Source: Fimicolochytrium jonesii (taxonomy: Eukaryota). From it: DNA of 64,000 nucleotides. The notes under the pieces are model-generated. The model saw nothing but the letters and a program-made list of their open reading frames with translations, searched no databases and had not been told where the DNA came from. The stretch spans positions 992,001 through 1,056,000 of the forward strand of contig NW_026515673.1 in assembly GCF_025526975.1 (NCBI RefSeq), in the 5' to 3' direction. Position 1 is the stretch's first letter. Every line of letters starts with the position of its first letter. Made by a program: the position numbers and the translations under genes. Shown piece after piece: positions 1 to 64,000 of this stretch.

Positions 1-303
1 AGATGACATTTTCACAGGAAAACACAGAGCGCTTCTGATTGGCTACCGCAATTCGCGGGATTCAATTTGGAAAAGGTCACGTGAGGCCATGCCCTGTTTG
101 GCGTCCTTTTAGGTCTGCTGTTTCACGCGTTGCATTATGATGGATCCGGCTAATCGCGGCTATCACACATCCATCGCAGATTAGGAGGCTTGCCACATCC
201 AAAAGACAACCGAAAGAAAACCACAAAAAGCCCCCTTCGGCCGCTTCACCCGCCTCGGAATCTACAAACCCGCCTCTCAACATCGTTTCTCACAAGTAGC
301 ACA

Positions 304-1286
<983 letters not shown>

Positions 1287-1835
1287 ATACGCATCAAGCC
1301 ATCGATTCCGCAATACTGATACGAGGGGTTTTCAAGCCCTCGCCTCGGCATCACTGTCCACGGTGTCGGGGTCCAACGAAAACTCTATCTCGCGCAAGCC
1401 GTGATTGAGAGCTCCCCGTTGCATCTTGGCCTACACAATAATCTTGTAAAGAGCCGTCTTTCGGCTGTCACACCTACTTTCCGTCCCACCGTGCTTGGAA
1501 ATCCTTGCATTCCGGAGTATCCTTCCTCCCCTCAACGCTTGTTTTGTAGTTGTGATGTTCCTTTCCTACTTATACAATACACCCCTGCTTGTCTACTGTG
1601 AAACTTGGGCATTTCCGACATACTCGGAAATAATGATTCTATAACTGTATGTTACACGTGGAGACCCTGAAGGTCATCATCCGGGACGTATAGAAGGATC
1701 GTTCGGTCGGTCTGAGGAGGCACGATTCCCTTCATACCGACGGCGATGTGCCGTTGCCATTCGTTCGCTGATTCCCATATGGGCTCTACACGTATCTAGA
1801 GATTTCCAACATCCTATATCCCGGCGCTGAGCAAC

Positions 1836-2674
1836 TCACGCAAGCCCCTGCCTCTTCAGCCTGGCCAGCTTGACCTTCTCCCGCTCCTTTAGGTACTTCT
1901 TTTGCCGCTTCGGGATGCCTACTTCGTATGGTTCTATTCCGCGCCTGTTAGGTAACGATGGCGATAGAGAATCGCCAGGAATCAGCGTTTCGATTCTCCT
2001 CAGTGACATTGAAAAATCAGACATCTGCGGGGCATGTTCGCCATGCCTGCTCTCCTTTGACGTCTGCCTTTATGCTTTCTCCGAAATCAGATATGCCAGG
2101 CACTGAAAACTCACTTGTACCACTCCCTCCACCCCTGCAAATATTTGCGCTGTCCGCACTTGATGCCCAACTCGTTCTCCATCTGATCCGCCGTAGCCGT
2201 GAAGAGATGGCCCCAGTCCTTGAACTTGTCTGCATACGTGTCCAAACCGCGGCCGATGGCCGTCAGGAACGATTTCGGATCTGTGATGGAACCTGAAGGA
2301 TAGGGCCAGAGTTCAGACGTCGAAGGGTCGTCGGCTTCTTCGCGCTCGTGAAGGCGCAGGTGATCATATTCCCACGCATGACAAAAGATCCAAAACGCAC
2401 CTCTCGTCTCCGGAACAAACGACGCCTTCTTATTCCCCGCCAACGCCACGTACTCTTCCGCCAGTTTCCAGTTCTCCAATGGGGCATGCATCGTCTTCCG
2501 CCGGAACGCCGAAGGCACCACCGTAGGAGTCGGCTCGGCTGCTGGTGATGCTGCTGTTGCTACATGTCGTCGTTTCGCAGATAATGTCGGAAGGTAAAAT
2601 GCTGTTATCGAGGCGGTCTTTGGGCGTAGTGGCCGCAGCGCCGCTGCTAGCGATCGGGTTGGGAGACTCATCAT
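1836..2674 (-). CDS. FYV4: Mitochondrial IGR-motif protein (Fyv4/mS41-like); intron 1945-2114
   Basis: Arg-rich presequence-like N-terminus; FLTAIGRG...WGHLFT...ELGIKCGQRKYL is the IGR motif; GTGAG..AACAG intron joins WYK to RGIEPYEV...RQGLA*. Confidence 0.8.
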
Positions 2675-3021
2675 TGCTGTGTGTCGCTGCAAATCGAGAC
2701 AGGATTTCAGTTGGCCAGAGACGTTTCTTTGCCTAACCCTAAACGCACCGAAAAACGTGCGAGGTTTCGAAACGTGCTACATCACGGACTAAAAACACCT
2801 TGAGCGCATTCAAAACAAAAGAAACAACTATGTACAAAGTGGCCTCCAGATTTCCTTTCCTCCTCCTATTGAGTCCTTCACCGATTTAATCCACAGTCCT
2901 TCCTCCAGAGGCCTTCTCCAGATTCGGATCCACATTGCAAAGTATTCGACATATTCTATAGTCCTTGTAGCGACAGGGGTCCCCGAGTTGAACGATTGAT
3001 TCCTTCTTTTCGTCCGACACA

Positions 3022-3724
3022 ATGACCGAAACCAAGATCACCGTCAGCGGTTGGTCTCGCGTAACCAGCTACCTTGCCGGAGCAAGACATGGGTGTAGGA
3101 ATGTTGAAGGAAGGTGAGGAGCTAATTTTCGGCTGGCTGGCATGAGCGTGGAACCAGCACGCTCACTGTCAATGCTGAAGTACGGTTTTGATTTCTTGTT
3201 CGGCTGTGAAACGAGCAGCATTCTCTCTCTAACTTCCATGTCTACCTCTTCATAACTTCAGTACGTGCGCCTGGCTGGGCAGGACGAGCCATACATCCTC
3301 CGAACTCAAGTTCTCGTATTTGTGACAATCATGCATGAACGCGGCCATCTCGTGGTGGCGAAAGCCGGAGCACACCACCGAACAATCGATTTTCCGGAAG
3401 CGGGCAACTTCATTGAAAATGAATTGTTCGGTGGTGTGCTACGGCATGAGTCTTCACGTCCAACTGTCGACCCTTTCGAGGTATACGGTCAGTCAACCCA
3501 GTTTGAGTCTTGGAACTTCTTCCTGACCACGGTGTTCGCAGTTAGCAGGTCTGCACTTGGACGGCGACGTTCATCGCGTAACACGAACTTGGGTGTACGC
3601 TCTCTTCAACGAAGGTACTGTACCTCTCGGCGTTCCCGCTCATCATTCTACGTACGTAACGATGCTGAACATAGTTCCACCAGCCGGGTTTCTACAATCT
3701 ATGTTCAATGATGTGGGACCTTGA
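3022..3724 (+). pseudogene. Probable degraded gene for an HExxH-motif (zinc-protease-like) fungal hypothetical protein
   Basis: Exon 3262-3480 has TIMHERGH...PEAGNFIENELFGG; in-phase GT-AG joins to 3542-3614 (LAGLHLDGDVHRVTRTWVYALFNE) and 3684-3724. The 5' part does not assemble cleanly (stops; GGCT duplication near 3131-3138). Confidence 0.4.
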
Positions 3725-4784
3725 ACTTGGAGTGCGCTTTCGAGGAATGGATAAGAATCTGAACGGCGAGGGTTCGTGGGATGCGTAAGTGGACAGTAGA
3801 ACTCCTGCCGTATGTCTTTTCCATTCCATCCTAGAACCCCTCACGCCGGATGCTTGCCACCCCTCCACGCCAACGGAGCACTTTTTTGGTCACCTACTTC
3901 TCCACTCCAGCAAATCCCCCCTTCAGCGAATTCCCAAATTGACTGCGTAGTGGTAAGAAAAGTTACTGTACATTTTGTGTACAAATATGTACAGTACATG
4001 TCCAAGGAGAATGGAGTCCATAACATTTCGGGATGCCGGCCGATCCGGCGCTGGCGAGCCGGGATGATGTCTCACATTCGTCTGGAAGCGAGCTAAGTAT
4101 CGTGGCAGCGAGAGCGCCTCGTCCAGTTGTAAGATATCCGGATTGCCTTTATACAGGGTCGGCGCCCGGCTTCAAAATGTACGAATCAAACGAAAGGCAT
4201 CGTGAGAGTGGGGAGGGAACTGGGCGTCAGAGAGGACTGGGCGTTGGGGGAGAACCGGATTTCGTTCTCGATGGGAAGCTAAATGGAGAGATGTAGTGAA
4301 ATCCCATCAGCGGCGAAGGTGACGGGAACATATGCGACTATCCCAAGAGCCCTTCTCCCTCCGGCACAAGCAGGTTCTCGTCAACGATCAGGCATATGAC
4401 ATTCACAACTGTAATATGTACAAGATATTCTCCGACGGGGGATAGGGGATCAAGTTTGGGGGATTACGCCGCCAAAATGCGGGCGTCAGGAGAGGGAACC
4501 GGGGTACGAGGCGAGGGTCCTGCTACCTAACGAGGAAAACTGGCGGCATATCGACGGAATCCCTCCTTGAATAAATAGCGTTGCGACAGCAATTTCACTT
4601 TCGAGTCCTGAATGGGGTCCGAAGCTTGAGCAGGAACGAGGTAGGGAATAAATCGTAGTTGCGAGCCTACGCTTCGTCTTGATGTCGAAGCCCGACCCCT
4701 CACATCCACGCCCTAGACCAACACTTGGGTCCACCACCCGCCGGCCCTCCCTTCCCCTAATCGCTAAGTTTTGTTGATGGGTGT

Positions 4785-5275
4785 TCACCACCTGTCTCCA
4801 CCACGGTTTCCGCCAAAGTCTCCACCACGGTTTCCACCAAAGTTACGGTCGGAGCGTCCCTGGCCCATAGGGGTAGCCTCGTTGATCTGAGAATTCCGTA
4901 GCAAGACCGCATAAGTGGGATATTTTTACGAGAAGATGTGTTTCCCGCTCATGATAAACTCACCCTCAGGTCCCGTCCCTTGTAGTCGCGTCCGTTAAGA
5001 GCCTCGATAGCCTTCTCAGCACCGTTCTCCTCCATCTCGATGAAACCGAATCCACGGGACCGTCCGGTGTTGCGGTCGATCATGATCTTAGCGTCCTTGA
5101 CCTCGCCATACCTGCCAAACAGAACGCTGAGGTCCTCAGTGTTGGCGGCCCAGGGGAGGTTTCCGACGAAGATCCGCTTGGTGCCGAAGTTACGGACGAA
5201 GAGGGCGGTGGGGGATGCGAGAGTGGTGGTGCGGGTGAGCGGGGCACGGAGGGTGAGGAGGCTGCGGGCGAACAT
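4785..5275 (-). CDS. Mitochondrial-type glycine-rich RRM RNA-binding protein; intron 4887-4963
   Basis: RNP2 IFVGNL and RNP1 RGFGFIEM; presequence MFARSLLTLRAPL; exon 2 INEATP...FGGNRGGDFGGNRGGDRW* gives an RGG tail. Confidence 0.92.
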
Positions 5276-5968
5276 GTTTGTTATGTTGCGTTGAGGAGAA
5301 GGACGAGGTGGACGTCAGATCTGGAGTGGTTGTGGAATGCAGGAGCAAGCGAGGGAGGTAAATTCCCGAGTGTCCGAAGAAAACAACTCGGAAAAGGGGG
5401 GGGATCGGCGGATCGGCGGGCACGTGACTTCACGCGTTGGGCAACTTTGGGCAGCTCTCGTCTCGCTCCATGACAGGGTATGGAATGTGAGGACCAAGGA
5501 CGAACAACCCGGGGCAGGCATCGGGGTCAAGTCGGAGCGCTCAAAGCTCCTTTCAAGGGTGGTCGGAGGTCCTGCACTTGGACAGCTTCATGCGTGTCGA
5601 ACGTCGCGTTCCACACCTGGGGCCATGCGGAAAGGGGAGATCGGCTAGTTCGGTTGTTCCATCGGGTCCGAATGGATGTGCCGGCTATCAGGGTGCATCA
5701 AGCTATCTTGTCGAGTTGCCCAGGGTGGTGCCCTTGAGCGACCCCTAGCCACGACCACCAAGTAACATATGATTTGATGTGCAAAGGTGGATGCAGTCAA
5801 CTGAACAAGGTTTGCCCCGAAAGGTAGAGCGTAAAGTCCAAGATGTCAAACGTATTTCATGGGTATTCAGTATACATGGCAGAAACAAAACGAAACTACG
5901 TAGCACTGAAAATCTGGCGAAAAGGCAAACCAGAAAGCACTGTCAACGAAATCCGCAAAGCGACCCGT

Positions 5969-7929
5969 TTATCGCTCATATCCCTCGGTATGCACGACTA
6001 TTCTCCCACCCCGCCGCTTCCTGCACTCATTCGCAGCATCAACAACCGCATCAACCATCTCCCCAGGTCCACACACATATATGCCCACACTGTCCTCGTC
6101 CGCAAACTTCGCAATCGTATCCCTGACATTCGCCAGCATATCCAGCCGTCCGTCCCGCGAACTCACATTCAAGCTACAGCTATGCCTTCCAGCCTGCTGC
6201 AACACCTTATGCCTCTGCAGCTCAAGGTACGAAGAAAGCCTGGACGCGCCAGCCTCGCGAGCTGTCCACACGACATCAATTGACTGCACCGAGTTCTGTT
6301 CCAGCACGTGGTTGGCGATGGACAGCGCGCCGGGAATCCCGGAACCGCCCGCGATGGTAACGATATGTTGCGAGGAGAGGAACCGCGGGGGTAATTTACC
6401 GTGCGGCCCATCGATGAAGACTTCGATGGGCGCGTGGCCCTCGTCGTCGCGGCGGGACTCCCATAGAGCGAGCAGGGAGGATGTCCAGCGGTTCTTGCGG
6501 TCGGTGGGTTTGATGATCAGGGTGATGGTGTCCCGGGCGACGAGGATCTCGCGGGATTTCATGAAGCTGGACTTTTCGACTACGCCACCGGGGGAGGTAG
6601 GCGTGTTGGGGGTTGTGTTGTACTCGTCGTGGATGTAGTGGACTGACGGTGTGCTGGCGTTAGAGGGCGAGCCGTAGCTGGAGGCGATGGTGAATGGGTG
6701 CCACATGACGCGGGAAAGGGCGGGGATCTTGAGCGAGACCCATTGGCCGGGGGCGTAGGGGACGTCCCATCCCGCGATGTCTACGCGGATGTATCCGCAT
6801 TCTTCGAGGGTGACGGAGGTGATGTGGGCGGGGGTGGTGCGATTGTACACGCGCACGGCCGCGTCGACCATGTAGAACAAGACGGCGGGCATCGCGAGGT
6901 GAAGCATCGGCGAGGCGTGGATGAACGCCATTGCGATGGCCCCCCATGCGAGGGTGTGGTTGATCCAGAACCAAGAGTAGTTGGCTCGACGGATCTTGGG
7001 GATGGAGTTGATGCCAACCCAGAGGAAGGTGAAGGCCGCGACGTAGCCCGTGAGGGTCACGGCGCCCCTGTAGTCAGCGGCTGGCTTGAAGCGGTTCTTG
7101 AGCTGTCCGACGAGCCCGCGCTTGATGTAGTTGGGGAGCTCGTGGCCCATGCTGTGCCCGAAAGCGAAGATGATGGTGAAGACACCCGACCAGCGGTGGA
7201 GTTCGAGGGAGGTATCGTAGTCGATCTTGAGGAGGGAGGAGAGGATGCCGCGACGGGAGACGGGCATGAGGGCGAGGGCCAGTTGGATGGCGACGGGATG
7301 CGCTGAGGCTCTGTAATGTGGAAGGCGGACGGAGAGTGAGTACGCTGTGGCTAATGCAAGAGCTATGATTCCCACGGCAGTACAAACCTGAACATATTGC
7401 CGCAGAAGATGTCAAAAGTAAACGGAATCACGATGTTCGCACCAGTCGTACCTGCGGCAGCAGGCTCATCATGCTCATGACGACGATGGTGGTGAGCGCT
7501 TGCAGCAGTTTCAGGATTAGCTAGGGCAGCAATCGCCGCCACAAGCCTGGCTTGATCGGCGGCACGCCACCAATAGGCGAAGATTCCGGCTTGTAAGGTA
7601 AACACCGCGGTGAAGACCATCAACCTCATCCTTGTAACTTGGTAACTTGTGAAAGGCAGACGGAAAACGATCTCGGCACCCCAATTGCGTTGCTGAGCAA
7701 AGTAGACAGCGACCGCGGTAACGACGAGCCATGCGTAGAACGTCCATATCGTGACGAGGTTCTGGTAAGCGTAAGTACCGCGCTCGGCGCAGGTTTCGGA
7801 CCAGCAGGTATAATCTTGTAGTTGAGTGAGTAGAGCGACGGCGAGGATCGATAGAATTGATAGGCCGAGTGCCGCAAACAGGACCACGCGTTGTGGGTTG
7901 TTGCGGACGGTGGTGGAAAGGAATCCCAT
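5969..7929 (-). CDS. Ferric/cupric reductase transmembrane component (FRE family); intron 7311-7387
   Basis: Heme-ligand His pairs (LHRWSG...FGH; NH...FIH), FAD motif WHPFTIAS, NADPH motifs DGPHG, AGGSGIP and VCGP; the intron joins two overlapping ORFs in phase (NMFR|ASAH). Confidence 0.93.
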
Positions 7930-8075
7930 GGTGGTCAGTGACGGGGGAACTTGACAGGTTGGAGGACGATCGATTGGCGGATAAAGAGCCGGTTGCGCGC
8001 TGTTAGAAACAAAAGCGTGTTTTGCGGGATTTTGCTGACCAGTGGGGGCGGGGGATTTCGAGGGTACCTCACCGC

Positions 8076-8082
8076 TTTTATA
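8076..8082 (-). promoter_or_regulatory. TATA box (TATAAAA) upstream of the ferric reductase
   Basis: Consensus TATAAAA on the minus strand about 150 nt before the ATG at 7929. Confidence 0.55.
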
Positions 8083-9542
8083 GGCGAGGGATTTTTGCGG
8101 GTGGCGCAGTGGGAGAAGAAAATCGCCATTGGTGAAACGCCACTCGCTCTCCCATTGGTTGCGGACTCCCCAACTTATCATCAATCAAATTGCGCTGATT
8201 TGCCCCGAATCGACTGCCGTGTTTGACAGCTTGTCGCAATAAGAAGCGGAGAGCCTCCCCAGGTGTCAAGCCATTGCCATATGCTAATATCTCGGGTTGG
8301 TTTCATGCTGTTGGCGTCGCAGGGTCCGAGTTTCACAGCGCACGAGTAGACTCATTGTCGATTGATGGCAGGCTTGGCGCACGGGCCGGCGAAAAGAAAA
8401 AGGGCAAACCTTAAGGCCCCCAGATGAACAGTTTTCTTTTCATGCACGTCCTCCACTGAGTGTAAATAGGCAAATCGGTGTCGTGCTCCATTTGAGGACT
8501 TGTTTGCAATATTCCGGACAACTCCCGAAACAACACATCCTACGTAGTGTCAACCTGGATCATCGTGAATACTATGCCTTCATCTCCTGTTCTTGGAGAA
8601 GAGTGAGATGGAAATGATAAACCTCGAGTTCGAGTGCATCTCACGCATGGGGCCACCCGGTGCGTTTGATGCTTCCCACAACATCCGCACAAAGCGCTGC
8701 AGCGCGTGCTCGAATTCGGCACGCAGAGACTGAGCAATATGTTTTGTTGCCACGGAAAACAATGTATGCTAGTTACCCCACGGCTTGCTGTGAGTATTGC
8801 GATTATCCATCGGCCGTGAGAATAAGAGCGAACGCACGAGGGATGTCATAACTTGTACGCTGAGGATACCTGCATTTCCACACCGTGGGATAGCAGGGTT
8901 ATCATACCATTCCGTAGCGGAGCGCTACAGTCACGTACGTGGGTACATTTGCTTTCCTGGGCTTCTTCCCTCCTGTTGTGCAGGACTTGGGATGCAATCG
9001 TGAAGTTGAGGGCTGGAGTTTTCGACGCCTTGTGAGAGTTTTGAGAGAATCTTCGTGTATTGCCTTCTTCCTTCGTTCCTCTTGTTATTCTGAGCAGCAC
9101 GTACATGTACATGTACACTTAGAAGGTCCGCAATATGTGAAAGAGAGGTTGAGAAATTCTCGATTGGGCTGGTGAGATCTCGGAAAGGCCCATGACATGA
9201 GAGTGACAGGGCTTTGTAAAGTTTGAAATATCTGGAGAAGGTCGGCCAATCTCAGAGCATGTCATTATGAATAACTGTGGGGTATTACATATACATGCCT
9301 CACATCCAAACAGTGCAAACCGGCGGCGACCGGGTGAAGTTCTTAACCAGCGGTTGAAGCCGCCGGTATGTCCGAGGCACCCCGTAAACTCGGGGGAAAC
9401 CACCATAGCATTTATATATAGAAACCGGCCGACAGCGGCAAGTTCCTTCTCTGAATGGGTGTCTGCATCCCACCTTTACGCCGCGTGCACTTGGAGAGAG
9501 AAACTAAAACGAGCTGGATGTCTAGATTGGCCGGAGGACGCT

Positions 9543-12500
9543 TCAAGCGGTCGGCAGCTCAGTAAAGAAGAAAGCTTCCGGCACCCACACACATGTGGCG
9601 ACGGCTTCAAGGAGCAGCTTGCGAAGGTCCTGTGTAGCGGAATGAATGATGCAATAAAAAGCAGGGGCAGGGTGTGTATACATCAGTACCTCGGAAATCA
9701 AGGCAATGTGGTACAGCACAGAACTCACCGTTGGCGACTGTCGCACGACGTTTTGCGGATCCCGCACCAAATTCTGCAATCCTGATGGTAGCGCAAACGG
9801 CGATTTCCGCCGGCGAGTCGTGGGGGTGGTGGCGCTGACATCCGTAGCTGGCGCATACATCAAAATAGACGCGGCAGAGCGAGACCAAGCCTGCCCCTCG
9901 GCCCGTGGTGTACTCCCCAAGGCCAAATGGCGGGTGATCTCCTCAACCAACAAACAAAACAGCTGAAGACAATCGATTAACCTCAACGTGATTTCCGCCA
10001 CATCATGCGTAGGCAGTCGTCGCTTCCTCCTCGCGCCATCCCCATTCGGAGGTCTCACAAGCGCATGCACATGCCCAACAAGAGCCTCATACCCACCCGC
10101 ATGCCCCGCAAACTGCGTCGACAGAGCATCCCACGTTGCGCGTCCCGCCTGCCCACCAAGCGGGATCATCAGGGACTCATGCTGCGTCAAGGTGGCTATT
10201 ACCGCCGCGGTGGTCTCCAATACCCCCGCATGCAAGCACAAGAACTCTTGCTGGAATCGTCGAGGTGTTTGGCTGAACCCTTCCAGTGCCTGTATGCCCG
10301 TGTGTGCTGTCCATAGAGCCGAAATAGCGCCCTGCAGTTCGTCGTGTGGCGTTGGGGAGGTGTGGGCGGTTCGGACGTGGGAGAATGCGTCCGCGATGGA
10401 TTGGAGGCTTGTAAGCCAGAAGAGGGAGGATTCGGACTGCCCTTGCGTGACGATGGGTTGTATAAGTGATGAGCCGACTTCCGGAAAGCCCGCGCTGAGC
10501 GCTGCTCTCGCGATTTGATAGCTGTACCACGCGCCTTCGGGCGATGCCTGGATGATCGGTAGTAAGGGTCCTACTTCCTTTGTGAATGCTGCGGTATCCT
10601 CAAATCCATCGGCGACAGTGATCAATTCGAAGGCGGTAACGACTGCAGTTCTCAATGTCGCAGGTTTGAGCTTAGATCTATGCGCATTCGCCGTCGTCAA
10701 CATGAATCTCGGTGTCAGATGCCTATGCGGACGTCGCCTCGCCGCAGCCATCGCTATATTGAAGCTCGTGTCGAATTCGGCATTCCCCAACCCAGGCATC
10801 GTAAGAATTCCCCGCCACACTTCCTCTAAGAATCTTCCTATGGGCAACCCGGCGATGATGCGCATTACGAGTTCTAACTGTGAAAGGGAGATCATGAGCA
10901 GGCGGATTCAAGCTTCCTCGTTGCATCAGGTCTAAGGTACCCTCTCGGTGTCTTTCTGCTGCGACATGGTCATGAGCTTCTCGATTAGGCCCTTGAGGAT
11001 GTTGGCAAGTCTCGCCTCTGCAGACCCAAAACGTCAATTCTCAATCCCGCAATCCTCCCAACAAAGTCGCAACTCAATCGTCCTCACCGGAAAGCAGCTT
11101 TTTCGCCCCACGCACCTCCCCTTCGGGATGGTTCAGCTTATCAAGGAACAGCGCAGCGTCCAACGAGAGTGCGTTCCGAGCGAGCACGACGGGTTCCAGC
11201 GCGTCCACGATGTCCGGGCTTTGAACCGACTCCGCTGATGTTTGATCCCAGATGAGCTTTAATGTCGTCAGTGCCCGCTTTTGGACTGTCGTGCAGTCTG
11301 TTTGCGCGGCGAAACGGAGGATACGCTGGGAAAAGGTTTAGCTTCAAGGAAGTGACGGCATGTCGCTGCTCTTAGATAGCACTTACCAAGTGCTGATCCT
11401 GCGTGAAGTGGTGACACTGCGTTCTGGCTATCAACGTAAGATTGCAGCAAATCCCGTACTGCACAGTGGTCCTCGTTGCTTCTTCCAGGTAGCGGAGAAG
11501 CAGGTCAATCTGCGCGTAGAGACAGCACATGAATACCAGCGCATATGTAAGTCCCCAAATCATTTCCACATCAAGCCACATACCTGTTCACCGATTTGAA
11601 AAACGCATCGAACGGCGAGAATCGTCAGCGTTCGCAGCGTGGTGAGAACCGGCTCATCCCCTTTAGCGCTGATTAGGTAACGCAGGCACGCGTCTCTAGC
11701 CTAAGCAAGATCTGAATCAGTCGCATTCTCTATAAGCAATGCGGACACCGGACCTTACCGCAGATGCAAGGGCCGGGTGATGATACATATTCTTGAACAC
11801 CCTGATTACTTTCAACTTGATCACCGTCGGCTGACCTTTGTCTGCAACCATCACTTGCATAAGTCAAACATCGCCTTCCCTCTCTTCATCAACGCCCTCG
11901 AACGGCGCTAACGTACGAACTCATCTCCCCGGAAACACACCTTCCACCATACTCCTCAACTTTGGCAGATGGTTGACGCAAAACGCCTCCGACTTGAACG
12001 ATAGCTTCTCCGCGGCGAACAGCGCGGCCTCCACCTCCATCGAGTCCTTTGAGTCCAGCATGAGGCGGATACTAATTGGTTTGCCAAAGATTAGACAGTT
12101 GCTCAATGGGGAGTGATTGAAGAGCAGATCGTCGGCAGCTTACCCGTGATGCACCTCGAAGTTGTTGACGGCGATGACAGCCATGTATCCAAGAACGCTG
12201 TTGACGTTGCAAACCAAGATCAGCACGGCGACTCTCCATCTATCATCAGCCATATCTCTCAGTGGCTAGAAACGAAACCAGAATACCCACCGAAGCGTCA
12301 AAGTCCTCGCAAGCACATCATTACTCGTCAGCAGCACCGCGATTCGGCGCAACACATCGTCCGCGTTGCTCAGATGCACCAATGCCCCTGTGCTGTGCTT
12401 TATGACTTTGAAAATGTATTGCCGGACGATATTGTTGCTGGTTGTTATTCGGATGTGGGCAAGATGGACGATGGGATGTTACTCTGGATGATGCTGGTAT

Positions 12501-12883
12501 ATCCATAGCCTTCACAACAACCCCTCCCCAGAAAACCATGTAACGGACTCCCAACGTCGTCTGCCAAACTCCTTCAACCAACCTCGTCCGCCAATACTCC
12601 GCCAGCTTGATAAACCCTAAACCAATCACAAGAACAATCCGTCAGCCACTATTCTTTTCCCCTTCCCCTCATTACCCCACCCGTGGCCCTCCGCCACTCC
12701 CCTCCAACTCAATCACATCCCCTTCCTACCAGGCCCAACAACACTAGCCGAATCATATTTCTGAAAAAACTCGATGAATTTCAGCACGGATTGGATCTGT
12801 TCGTCGAGACGGAGGGATTTGAAGCCGCGGTCGAGCGCGACGAGCTCGTTGAAGCCGGGGTCGTTGAGGGTGGGATCGTCCAT
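9543..12883 (-). CDS. INTS7: Integrator complex subunit 7-like protein (multi-exon; internal junctions and 3' end approximate)
   Basis: Exons read LVALDRGFKSLRLDEQIQSVLKFIEFFQKY...FIKLAEYWR, SNDVLARTLTLR and LDSKDSMEVEAALFAAEKLS, matching the INTS7 N-terminus as I recall it (LMELDKGLRS..EQCEAV..F..LFQKY; SNDPVARAITLR; LDSHDNVEVEAAVFAA); ends with VPEAFF, resembling PRYFF. Confidence 0.85.
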
Positions 12884-13330
12884 GCCTGTCCTGACTTGGT
12901 GGGGTGAGGATCGTGTGGGTACTGGGCTCATACAGCTGAGTTTCGAGACGCGTCTTTCCCGGAACGAATTGTTTTTGCGAGGATTCCATGACGGACTTGC
13001 TCATACAGATCATTCAATCCATTGCATGATAAGATACACAACCCTCATGATGTCATTCTCTATGTCCATATATAAAAAAAATCTACAATGTTTGGCTCAC
13101 CCCACTCCCACTTCCGAGCCAACTCGTCAATCCCAGCCCCCTCCGCACGCCGCGGCAGTTCTGTCGGATCTGCGGGACAACTTTCGTTTTCAGATGTGGT
13201 AATGTCGTTCTCAGCCCCGTCTGACGAGGGTGGTGGTGTCGGATGGGTTTGGTGTGGCCGGTGTGGTCGGAGTTATTAATCACTCCATCGTTACCCATCA
13301 ATCTATCAACTTCGGCATCCGTACCGAAAC

Positions 13331-16300
13331 TCACGACGATGGCCGCGCCTGTGAGCTTCCCGGACGGGACACAGCAGTGTCAGACGGGTTCGGTGGGGCG
13401 GGTGGATCCGCGGGGGTCGTACTCGAGACGACCTCGGCACTTACGTCGTCGTCACCTATCAGGCTATCGAGTTCTGCGTCGGTGACGATGGGTTGTTGGC
13501 CGGTTGGATCCACGGTATCTGCTAGTGGAGCGGTCGATGGGTCTTCTGCACTTGGAGATGCGGTCGGATCGGGGGATGCATCGGCGAGGGTTGCGTAGAT
13601 GTCGGTGGGATCTGGTGACCTCTCGGTTTGCGATGCCTCCGGTGTCGTGTGATCGACAGCAACCCCTACACCATCAAAACCTGGCCGCCCAGCCCCGGCA
13701 CCCGCAACCGGCAAACTCATCTGAATCGCCGCCCTCACACCACCACCCCTCCTCACACTCTTCCCCGTCGCGCGTCTCCTCACCTCCTGCCCCTGCCCCT
13801 GCAAAGAATTCACACCACCACCCTCCCCACCCGCCTCTCCAGCACCCCTCTCCCTCCTCGCCCCCAACTTCATCATCAAAGTAGCCGTAAAGATATCCGG
13901 CTTACACCCCGCCGCCTTCATATCCTCAAACAACCCAAAAGCCCCCTCCGGATCCCCAGCATGCACAAACGCCGTCAACAGCGCGTTCCACAGCTGCACG
14001 TCCGGCGTAATCGCATACTCCTCCCTTGCCTTTTCGAACCATTTGCGCGCGGATGCGACGTCGCCTTTGTAGGCGTGTACTCGGACCAGCATGTCGAAGG
14101 TGCGTATATCCGGTGCCACGTTGTGGACTTCAGTCGCGAACGCGAATTCTTGCTCGGCTTTTGCAGTGTCGCGTTGGCGTTTGAGGCCTTTGAGGACCGC
14201 GTTGTGGGAAAGGATCGACCCGGTCGTGTGGGCCAACGCGAGCATGTGGCGTTGGATCGCAGCAGCGCGGTCGGTATCGTACCGCATGGAATGCATCTCG
14301 ATCAGCGGGATGTACGTCTGTTCATCGGGCTCGACGCCGCTTGCGATCATGTTACGGTAGACGTCCCCGGCCCCCGCCGCGTCGAGGCGGGAGGCTTCCA
14401 TGTGGATCAGGATGTTGAATGTGACGGTATCGGGCGGGTATCCCTTCTCGACCATGGAGAGGTAGACGCGCATGGCGGCGTCGCGGTCGCCGTTACGTGC
14501 AAAGGCGGCGATGGCGCTGTTGTAGGAGTAGATGGACGTGCGGACGCGAAGGTGCTTGATGGCGTCGAAGGTGCGGTGCACGGCTTCGAGGTCGCCGACG
14601 AGACCGTATCCGTGCATTAAGGTGTTGTAGGTCAGCTCGGTTATAAAATGCCCGTTGTCCTGCATTCTTTTGACGACGGCCGCGGCGCCGTCCATGTCGC
14701 GCGCTTGGCAGTAGGCGTTGATGAGTATGTGCCAGATGTGGTAGTTGGGCGTGTATTGCCGCCGCCGCATGTCTTCGAGGTAGTAGCGGATCTTCTCGAG
14801 GTTGCCCAGCTGCCCGTGGGCGGTCATGACATTTCCGTAGACGACGATGTCGGGCTCGATCCCGCTGTTTAGCATGTGCTGGAAGACCTCGTCGACGCCT
14901 TTGAGGTTCCGGGCGTAGATACACGCGCGGATTGCGAGCGAGTACGTTGATTCGTCCGGGTTGATCCCCGCCATAGTCATTTCATCAAACAACGCGCGCA
15001 CTTTCGCCAGATCTTTCCGTTCCAGAAACGCGTGCATGAAGATGTTATACGTCACGAGCCCCGGTTTGAACCCGGAGTCCTTCATCTCCTCATACACCTC
15101 CGTCGCCTGCGCCAGCAAGTCATCCGACGCCGCCTGTCGCTGCTGATGTGTCACACTCGTCGTCGCGCGCTGGTCTTCCGGCCTGACACCGGTCTCCGCC
15201 TCCTGTTCAAAATCACGCTGCCGACGCCCGCCAGTGAGCAGCCCAGCGAGAAGGGTATCGTAGACCGCGCGATCAGGTTTAATGTCGTTCTTGACCATCT
15301 CCGCGAAGGTGCGGAACATCTCGTCCCGATCGCCGCGCTTGCCGTACCCGTGCATGAGGAACATGTAGGTGTACACGTTGGGGCAAAGACCTTTCTCACG
15401 CATCAAGTCGACCAGTTGCCAGGCGCTGGTCATGTCACCGGAGGAGACGTAGTCGTGGACGAGCCCGTTGTAGAGCAATAGGTTGGGTTTGAGCTTCTCC
15501 ACGCTCGTTCCCATGTCTCCCCGCGACTCCACGTCCATTTTCCCTTCCACCTCATTCAACAGCCAGGATCGGGCGGCTTCGACGCCTTGTCCCTCGATGA
15601 GTACACGCAGCAGAATCTTGTAGGTGAGGTATCGCGGCACAACACCCTGCGCCACCATCTCCCCCAATATCCTCGTACATTCCTTCACGGCCCCCTCCGT
15701 GCCAATATGGGCATACATCAACCCCTCGTAACCCCACACCCCCGGTGTTACGGCACGAGCCGACATCGACTTGAGCAGCAGATTAACGCGTTCCAACCGT
15801 CTAGGCGCGCTAACTCTCGCAATCTTCGCTACGGTACAAATCTCTTTGAACTCGAACTTCTGCAGCTGCTCGAGATCCGCCGGCGCGTCTTTTGCGACTC
15901 GTTCAAAGGTGCGCCAGATCGCCGAGCGGTCTTGGTGCAGGTCCTGGGTATACAGCCCTTCTTCCTCGGCGATCTTCTGGCGGTACTCGTGCAGGAGGTG
16001 GATGAGCTCGAAGACGCTGCCGGGGGTGCGGTCTACGGGCAGCTTCTCGCGCTGTTTTCCTGTTCTCCCTAAAATCGGAGCCTCCGTCTCGATCTTGTCT
16101 TCCAGCAGCGCGTCTATCGCCTCGCTGTAATCGTCGGCGGCGGCGCGCGTCCGTGCAGTGAAATGGAAACCCCGCTGCGCCGCCGTTGTATAATTCGCAC
16201 TATGTGCATGGGGATTGTAGTTCTTTAGCAGATCCGGATGGACTCGCGAACCTTGGGGCGGTTGTTGTGACCCTCCCCCCGATCCCGTCGCATGTTTCTC

Positions 16301-16708
16301 CAACACCGCGTCCGCCCCCAATCCTAGGTTATTCAACATCGACTGAATCTCAGCCGTCACGCCGGGCGGGGTGGGTATCGTGGAATGTTTCCTCCGACTC
16401 CGCGCCGGCCCCGCCACATTCGGGAACAAAACCTGAATCTCGTTATCCATGCGCTCAGGCATCCGGAATGGGTCTGCTCCCGGGTTCGCGACGGGGCGAG
16501 TGGCGTGGCGCCTGTTATTTATGGATGCACATCGCCGGCGGGATTGGTGGCGGTGGTGTGGGGCCGTGGAGGCTTCCATGAACCAGTCGAGGAAAGTTTT
16601 CCAGGGGTCGCCGGGTGAGCCATCGGAGGCGGACGCCAGAGATCGGGCGGTCCGGTGGCCAGCTTGGCAGCTTGTGCGCGGACGGACGGGGTTTCTTCGC
16701 CACAGCAT
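13331..16708 (-). CDS. P-type pentatricopeptide-repeat protein, probably mitochondrial (1125 aa, single exon)
   Basis: Many 35-aa PPR units (PNVYTYMFLMHGYGKRGD, PDIVVYGNVMTAHGQLGN, PDVQLWNALLTAFVHAGD); Arg-rich N-terminus MLWRRNPVRPR...RSLAS. Confidence 0.95.
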   Translation of the reverse strand: MLWRRNPVRPRTSCQAGHRTARSLASASDGSPGDPWKTFLDWFMEASTAPHHRHQSRRRCASINNRRHATRPVANPGADPFRMPERMDNEIQVLFPNVAGPARSRRKHSTIPTPPGVTAEIQSMLNNLGLGADAVLEKHATGSGGGSQQPPQGSRVHPDLLKNYNPHAHSANYTTAAQRGFHFTARTRAAADDYSEAIDALLEDKIETEAPILGRTGKQREKLPVDRTPGSVFELIHLLHEYRQKIAEEEGLYTQDLHQDRSAIWRTFERVAKDAPADLEQLQKFEFKEICTVAKIARVSAPRRLERVNLLLKSMSARAVTPGVWGYEGLMYAHIGTEGAVKECTRILGEMVAQGVVPRYLTYKILLRVLIEGQGVEAARSWLLNEVEGKMDVESRGDMGTSVEKLKPNLLLYNGLVHDYVSSGDMTSAWQLVDLMREKGLCPNVYTYMFLMHGYGKRGDRDEMFRTFAEMVKNDIKPDRAVYDTLLAGLLTGGRRQRDFEQEAETGVRPEDQRATTSVTHQQRQAASDDLLAQATEVYEEMKDSGFKPGLVTYNIFMHAFLERKDLAKVRALFDEMTMAGINPDESTYSLAIRACIYARNLKGVDEVFQHMLNSGIEPDIVVYGNVMTAHGQLGNLEKIRYYLEDMRRRQYTPNYHIWHILINAYCQARDMDGAAAVVKRMQDNGHFITELTYNTLMHGYGLVGDLEAVHRTFDAIKHLRVRTSIYSYNSAIAAFARNGDRDAAMRVYLSMVEKGYPPDTVTFNILIHMEASRLDAAGAGDVYRNMIASGVEPDEQTYIPLIEMHSMRYDTDRAAAIQRHMLALAHTTGSILSHNAVLKGLKRQRDTAKAEQEFAFATEVHNVAPDIRTFDMLVRVHAYKGDVASARKWFEKAREEYAITPDVQLWNALLTAFVHAGDPEGAFGLFEDMKAAGCKPDIFTATLMMKLGARRERGAGEAGGEGGGVNSLQGQGQEVRRRATGKSVRRGGGVRAAIQMSLPVAGAGAGRPGFDGVGVAVDHTTPEASQTERSPDPTDIYATLADASPDPTASPSAEDPSTAPLADTVDPTGQQPIVTDAELDSLIGDDDVSAEVVSSTTPADPPAPPNPSDTAVSRPGSSQARPSS

Positions 16709-19657
16709 TGTTCAGTTCGAGGGAGTATACCCCTATTGCTCTCTGTTGAGTCCTTTTATTGGCGAGAATCGGAGGTGGTGGTGGGGGGTATCCTCTCTTA
16801 CTCTGGCCCAAACGTCCTCCTCGACAAGCCTTCCCCGAGACTACCTACAGCCGTGACTCTCTCGCCGTAAGCGGTTTGCCAAACATAGGTTGGATACACT
16901 GATATTACCTCTTCAGATGCGAGTCGTCAGTGATGTCGCTTGCAGTTTGCACTTGCAGTTTTTGGGACGGAGCAGCCATTCCGAAAGCATTTATTATCGG
17001 GAGGCTCATGTCAGTGGCGGTCACGTGCAACTTTGGATTTAAAGATGCCTCTGCTTGACGTTTTTGGCTTCTAAATTCTGCCTGAGAAACAATCGATAGC
17101 AACGAGCAAGTCGCCTACAATACATCTAGAGGCGCTCGCACTTGGGAGATCCTTCTCTAATTTCACAGTATTCGGCGCTTTGGCCTTAGTGATCCTATCG
17201 ATGCCGACGGGAACACGTGTGGAAGCGGATTTAAATGCGTACGTGTTAGCAAGCGCCGTTAAGCTCGGAAAGGTTTCATCACCAAGAACAAGGAAGAGAA
17301 GCTCATGACAGAAGGAAGACGAGCTTGCTTCCAGCAGCGCATCAATGTGCGACAACGTCGCCAAATCGAAATCGCGGTGAGAGGATTTGCATCCAGAAGT
17401 AAACTGGAGGAGGGCGTCATGTTATACGTAGTAGGAGTTCGGGTAGTTCCGGCTTGGCAGCGATGGGGAGGTTCGAGGATTCGAGAGAAGCGGGACGCAG
17501 AGTTTTCGATGGATGCACGCATTCGACCCTCGTCCTCATGAAGGAGCTCATCCTCGCAGGCCACACTTCAAATTAACCCTGCGCTACCGGAAACGTCAAG
17601 CATGATCCAGCGAAAAGCGTTCCTCCGTATGTAGATAGCAAGAGAAGGGAGCACCGCTTCTGCCTTCTGGTCCACATGCTGGACGGGATGCGCGGGTGCC
17701 CTCGTGTGTCCGGCGGAGGCTTTGGATTCCGGGGTGGTGGGATGGGGGCACCGGCGATCAGGAAAGCCTCAACATTCCACCACTCCAAGTCAGCATGTAC
17801 TGTAGTTATCACATATGGGTAGTAATCGGAGAAAGGATGCAGGCATCTTTCCAGAGTCAAAGATGGAGCCTCCGAAAGTTCAGCAAGATGATAACTTACA
17901 GTACATGATCTTCGGACGCTTCGACCCAGCCCTGCGATCATTATCGGTCTAAAGTCAGGTTTCCGCCTGTCCGTTTCGCCCAGAGCGTTCGATGCCTCTG
18001 TATTTGGGTCTGCCTCTTGCCATCCGTCCGGAATCTCCTTTGAGCCGGGTGTGTCAAATGTACGGGCGACACTGCAGCGAAATGAATGGAACGCCTGGCG
18101 TCTATTGAATTTGGCCAGGTCTCGACTGTCTGTCGACAGCGTTGGGAAGCGGGCATCCCTGCAATCTCTCGGCTCCGAGCATGATTTCCGACAGGTGCTG
18201 CGGCGGCGACCGTCGACCGCTACGTCCGCCTGGTGTATGGGATCTCTATGCGGTGGTGTAGGATCCCTACCTGCTCGTAGATATGCACGGTTGTATGCCT
18301 GGCTGACTGCCAGTGATGAAGGTCAGAAGAACTCCAGCAGAAACTTTTAGAGTTGATGTGGGATGGATGGGAGGCAGCGCCCGGACGCTCCTTGGCATTC
18401 AAACTATATACGAGGCGGCCTATCGACATCGACGACGAAATATGCGGAAGCGCAAGGGCAGCACTGGTGGGGGAAATGCGCGGTTTCTCATCTCACACCC
18501 CCAGGAAAAAATCCACGTCCCCATAACCCAGGTTTTTTGCCAACGGTGAACCAACAACACGGCTCAGCCCCGGCCGCATACAGAGGATGAAGTTGTAGCC
18601 CATTATAAGATTCAGTACAATGAATGAACATGAAGCTGATGTGGAATGCACGAAATTTTGAGTTTTTGGACGATCCACGGAGCACCAAGCGGCGGCGAGG
18701 CCGGGCGCTGCATGGGATATGGTAGATGGAAGTTAATGAGCATGAAGAAGATAGTAATTTGGGGCATGTTCTGGCGGCCGTGAAAAGGTCGCCAGGACGC
18801 CAACGGGGTTGTTGCCTTTGCCACTTTTAGTTGTAGGAATATGGGATAATAGCGATCTCTTCATGTCTTTGCAAGCCGAGCTGTTCCGTTGGTGGGGCTG
18901 TTGCATGCATAATCGGGATCAGGATTCAGGACTTTTTAGCCTTGTCTTTTCCTCTGCGGTGGCGATTTTGCAGGTGGAGTCCCATGCGGAGGAAGTGAGC
19001 GGCGATTGAGAATACGTGCGAGCGGCGGTGGGCGGGCGGTGACTTACTTTCCTTCCCTGACTCCCTGTTGCACGGGGAGCCTCCTCCTCGTTCCCGTCCT
19101 ATTACATGAGGCCACTTGGGTTATGGTTTGCCTTTCCCAGTGGCGATTGCGAAACGGATATTAGCCCCCCGCTATAACCCCCCCCCTCCTCCCAAAGGGC
19201 CCCTGCGCCTTCTCCTGGTTTGCAACCATCTCTAAACTATACCAGTACGTACTCCCAACGCTGGCTGTCCTAAACGTAACGTTACCTCGTCGTCGTCATC
19301 CCCTTTTCCCACCACGACCGCCTTACTCACTCCCTCTTCTCAACCGCAGTCGACCGCAAATGCCCTCGCCGTGAAGAACAAACTCAACTCCGCCCCCCAT
19401 CCCCTACGAAAAGCGCTGGCTCGCTGGGAAAGCCCTCACCTCACTTTCAACTCCCGCAATTCCCATCACCATAGCTGGACACACAACACCCACCGTAGAT
19501 CGGCAGCAACAACAGCAGCATTAGAAGCACCTTGCAGAGGACGGCAGAGCTACAATAGACGATAGAAGCAAAGAAACAACTCGCAAGCGACATTTCCCAC
19601 CTACTTGTGCAGGCCCACATTCCCACGACTCACCACCGAACTTCACATCACGGAACC

Positions 19658-20769
19658 ATGCTCTCTTCATACCGCTACTGTCTAGCTGTCCTAGCCATTC
19701 TCTCGATATGGGTCTGCGAGCTTGCGAACGCGCAGATTGTCACCACCATAATCGTCCGACCGCCTCCTCCTCGACCAACACCAGTTCCAGTTCCCCCACC
19801 ACGGCCCGTTCCCCCAACCATAGTCCCTCAACCGCCGACTCCTGTCGTCCCTGCTCCACGCCCAACCGTCGTCGTCCCTCGTCCCGTACCCGTACCGGTA
19901 CCCACTGTCGTAGCCCCACCAGCACCCACTTCCGTCGGGCCAGCCCCCGTATTTCCCACCGCAGCACCCGTTCCACCCGCCGCACCGGATGTCCCGCCTA
20001 CAACGGATGAAATCATCCCGTCTTCTGTGTCCCTGGCGGTGGTGGCGACGCCTTCCGCTCGTCCCGGCATCAACTTGATACCAGCGGCTCCGCCGGCCGC
20101 GCCTGCTACCGCTGGTACTCCGGCTGCCGAGACGACTGGCAGTAAACCGGTTTTCTCAGGACCTCTGCGAATCGGTGTGATTATTCTGGGTGCATTGCTC
20201 GGACTCACGATCGTTCTTGGACTGGGCTCGCTTATCATCCACAAGGTATGTTTCCTCAAGTTTTCTTTAGGAGCTTGTCTGACTTGTCATGTCTCCCTGA
20301 GATCTACAAGCTAATCATCTATGCATTCCCACAGCTCAAGCGCAAAAGCCACGACGGAGCCGACTTTTCCCTTCCCTCCCGCCTCTCCGGCACCTTCAAC
20401 CGCGCCTTCCGCAACAACTCCCAAAACCCTACAATAATGCCCTCCGGCAAAGGCCCCGCCCTACCCCCGAAATTCGCCGAATACGGCGCCTCCCAACCCA
20501 TGACCATGACACCATCCTCCCGCCCCGCGCGCGCACCCATGCCCTTCACATCAATGGCACCCTCCGCCTTCTCCACCGCGGGCCCACAACCGCGCATGCA
20601 CGCCGCGTACGCAGACTCGCCGTGGACGCAACCGCCACCCGCTGCGTCGCAAGCGGGTGGGTATCCCGCACCGTACTCGCCGGTGGTGCCGCAGCCAAAT
20701 TACGGAGGGCCGGCGGCGAGCCAGGGTGGGTATGGGTATGGGAATGGGTCGGGACAGGCATATAGATAG
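19658..20769 (+). CDS. Type I membrane protein: signal peptide, Pro/Val/Thr-rich ectodomain, one TM helix, Pro/Tyr-rich tail; intron 20246-20334
   Basis: MLSSYRYCLAVLAILSIWVCELANA signal; PPPRPTPVPVPPP tract; TM IGVIILGALLGLTIVLGLGSLII followed by HK|LKRK across a phase-0 intron. Confidence 0.8.
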
Positions 20770-22681
20770 GATTGGACACCCAGAGAGGCGTAGGATTTTT
20801 GTGCTGCATGGACGTATACCCCCATCCCACTCCCACAAAAAAAGACAGTAATGCACCCTGTTAATGCTGGACAATCCTGTGCTCCTCTCCCTACCATGTT
20901 GGCGTAGTCCACCTCACACCAAACTACTTTTTTATTGTTTACATGCCCATGCTATTTTCTGTACCTGACATTTCTTTTGCGTTCTATATTGCATAATACT
21001 TTTTCGTTCTACCTTACACTTCATGATTCATTTGGCCATTTACTTGTTTCATTCGCGTATCCTTCGGCAGATTTTTCTTTGCTTGTTATAGAAACATCAA
21101 ATAACACAACCCCATCATGTGAAGAATAGAAGCCAAACCACCGAATGCATAACACCCACCAACTCCGTAAACCTCAAAACACAAACATGGAGCTGAAATC
21201 AAAAACCCAGAACATTCAGCCGAGGCAAAGAAAGCCACAAGATTCCCCCTTTTTATGGAAAAGATATACAAAATGCCGTTCGGCGAGCGGATGAGCTTGC
21301 GTCGGATGCAGCGATGATGTGGGAACCACGGTCGATGTGGATCTGCGCCTCCCAAGTCCTGCGTAGTTCAGACGCTTGCATCCCTGCACCCCATTCCTTT
21401 GGAACGTGCTCCCCCTCACACCGAACAAGGCCGTAGAACCGATACAAGGCGGGGTTTGAGGACCTCGCTGCTGGCCAATGCATGAGGCGCACTGGTGGTG
21501 TGTCCTCCGCCTCCATCAAACGGACAAGGATCCACAGTGAGGTGGCCGGGATACCTGTCACGGGCAGTCGGGCGGTAGAACTCATGAACTAGATGCTTTT
21601 GCTCTGCATGCATTTTCATTCATGCTTTGCATCGGTGGCCAGACGTGCAGCGCGGAATCTCAATAGCACAATTGGGCGCACACCCATCCAAGTATACGAT
21701 GGATGGCGGGTTGGTGACTTGGGCCCGGCTGCCATGTCCTGTCTCAATGCCGTGGCGCGGCGGAGCCACTTTGCGCCGTAGATTTTGTTCGGCGACTTTC
21801 CCTCATGCGCCTCTCGAAAGACGCCCAGTTGAGAAAATCATAGGCATACGGAAAGCAATGCAGACGTATTGATGCCCCTGCCCCGATGTGGTGACCAGAC
21901 AACGGAGCAGTCGCACACTCAAAGAGCAACGAGGACCTGTCTCTACGGGAGACCAGGGAACAAGGTCCATTTCTTCGTCTCGTTGAGACACTTTGTGGCC
22001 CAATGACAACAAGCAGAAGCTTGGGGAATCTCCTCGGATCTCCTGAGTGACGGCAGGCTGCACTCATACATCGATGCACGAAAGCGTCGAGGTTTGCCCC
22101 CGGATACTCGTTCGCTCTATCCGCCTTCTCCGCTTTCTTCGCGAGCTCGTCCTTTGGGCCACTGTTGATCCTGTCAGACCTTCTCCTCGACCTAGGTACG
22201 GCAAGAACCTGCAGCATGGGCATCGGCGGTTGCCTTTAGTTTTAGGTTCCTCCAGGCCTTGCTGGCCCCCAAAGAGGGGTGCAAGTTGTAGGGTTTGGCA
22301 CACCTCGATAGTAGTTCACTGATGCGGTAGGATTCCCTTTCGACCGCCATCCATACGGAAGCGCAACATCGTCCTCGTCACGGAGGATGGATAGCTCACT
22401 TTACAGGACTTCGCTGGCCAACAACCCCATTGGCCGTGCGAATCTCTCTCTTCTTGAAGGGTTGAAGATGCCCTCAGCTCAGATGATTTTGACAGCGCGG
22501 CGGGCGACTGACAGCATGAGTGTGGGTGGCTGTGCTCAAACCGGCCGCTCCTTCTCGCTTCCTTCCTTGCCTAAGTTGCCTGCGCTCATGCCGTCCTCCT
22601 TCCCACGCAATTGCTACTATCCATTTGCACCACAGTCCCTCTCTCCCAATCACCCACACAACAGCAACATATATCGCAAAA

Positions 22682-23717
22682 ATGTCCAGCTCAAAGACAG
22701 GTCAAGTGCAGAACCAGGTCGACGAGGTCGTCGGCATCATGCAGGACAACATCAACAAGGTCATGCAGCGCGGGGAACAACTCGACACTCTTCAGAATAA
22801 GACTGGTGAGTTGAACAATTCACGGAGAGGACTGTCCTGCGCCTGGGAAGAGAGAGGCACTGGTAGAGGAGCTGAGGAATTGCAGGAAGTGCGCCCGATA
22901 TCGTGAAGACATACGCCGACTGGGGGAAAGGGTAAACCAACTGCAAATGACAACCGAGCTGGTGACGTCTTTTGGCTTGGCGGGTTACTTGGAGTCGGCC
23001 GGGGGCTGGGAGGTGACGAGTTGGCTGGGCTGCGTGTTATTTGAGGAGCAGGGGAGCCGGTATTGCGTTTGATCAAGTCCACCGTCAAGGGCGGCACGAT
23101 ATCCACCGCATTCTGCGTTATTCCTCTCAATCAACCCGACTCACAATCTCTTTCAATCGCCCCGAACAGACGACCTCCAAAACTCATCGCTGCAATTCAA
23201 GCGTGGCGCCAACCGTGTGCGGAAGCAGATGTGGTGGAAGGACATGAAGATGAAGCTCATCATTGGCGGTGTTATCGCCGCGATTATTATTATTATCGTT
23301 GGTGAGTTGCGTGTGGGCTTGGCGAGGTGTTTGCGAGTGAGCGGTGGTGGGGTAAAGCAGGGCGCAAGGATGCTGGAGGGTGGGCGAGCGATGGGCGATC
23401 GCGAGCGGTCGAGAGCATTGGTGATTCTGGCGGGCTATCGTTATTGTCCGGCGGTAGCGAGCCCTCGGATTGTCGCAGTGGGCAATGAGCATGTATCTGC
23501 GAGTGTCATTGGGCCTTGGTATCTCTTTGATTCTTGGCAAGCGAAGCGAACATCAAATGCCCGAGCTCAGTGAGGGTCCGCGAGTGGGAAGTCGTTTGGG
23601 GAGAGAGGTTGGCACGTCAATCCACCGGTGTATACTCATCACTTCCGTATCCCCTTTTTCCTCACAGTCACCGTCGTCGGCACAAAGAAGAACGACAACT
23701 CTCAACCGCAAACTTAA
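22682..23717 (+). CDS. SNC1: Synaptobrevin/VAMP R-SNARE, Snc1/2-like (exons 22682-22805, 23170-23301, 23668-23717)
   Basis: [80 protein letters not shown] motif plus C-terminal TM. Confidence 0.95.
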
Positions 23718-24598
23718 GGCCCGCGCTTCCCCAACATCATCACGCCGCCGGAAACTTAACCCCATCTGTAATATCGCAACCCCCCCCGTCACTTAACCGA
23801 ACACACCTCGGGCATGTGCTCCCGTTCCCGTCAAAGCTTCACCTCCCACGGCGTACATTTGGCAACCCACCCCAAATCGGCGTAAACGAGCGCAACGGGG
23901 AAAATCCTCCCACTCTTTCTGGACTTCTGAATGTCACGCGAAAAAGCTGTAGGGGGGCGCTCTTATCCACCCGTAATGTCCCTTTCCTCCCATCTTTCCC
24001 TTCATTTTTGCGACCCTTCCCGGCCTCTCTTGTACAGCTTTAGTTGTTTTTTTTTATGTGTGAATGCATGAAAATGTAAAAACCTATGTCCCTCACAGTG
24101 GGAAAGATGACCGCTATGCGAGCCGCCACACCTCTCTTCCCATGTGCGTCGGGAGCGGGGCACCCTCGAACTCCTCGGGGGGCGGGTCGGGTAAGCCCCG
24201 TTTGTTGTGAATAAGTGAAGCGGTAGATGTATGGCTAACAGGCGGACATCCGCAAGAGGTGGGTGAGGAGTGGATGTCCGGGTGGAGGAAGGGTGCCGGG
24301 TGGGATGGGCGGGGTGGCATGGGGACTGGGGGGGCGGAGAGGGGTTGTGACGGAGGAGAGTAGAGGGGAGGGGTGAGTTCTGAGTGGATAGCACGGAAAT
24401 GTTGAGGCATGAGCAAGAATTTCCATCTTTTTGACGCCCCCAGGCTGCTGGGAAGGGGTTTTCCTTTTATTATTTCGTTACAACATGTGTCCCACGACCT
24501 ATACTCCCATCCCACTTCCAAAAAATCTGACATCTACAAAGCCGTCGGTAGACCTACAGGCGTTCCCTCCGCGCACACGAAAGCCCTGCTGCTCGTCC

Positions 24599-26058
24599 TC
24601 ACTTCCCCGCCCCCTCCTTCCCACCATCCTTAACGTCCCTAACCTTCTCCTCGCCAATAAGCTGCACATTATACCTCCTCCACGCAAAATACCTCGGCAG
24701 CACCGCAACTCCGCACACCGACTTGAAGACATTCGCGAAAATGACGACGTCGGGGTTCGTGAGGGAGATTTTCCAGTGGCCTGATGTCGGTTGTTGTGCT
24801 CCCTCCTCTGTCGCTTCTGTCTTGGACTCTGACGCAAGCGCGTCAGCCCCAACACATTCGAGTATGACATCCCGCAAAGCTACGGTTTTGAACGTGTTGT
24901 GGTTGCGGATTTCGGAGATGACTGCAAGGGTTGGGATTGTTGGGGGGGATGATTGCGGGGGTTGGTGTGCGGCGAGGAGCGTGGGAAGGGTGGATTGAAG
25001 GTGGGAGCGGATGTCGGGGTAGGTTGAGGGCATTGTGTGGGTTACGGGCAGGAGACGCTGTGGGGAGGGAGGGATGTGAGGATGGGATCCCGGCCGAATG
25101 TTATGCCGCTGCTGGCACATACCGAGCAATGAGAGATACCCTTTTTCAGTGCTGCTTGTTCGGCGGGCGGGAGGGATTCGATGTGTTCTAGTAGTGAAAG
25201 GGGGGGTTAGGTCAGGGGAGTTCTACGCCACAATGGACTAACGAGTGAGACCGCGACACCCAAGCCTTTTCCTCCACTCACCAAACAACCGGACAACGAA
25301 ATCCACCGGGTCGGTATCCACCCTGAACCGGATGAAAATCAACCCCGCACACGCAGCATCCACCGCCTGGAACTTCTTATCCTTCTCCCGTTCCTTTCCT
25401 TTCCCCTCTATCACAGTCCTGTCGGCATCATCAGCCCTCCTCTCATCCTCCACCTCATCCTCATCCGCGTCCGTGTCCACCTCTCCCGTCCTCACATCGC
25501 TTTTTGAATTTTCCACAGCACCGTAGAAATCCGGCCTCGTGGTGCCTTCCCCGACGATTGCTAAATCTATGTCAAGCGGTGCTGGCTGACTGGGCCATAC
25601 GGTGACGTGGTCGGGGAAGAGGATGGGTAGGTAGGTGTCGAGGAAGGTTCGTATTTGGCCCTATTGTAGCAGATACAAGGCGTTTAGGAAATCATTCGCT
25701 GGCCAGATCTGCTCCCCGAGTCGAGTCTGATGTGTTGATATGCTCACCGCATCAGACTCGATGAACACCCATACCCCCTCGCACTCACCAAAGCCCTCGT
25801 CTCGGCCCCCACCGGACACGTCACAATCAACCCACGCGGCTTCTCAGCGCCGTCCGACCGCGTCCCATGCAGCAACGAGGAATGTTTACGGAGGAAGCGG
25901 TTTTTGAACTTCCCTCGGCTGATGGGGAGGGTGTTGCTGACTTTATTTTGTTTTTTCTGTCGTTTCGCGGTGGGCGATGTGGGCGCGTCGGTTGTGAGGG
26001 ACCGTTTGGCGGCGCGCGGGGTTGGGGCTGAGGGACGGGTGGGGGGTGGGGATGACAT
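24599..26058 (-). CDS. TAN1: THUMP-domain tRNA-modification adaptor (Tan1/THUMPD1-like), multi-exon
   Basis: RGLIVTCPVGAETRA; KFQAVDAACAGLIFIRF...DPVDFV; RLLPV; WKISLTNPDVVIFANVFKSVCGVAVLPRYFAWRRYNV are Tan1-family motifs. Confidence 0.8.
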
Positions 26059-38439: not shown

Positions 38440-40603
38440 CTAATTCAACGGCGTAGGAAACATCATCGCCACAAAATTTCCCCACGCTCCAAGGTGGTAG
38501 ATGTTCCGCAGCTCGCGCGGGTGAGCGATATGGATCAGCTCGTCGTCGTTCTCATCCTCCTTCGCGTCGTCCACATGTGACGGTGGTGATGGCGCCGCGG
38601 ATGTCTCCACCCACCCGTTCTCACTCATCATCCCCTTCTGACCGGCCGCGGCCTTTTTCCGCCGTCGCCGGGTCGATTTTCCAGTCTTCTCATCTTCCTG
38701 TGGCGGGGGTTGGAACGAAGGTACCCCGTCCTCCCTCACACCGCTAACCCACGCGTTCCACTCCCCGACCCTTCCCCGATTCTGCCTCACCACCCACCGG
38801 GGCACATCCACCTCGCCCTGTAGGACATCGTACGCGACCTCGTCCCATTTGAACACCTCATTGGTTGTCTTTCCGCGCAGGACGAGAATGAGCTGGTAGA
38901 GGGTGAAGCACGAGACGACGAGGGCGACGATGAGGCAGAAGAAGCCGAGCGCGGAAAGGAGGATTTCGCGGTGGATTACGTACTGGGGGGGGGGGGGGGG
39001 GGGAGTGATGGGGGCGGTGAGGAGACAAGGGACCATGACCAACCCACGAATACGCCCAGTCCATAAATAACTAGCACAACTCACCAGCCACTGCTGCTCC
39101 GTCGAAATGCTCGTCCTCCGTCCCGTCTTCCGATCCAGAACCCACAGCTTATCCACCTGCAACCGCTCCATCTCGCGCATGATGAGGATGGCGACCAGGT
39201 AGGCGCCGTAGAAGCAGATGGTGCAGATGGAGAGCAGGAAGAGGAGGAAGTAGCGGTAGTTGAGGTGGCCGACGCAGTTGTTTACTGGGTGGGTAGAAGG
39301 TGGAGTTGGACTGAGAAGGGTGGAGTCTGAAGGTGTGGGGCAAAGGGCACAGACTTACTCCAAGCGCAATGGTGGCTAGCGAAAGTGGGAGGATATTGAC
39401 GTGAGAAAACCGGTAAACGTGTAGGGGGCAACGAAAGTAGGAGCACCCGCATGTCCCAGAGTGCCCGAATGATGGAACGGCCCACTCCATCGATGTCTTA
39501 CTTACTCACTTTTAGCAATACATGCTTTACACACCGAGCAATGTTTCGATCGTGGCGGTCTGCGGGTGTCACGTAGTTTGTTAGCTTCCCACGCTACCGG
39601 AATGCGGTCCCATCCCGACGTTGGGGAAAGACTGACACTTACTTCAGGAACTTGCACGTCTTGCACATCTTCTCGCTGAACACGACCTAGGGGGATCCAC
39701 GGTCGTCAGTTCCATAGCTGCCCAACTTCTATCGTCACCGATGCCCTTTGAATTCGCACTCTCCTCAACATGCACATCCCATTCCCCGCATGCGGCGGTC
39801 GACGGCCATCGTTACATACATTATCATACTTCCAGATCCTAAACGCCTGCTCGCAATTCGCCTTCGTCAGCGTGCCCGGGTCGCTCCGGCACGCCACGAA
39901 GAAGCTCGTGTACACCGACGAGATCAACGCCGGTGCCAGGATCCTGTTGAGCGATACCCTTTCGATTAGGCGCTTCGTGTCTTACAAGCCTCCCACGCCG
40001 ATGGCGGGCCGTACGAGACCGGACCAAATCGAGCCGATCCCGCGTCCCAAATCGGATCAACTCACACATGAACCCCACCAGCCTTCCACACCCTCATCCA
40101 CGCTGTGTAGAAGAACACGCCCACCGCCGACGTGATCAGCAGCAAAAACATGATCTACGCCAGTCCAAAGAAGACCATTAGCACCGTTCCCATTTACACC
40201 GCCACCGCGTTGCGCCACCTCATGCCATTACCTGGAAAGCCGGGTTCCGGCTACGTACGCACTGGGCTGCATAGTTGTCCATCTTGCGCGTGAGGCGGGT
40301 GCCCAAGACGAGGCGGAATGCATAACTGCGGAAATCACATTCAACACCATCACCATCGTCGATAAAAGATCCCATACACCCCCAAACTCGGCTGCCCCAT
40401 TGCTCGCACACCCAGTCCCAGCACCCAGTCAGAAAATGAGAAGCAAGAACGTACTGAATCCCCAATGGAATCTTCTCCGTCAGCACATTATGCAATTTCC
40501 CGAGCGGCCCGTCGCGGAAGGTGGCGGATTCGCCAAAGAGGAGGATGATAACGAAGGCGGCGAAGAGGCCGAGGTAGAGGGCTATTGATGGGAGGGCGTC
40601 CAT
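38440..40603 (-). CDS. SWF1: DHHC palmitoyltransferase, Swf1/ZDHHC4-like, many exons
   Basis: FVIILLFGESATFRDGPLGKLH N-terminus; SDPG; PPRSKHCSVCKACIAKSD|HHCAW|INNCVG; GKTTNEVFKW; NIYHLG. Confidence 0.92.
38985..39003. repeat. G19/C19 homopolymer forming the polypyrimidine tract of a SWF1 intron
   Basis: 19 consecutive G on +, read as C19 immediately before the acceptor AG on the minus strand. Confidence 0.9.
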
Positions 40604-40754
40604 TGATGTCGGGCGGAGGCCGTGGTACATTGGGAATTGTGAATGCCTCTGACGCGAGGCCAAAAATGACGACGAACGGCTTGGAAGTTGGCCTCAGACA
40701 TTCCCACCAACTCGGGCTAGATCACTCACGGCCACACTTATTTCTCATTCCAAC

Positions 40755-41600
40755 ATGGAGGCCATTCACATAGTCCTCGTATGGGCATTCATAACAGCCA
40801 CGGTCGAGAAGCTCGGCTACGCAGCCATATCCAAAAAAGTATGTTATGTCTCATGTCCCTCCATTCTTTCACCCTAACTGAGCGTCCTGTATTTTTCTCG
40901 AACAGGTATGCGGCGTGTACCGCTCGATAGTGTCGCCGGGTGAACAGAAGCGGTTGAGGGGGATGCGGGGCAAAATTGTGGACGTTACGAGGGAGTTGAG
41001 GGGGACTAGTGCGCAGGTAGGGGATGTGGAATTCGAACGGGGAGGAAGCGGAAAGAGGGAGGGTTGCTTGGCTGTAGTGATGGTGGTGGCAAGCATGAGG
41101 CTGGTGGACTGATCCAGGGCCTTACGTATCCAGGATGAGTTTGCGAAATGGGCGCGGCTACGACGGCAACTAGACAAACTCAAAGCGGAGTACGACACTG
41201 CCGGTGAGACTCTTGTGCCTATGAGACCTTCCTGCAATTTCAACCACTCACCCCCACCCACCCCTCTCCAAAGCCCAATCCGACACCCTAACGCGCACAA
41301 CCAGCGAACTCAAACTCACATGGATCCTCCGCGCCCTGCTGTGGACGTCGCAGGTCTACCTGATGGCGACGTATCGCACGCGGCCGATGCTGCAGATGCC
41401 CAAGGAGGTGTTGGGCCCGTTTGCGTGGTTGGCGAGCTTTCCTTTTGGGGCGCTGGGTAGGTGTTTTGGGATTCCGTTGGGTGTAGGTTATGGGTATTCC
41501 GGATGCCATTCTGATAAGCTATGCACTGTTTGTAGGATCCGTGAGCGCCTTCTTCTGGTTCTTTGCATGCAAGCGACTGTTCAAGAAAGTTTTGGAGTGA
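40755..41600 (+). CDS. GET1: Guided entry of tail-anchored proteins factor 1 (Get1/WRB), 5 exons
   Basis: TSAQ|DEFAKWARLRRQLDKL is the Get1 coiled-coil signature; later WLASFPFGALG|SVSAFFWFFAC. Confidence 0.92.
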
Positions 41601-41964
41601 GGGGAGGCGGATGATGGGGCAGGATTCATCACGCCCCGTCACATTTCCGCGTTTGCTCCATTTTCATCGCGAGCGGAGTGAGCGATTGGTGGTTGTCTGC
41701 GGCGAGCACAGTTCGCTCTGCAACCCCCTCGCATCACCCTCCTCGCCCCAACCTTGTATATAGATAGCGTAGTGGCATTGCAGACGGAATAAGTGGCTTG
41801 GAATTGGATATTTCGCATAGGAGAATCATATTTACAAAGATGAAAAGTACCAGGCATACCATGCATGCGTGTGCTAGGCTATGTATGCAAGGCCGACAGA
41901 AAGATGTACACTATATGTACACTATGCTCCTATGTTACGCAATGCACCTGGGGGTATATGCAAC

Positions 41965-43050
41965 TCAGATCCTGACCTGCTCCAGCTTCCCGCTCATCCC
42001 AAGCAAGAAGTTATCCTCATACTTCCCATTCCCAACAAAGTTATGCGGGAACCCCAAATCAATCGGGCCCGTCTTTTCCAACGTCTCCACATGCGCTTGC
42101 GTCAACTTCTCCACCAACTCCAACGCCGCAATATTATCCTTCAGATACTCCGCCTTCCTGCCCCCAAGAATCGGGAACGTCAGCGGGTACTTCTTGATCA
42201 CGTACGCGATGCACACCTGCATACGCGTCGCGTTGAGTTCGGCTGCGATGCTGTCGAGCGCGGAGACCATTGCGTCGTGGGTATCATGTTTCTTGAAGAA
42301 AGGTGTGCCCTCCCGCGCGGGGGCTTCGTCCTTCTTGTACCGCCCGGCCCCAAGCACGGACCACGGCGCGATGGCCATGCCGAAGTGCTTGACCATGGGA
42401 ATGATGTCGCGCTCGAGGTCGCGTTCTTCGACGTTCCATTTGCCTTGGTAGACCACAAACGGGGCCAGGTTGTGTGCTTTGGCGTACGTATTGGCGGCGG
42501 ACACGATCCAGGCGGGGGTGTCGGACACGCCGAGGTAGAGCACCTTTCCGCTCAGGACGAGTTGGTTGAGGGATTGCATGACTTCCTCGACGGAGGTCGT
42601 GTAGTCCCACCAATGGACGTACAGGAGATCGATGTAGTCGGTTTCGAGGTTCTTCAACGACCGCTCGACGGCGATTTTCAGGTTTTTGCGCGAGTTGCCG
42701 GCGTGGTTGATCCAGATGCCGTCTTTGTTTTGCGGGGTGAGTGGGGACGTGAATTTGGTTGCAATGACCATTTCTTCGCGGTTGTTGCGTTTCTGCATCC
42801 ATTCGCCGATCCATTGCTCGGATTGGCCGTTTTGGTAGTTGTCCGCGGTGTCAATGAAGTTACCTCCCGCATCGTAAAAGGTGTCGAGGATCTTGAAGGC
42901 CTCGAATTTGTCGCATTTGCCGAGCATGCCTTCCCACTCGGTGCCAAAGTTCATCGCGCCTAGGCAGATGGGCGAGACACGGACACCGGCGTGGGCCCCA
43001 AGGACCTTGTAGTGGCCCAGACGGGTTTTGGGTTCTGGTGCGCGTTGCAT
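41965..43050 (-). CDS. Aldo-keto reductase, aryl-alcohol dehydrogenase / norsolorinic acid reductase-like (intronless)
   Basis: VSPICLGAMNFG, GGNFIDTADNY, MVIATKF, YIDLLYVHWWD, GKVLYLGVSDTPAW; catalytic D-Y-K-H present. Confidence 0.95.
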   Translation of the reverse strand: MQRAPEPKTRLGHYKVLGAHAGVRVSPICLGAMNFGTEWEGMLGKCDKFEAFKILDTFYDAGGNFIDTADNYQNGQSEQWIGEWMQKRNNREEMVIATKFTSPLTPQNKDGIWINHAGNSRKNLKIAVERSLKNLETDYIDLLYVHWWDYTTSVEEVMQSLNQLVLSGKVLYLGVSDTPAWIVSAANTYAKAHNLAPFVVYQGKWNVEERDLERDIIPMVKHFGMAIAPWSVLGAGRYKKDEAPAREGTPFFKKHDTHDAMVSALDSIAAELNATRMQVCIAYVIKKYPLTFPILGGRKAEYLKDNIAALELVEKLTQAHVETLEKTGPIDLGFPHNFVGNGKYEDNFLLGMSGKLEQVRI

Positions 43051-43165
43051 GGTTTGGATGAAGTTATGGAGGATGGATGAGGGTTAGGTTGAGTGGATGA
43101 ATGAGAGAAATGAGAAGTGAGAGTTGTGAGAGTGGGGGGAAAGTGTGGGGTCGGTGGGCGTCTCC

Positions 43166-43173
43166 TTTATATA
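43166..43173 (-). promoter_or_regulatory. TATA box (TATATAAA) upstream of the aldo-keto reductase
   Basis: Consensus on the minus strand about 120 nt before ATG 43050. Confidence 0.55.
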
Positions 43174-43845
43174 CCCGCAGCAGCAGAAGCCACATCGGGG
43201 TGTGTGTGGGGTTGGGTTGAAAGCGCCTTCCGCAACACGCGCAGCATCCCCCATTTGTCATCCTCGCGTCGTCCCTTCCACTAATTGCGGTCCAACACGT
43301 TGCAAACAACCTCGGACTTCCCAACGCCAGACTTCCACATCCCATCTCGTTTGTTTCCGAGCGGGAACCTGTGAGGCTGTTGACATGTTTCAGAACGAGG
43401 TCTTGCGTGTACAGTACGACGCTGTATACGTACCTGTGTTCTTGGTAAACCGCACTCATCGCGAGAATGCCTGGATAGTGGTCGCGTTGCCAATGGATGC
43501 CACACAGCCTACTCTCTGGCCTGTGAGACCGTGAAGCCGTGAACTTGAGTTGAGACCGATAGATCCAGACAGCTTGTCCAAGGAGCAGTCCAAGGTGCAA
43601 GCGAAGGAGGGATGTGGGAGGGATGTGAGTGGGATGGCCTCGCAGGACCCCCTTTCGAATGGGAAAGCCCCCACGCGACGCTCCTGATGTCACCGCCTTT
43701 TCCGCGAACTCCCACCGAACGAACGAACGAACGTGCCTATGTATTCCCACGCAATCTGCGAAAACATCTTACAGCGGACATACTAATACAGTATATTCCC
43801 ACAGCGTCCTTCCCAGCCGTACTTAGTATCCTCCACCCCGCAGTC

Positions 43846-44818
43846 ATGTATGCTGAGGCCGCAGAAGCTCCTCCTGTCGAGGTGATCTCCCGGCAAGAAT
43901 CAGCATCACCGCCAGACGTAACCCTCCCCAGTTCAACAACCACCACCCTCACCAACACCCAGCAGCAGCCCCGTATCCTCAAACCCAACCCCACCTCCCA
44001 CAAACAGAAACTCACCACCTACGCCGCACCTCCTCAAAATGTCCATCTCCCCAACCTCCCCCACCAAACCCCCCAACAAATCGCAGCAAGCATCCAGTCC
44101 ACCCTCCACGGCCTCCGCACAACCGCCACCCTCCTCACCCACTCCGCCCGCGATGTCGCCTCCTCATCTCTCACCGCACTCCAATCCCACATGGACACCT
44201 ACCCGGCCCTCCAAACTTTCGTCCTAACAACCGCGGTACTCTCAACGGTGCCCATTACGGTGTTTGCGATTTATGTGGCCATGACAACGCTGGGGAGTAT
44301 TGCGACGGCGGTGGTGGGTGTGTTTCTGATGCAGAGTGGGTTGACGTTGATTGGATTGGGGGTGTTGTTGCCCGTGGAGTTGGGGATTGTAGGGATTGGG
44401 TTGGCGGCGGCGGCGGCGAGGTATACGGGCGTTTGGGGGTTGCAGGCCGCTCAGGATGTCGCTTTGAGGTATGTGACCGATAGCGAAACGGCGAGCGGGG
44501 CGAGCCCAGTGTGATTTCGCGCTGTAGCGCGGTGCCGAGCGTCAGCGCAGGGCGAGCGGAGCGAGCCACATTGCGCCAAAGCTCCCCTAAGCAGCGCTCT
44601 TAGCGAACCTCAGCGAGCGTCAGATCTTTTGCAAGCGAAGCGAGCACCACACTGCGCCCAAAAGCGGAAGACTCCCTCATCTGCTTCCACCATCCAACCA
44701 ACAATGCAAACTGACTCTCTCCCATCCCTCACATCAGAACAACAACAATAGTCCGCGAAGCCAACGCGCGCGCCGCCGAAACATCCCTCACGTCCGCAAT
44801 TCGCCGGCCCCAACATGC

Positions 44819-44855
<37 letters not shown>

Positions 44856-44969
44856 GAGTATCAGAAACTCGAATTCGATCAGCCGATCGCACCTGTGCCA
44901 AAATACGCGGAGAATGTGAATGGGACCCCGGTATCGGTCGTGCTTACTTATGATGATGTGGATGATTAG
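43846..44969 (+). CDS. Promethin/LDAF1(Ldo16)-like lipid-droplet protein; intron 44469-44737; poly-Q in exon 2
   Basis: YPALQTFVLTTAVLSTVPITVFAIY...GLGVLLPV long hydrophobic hairpin; GTATGT donor, CTGAC branch and CAG acceptor give open exon 2 RTTTIVREANARAAE...HAQ12EYQKL...DDVDD*. Confidence 0.75.
44491..44665 (+). repeat. Intronic repeat element, copy A (three GCGAGCGRAGCGAGC-like cores)
   Basis: 44552-44581 matches the reverse complement of 58453-58483 at 29 of 31 columns; CCTCAGCGAGC is also shared. Confidence 0.8.
44820..44855 (+). repeat. (CAA)12 microsatellite, poly-Gln in the predicted frame
   Basis: Twelve perfect CAA units. Confidence 0.95.
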
Positions 44970-45960
44970 TGGGTGGGATGGGTGTGAGAGGAGTTGGGAA
45001 GGGTGGGGGTGGGGAAGATGGCCTCAGCTATCCGCAACGGGGATGTTCGGGGGAAGTTCTGTACATGTACATACTGTATATATTCCCGTATACCTACCGT
45101 GCGTCTCGCACCGACCGTTCGGTTGGCGTAGGTTGCTTCGAACGGCAAGTTCCATGTGGTGTAGTAGTGCCTGAAACCCAGGACGGCCACATGTGAGCGC
45201 CTACGTTTAATCAAGCAGGTCACTTCGTTGGCTATAAAAGCCAATGAGTTTTTGGAGAACGAGGGAAGAAGGGAAAGCATGCATTTTACGTTATTTGTTT
45301 GGTCTCGTACATATCGGATTAAACCGGAAAAGTTTGTCTTATAGGAAGTCATAAAATCTGCGTCATCAAAGTATCCGGGAGTGATGAAAGCGCTTTCTGC
45401 ACAGAAGCTCTCTAATGAAGTTGCGAAATGGAATCATGTGTAAAGAACTCGACGGAGAACTATAGTTAAAAATACAGCTTGCAAGTGGTTTTCTTGTATC
45501 GTCAAATCGGACGGGTGTTCTTTACAGTCGTATGCTCGGACGAGGGAGTCACCAGAACCGATGTCACCCTCCCGGGAAATCCGAGCAGACGACTGTGAAG
45601 GCGATTCCAGGTATCGTCGACACATTTTTCTAGAGCACGAGATAAAAGTGAAGGGGGGGCTTGCACGCTTTTGGCGGAGAGGAAAGCCCGAAGTGTGGAC
45701 TCTGGAGGCGCGCATTTGAACATGTCCAGGAAGAGCGACGTTCGGACACTCGTTCGGACAGTGTCCGTACTGAACAGTTGTTCAAGCCAACCTTGCTTTC
45801 AGACAACCCCCACCTCACAGCCCAACCGCATCTGCCACTTACGGTAACCGCTGTCTTGCAACTAAACAGGCCCGATACCCTCGCTCTCGCCTGCTCTGGG
45901 AGAGTTATCTGAGACCCAACGAACCGCCACTGCCGCAAGTGCGAGCAGGCATCGTACACG

Positions 45961-48900
45961 ATGGCCAAGCGCAAGGGCTCGGACTCGGACGGAGAGCAAA
46001 CTCCTGCACGGAGGAGGAGGGTCACGTCCTCTTCTTCAAGTATGTATCCCGTCGTTTTCGGGCGCCCTTGTGTAGCTCCATCATCTTAATTTGACTTGGA
46101 AACCCCACAGGTCAAGGCTCAACCAAAAAAGAGCAGAAAACCATGGATTCCTTCTTCAAGAAGGATGAGGTCAAGAAGGATGAGGCCAACGGTAGCGCTT
46201 CGGCATCCCACGCCGAGGCGTACTCGAGACCCAAGATCACCACCACAAACATGGGAAAGCTTAACGGGGACTTCATCCGCAATAAGATGATTGCGGAAGG
46301 CGCAGCCGGCGGGCTGCACCCGATCAAGGAAATACCCGATATGTTTTACGATCTTGTCAACAACTGTCCGGCGATCGCGGAGACGGCGGAGGCGTTGAAT
46401 GGCAGGCCCTTGCGTGTGGCAACCATGTGTAGTGGGACCGAAAGCCCGCTTCTAGCACTCGACATGGTCGCCAGAGCCGTCAAGAAGCGATACGGCGTCG
46501 ACTTGCGCTTTGAGCACGTATTCAGTTGTGAGATTGAGCCATTTAAGCAGGCTTACATTGAGCGGAATTTCGCACCCCCGTTATTGTTCCGTGACGTCTG
46601 CGAGTTGGGCGACGATGAAGCCACCACCGCTTACGGAGCGCTTCGAGAGGTACCCGGGAACGTGGATTTACTTGTGGCCGGTACCTCTTGCGTCGATTTC
46701 TCGAACCTGAACAACAAGAAGAAGAATATCGACGAGATGGGAGAGTCCGGGCGAACTTTCAAGGGCATGCTGCGTTGGGTGGACAAGCATCGCCCTGCAA
46801 TGGTCATTCTGGAGAACGTTGTTGGAGCCGATTGGGAGTACGCCGTCAAGCCTGCTATTGAAGCGCTCAATTATAGGTGAGTCACGACAACGTCATGCCG
46901 CTATTATCAACTAAGAGAAGATTCCTGATCATTGGTCGTGTTAATTCATCGTCAAATCTACAGGGCGCAGTTCGATAAGGCAATGGATACGAAGCATTTT
47001 TACATCCCGCACACCCGCCAGCGTGGATATCTCTTCGCGATTTCAAAGGATTATACCCAGGATCTGAATGCGGCCAAGAAGTGGCATAACGTCGTCAAGT
47101 CACTCACTCGCCCGTTCTCCATGCCGCTGGAGGCCTTCCTCCTCGAGACGGACGACCCGCGCGTGCACGCCGCCCGAGAGCAGTTTATCCGCGCCGCCGA
47201 GGACAGGACCGCCAAGCGCGGCCGCCTCGATTGGGAGCGTTGCCAAGGTCGTCACCAAAAAGCCCGCTACGATGAAAGGCTGGGCAAGAAACGCCCCATG
47301 ACCGCGTGGGAAGACGGAAGCATATGCACACCGTTCCAGTTTGCTTGGCCGGAATGGGGCCGCGTTCAGCCCGAGCGGGTGCTGGATTTGATGGATATCA
47401 TGTACCTACGCCAGGGTCTTGAAACGAACGTGGATGCCTGCTACAAGACAATCGTTTGGAATCTGAGTCAGAATGTGGATCGCAATCCCCTGAGCAAGAA
47501 CTACTCGATTACTCCTTGCTTGACGCCTTCTATGATTGCGTACATTACCACTCGCGGTGGTCCCCTGATTGGTCTGTGGGTTGACTTTTGGTTTGAAAAA
47601 CATTGACAGCGTACTCATGAGGAAATCCGAATTCTTTTCAAGGACGAGAAGCGTTGTCTCTCCAGGGAATCATCGTTGACGAGCTCCTGCTCACCAGGGA
47701 GACAGAAGATCAGCTTGCCGATTTGGCCGGTAATGCCATGTCCACTACGGTCGTCGGTACCTGCATTCTCTCCGCGTTGGTCGCTGGCAGGGAAGCAATC
47801 AAGAAGCGTCAGCAAAGCGTTGCTGGAACATCAATCATTATGGAAGTCGATGCTGACGACGAGAAGCACCGCAAGGCGACCGAGATGGTCGGCGAATCCC
47901 AACTCGTCTCGGAACACTACGATCTCGTTACGTGTAAGACGCTACCGCTCCTTACGCTTCTCAAGCAAGCTCGCAACAGCGCCCGTCTATGTGATTGCGA
48001 AGGCCGAGAGATGATCAAGACCACGGATATCCAGTTCTGCAAGGACTGCGGCAATACCGCTTGCTTGAAATGTGGTAAACGACCAGAGCATAACTACGAT
48101 CTGAAGACACTGGAGAGACAGATGCCTGCTCAGTTCGAGGACGGCCTCAAGGGTGTCTTGCCCATGCGCGTCTCGATCGATGGCTTCACTGAGGCGGCGC
48201 TCGAGAGCCTGAAGGGTGACTTGACGGTTGATGCGGAAACCTGGTCGCTCTGGAGACAGACCTCTACGGATTCGGTGCACGGTGCGGAATTCCGATTCAG
48301 GATTCTCAAGAGGCAGCAGGTGTGGATCGCGATCTACGAAACCCCCAGGGCCACACTCGAACTGTTGATCGACCCCATTCAGCCGGAGTGGAGGTTGACT
48401 GTCAACGCACCTGAGACAGACGCCAAGAACAGCCCTCTCAGACGGTTGTTTGAACAACCTGTTGCACGCATGCGCATCGACCCACGTAACGCCGAAAACT
48501 TCCTCGGCGCCGATGGAAGCGGACAATGGGAGCTCAACCTGCCAGCACCCAAATCCTTCACTGTCACCATAACAGGGGAAGGCGAACTCGTTCCGTCATG
48601 GAAGGCCCATCTTGGCATCCTTGCCAACGGACTTGAGCACGAAAAATGGTGGAGTCGTGTCGCCATTTCCGATGTGCCTAAAGACGCCAAGGCCTGGCTC
48701 GACAGGGATATCACTGGCACGTACGTCCTGCTCGACAAATGCGGCACGGCGATGAACGCCTTGCACAGACTTGAGGAGGAAGGCGCTGCAAACGCGGATG
48801 AGATGGATCATCACCCCTTGTTCATGTTCTTGGACCCTACGCGATCTGGCGACCCTAAGCAAGACACCTTCGTGTTCTCCACCAACAACAGGAGGCTGGC

Positions 48901-51900
48901 GTACCTCGAGACCCGATCCATCACCGCTGCATTGCATTGCACCTGGCGCCCGAGTGACATCAAAGGCCCGCAAAAGGTCAAATGCAACGTCAATGGCCGG
49001 TGGGTCCAAGCTGCCGCGATGCGCTTGAATGTACCCCCGGCCGACGAAGCTACTTTTGCGCTTGCGGCGGGAAAACTGGAAGTTGACAGCGAGGCGTGTG
49101 ATAATACCGCGGTCATGCTTCTCAAGTGTAGTGTGCCCTTGACGTACGCGGACTCCATTTGGCCCGTGGGCGAGTGGACCGACATCGAGCTGCAGCATAA
49201 GGGCAAGACCACTTTCGGAACCCTTGCGTGGATCACCGAGCGATTGCCTCCACTTACCGCGCTCGAGGAGTGGATGACTGTTGGCAAGGTATCTGCCGAA
49301 GACAGGTGTCAGCGCTGTGCTCCGACTGCCCCTGCTTTGCGATGGCTCCTGAACGGAAACAAGGCGACACCCGTGGAAGACCCTATCCAAGCCGGACCCT
49401 ACGAACAAGCCCTCAAGCACCGTCCGCAGCCTTTCGTCGCCCAACTCAAATGCGAGGGTGATGTCGGCATGATGCGTGTCGGCGCCAATATCGCCACTTT
49501 ACTCCATCGCGCCCATGCGACACTAACCTCCGGCAACACGTTCGGCGTCAAGCGCACCGAGCCTATCACTTTGTCATGGCGACTCACCACCGAGTACTCG
49601 GTCCTCGACCAGCCGCGATTCGTTTTGAGCAGCAACCGCGCCGACTCGTCTAGCCCGCAGCCCCCGCACTTTACAAGGTACCCGCTGCGACCGGAACAGC
49701 TCCGCTCCTTGAGCTGGATGCTTGCCCAGGAGAAGAAGGATGTTGAACCGTTCTATGAAGAGGAGATTGAGGAGTCGGTTTTGGAGCCTCTGAGGTGGAG
49801 GGTCGCCGCGAAAGCTGAACGGCCTGTGCGCATCCGGGGTGGTGTCTTGGCCGATGAGGTCGGTTATGGAAAGACCGCCATCACTCTGGGTCTCATTGAC
49901 GCCTCGTGGGAAGCGGAGATGAAAGCCGCGGGAGTTTCTCAACGTCAGTCCGTCAAGCTACCCGAAGTCTCGGGCGCGATCCCGATCCGAGCGACCCTGA
50001 TCGTCGTCCCGCCCCATTTATCCAAGCAATGGCCGTCGGAGATCCGCAAATTCACCGACAGCTCCTTCAAAGTCATCGCCATCGAGAACCTCGCGAGGAT
50101 GAACAAGCTCACCATCGCCGAGTTCCAGAGCGCCGATATCATCGTCGTTGCATCCCGTATGCTCAACTCGCAGCAGTACTGGGAGCGGCTTGCGGCGTTG
50201 GCTGGGGACGGCCCCTTACCCGTTCAAGCGGGCCGTCGGTTCAATGTGAGGTACGAGAGCGCGCTCGAGGGTCTCAAAGCGCAGACGGATCGGTTGAAGA
50301 AAGGCGACGTCGACGGCGTGCGGGCTGTGGTTGACGCCAACCGGAACCGCGACGATGACACGGTTCTGGAAGTCTCGAGCAGGAAATCGGGCAAGGAGTT
50401 GATGGCGCTGTTGCCGCCGTCTGTGGAAGCCGCGCTGATCCGGGGAAGGAAGAATAGGCTTGCTATGATGGCTAATAAGGGGAAGGGCAAGTCGGCCTCC
50501 AAAAAGAGGCAGGCGACACTTGATTTTGATGAGATTGAGGAGGATGAGGTGGAAGATGTAGTTGAAGAGGAGGTTGAGGAGGATGTGGATGAGGATGAGC
50601 AGGAGGATGAGGAGAACCAGGAAGTTCTTCCTGCGCGTGTGCGCACCCCGCGCGCCGCCGCGGGGAGCAAGAAGCGCGCGATGGTCGTTGACGATGAAGA
50701 GGATGAAATGGAGCCGGAGAATGAGGATGATGATGATGATGAGTTTGTACCACCGACCGCTGTTATCGAAGTCGCTGACGAGGACGCCGAGCAGGAAGAC
50801 GACGACGACGACAACGAGTCAGAAGACGTGCAAGACGAGAACACGTTTGAAGTCGAGTGCTTTCTCCAAGAAGACGTACCCGCCGACGGATCCGAGACCA
50901 GATACCTCGTCAAGTGGAAGGGGTACCCCAAGAGCCAGGCTACGTGGGAGCCGTATGAGGGCGTGAAGCATTTGACGGATGTCATGGAGGCGTGGGAAAG
51001 GAGGGGTGAACCGAAGGCCAAGAAGCACAAGGCGGCGGATATTTTTACGCAGAAGAAGACTGCGGCTAAGGCGAAGGTTGTGACCAAGGAGAACGCGGAG
51101 CCCAAGGTGAAAGATACGCCGAAAGCGAAGGCTGCGACAAATGCGAAGGTAACGCCGAAAACCAAGCCTGAGGCCAAGAAGGTTGCGGTCGAGGAGGACG
51201 AAGTAGATGAGTTCGAACCCAAGGCCAAACGCGCCCCAGCAAAACCCAAAACCATTAAGCCGAGCGAGGTCGACCCCTGGCACCTTCGCGACAATGCCGT
51301 CAAGCGCGACTGGAGGAAGATGGCCTGTCCGGCCTTGGAGATGTTCCACTTCGACCGTGTCGTGATTGACGAGTACACCTACCTCGAAAACAAGATCTAC
51401 GCTTCGGTCACCCACCTCAGGTCGTCTAAGCGGTGGATCCTCTCCGGTACACCGCCGCTGGGCGATTTCAACGATATCAAGAGCATCGCCAACTTCCTTG
51501 GCGTGCATCTCGGCGCGGACGACACTCTCACGTCCAAGAGGGGCCAGAACGCCAACCAATCCACCGCGGCTGAGCGGTTCCTCTCGTTCCGTGAAGTCCA
51601 CACCCCTGCGTGGCATTCGCGCCGACACCAGCTTGGTCAACTGTTTTTGGACAAGTTTGTGCGTCAGAACCTAGCGGAGATCGACGAGATTCCCGCGGAG
51701 GAGCACTTGATCAATATCCAGCTTCCTGCTGCCGAACGCGCTATCTATCTTGAGCTCGAGCATCACTTGCAAGCCATGGAGATGGACAACAAGAAGACGC
51801 TCAAGACGAACGGTGACAGGGAGAGACGGTTGCGTGAGGCCATGGGGTCTTCCAAGACGGCTGAGGAGGCGCTTTTGAAGCGGTGCTCGCATTTTGATTT

Positions 51901-53452
51901 GAGAGTTGAGGGGAATGAAGAGGAGGGCCCCGTTGTCGCGAAAGAGAGCGATAGCGCCGACGAAGCAAATGGGGAGGACGACGACGACGATTACGCCGTG
52001 GAGGCGGATGCGGACGACGAACCCGTGGTCGCCAAGAAAGGCCCGAAGAGCGCCAAAGGCAAGAAGGCATCCATGACGCTGGTCAAGGCGGCCGGGAACG
52101 CGCGCGAGGCCTGCGAGATCATTGTCAAGGAGCGCGAGAAGCAATTGGCAGATTGCACGGCCAGCCTTCAGAGGCTCGTGGTCAACGCCAACGAGATGCA
52201 CAATACTCTCAGAGTCCGCGGCGGATTCTGGGATGGGCGTACGGCGGATTTCCAGCCAAGGAAAGACCCGCTGCATGAGTGGCAGCAACATTGGCTCAAC
52301 GGAACCGATGTCGGCGATGTCGATGCGGTCGACATGTTGCACGACATCTTGAAGCTGACTGGCACCGTGATTGAAGGGCCCCAGGAGGCGGACCTGGTCC
52401 GCAAGAGAGCGGGCAAGAATGGCAATCCGAAGGGCAAGGGAAAGCCGAAAAAGAAGACGGAGGTCGTGAACGGGGAAGTGGTCGAACTGAAGGAAAAGTC
52501 CGAGGAAGAGACACTTTTTGACCTATATTGGGATTTACGTGAGGTGGTGCATAAGCTGCGTCGACTCGTCAAGGAGCTCGTGGGACGGGTCCGCTCGTTA
52601 AGATACTTCAAGCTCGTGAGGGACCTTCAGAAGACGAGGAAAAACGGGAAGGATGGGGATGCTACACCACGATACTGCCATGGGGAAAATTGCCTGGGAG
52701 CCAATGGCGTTAAGCCGATGGAGACGGAGGGGAAAATCCCACTAGACAAGTTGGCCGTGCTTTCGTGCTGTGGACACGTAGGCTGCGAACCCTGTCTCCG
52801 CCACCACGCGGGCAAGCAGGAGTGCCCCGTGGCAGGCTGCGAAGTACCTGTCCGTCTCAGCAATGTCGTTCTGGCCAAGACCATTGGGCACGAGAAGGAG
52901 GATGAGGAGCTCACGCCTTTCGGAAAGAAGCTTTCGGAGCTAGTCAAGCTCATCAACGGGTTCCCGGAGGACGACCGTGTACTGGTGTTCATCCAATTTG
53001 ACGACCTGATGGGCCGTGTCGGTGAGGCCCTCGACGCTGCGGGCATCGGAAACCTCAAACTGCAAGGCACCACTGCCCAGACGAGTTCGGCATTGGAAGC
53101 CTTCCAACAAGACGACTCCACCGACCCCTTCCCACCCCCCACCGGCAAAAAGCGCACCTCATCCGCCATGGAAGCCAAGAACAACAAACACACCGAAAAG
53201 CCCCGCGTCCTCCTCCTCAACGTCATGAACGAGTCCGCGTCCGGCGCCAACCTGACCATCGCCAACCACGCCATCTTCCTCTCCCCGCTCTTGACCGAGT
53301 CGCAGCAGGAATACACTGCGTGCGAGACGCAGGCGATTGGACGTGTGCGGCGGTATGGGCAGGAGAAGTGTGTCCACATCTGGCGGTTCTTGACGGAGAA
53401 TACTATGGATACCCAGATCTTTGAGGAAAGGGAGCGGACTGTCTTGCGTTGA
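45961..53452 (+). CDS. DNMT5: DNMT5-family C5-cytosine DNA methyltransferase fused to SNF2 ATPase and RING-like finger, with an internal chromodomain (exons 45961-46039, 46111-46876, 46964-47571, 47643-53452)
   Basis: MTase motifs RVATMCSG, FSCEIEPFK, DLLVAGTSCVD (catalytic Cys 46689), VILENV, PHTRQRGY, LAGNAM; SNF2 motifs GGVLADEVGYGKT, RVVIDEYT, WILSGTPP, RVLVFIQF, SGANLT, QAIGRVRRYGQ; CCGHVGCEPC...CPVAGC finger. Three GT-AG introns keep phase. Confidence 0.95.
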
Positions 53453-53750
53453 TGACGCGCTTTTAGTTCCTCCGAGAGTACTGGGCCGCGGGCGGCGCCG
53501 CTGGGTACATTTAATGTTGGTCGATGTCGAGCGGATGAGATGAGATCAAGCGTTAGCAGAATGGAGTGGGATTCGGTATGTCTTGTAGCAGTATAGCGAA
53601 TTTTAGTTAGCCGCTTTATGGATCAAGAAAAAAAAGGGTTGAACATAGTGGAATTGAAGAGGCTTATGTTTTGGTTTATTATTGTACCAAGTATCTGTAT
53701 ATATATATATTGATATATGTCCAATGCAATGCTATCGCTACTGCACGACA

Positions 53751-55142
53751 TCACAGCGTGTACAGCACAGCGAACCCAACCAGAATCCCAAAAAATTCAC
53801 ATCGGAAGCTCCTCCCCGCACCGCTGGCCACCGATCGACCCCAGTCACCATCGGAAGGTTGCTGAACATCCGGCGCCGTCTGCGGGATCGTAAACCTATC
53901 ACCAGAAACGACCTCCGCAATTGCCTGCAGATTCCCCGACGTCGACGCCGCAGTCAACGTCGCATCCCCACCACCACCAATCTTCCCACCCGCAGCCTTC
54001 TGATCCGCCTGTGACGGCGTGATCCCGCTGCCCAACTTCAGCGTCCCGGCCTCCGTTTTGAAAGCCACGCTACCGAACGATGTCTTGTCGAGCCCAAACC
54101 ACCCATTCCCGCTGTTCGTCTCCACCTTCACCGTCGCTGCCCCCGAGGCGGTCAGCCCGGCGAGGACGATGTCACCGCTGGTTGTCTTGACGTCCAGCGT
54201 GGTCGCGGTTTTGCCCAGGGACACGTACAACGCCGTGATGGACCCGGATTGGGCGGAGAGCCGAGCTTGGGATGCGATGCTGGCGTTTGCGAAGCGTGCG
54301 TTTCCGGAGGTTGTGGAAGAGACGAGGGTAGCGGCGGATACACCTGATTTGAGGGATACGTCGCCCGATGTTGTTTTGATTTGCAGGTCTTTATTGACGG
54401 TGAGCGCGGCGGTGGAGTACACACCCCCCGACGTCGAGGATACGGACAGACTGTCGAGGCTCGCGGGCGTGGCGGGGAGGTAGATGGTGCTGATCGATGT
54501 GTCGATCGTGATCGGTGGGAGGATGGTGGTGGAGGCGGGGAAGGTGATGGAGATGAGGGATTTGATGCAATCCCCTTGGTTGATGACGGGCGGTTGTTGG
54601 ACTTTTGCGGTGATGGTGTTGGAGGTTTCATCGATGCTTGTGGTGAATTGGGAGAGGAGGGCGGCGGGGCCGTCGATTTGGATGGTTACTACGACGTCTG
54701 GGCCTAGATGGTATGTGTGGGTTAAAAAGCGATGAATGGACACTCGCGACGAGGATGTTTGGGCGAGGTGTTCCAAAATCGCTCGCAGCAGCACTGAGGT
54801 TCCCTCTCCCCTGCTGACATCCCCCAAATGCTCGCTTCGGTCGCCGGAGAGCACGAATGCTCGTCTAGCCATCGGTCGCAGACTCCACCTCCTTCGCTTC
54901 CTTCACTTACCAGTGCCATCATTGAACACCCTCACAGCCTGACTTTCAGCCGTAATCGGCGCATTCCACTTTGTCCCGCCCTGCGCGGGAACCTCCAGCA
55001 GCGAGACGGCCGACAACCCAGCGAGCGGGAACGACTTTGTCAAGGGCGTGCCGGGCGCCGCCGTGCATTGGGCATGGACGCCGATGGAGGATACGCTGAG
55101 AGCGAAGAGGGTCGCGAGGGTGGCGAGGGTGGGGTTGACCAT
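53751..55142 (-). CDS. Secreted, probably GPI-anchored DUF4097/putative-adhesin beta-repeat protein; intron 54704-54910
   Basis: Signal MVNPTLATLATLFALSVSSIGVHA; repeated TTSGDV/TTSGNA/AQSGSI/TNSGN strands; hydrophobic C-terminus FFGILVGFAVLYTL after small residues. Confidence 0.8.
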
Positions 55143-56357
55143 TTTTGGGACTGTTTGTGGGTTCGGGTAAAGGCTTTGGGCGGTTGTAGTTGGAGAGACG
55201 CCCGAAAGATACCATCCTTCTTATACATCGCAGTTAGTGTTCGCATGTTCGCCAAGCATTGCCAAGAATGTAGTAGTGGGCGCTGGTTCTGACCACTGCT
55301 GGGCGTTCGCCCACTCACTGCACATGCAACCCCATCCTAGAACCACCGTACGGCGTAGGACTCAGCCCGGGCCAAAGCCGGCATATCATACCCTGCGCTG
55401 CCCAGCCTGAGCGGAAGACAGCCCTGCGCAGCGAACCCTGCAGGAACTGCTGAAGAGCCTTCCGACGAAAAAAAAACTTCGCGTTCGCAGCCCGATTGCG
55501 CGGATAATTCTGCAAGCCCTTGTGGAACCTCACCGCCGCTTACATTCCCCTTCCGGACCGCCCTCTCTTTACCGCAAACAAGAGTCCTGCGGAAGTTCGG
55601 AAACTTGCAGTGAACGTCTGTTCCGTCATCACGACCGGACTCTGTGTAAAAGCCGCAATGCTCGAGGCGTGCCGTACGCGAGCTTCACCTGGGATGCGCT
55701 TCCACCTGGGTGCCGCGTGCACCCACAGTTTCAATCTCTACTGTAACGATATGCCTGTTGATTATTTCGATTATTTCAATTCGCCTCCGCAGGTCACTGA
55801 GCCATTTCTATCGTTGCCGCACTATCGGTGACTGTTACCGTTGTGAATTACATCTATTTTTCAGTTTTAGCTCGCGAAGTAACTTATTATCCGTATATAT
55901 AATAATATGATATAGATCGTACAAAAGATGTTGAGGAATATATGGAACTGCTGGGATGAGCAATAGTGATATCTTGCAACGATCCAGGCTATCTGGCGTT
56001 CCCAATATTGATCAAAGCGGTGAGAAAGCGGCGCGGCCTCCTTCCTGCACACGCGAACAACACGCTCTCAGAGTCCTCTACACACGGAAAGCTACTGCGT
56101 CGTTTGGACCCAAAGTACTGTACGAGCCGACTGCAGCCACAGACATCATTACCCCCTCGGAAAATCCCTCGGATCTGACCGCCTTGCCTCGCTTCTGCTT
56201 AACACCTCCCCACTATATACAAAATGTTACAGCGCGACCAAAAAAAAAGCAAAAGGGGGGTAATCAAACTACAGATCCTCTCAAAAAGCCCCGCTGCCTC
56301 TCTTCCGCGCCGAAACTCTGGTATATACATTCCCCCATTCAGATATCTATGTGCTCG

Positions 56358-58805
56358 TCATCCCGCCTCCGCGTTGGGCGTCGCTGCGAACGCGCGCTGC
56401 TCTTTGGGTGGTTGCGAGAGCGTGCGGGTGGGTGATACCGGACTGTGGCTGCCGTTCGTGGGGAGGTCTGGGGTGCGGCGGGTGGTGGGCGATGCGCGAC
56501 TGTGGCTGCTGTCGTTGACGCGGGTGGGCGACGGCTGGGAGAGCGGGTCGGTTGGCCGTTGTGACGGTGGAGGTGTCTGGGGAGGCGGTGGTGGGGGTTC
56601 TGAACATTCTGCCGATTCCGACGATTCGGAGAATAACGACGATGATGATGATGATGATAACGATGGCGATGAGGGAGTATCTTCTGGCGGCAACGGCAAG
56701 GCAGGGTCCAGGATCGCTGAGGCGGCGATGGCTTCATCGAACGGCGGGGGCGGGGAGTCCGGTATCGAACCCAGATCGTTCCCATGTTCTGAGCAATCGT
56801 CACTCGAATCCGACGTATCCGTATCAGCATCTACCCCGTCATCATCCCCGCCCGCATCCGCAGACTCGGCGGCAGGAGCAGGCGGGTGTGACAAGCCCGG
56901 GGTCGATTCGTGTATCGTGAGTTCGGAGGGAAGGACGTCGGGGGTGGCAGAATAGGGTGCGTCCTCATCCTCACCGGTCGAATGCTCATCATCCCCCCCT
57001 TCGTCAAACTCCCCATCCGCCCCGTCAGCCCTCAACATCGCCCTGATAGCCCTCACCGTCTCCTCACTCAACCCCTCCACCATCTCCGCCACACTCTCCC
57101 TCTCCCTATACTCCGGCACCCACAACTCGACCCCCACAACCTTCTCATAATCCAACACCGGCACAATCTCCGGATCCTCATCCACCACCCGCCCGCACTC
57201 CTCCCTCCCAACCGACGCAAGCACACACCCAGACTCCATGACCAGTTTATCGGCGCCGTAGAAATCGATACTGACTTGTAGGGAGTGGCGGGTTTCGATG
57301 TGGGCGGGTGGGGGCAGGTTGTGGGGCGGGATGGGGGTTGGAGGGAGCGGTTTGGCGGTGGTGGGGGCGAACCCGCCGGTGGAAGGGATGTGGAGCATTG
57401 TTTCGGATTCGGCGGAGAGGCCGTCGCCGCCGCGGCAGATGAAGCCGGGGCGGGGGAGGGGGTGTTTTTCGGGGTGGCGGGGTGGGGACGGTTGGGGGTG
57501 GAGTTGGGTTGAATCCGAAGTGGAGGAGGAGGAAGGGGGGATACGCAGCGGGCGGGTGCGTGGACTGTGACGTGGGGATGATCTGAAATCGGAGAGCTCG
57601 TACTCGCTCTCGGTGGATTCGGGGACCGATTCGGATTGTTCCCAGCGGAGGAGTTCGGACATTCCTTTTACCCGCGTGCCGACGCGTTCGATGGGATTGT
57701 AGGGGTCGTCGGGAAGACCCTGACAGCGTTGTTCGCCGATGACGTGGTGTTCGCGAAGGGATAAGCAGACTCGTTTCAGACGGACGCCCTTTCGAGCGGA
57801 TTCGGGGGCTACGACGATGCGGTAGGCGAAGCGGAGGGAGTCGCCGGGGCCCATGGCGATGGCGCCGACTTCGACGTCGTATTCGACGGGGACGGCGCCG
57901 GGGGCGGATCTCCAGCGGCGGATGTCGGGGTGTAGGAGGGTGGGGAGTAGCCGTGGATCGTAGACACAGAAGGGGTTGAGGGAGGCGGTTGCTGTGCGGA
58001 CGGTGGGGGAGAGGGCGAAAAGGCCGAGGGCGACGGAGGGAACTTCTGTCAGCTTTGCGATAACTTCGTAGGAGATTTTGCCCGTGTATGAGTTGATGGT
58101 GGATGCTTGGCGGCCCATGCAGGCCATGGACGGCGGCAGTAAATGAGGTGATGGGTTCGTTCCCGGCGGCGGTGGCGGCAGCGAGTCTGGGTCTGGGTCC
58201 GGCGGAAACGGGATCTCAAACGGGATATCTAGCACGCTCCCAGGCGGCACAGTCTCCACTTCCGTCAGCAGCGAGACCTACGAGAGACACAGGATGAGTA
58301 CGTTGAGTCGACATCAAGCATCGAAAGTCAACGATCACCCATCAACCATCAACCCGTCAACCATCCCTAAAGACGAGGAGGTTGGCCGATGTTGGGCAGG
58401 AGCGTAGCTCGCTGAGGCTCTCTGAGTGCCTTATTTAGGGTAAGCATTGCACCTTTGGCGCAATATAGGCTCGCTCCGCTCGCGCTTCGATGTCGCTCGC
58501 TTTGGGCACGCTTCGCTCTGAATCGCTCCGCTTTGGCTCATTACCTGCTTATGCAAAAGGACATTCTCCCTGGTCACCGTATCCAACCCCTCCGCCACAT
58601 CCGTGTACGCGGTGGTGGCCTTCCCACTCAACACGACCTCCAGCTGTTGAATCCTCAACGGTTTCGCGGCGGTGCCCAGACGTATCGCCGCGGGCTCGTG
58701 GGCTATGCGGACAAACCCACGGACGCAGCACTGCTCGATGCCGTAGCGGCCTTGCAGGAGGGACGAGAAGCCTGGCAGCGGCAGAAGGGAGACATTTGTG
58801 GGCAT
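56358..58805 (-). CDS. Arrestin-like adaptor with acidic/Pro-rich tail; intron 58278-58544
   Basis: VRGFVRI...PLRIQQLEVVLSGKATT; DIPFEIPF...LPPS...GKISYEVIAKL; IETRHSLQVSI follow the alpha-arrestin N/C-domain pattern. Confidence 0.7.
58407..58535 (-). repeat. Intronic repeat element, copy B
   Basis: Minus strand GCGAGCGGAGCGAGCCTATATTGCGCCAAAG...CCTCAGCGAGC, homologous to 44552-44618. Confidence 0.8.
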
Positions 58806-59620
58806 GTAAAATGGACGAGGAGGGGGGAGGTGTGCTGGTTGTGCGCCTTTTTTGTTCCCCGAGTTTCGACTGCGAATGCCCCCTCGTTCTTGCGGGCGAT
58901 TGTGCGAACGTCCTGAGAAGGTCAGCTGCGACGTCGGGCTGATATCGGGAGAGAGAGAGAGTATGTGGGTATGGGGACAGCCTGCGGATAGGGTGGGGGT
59001 GTGGGAGCAGGGTGCGAGGGCTGTCACACTTGGCTCTTTCCGTGACGTGTTGCCTCTTGCGCTCTTTCGCTCTTCGCAGTGGGCCCGACTTCTAATCCCA
59101 AGCAATAGGCAGAGTCGTCGGAGCAAACAAACCCCCCCGGCGGACGACCTGGCTGCAGCGGACACTGGGTTCCGGTTGCGTGTATCTGCAATGTCCTGTA
59201 GTGTTTTGGTATGGCTCGTCTTGACGGATCCTGGAGGCGCCAAACAGACGAGTAATGGGACGGGTCGCCAGAGACCAGACCGGAGACGGCAGGCCAATCG
59301 TCCATCCAGCTTTTGCTTATCAACAGGTCGTGATCCGAGCACATCCTGCAAGCATTTTACGCTGAACCCTGCTGCAGTTTACATCACGCCCTCGACACAC
59401 CAAATGTCCAGCCGGTCTCACCAGAACTAAGATATAATCGCATTGGCATTGCATTCTTTTCGAAAATCTCATAGCGATACATTTCCAAATTCCCGTGGTC
59501 CAACTCCCCCCCCTCCATCTCGTTCCCTAAACCGCATCCCCCGAAAACCGCCAAATCGCATCCCCATTCTACCCCCCCATTCTAACCCCCGAATAACATC
59601 CTCCCGAATTGCCTCAAACC

Positions 59621-62600
59621 CTACATCCCGAACCGAATAGCAGGCTGCTGCGCCGCGCGCTGCTGCTGCGGGGGCGGCTGCAAGCCCGCGAACGGCAGCT
59701 GCTGGTTGCTCGGCGGGGGCGGCTGCATGGTCGGTCTGTACTGCTGCTGCTGGTGGTGTTGTTGTTGCGGCGGCGGTGGGGGTTGCATGTACTGCTGTTG
59801 TTGCTGGTGTTGCTGCTGCGGGGGTCCGGGTTGGTACTGTTGTTGTTGATGGTGTTGCGGGGGAGGCGGTTGCGCGTACTGCTGCTGTTGTTGTTGTTGT
59901 TGTTGGGTAGGTGGAGGAGGCGCCGTCCCGGGTCTGTTCATCGGCGGCGGGGGCAACTGCGCCGCACCGGGGGGCGGTGGACCGACACCCAACGGCGGAG
60001 GCGGCAAGCCCTGTTGTTGTTGCTGGGTCGGGGGTGGTCCATATCCCTGCTGGGGACCGCCAAACCCGGCTGGCTGTACAGGCCCACCGGGGTTAGGGCT
60101 ATTGACAGCGGCCGGCCCGAGGTGCGCCCGCTCGGCGGCGTCGATGAGGCGCTTGACGACGAGCAGCCATTTGGAGGTGACTTCGTACCGCGTGGTCATG
60201 AGGTCGACTTGGATGTTGGTTGCGGTGGGGTAGGCGTGCGCGTCCAGGGCTGATATAGAGAACATGCGAGGCGTAAGCACCCTTGATTTGCATGTGAAAG
60301 GGAACAGTGATTATGGGACGCACCTTTAACCAACTCAATCATCTTCCCCACCACATCCGCCGGCACCTCCTCCGCATTCAACTGATCATACAAGATATTG
60401 ATCTTCTTTTCCGAATCATCGTACACCCGTTTCTGTTGAGGCTGTTTCCCAAGAAATGAAAAAAAAAACCATTACCACCCATCAAGCTATGATATGTATG
60501 ACGCGGGAGAGAGAGAGACGCGGAACTTACAGCAGTAGAAGCGCCCTTCAAAATACCCATGTACTTCTGCAACCCGTCATAAAGCGGTTTATGCGCCGCA
60601 GGGATATGCGAGCGATCACCCGGTGCTGCTCATTTTCAATCAACATCCTCATCTCCCCATTCGCCCCCCGCCCCCCCAACCAAATTGACTCTCAAAAGTG
60701 ACTTACGAAACTTGGGCTGAGGCGTCCCACTCCCCCTCCGCACACTCGCCACCGAAGTCGACCTCTGCACCGGCGGGTGCTGTTGTCCCTGCCCCACACC
60801 CTGTCCCCCATTAACAAACGGCGACAGATAGTTCGTCGCCTGCTGTGACCCGGCGAGCGTTGGGGGCGGGGAGAGCATTCCTGACGGCGGGGGTTGCTGT
60901 TGTTGCTGTTGCTGTTGCTGGTATCCCGCGGGCTGTTGTTGCCACGAGCTGGGGGTGGACCCAGCGGCAGGCGGCGGGGCGATGACAGAGGCGGGTTTGA
61001 CGCCGAGCCGGCCGGTGAGGGGTACGAAGGGGGGGTCGTTGAAATGTGTCGTCGGCGCTGTCAATTATTCCCAAAACCAAAAAAAAAAAAATCAGGAAAA
61101 TCTCGTCCACGTCACAAAACCATTTGCACCCCGATGATTTATTCTTTGGGTGTGTGTGAGAACTCACCAACATTCTGCGTACTCTGGAAACTCGGGCCCA
61201 ACCCATCCCCACCCATCGGCGGCGGCGGCGGCGCACCAACATTCCCGTACAGATTACTCTGCGAGTTGCTCTGCGAGTTTTGCTGGTAGTACCCCGTTTG
61301 CTGGTTCACGGGGTTGCCGTACTGATCATATTGCGACACCGCTTGTTGCGTGTACCCACCACCCCCGCCGAATTGGCTTTGGGTCGGCTGGTGGGCGTAG
61401 GTTGATTGGGGTTGCTGGGTGTACCCACCGGAAGCCGTCGCAGGTGTGTAGGTATTGATCTGCGGTTGTTGTTGACCAGCGCTCGCTCCCCACTGGGACT
61501 GAACCGGGGCTGCAGCTGTCGCGGGTTGGTTGTAATACCCCTGATACCCGCCCTGCTGCTGCGGGTACGCGGTCTGATACTGGTGGTGGTGCTGCTGATA
61601 CGCCTGCCCGTGCTGTTGCTGTTGTTGCTGCTGAGCAGCAGCGCCCCCAACCTCCTGCAAAAGGAACGGAAACCCCGGAACCTGCGCAACCTGCCTCCGC
61701 ACCCCTCCGCTCCTATACACCCGGTCCCTCAACACCGCGATCGCGTCCTCAGACCCACTGTGTTTCGTATCCCTCGGACTCCATCTGAAACTCGCCGGGA
61801 TAAGCTCCAGGATCGACCACGCGAGGTCGAGCTTGCCCTGTCCCGCGACCGACTCAGCGTACTCCGCGTACCGATCGTACAGAGACTCCAGGTCGAAGAT
61901 CCCCGTGGGCGCTTGGTTTTGGTTCGCGAGGTCAGGGTCGATGAACCCGATAGCTTTGCGGAACACGGTGACCTTCTCAATCAGGGATTGGAGAGCGACG
62001 ACGTGGGAGGTGTAGGCCGTGACCTCTTTCCGTTCCCGGGCCCCGGCGCCCTGGAGCAATTTGTGCTCCTCCTCGACCTCACGGGAGGACCACACATCGA
62101 CGACTTTATGTAGATCCCCCGCGGCGATGTAACACAGCACCGCGGCGAATTTCTTGTTTTCCTTGGGTCCCTGTTTGATTGCGTCGGGGGTGTTGGGGCT
62201 CTGTTCCAATCTTCGGCCGAGGGCGGAGAAGAGCTGTGCCGCGTCCTCCGGTTTCGCGTACGTGCAGATCAGCGCGAGGATATCCTTCCAACCCCCCTCG
62301 CGGCCGTCCAGGTGTCCGTTCTCGACGACATCTTGCAGATCGCCGTCGACAACGGATTGGAGGACGCGGACGTAGGTTTTATCTTTCTGGCGGCGGAAGT
62401 ATTCCTGTTGGGTACGGAGGAGGAGATCCGGGCCGCCGGAGACGGCGAGGAGCATCGCGTCGGCGAGACGGTTGGCGCCGAGTGCGATGTCGACGGCTGT
62501 CTCAAAGTCGCCGAGAATGAGGGCCTTTGTGAGGAGGATCTCGACGTCGGATTCCGGGCCTGGTTTGGTGGGGTAGAGGGAGAAGGGGTCGTGGCGGCGT

Positions 62601-64000
62601 TCACGGGCTGGTGGGGGGGCGGGGTGCTCGGGGGCGGCTGTGTCGGGTTGGGGGATGTCGGGGAACTCGACTTGAGATGCCCCAAACAATTTGTTGAGGC
62701 CGTTCAGCTGAGCGGGGTCGTTGGTAGGTACCGCACCCGCAGGCCCCTGTCCCGCAATCGACTGTTTCCGTCCCGCATCCGCTGCTCCGCCGCGTGCCTC
62801 CTCCTTAGTCGTAGCAGACGCTTTCAACTTCTGCAACAACCCACTCAACCTTGGCCCACCGATATTGCTGCGGTTCAAACCGAGGTACTCAACAACCTGG
62901 TCCCTCGCCCCGCTTTCGAGCATAACCTTCATAAACTTCCACATCTCGCGGTCCGCTTCATTGACGGCATCGCCTTCATCATTCGCAAGCGCTCGTCGTT
63001 CGCAAAAGATCTTGTACGACTCCATCTGATCGTCTGCGAGCACCGCTTCAAGTTCCGCGACACGGTGCGCAAAGGCGGATTCGGTTGCGACGGTTCGGAA
63101 GGACACTCCGCGGGACTGGGGGTCGAAACTGACGAGTTTGCCACCGAACCCGAAAGTGGCTCCTACGGGTCTGCGGAGCCATTTAGGCGGTTGACGCAAC
63201 GCGAACGTGGATGGAACGTACGCCTGAGGCGGGTTCAAGTTCTGCGGCGCAAACGGGTCGTCGCTGTGGACCTGATGAACAGGACTAGGAGGCAATTCCG
63301 GCTCTTCGCTTCCCGAGGACTGAAGAGAGTGCACAGAGACGGCGCCGTCGAAGCTGGAGACGGCGACGAGGTCTGGGTTCTTGGGACACCATTGCACGTC
63401 GAAGGACCAGTTGTTTGTGCGGGCGAGTTCTCCAATTAGCTCACCGGTGTTGGGGTTCCAGGCTAGTGTGGTGTTGTCTTTGCCGCAGGAGAGGAGCAGA
63501 TCGGAGTCTTTTGGGCACCAGGCCAGGGACAGGATTCCTTTGGTGTGACCGTGCATTCCCTAGTATCGCAAATCATGTGAGACCTCTGAGTCTATTGCTC
63601 TGAAAGTGCTGGACGTACCATTTGCGGTGCAGCTGCATTTCTGAGATCCCATACCAGCACCGTAGGAACGCTGTCGTCGTCCGAGGCAGTGATGAGTTGG
63701 GTGGCCTGGAATAGGAAAATGCGTGTGAGATTTGGAACTGAAACCGCAAGATACCAGAATCCCACGAGTGGTACATACCACAGACGGATTCCAAGCAACA
63801 GCAGTGATAGGTTTCCTCCCACCAGGGTGCCCCAACGTAAACAATTCCCTCTTTGTCCTGAGATCCCACAGCACGGTGTTTCCATTGTTGCTGCCAGTTC
63901 CGAGAATGTATGCGACCTGCTGGTTCCATGCGAGCGTTGTGATGTCTTCTAAACGTTGAGATCGCGTGCCGGGCGTGTAGGGGGTTTGTGGATTCGTCAA
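59621..64000 (-). CDS. SEC31: COPII coat protein Sec31 (5' part outside the window), multi-exon
   Basis: WD40 segments (LAWNQQVAYILGTG, GHTKGILSLAWCPKDSDLLLSCGKD, AVSSFDG), PPKWLRRPVGATFGFGGKLV, ACE1 helices (RLADAMLLA), Pro-rich region, C-terminal DSEKKINILYDQLN...WLLVVKRLI. Confidence 0.96.

Follow-up and report, generated by a model that had tools for sequence, protein, structure and literature searches.

The window analysed here, a stretch of 64,000 nucleotides of Fimicolochytrium jonesii DNA, carries a gene for DNMT5 at positions 45961 to 53452. This gene and all features described below lie on the forward (+) strand. The four exons (45961-46039, 46111-46876, 46964-47571 and 47643-53452) match the NCBI protein P0001 exactly, and their spliced translation, 2420 aa long, is identical to it. 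The first 131 aa (45961 to 46424) precede the methyltransferase (MTase) motif MCSGTE. They are followed by the C5-cytosine methyltransferase catalytic domain with its target-recognition region (46425 to 47571), defined by the Pfam profile PF00145 (E 2.3e-12) and by alignment to 7R76. Both the MCSGTE motif and the catalytic Cys, located in GTSC (46689), are present, and the loop WNLSQNVDR...PC is intact. The ATPase is marked by two sequence motifs, Walker A (DEVGYGKT, aa 1222-1229, 49853 to 49876) in RecA1 and Walker B (VIDEYT, aa 1725-1730, 51362 to 51379), and by helicase motif VI (QAIGRVRRYGQ, 53330 to 53362), whose arginine fingers are intact. A RING2 zinc finger within lobe 2 (52763 to 52850) was assigned on the Cys/His pattern of the sequence, together with a weak Pfam zf-RING_5 match that lies under the cut-off (E 0.009).

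The protein is a DNMT5, as a first-pass annotation of this DNA had proposed. It has the MTase and SNF2 motifs, scores 1578 bits against Cryptococcus DNMT5 (phmmer), groups with DNMT5s in an enzyme tree and resembles Cryptococcus DNMT5 in fold. Like the C. neoformans enzyme (PDB 7R76, 7R77, 7R78 and 7T02), it has the order MTase-RING-SNF2 and a single chromodomain. It also keeps the catalytic Cys, motif VI and the equivalents of N447, W590, E637, Q668, N669, R672 and C684. In the flip-out loop, to which the last four of these belong, the equivalent of S667 is present as well and that of Q673 is N, at a position that is also variable in other orthologues. The catalytic, fidelity and ATPase motifs (Walker A/B, motif VI) are intact. 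Given the conserved catalytic Cys, hemimethyl-recognition loop, Walker A/B and motif VI, it can reasonably be inferred from the sequence that F. jonesii DNMT5 would be active as an ATP-dependent maintenance methyltransferase.

The position of the chromodomain distinguishes the two enzymes: it is N-terminal in Cryptococcus DNMT5, whereas in F. jonesii it lies in a loop of RecA1. The F. jonesii domain (aa 1553-1605, 50846 to 51004) belongs to the last exon and falls between Walker A and Walker B (49853 < 50846-51004 < 51362), as claimed in the first-pass annotation, which had quoted a peptide corresponding in frame to positions 50846-50995 of the window. The Pfam Chromo profile was matched over its full length (53/53 positions), with E 1.1e-10 in a 1943-aa open reading frame and 1.1e-12 for the domain alone. 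On the spliced protein P0001, the match covered aa 1553-1605 with E 1.6e-10 and 41.1 bits, above the cut-off of 25.1. The domain has an Atlas score of 0.93. The three positions of the aromatic cage, said earlier to be all filled, are indeed occupied by F1553 (50846), W1576 (50915) and Y1579 (50924); in seven aligned domains (7/7) the W and Y never vary, and the first cage residue is always F or Y. AlphaFold2, run on aa 1160-1800 with 60 sequences, confidently models the segment as a chromodomain, that is, three strands and a helix, with pLDDT values of 78-95 per 10-residue block. In a Foldseek search with this model, four DNMT5 structures ranked first, followed by chromodomain-peptide complexes. 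The matches included the methyl-lysine-peptide-bound chromodomains of Oxpecker, CDY1, Chp1 and HP1 (rmsd 1.3-2.0 A over about 53-56 columns), which bears out the earlier assignment to the HP1 type. A chance match to the Chromo profile was rejected. By profile, cage and predicted fold, the F. jonesii domain is a genuine canonical (HP1/Pc-like) chromodomain. The N-terminus, as also noted earlier, runs nearly straight into the MTase: neither the 131 aa before the motif nor two N-terminal pieces of the protein gave any Pfam match. A six-frame scan of the 64-kb window found no second chromodomain; its sole match was the internal domain, and the existence of a further chromodomain exon upstream in the window was therefore rejected.

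The domain had been described as inserted inside the SNF2 ATPase. This is correct in that it lies between Walker A and Walker B; it is, however, placed not in the folded RecA core but in a variable loop common to DNMT5s. A loop between the flanking anchors was present in every DNMT5 that had both anchors (202/202; 23-344 aa, median 204), and between the same anchors it measures 324 aa in F. jonesii versus 88 aa in C. floricola. On the N-side of the chromodomain, the linker (aa 1385-1552, 168 aa, 50342 to 50845) is acidic (61 D/E, 21 K/R) and mostly predicted disordered, with pLDDT 40-52 (model residues 271-390). The C-side linker (aa 1606-1694, 89 aa, 51005 to 51271) is Lys/Ala-rich, basic (24 K/R, 14 D/E) and predicted disordered, with pLDDT 43-59 (model residues 451-520). 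Across the six proteins found to carry an internal chromodomain (see below), linker lengths range from 103 to 178 aa on the N-side and from 53 to 132 aa on the C-side. The order of acidic linker, domain and basic linker is found in five of these six (net -20 to -39, then +10 to +16); in Gaertneriomyces the flanks are net 0, then -13, and the chromodomain is ahead of the main acidic tract, not after it. Identity to four close orthologues is 40-53% for the chromodomain, 51-68% for the core and 9-23% for the linkers (15-23% on the N-side, 9-16% on the C-side). That the domain is far better conserved than its linkers argues for selection on the translated domain, and not on spacing. The predicted RecA1 core can be overlaid on 7R78 with 295 residues aligned (Z 28.8, rmsd 3.9 A); this match, and the fact that the variable loop pre-exists, led us to reject a disruption of the RecA1 fold by the chromodomain. 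According to the model, the chromodomain is predicted to fold on its own, like a bead strung between disordered linkers.

Other enzymes share parts of this organisation. By motif order, the RecA1 loop of DNMT5 may correspond to insertion 2 of human SHPRH. In lobe 1 of SHPRH, insertion 1 is reported to contain H15 and PHD domains, and insertion 2 an acidic-patch arginine anchor (10.1101/2024.06.26.600687). SHPRH, which was not among the PDB matches listed, thus resembles F. jonesii DNMT5 in having chromatin-binding modules inside SNF2 lobe 1; unlike it, SHPRH has no DNA methyltransferase, and its readers are not chromodomains. Plant CMTs belong to the DNMT1 clade, have no ATPase and carry a chromodomain embedded within the MTase domain. 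Two of them, CMT2 and CMT3, are chromodomain-bearing DNA methyltransferases like F. jonesii DNMT5, and are reported to bind H3K9me2 through the chromodomain (PMC7862722). Chd1-type remodellers, which provide a model for allosteric gating, also combine a chromodomain with an SNF2 ATPase. Their chromodomains are tandem, N-terminal to the ATPase and packed on it, whereas the one chromodomain of F. jonesii DNMT5 is borne on long linkers between Walker A and Walker B of lobe 1, an arrangement unlike the tandem N-terminal one of the CHD type.

The distribution of the internal domain was investigated in 264 DNMT5-like proteins, consisting of 120 listed of 529 matches and 144 more among the best 150 of 2768. 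The search profile was derived from 420 unrelated chromodomains. Most of the proteins sampled are fungal, many of them from Agaricomycetes, and algae are sparsely represented; strongly diverged domains could escape such a profile. Among the matches listed, 8 of the 264 proteins were chromodomain-positive, the next best score being 3 bits, and 256 gave no chromodomain match. The domain was internal, in the loop, in six proteins among the matches listed (6/264), from Fimicolochytrium, Powellomyces, Thoreauomyces, two Geranomyces and Gaertneriomyces JEL0708, and N-terminal in two (2/264), from Borealophlyctis and Cryptococcus floricola. Two simple views were rejected on these counts, namely that the chromodomain is unique to F. 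jonesii, as five other sampled DNMT5s have an internal one, and that the internal position is common among DNMT5s, as it is rare in this comparison of domain order (6/264 among the matches listed). The DNMT5 of Spizellomyces punctatus was not seen among the 120 listed of 529 matches, nor among 30 proteins identified by name, which does not imply that it is absent. When the Powellomyces domain served as query in a region search, nine candidates were obtained and known orthologues were missed, so that this is not a census. The UniRef automatic label for the P. hirtus orthologue is 'Chromo domain-containing protein'.

In enzyme trees computed without the loop, all six carriers and a G. semiglobifer gene model formed one clade (support 0.96 among 106 proteins; SH-aLRT 97 with 30 of the 106). 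This clade sits within a 98-supported group with Borealophlyctis, which is placed in Rhizophlyctidales, with Rhizophlyctis and, unexpectedly, with Saitoella. The carriers other than Gaertneriomyces are assigned to Powellomycetaceae, which we take to fall within Spizellomycetales. The internal chromodomain is a lineage trait over five genera of Spizellomycetales, which are soil chytrids. Two gene models count against its universality: the G. semiglobifer DNMT5 is without exactly the 71 aa bearing the chromodomain, being elsewhere 94.8% identical to the JEL0708 model, and the Phlyctochytrium arcticum DNMT5 has a loop of 26 aa in which the chromodomain is absent. The architecture had been presented earlier as one not known to be described, and we found no description of a DNMT5 with an internal chromodomain in the literature searched, which includes the portions available of PMC9998398, PMC13297926, PMC7862722, PMC9676040, 10.1101/2023.01.30.526367 and 10.1101/2021.11.30.470311; the domain tables of comparative surveys could show one.

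The two chytrid models devoid of the domain would also fit a situation in which the segment is missing from the mature protein, either spliced out or present as a degenerate relic. We consider this highly improbable: the reading frame is open, the domain is part of the public model P0001 and its conservation is far above that of the flanks, while the G. semiglobifer model is labelled 'partial' and has a second gap, of 41 aa. In addition, among the 22 in-frame GT..YAG pairs that span the domain, one has a donor-like hexamer (414 nt, compared to 71-87 nt for the real introns of the gene) and none has a branch-site motif, a weak test, since the donor of the real intron 3 itself departs from the consensus. 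Concerning the origin of the domain, the first-pass annotation had framed the question as one of independent acquisition or relocation, and this was the right framing. The DNMT5 of Borealophlyctis nickersoniae (P0007, Rhizophlyctidales), one of the enzymes closest to the carrier clade without belonging to it, has its chromodomain at aa 17-66 and a RecA1 loop of 167 aa without a reader. The N-terminal position in this sister order favours relocation. The Borealophlyctis domain also resembles that of F. jonesii, its first residues are like those of Powellomyces, and it has the same rare His at TWE+9 (His1594 in F. jonesii), which again favours relocation. This His, picked after viewing the alignment, is present in 5/5 Powellomycetaceae domains and in 4 of 431 other chromodomains, a pool without chytrid HP1 or Clr4 domains that was drawn from proteins of at most 2000 aa by a profile search with seven chromodomains, in which multi-chromodomain proteins predominated, and is biased toward domains resembling all seven. 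A tree of chromodomains, proposed earlier as a check, was of partial help (70 rows and 56 columns, one retroelement domain included): it united the five Powellomycetaceae domains (98/93) and was mostly unresolved elsewhere, with Borealophlyctis, Gaertneriomyces, Cryptococcus and Powellomycetaceae in four separate places. The Cryptococcus and F. jonesii chromodomains are weakly alike (1-5 bits). None of three constrained topologies was rejected by the AU test, whether the five Powellomycetaceae domains were joined with that of Borealophlyctis (lnL 9.2 above the free tree, p-AU 0.61), all nine DNMT5 chromodomains were held together (2.9 above, p-AU 0.54) or Gaertneriomyces was placed with the other five internal domains (12.7 below, p-AU 0.35). 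Independent gain, once or twice, would have an HP1/Clr4-like gene or a retrotransposon as donor, with Gaertneriomyces and Powellomycetaceae receiving different domains in a permissive loop, still as a tether. It draws on the Gaertneriomyces domain, which is unlike the other five: it is without the His, ranks 285-449 of 480 as a target for them, stands apart in the free tree, where joining it to them costs 12.7 lnL, and is found ahead of the main acidic tract. A Copia-type retroelement chromodomain is moreover 52% identical to the Powellomyces domain, and the unrelated Tudor readers at other sites in other DNMT5s suggest that reader gains are frequent. An ancestral N-terminal domain also implies many losses, since N-terminal chromodomains are rare (2/264 among the matches listed). 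However, neither a single internal origin (p 0.35) nor a common origin for every DNMT5 chromodomain (p 0.54) is rejected, the internal carriers all fall in one enzyme clade, the Copia domain is outside the internal-domain clade in the tree, and the rare His ties five internal domains to Borealophlyctis. On balance, we regard relocation from the N-terminus as probable and independent gain as rather unlikely; the Gaertneriomyces domain may be a separate insertion.

As for its role, we lean towards a reading in which the chromodomain, relocated to the variable loop of lobe 1, flexibly tethers the enzyme to methylated tails of H3, with H3K9me2/3 as the likeliest mark, and hold this reading as a whole to be somewhat favoured. 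An ancestor common to Borealophlyctis would have carried an N-terminal chromodomain, which would have been copied into the tolerant loop, the N-terminal one being lost near the base of Spizellomycetales. By analogy with Cryptococcus, the cage would bind H3K9me on transposon heterochromatin and keep the enzyme close to hemimethylated CG sites, where the ATP-gated proofreading cycle would proceed as in that yeast, governed by DNA rather than by the histone mark. The Cryptococcus chromodomain is reported to bind H3K9me3 with a Kd of 1.5 uM, versus >250 uM for H3K27me, and mutation of the cage to reduce 5mC only slightly (10.1101/149385). An H3K9me3 peptide is reported to leave the rates of Cryptococcus DNMT5 unchanged (10.1101/2020.01.05.895227), and the chromodomain to be flexible, without cryo-EM density (10.1101/2021.10.01.462825). 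These data, together with long linkers predicted to be disordered in a pre-existing loop, favour a tether over allosteric coupling. In the related chytrid Spizellomyces punctatus, 5mC is described as confined to transposons (PMC12695648), which carry H3K9me3 and H3K27me3 (10.1101/2025.03.17.643675). For F. jonesii, 1.84% 6mA is reported (PMC11258239), and 5mC data were not found in the literature searched. Alternatively, in line with the direct coupling suggested in the first-pass annotation, the chromodomain or the acidic linker could pack against the ATPase or block access to DNA until released by methylated H3, as in Chd1, so that methylation would require the histone mark as well as hemimethylated DNA. 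Such an allosteric gate keeps some weight because the loop is joined to RecA1, and insertions of RecA1, of which this loop may be one, are reported to relay the ATP-binding signal to the MTase in Cryptococcus (10.1101/2021.10.01.462825), because the charge order is kept in five of six carriers, and because Chd1 chromodomains are reported to hinder DNA binding via an acidic helix (PMC6118821), both enzymes serving here as analogies. It is nonetheless improbable, given linkers that are long, variable in length, 9-23% identical and of low pLDDT, a charge order broken in Gaertneriomyces (net 0, then -13), the presence of the loop without a reader in most DNMT5s and, as far as these sources report, a Cryptococcus enzyme unstimulated by H3K9me3 (10.1101/149385; 10.1101/2020.01.05.895227). 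We give as little credence to the combined proposal that DNMT5 is histone-gated in Spizellomycetales, where a move of the chromodomain and an acidic linker into ATPase lobe 1 would have made ATP-driven CG maintenance depend on methylation of H3K9/K27, and that chromodomains entered the loop on two independent occasions. A difference in ligand only, which overlaps these alternatives, would have the domain read H3K27me3, both marks or a non-histone methyl-lysine, and not H3K9me. The best PDB sequence match is Arabidopsis LHP1 (E 4e-9), followed closely by CDY1 and CBX7, and the transposons of S. punctatus are reported to bear H3K27me3 alongside H3K9me3 (10.1101/2025.03.17.643675). On the other side, the Cryptococcus domain prefers H3K9me3 by the affinities reported (1.5 uM vs >250 uM; 10.1101/149385), and the top structural matches include the H3K9me3-bound Oxpecker, CDY1, Chp1 and HP1. 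Similarity rank in itself is undecided between H3K9me and H3K27me, and we consider such a change of ligand unlikely.

The internal chromodomain is thus real, lineage-wide and apparently undescribed, and most likely represents a tether that has changed its place on an enzyme already known. Precedents exist for readers within SNF2 lobe 1 (SHPRH) and for a chromodomain inside a DNA methyltransferase (plant CMTs). An N-terminal chromodomain is given as a trait of the DNMT5 family in 10.1101/149385. Yet none was detected in 262 of the 264 DNMT5-like proteins among the matches listed, so that it is not a family-defining feature. This corrects the view of DNMT5 as defined by an N-terminal chromodomain; in the sample, a reader is usually undetectable. 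Where readers were found, they took at least four forms, namely an N-terminal chromodomain, a lobe-1 chromodomain, an N-terminal Tudor (matches in four other DNMT5s) and a lobe-2 Tudor, the last being a fold predicted by fold search in the marine DNMT5 P0406, where Pfam gave no match. With these forms, and with mostly no reader detected, DNMT5 looks like a conserved ATP-gated core in which the chromatin-targeting module is exchanged among permissive loops. If the chytrid domain is a tether only, it is a neat example of domain relocation. The chytrid form also offers a natural experiment on whether the position of a reader can turn recruitment into allosteric control, for which the N-terminal version of Borealophlyctis would be the control.

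The DNMT5 record P0406, drawn from MMETSP, carries between residues 1928 and 1995 a segment predicted to adopt a five-strand Tudor fold (AF2 pLDDT 82), for which the RDM15 Tudor was the top match (E 3e-4). It lies in the helical region of ATPase lobe 2, with Walker B on one side and the RING2 zinc finger on the other. Inserts of this kind were also found in the DNMT5s P0266, P0407-P0409, P0412-P0415 and P0417, and a weaker version in P0276 and P0274. On the predicted structure, this putative Tudor insert marks a second place inside DNMT5 for a reader domain. A PTM/DIR17-like Tudor domain is present at the N-terminus of the DNMT5s P0291, P0302, P0298 and P0292; that of P0291 passes the Pfam cut-off, and the other three fall below it.

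Chromodomains were also seen in other types of protein: in a Copia-type polyprotein (P0403, residues 1023-1076), with integrase and reverse transcriptase on either side, and as an N-terminal pair in a marine cytosine methyltransferase of 1268 aa, P0217, for which no SNF2 domain is annotated.

Of the 202 DNMT5s, 130 carry a basic (S/T)KRLxG-type motif in the RecA1 loop region. The F. jonesii version, at the start of the loop (window about 50375-50400), is degenerate and reads SSRKSG. By analogy with the acidic-patch arginine anchor of human SHPRH, the motif might make contact with the nucleosome or with DNA. The genes beside F. jonesii DNMT5 look unrelated: an aldo/keto reductase (41968-43047), a DUF4097 protein (53754-54866) and an ORF of 638 aa that matched nothing in Pfam (56361-58274), all on the minus strand. 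CpG observed/expected is about 1.0 window-wide.

Compared with the Gaertneriomyces JEL0708 DNMT5 model (P0010), that of G. semiglobifer (P0009) lacks two in-frame blocks, P0010 residues 1436-1506 and 1948-1988, one of which coincides exactly with the chromodomain. These are likely false introns, or possibly a real loss or alternative splicing. The Phlyctochytrium arcticum model (P0254) has a RecA1 loop of 26 aa without a chromodomain, and falls apart from the carriers in the DNMT5 enzyme tree. NCBI places this fungus in Chytridiales; we take it to be Triparticalcar, of the order Spizellomycetales. If it does belong to Spizellomycetales, not every member of that order has the internal chromodomain.
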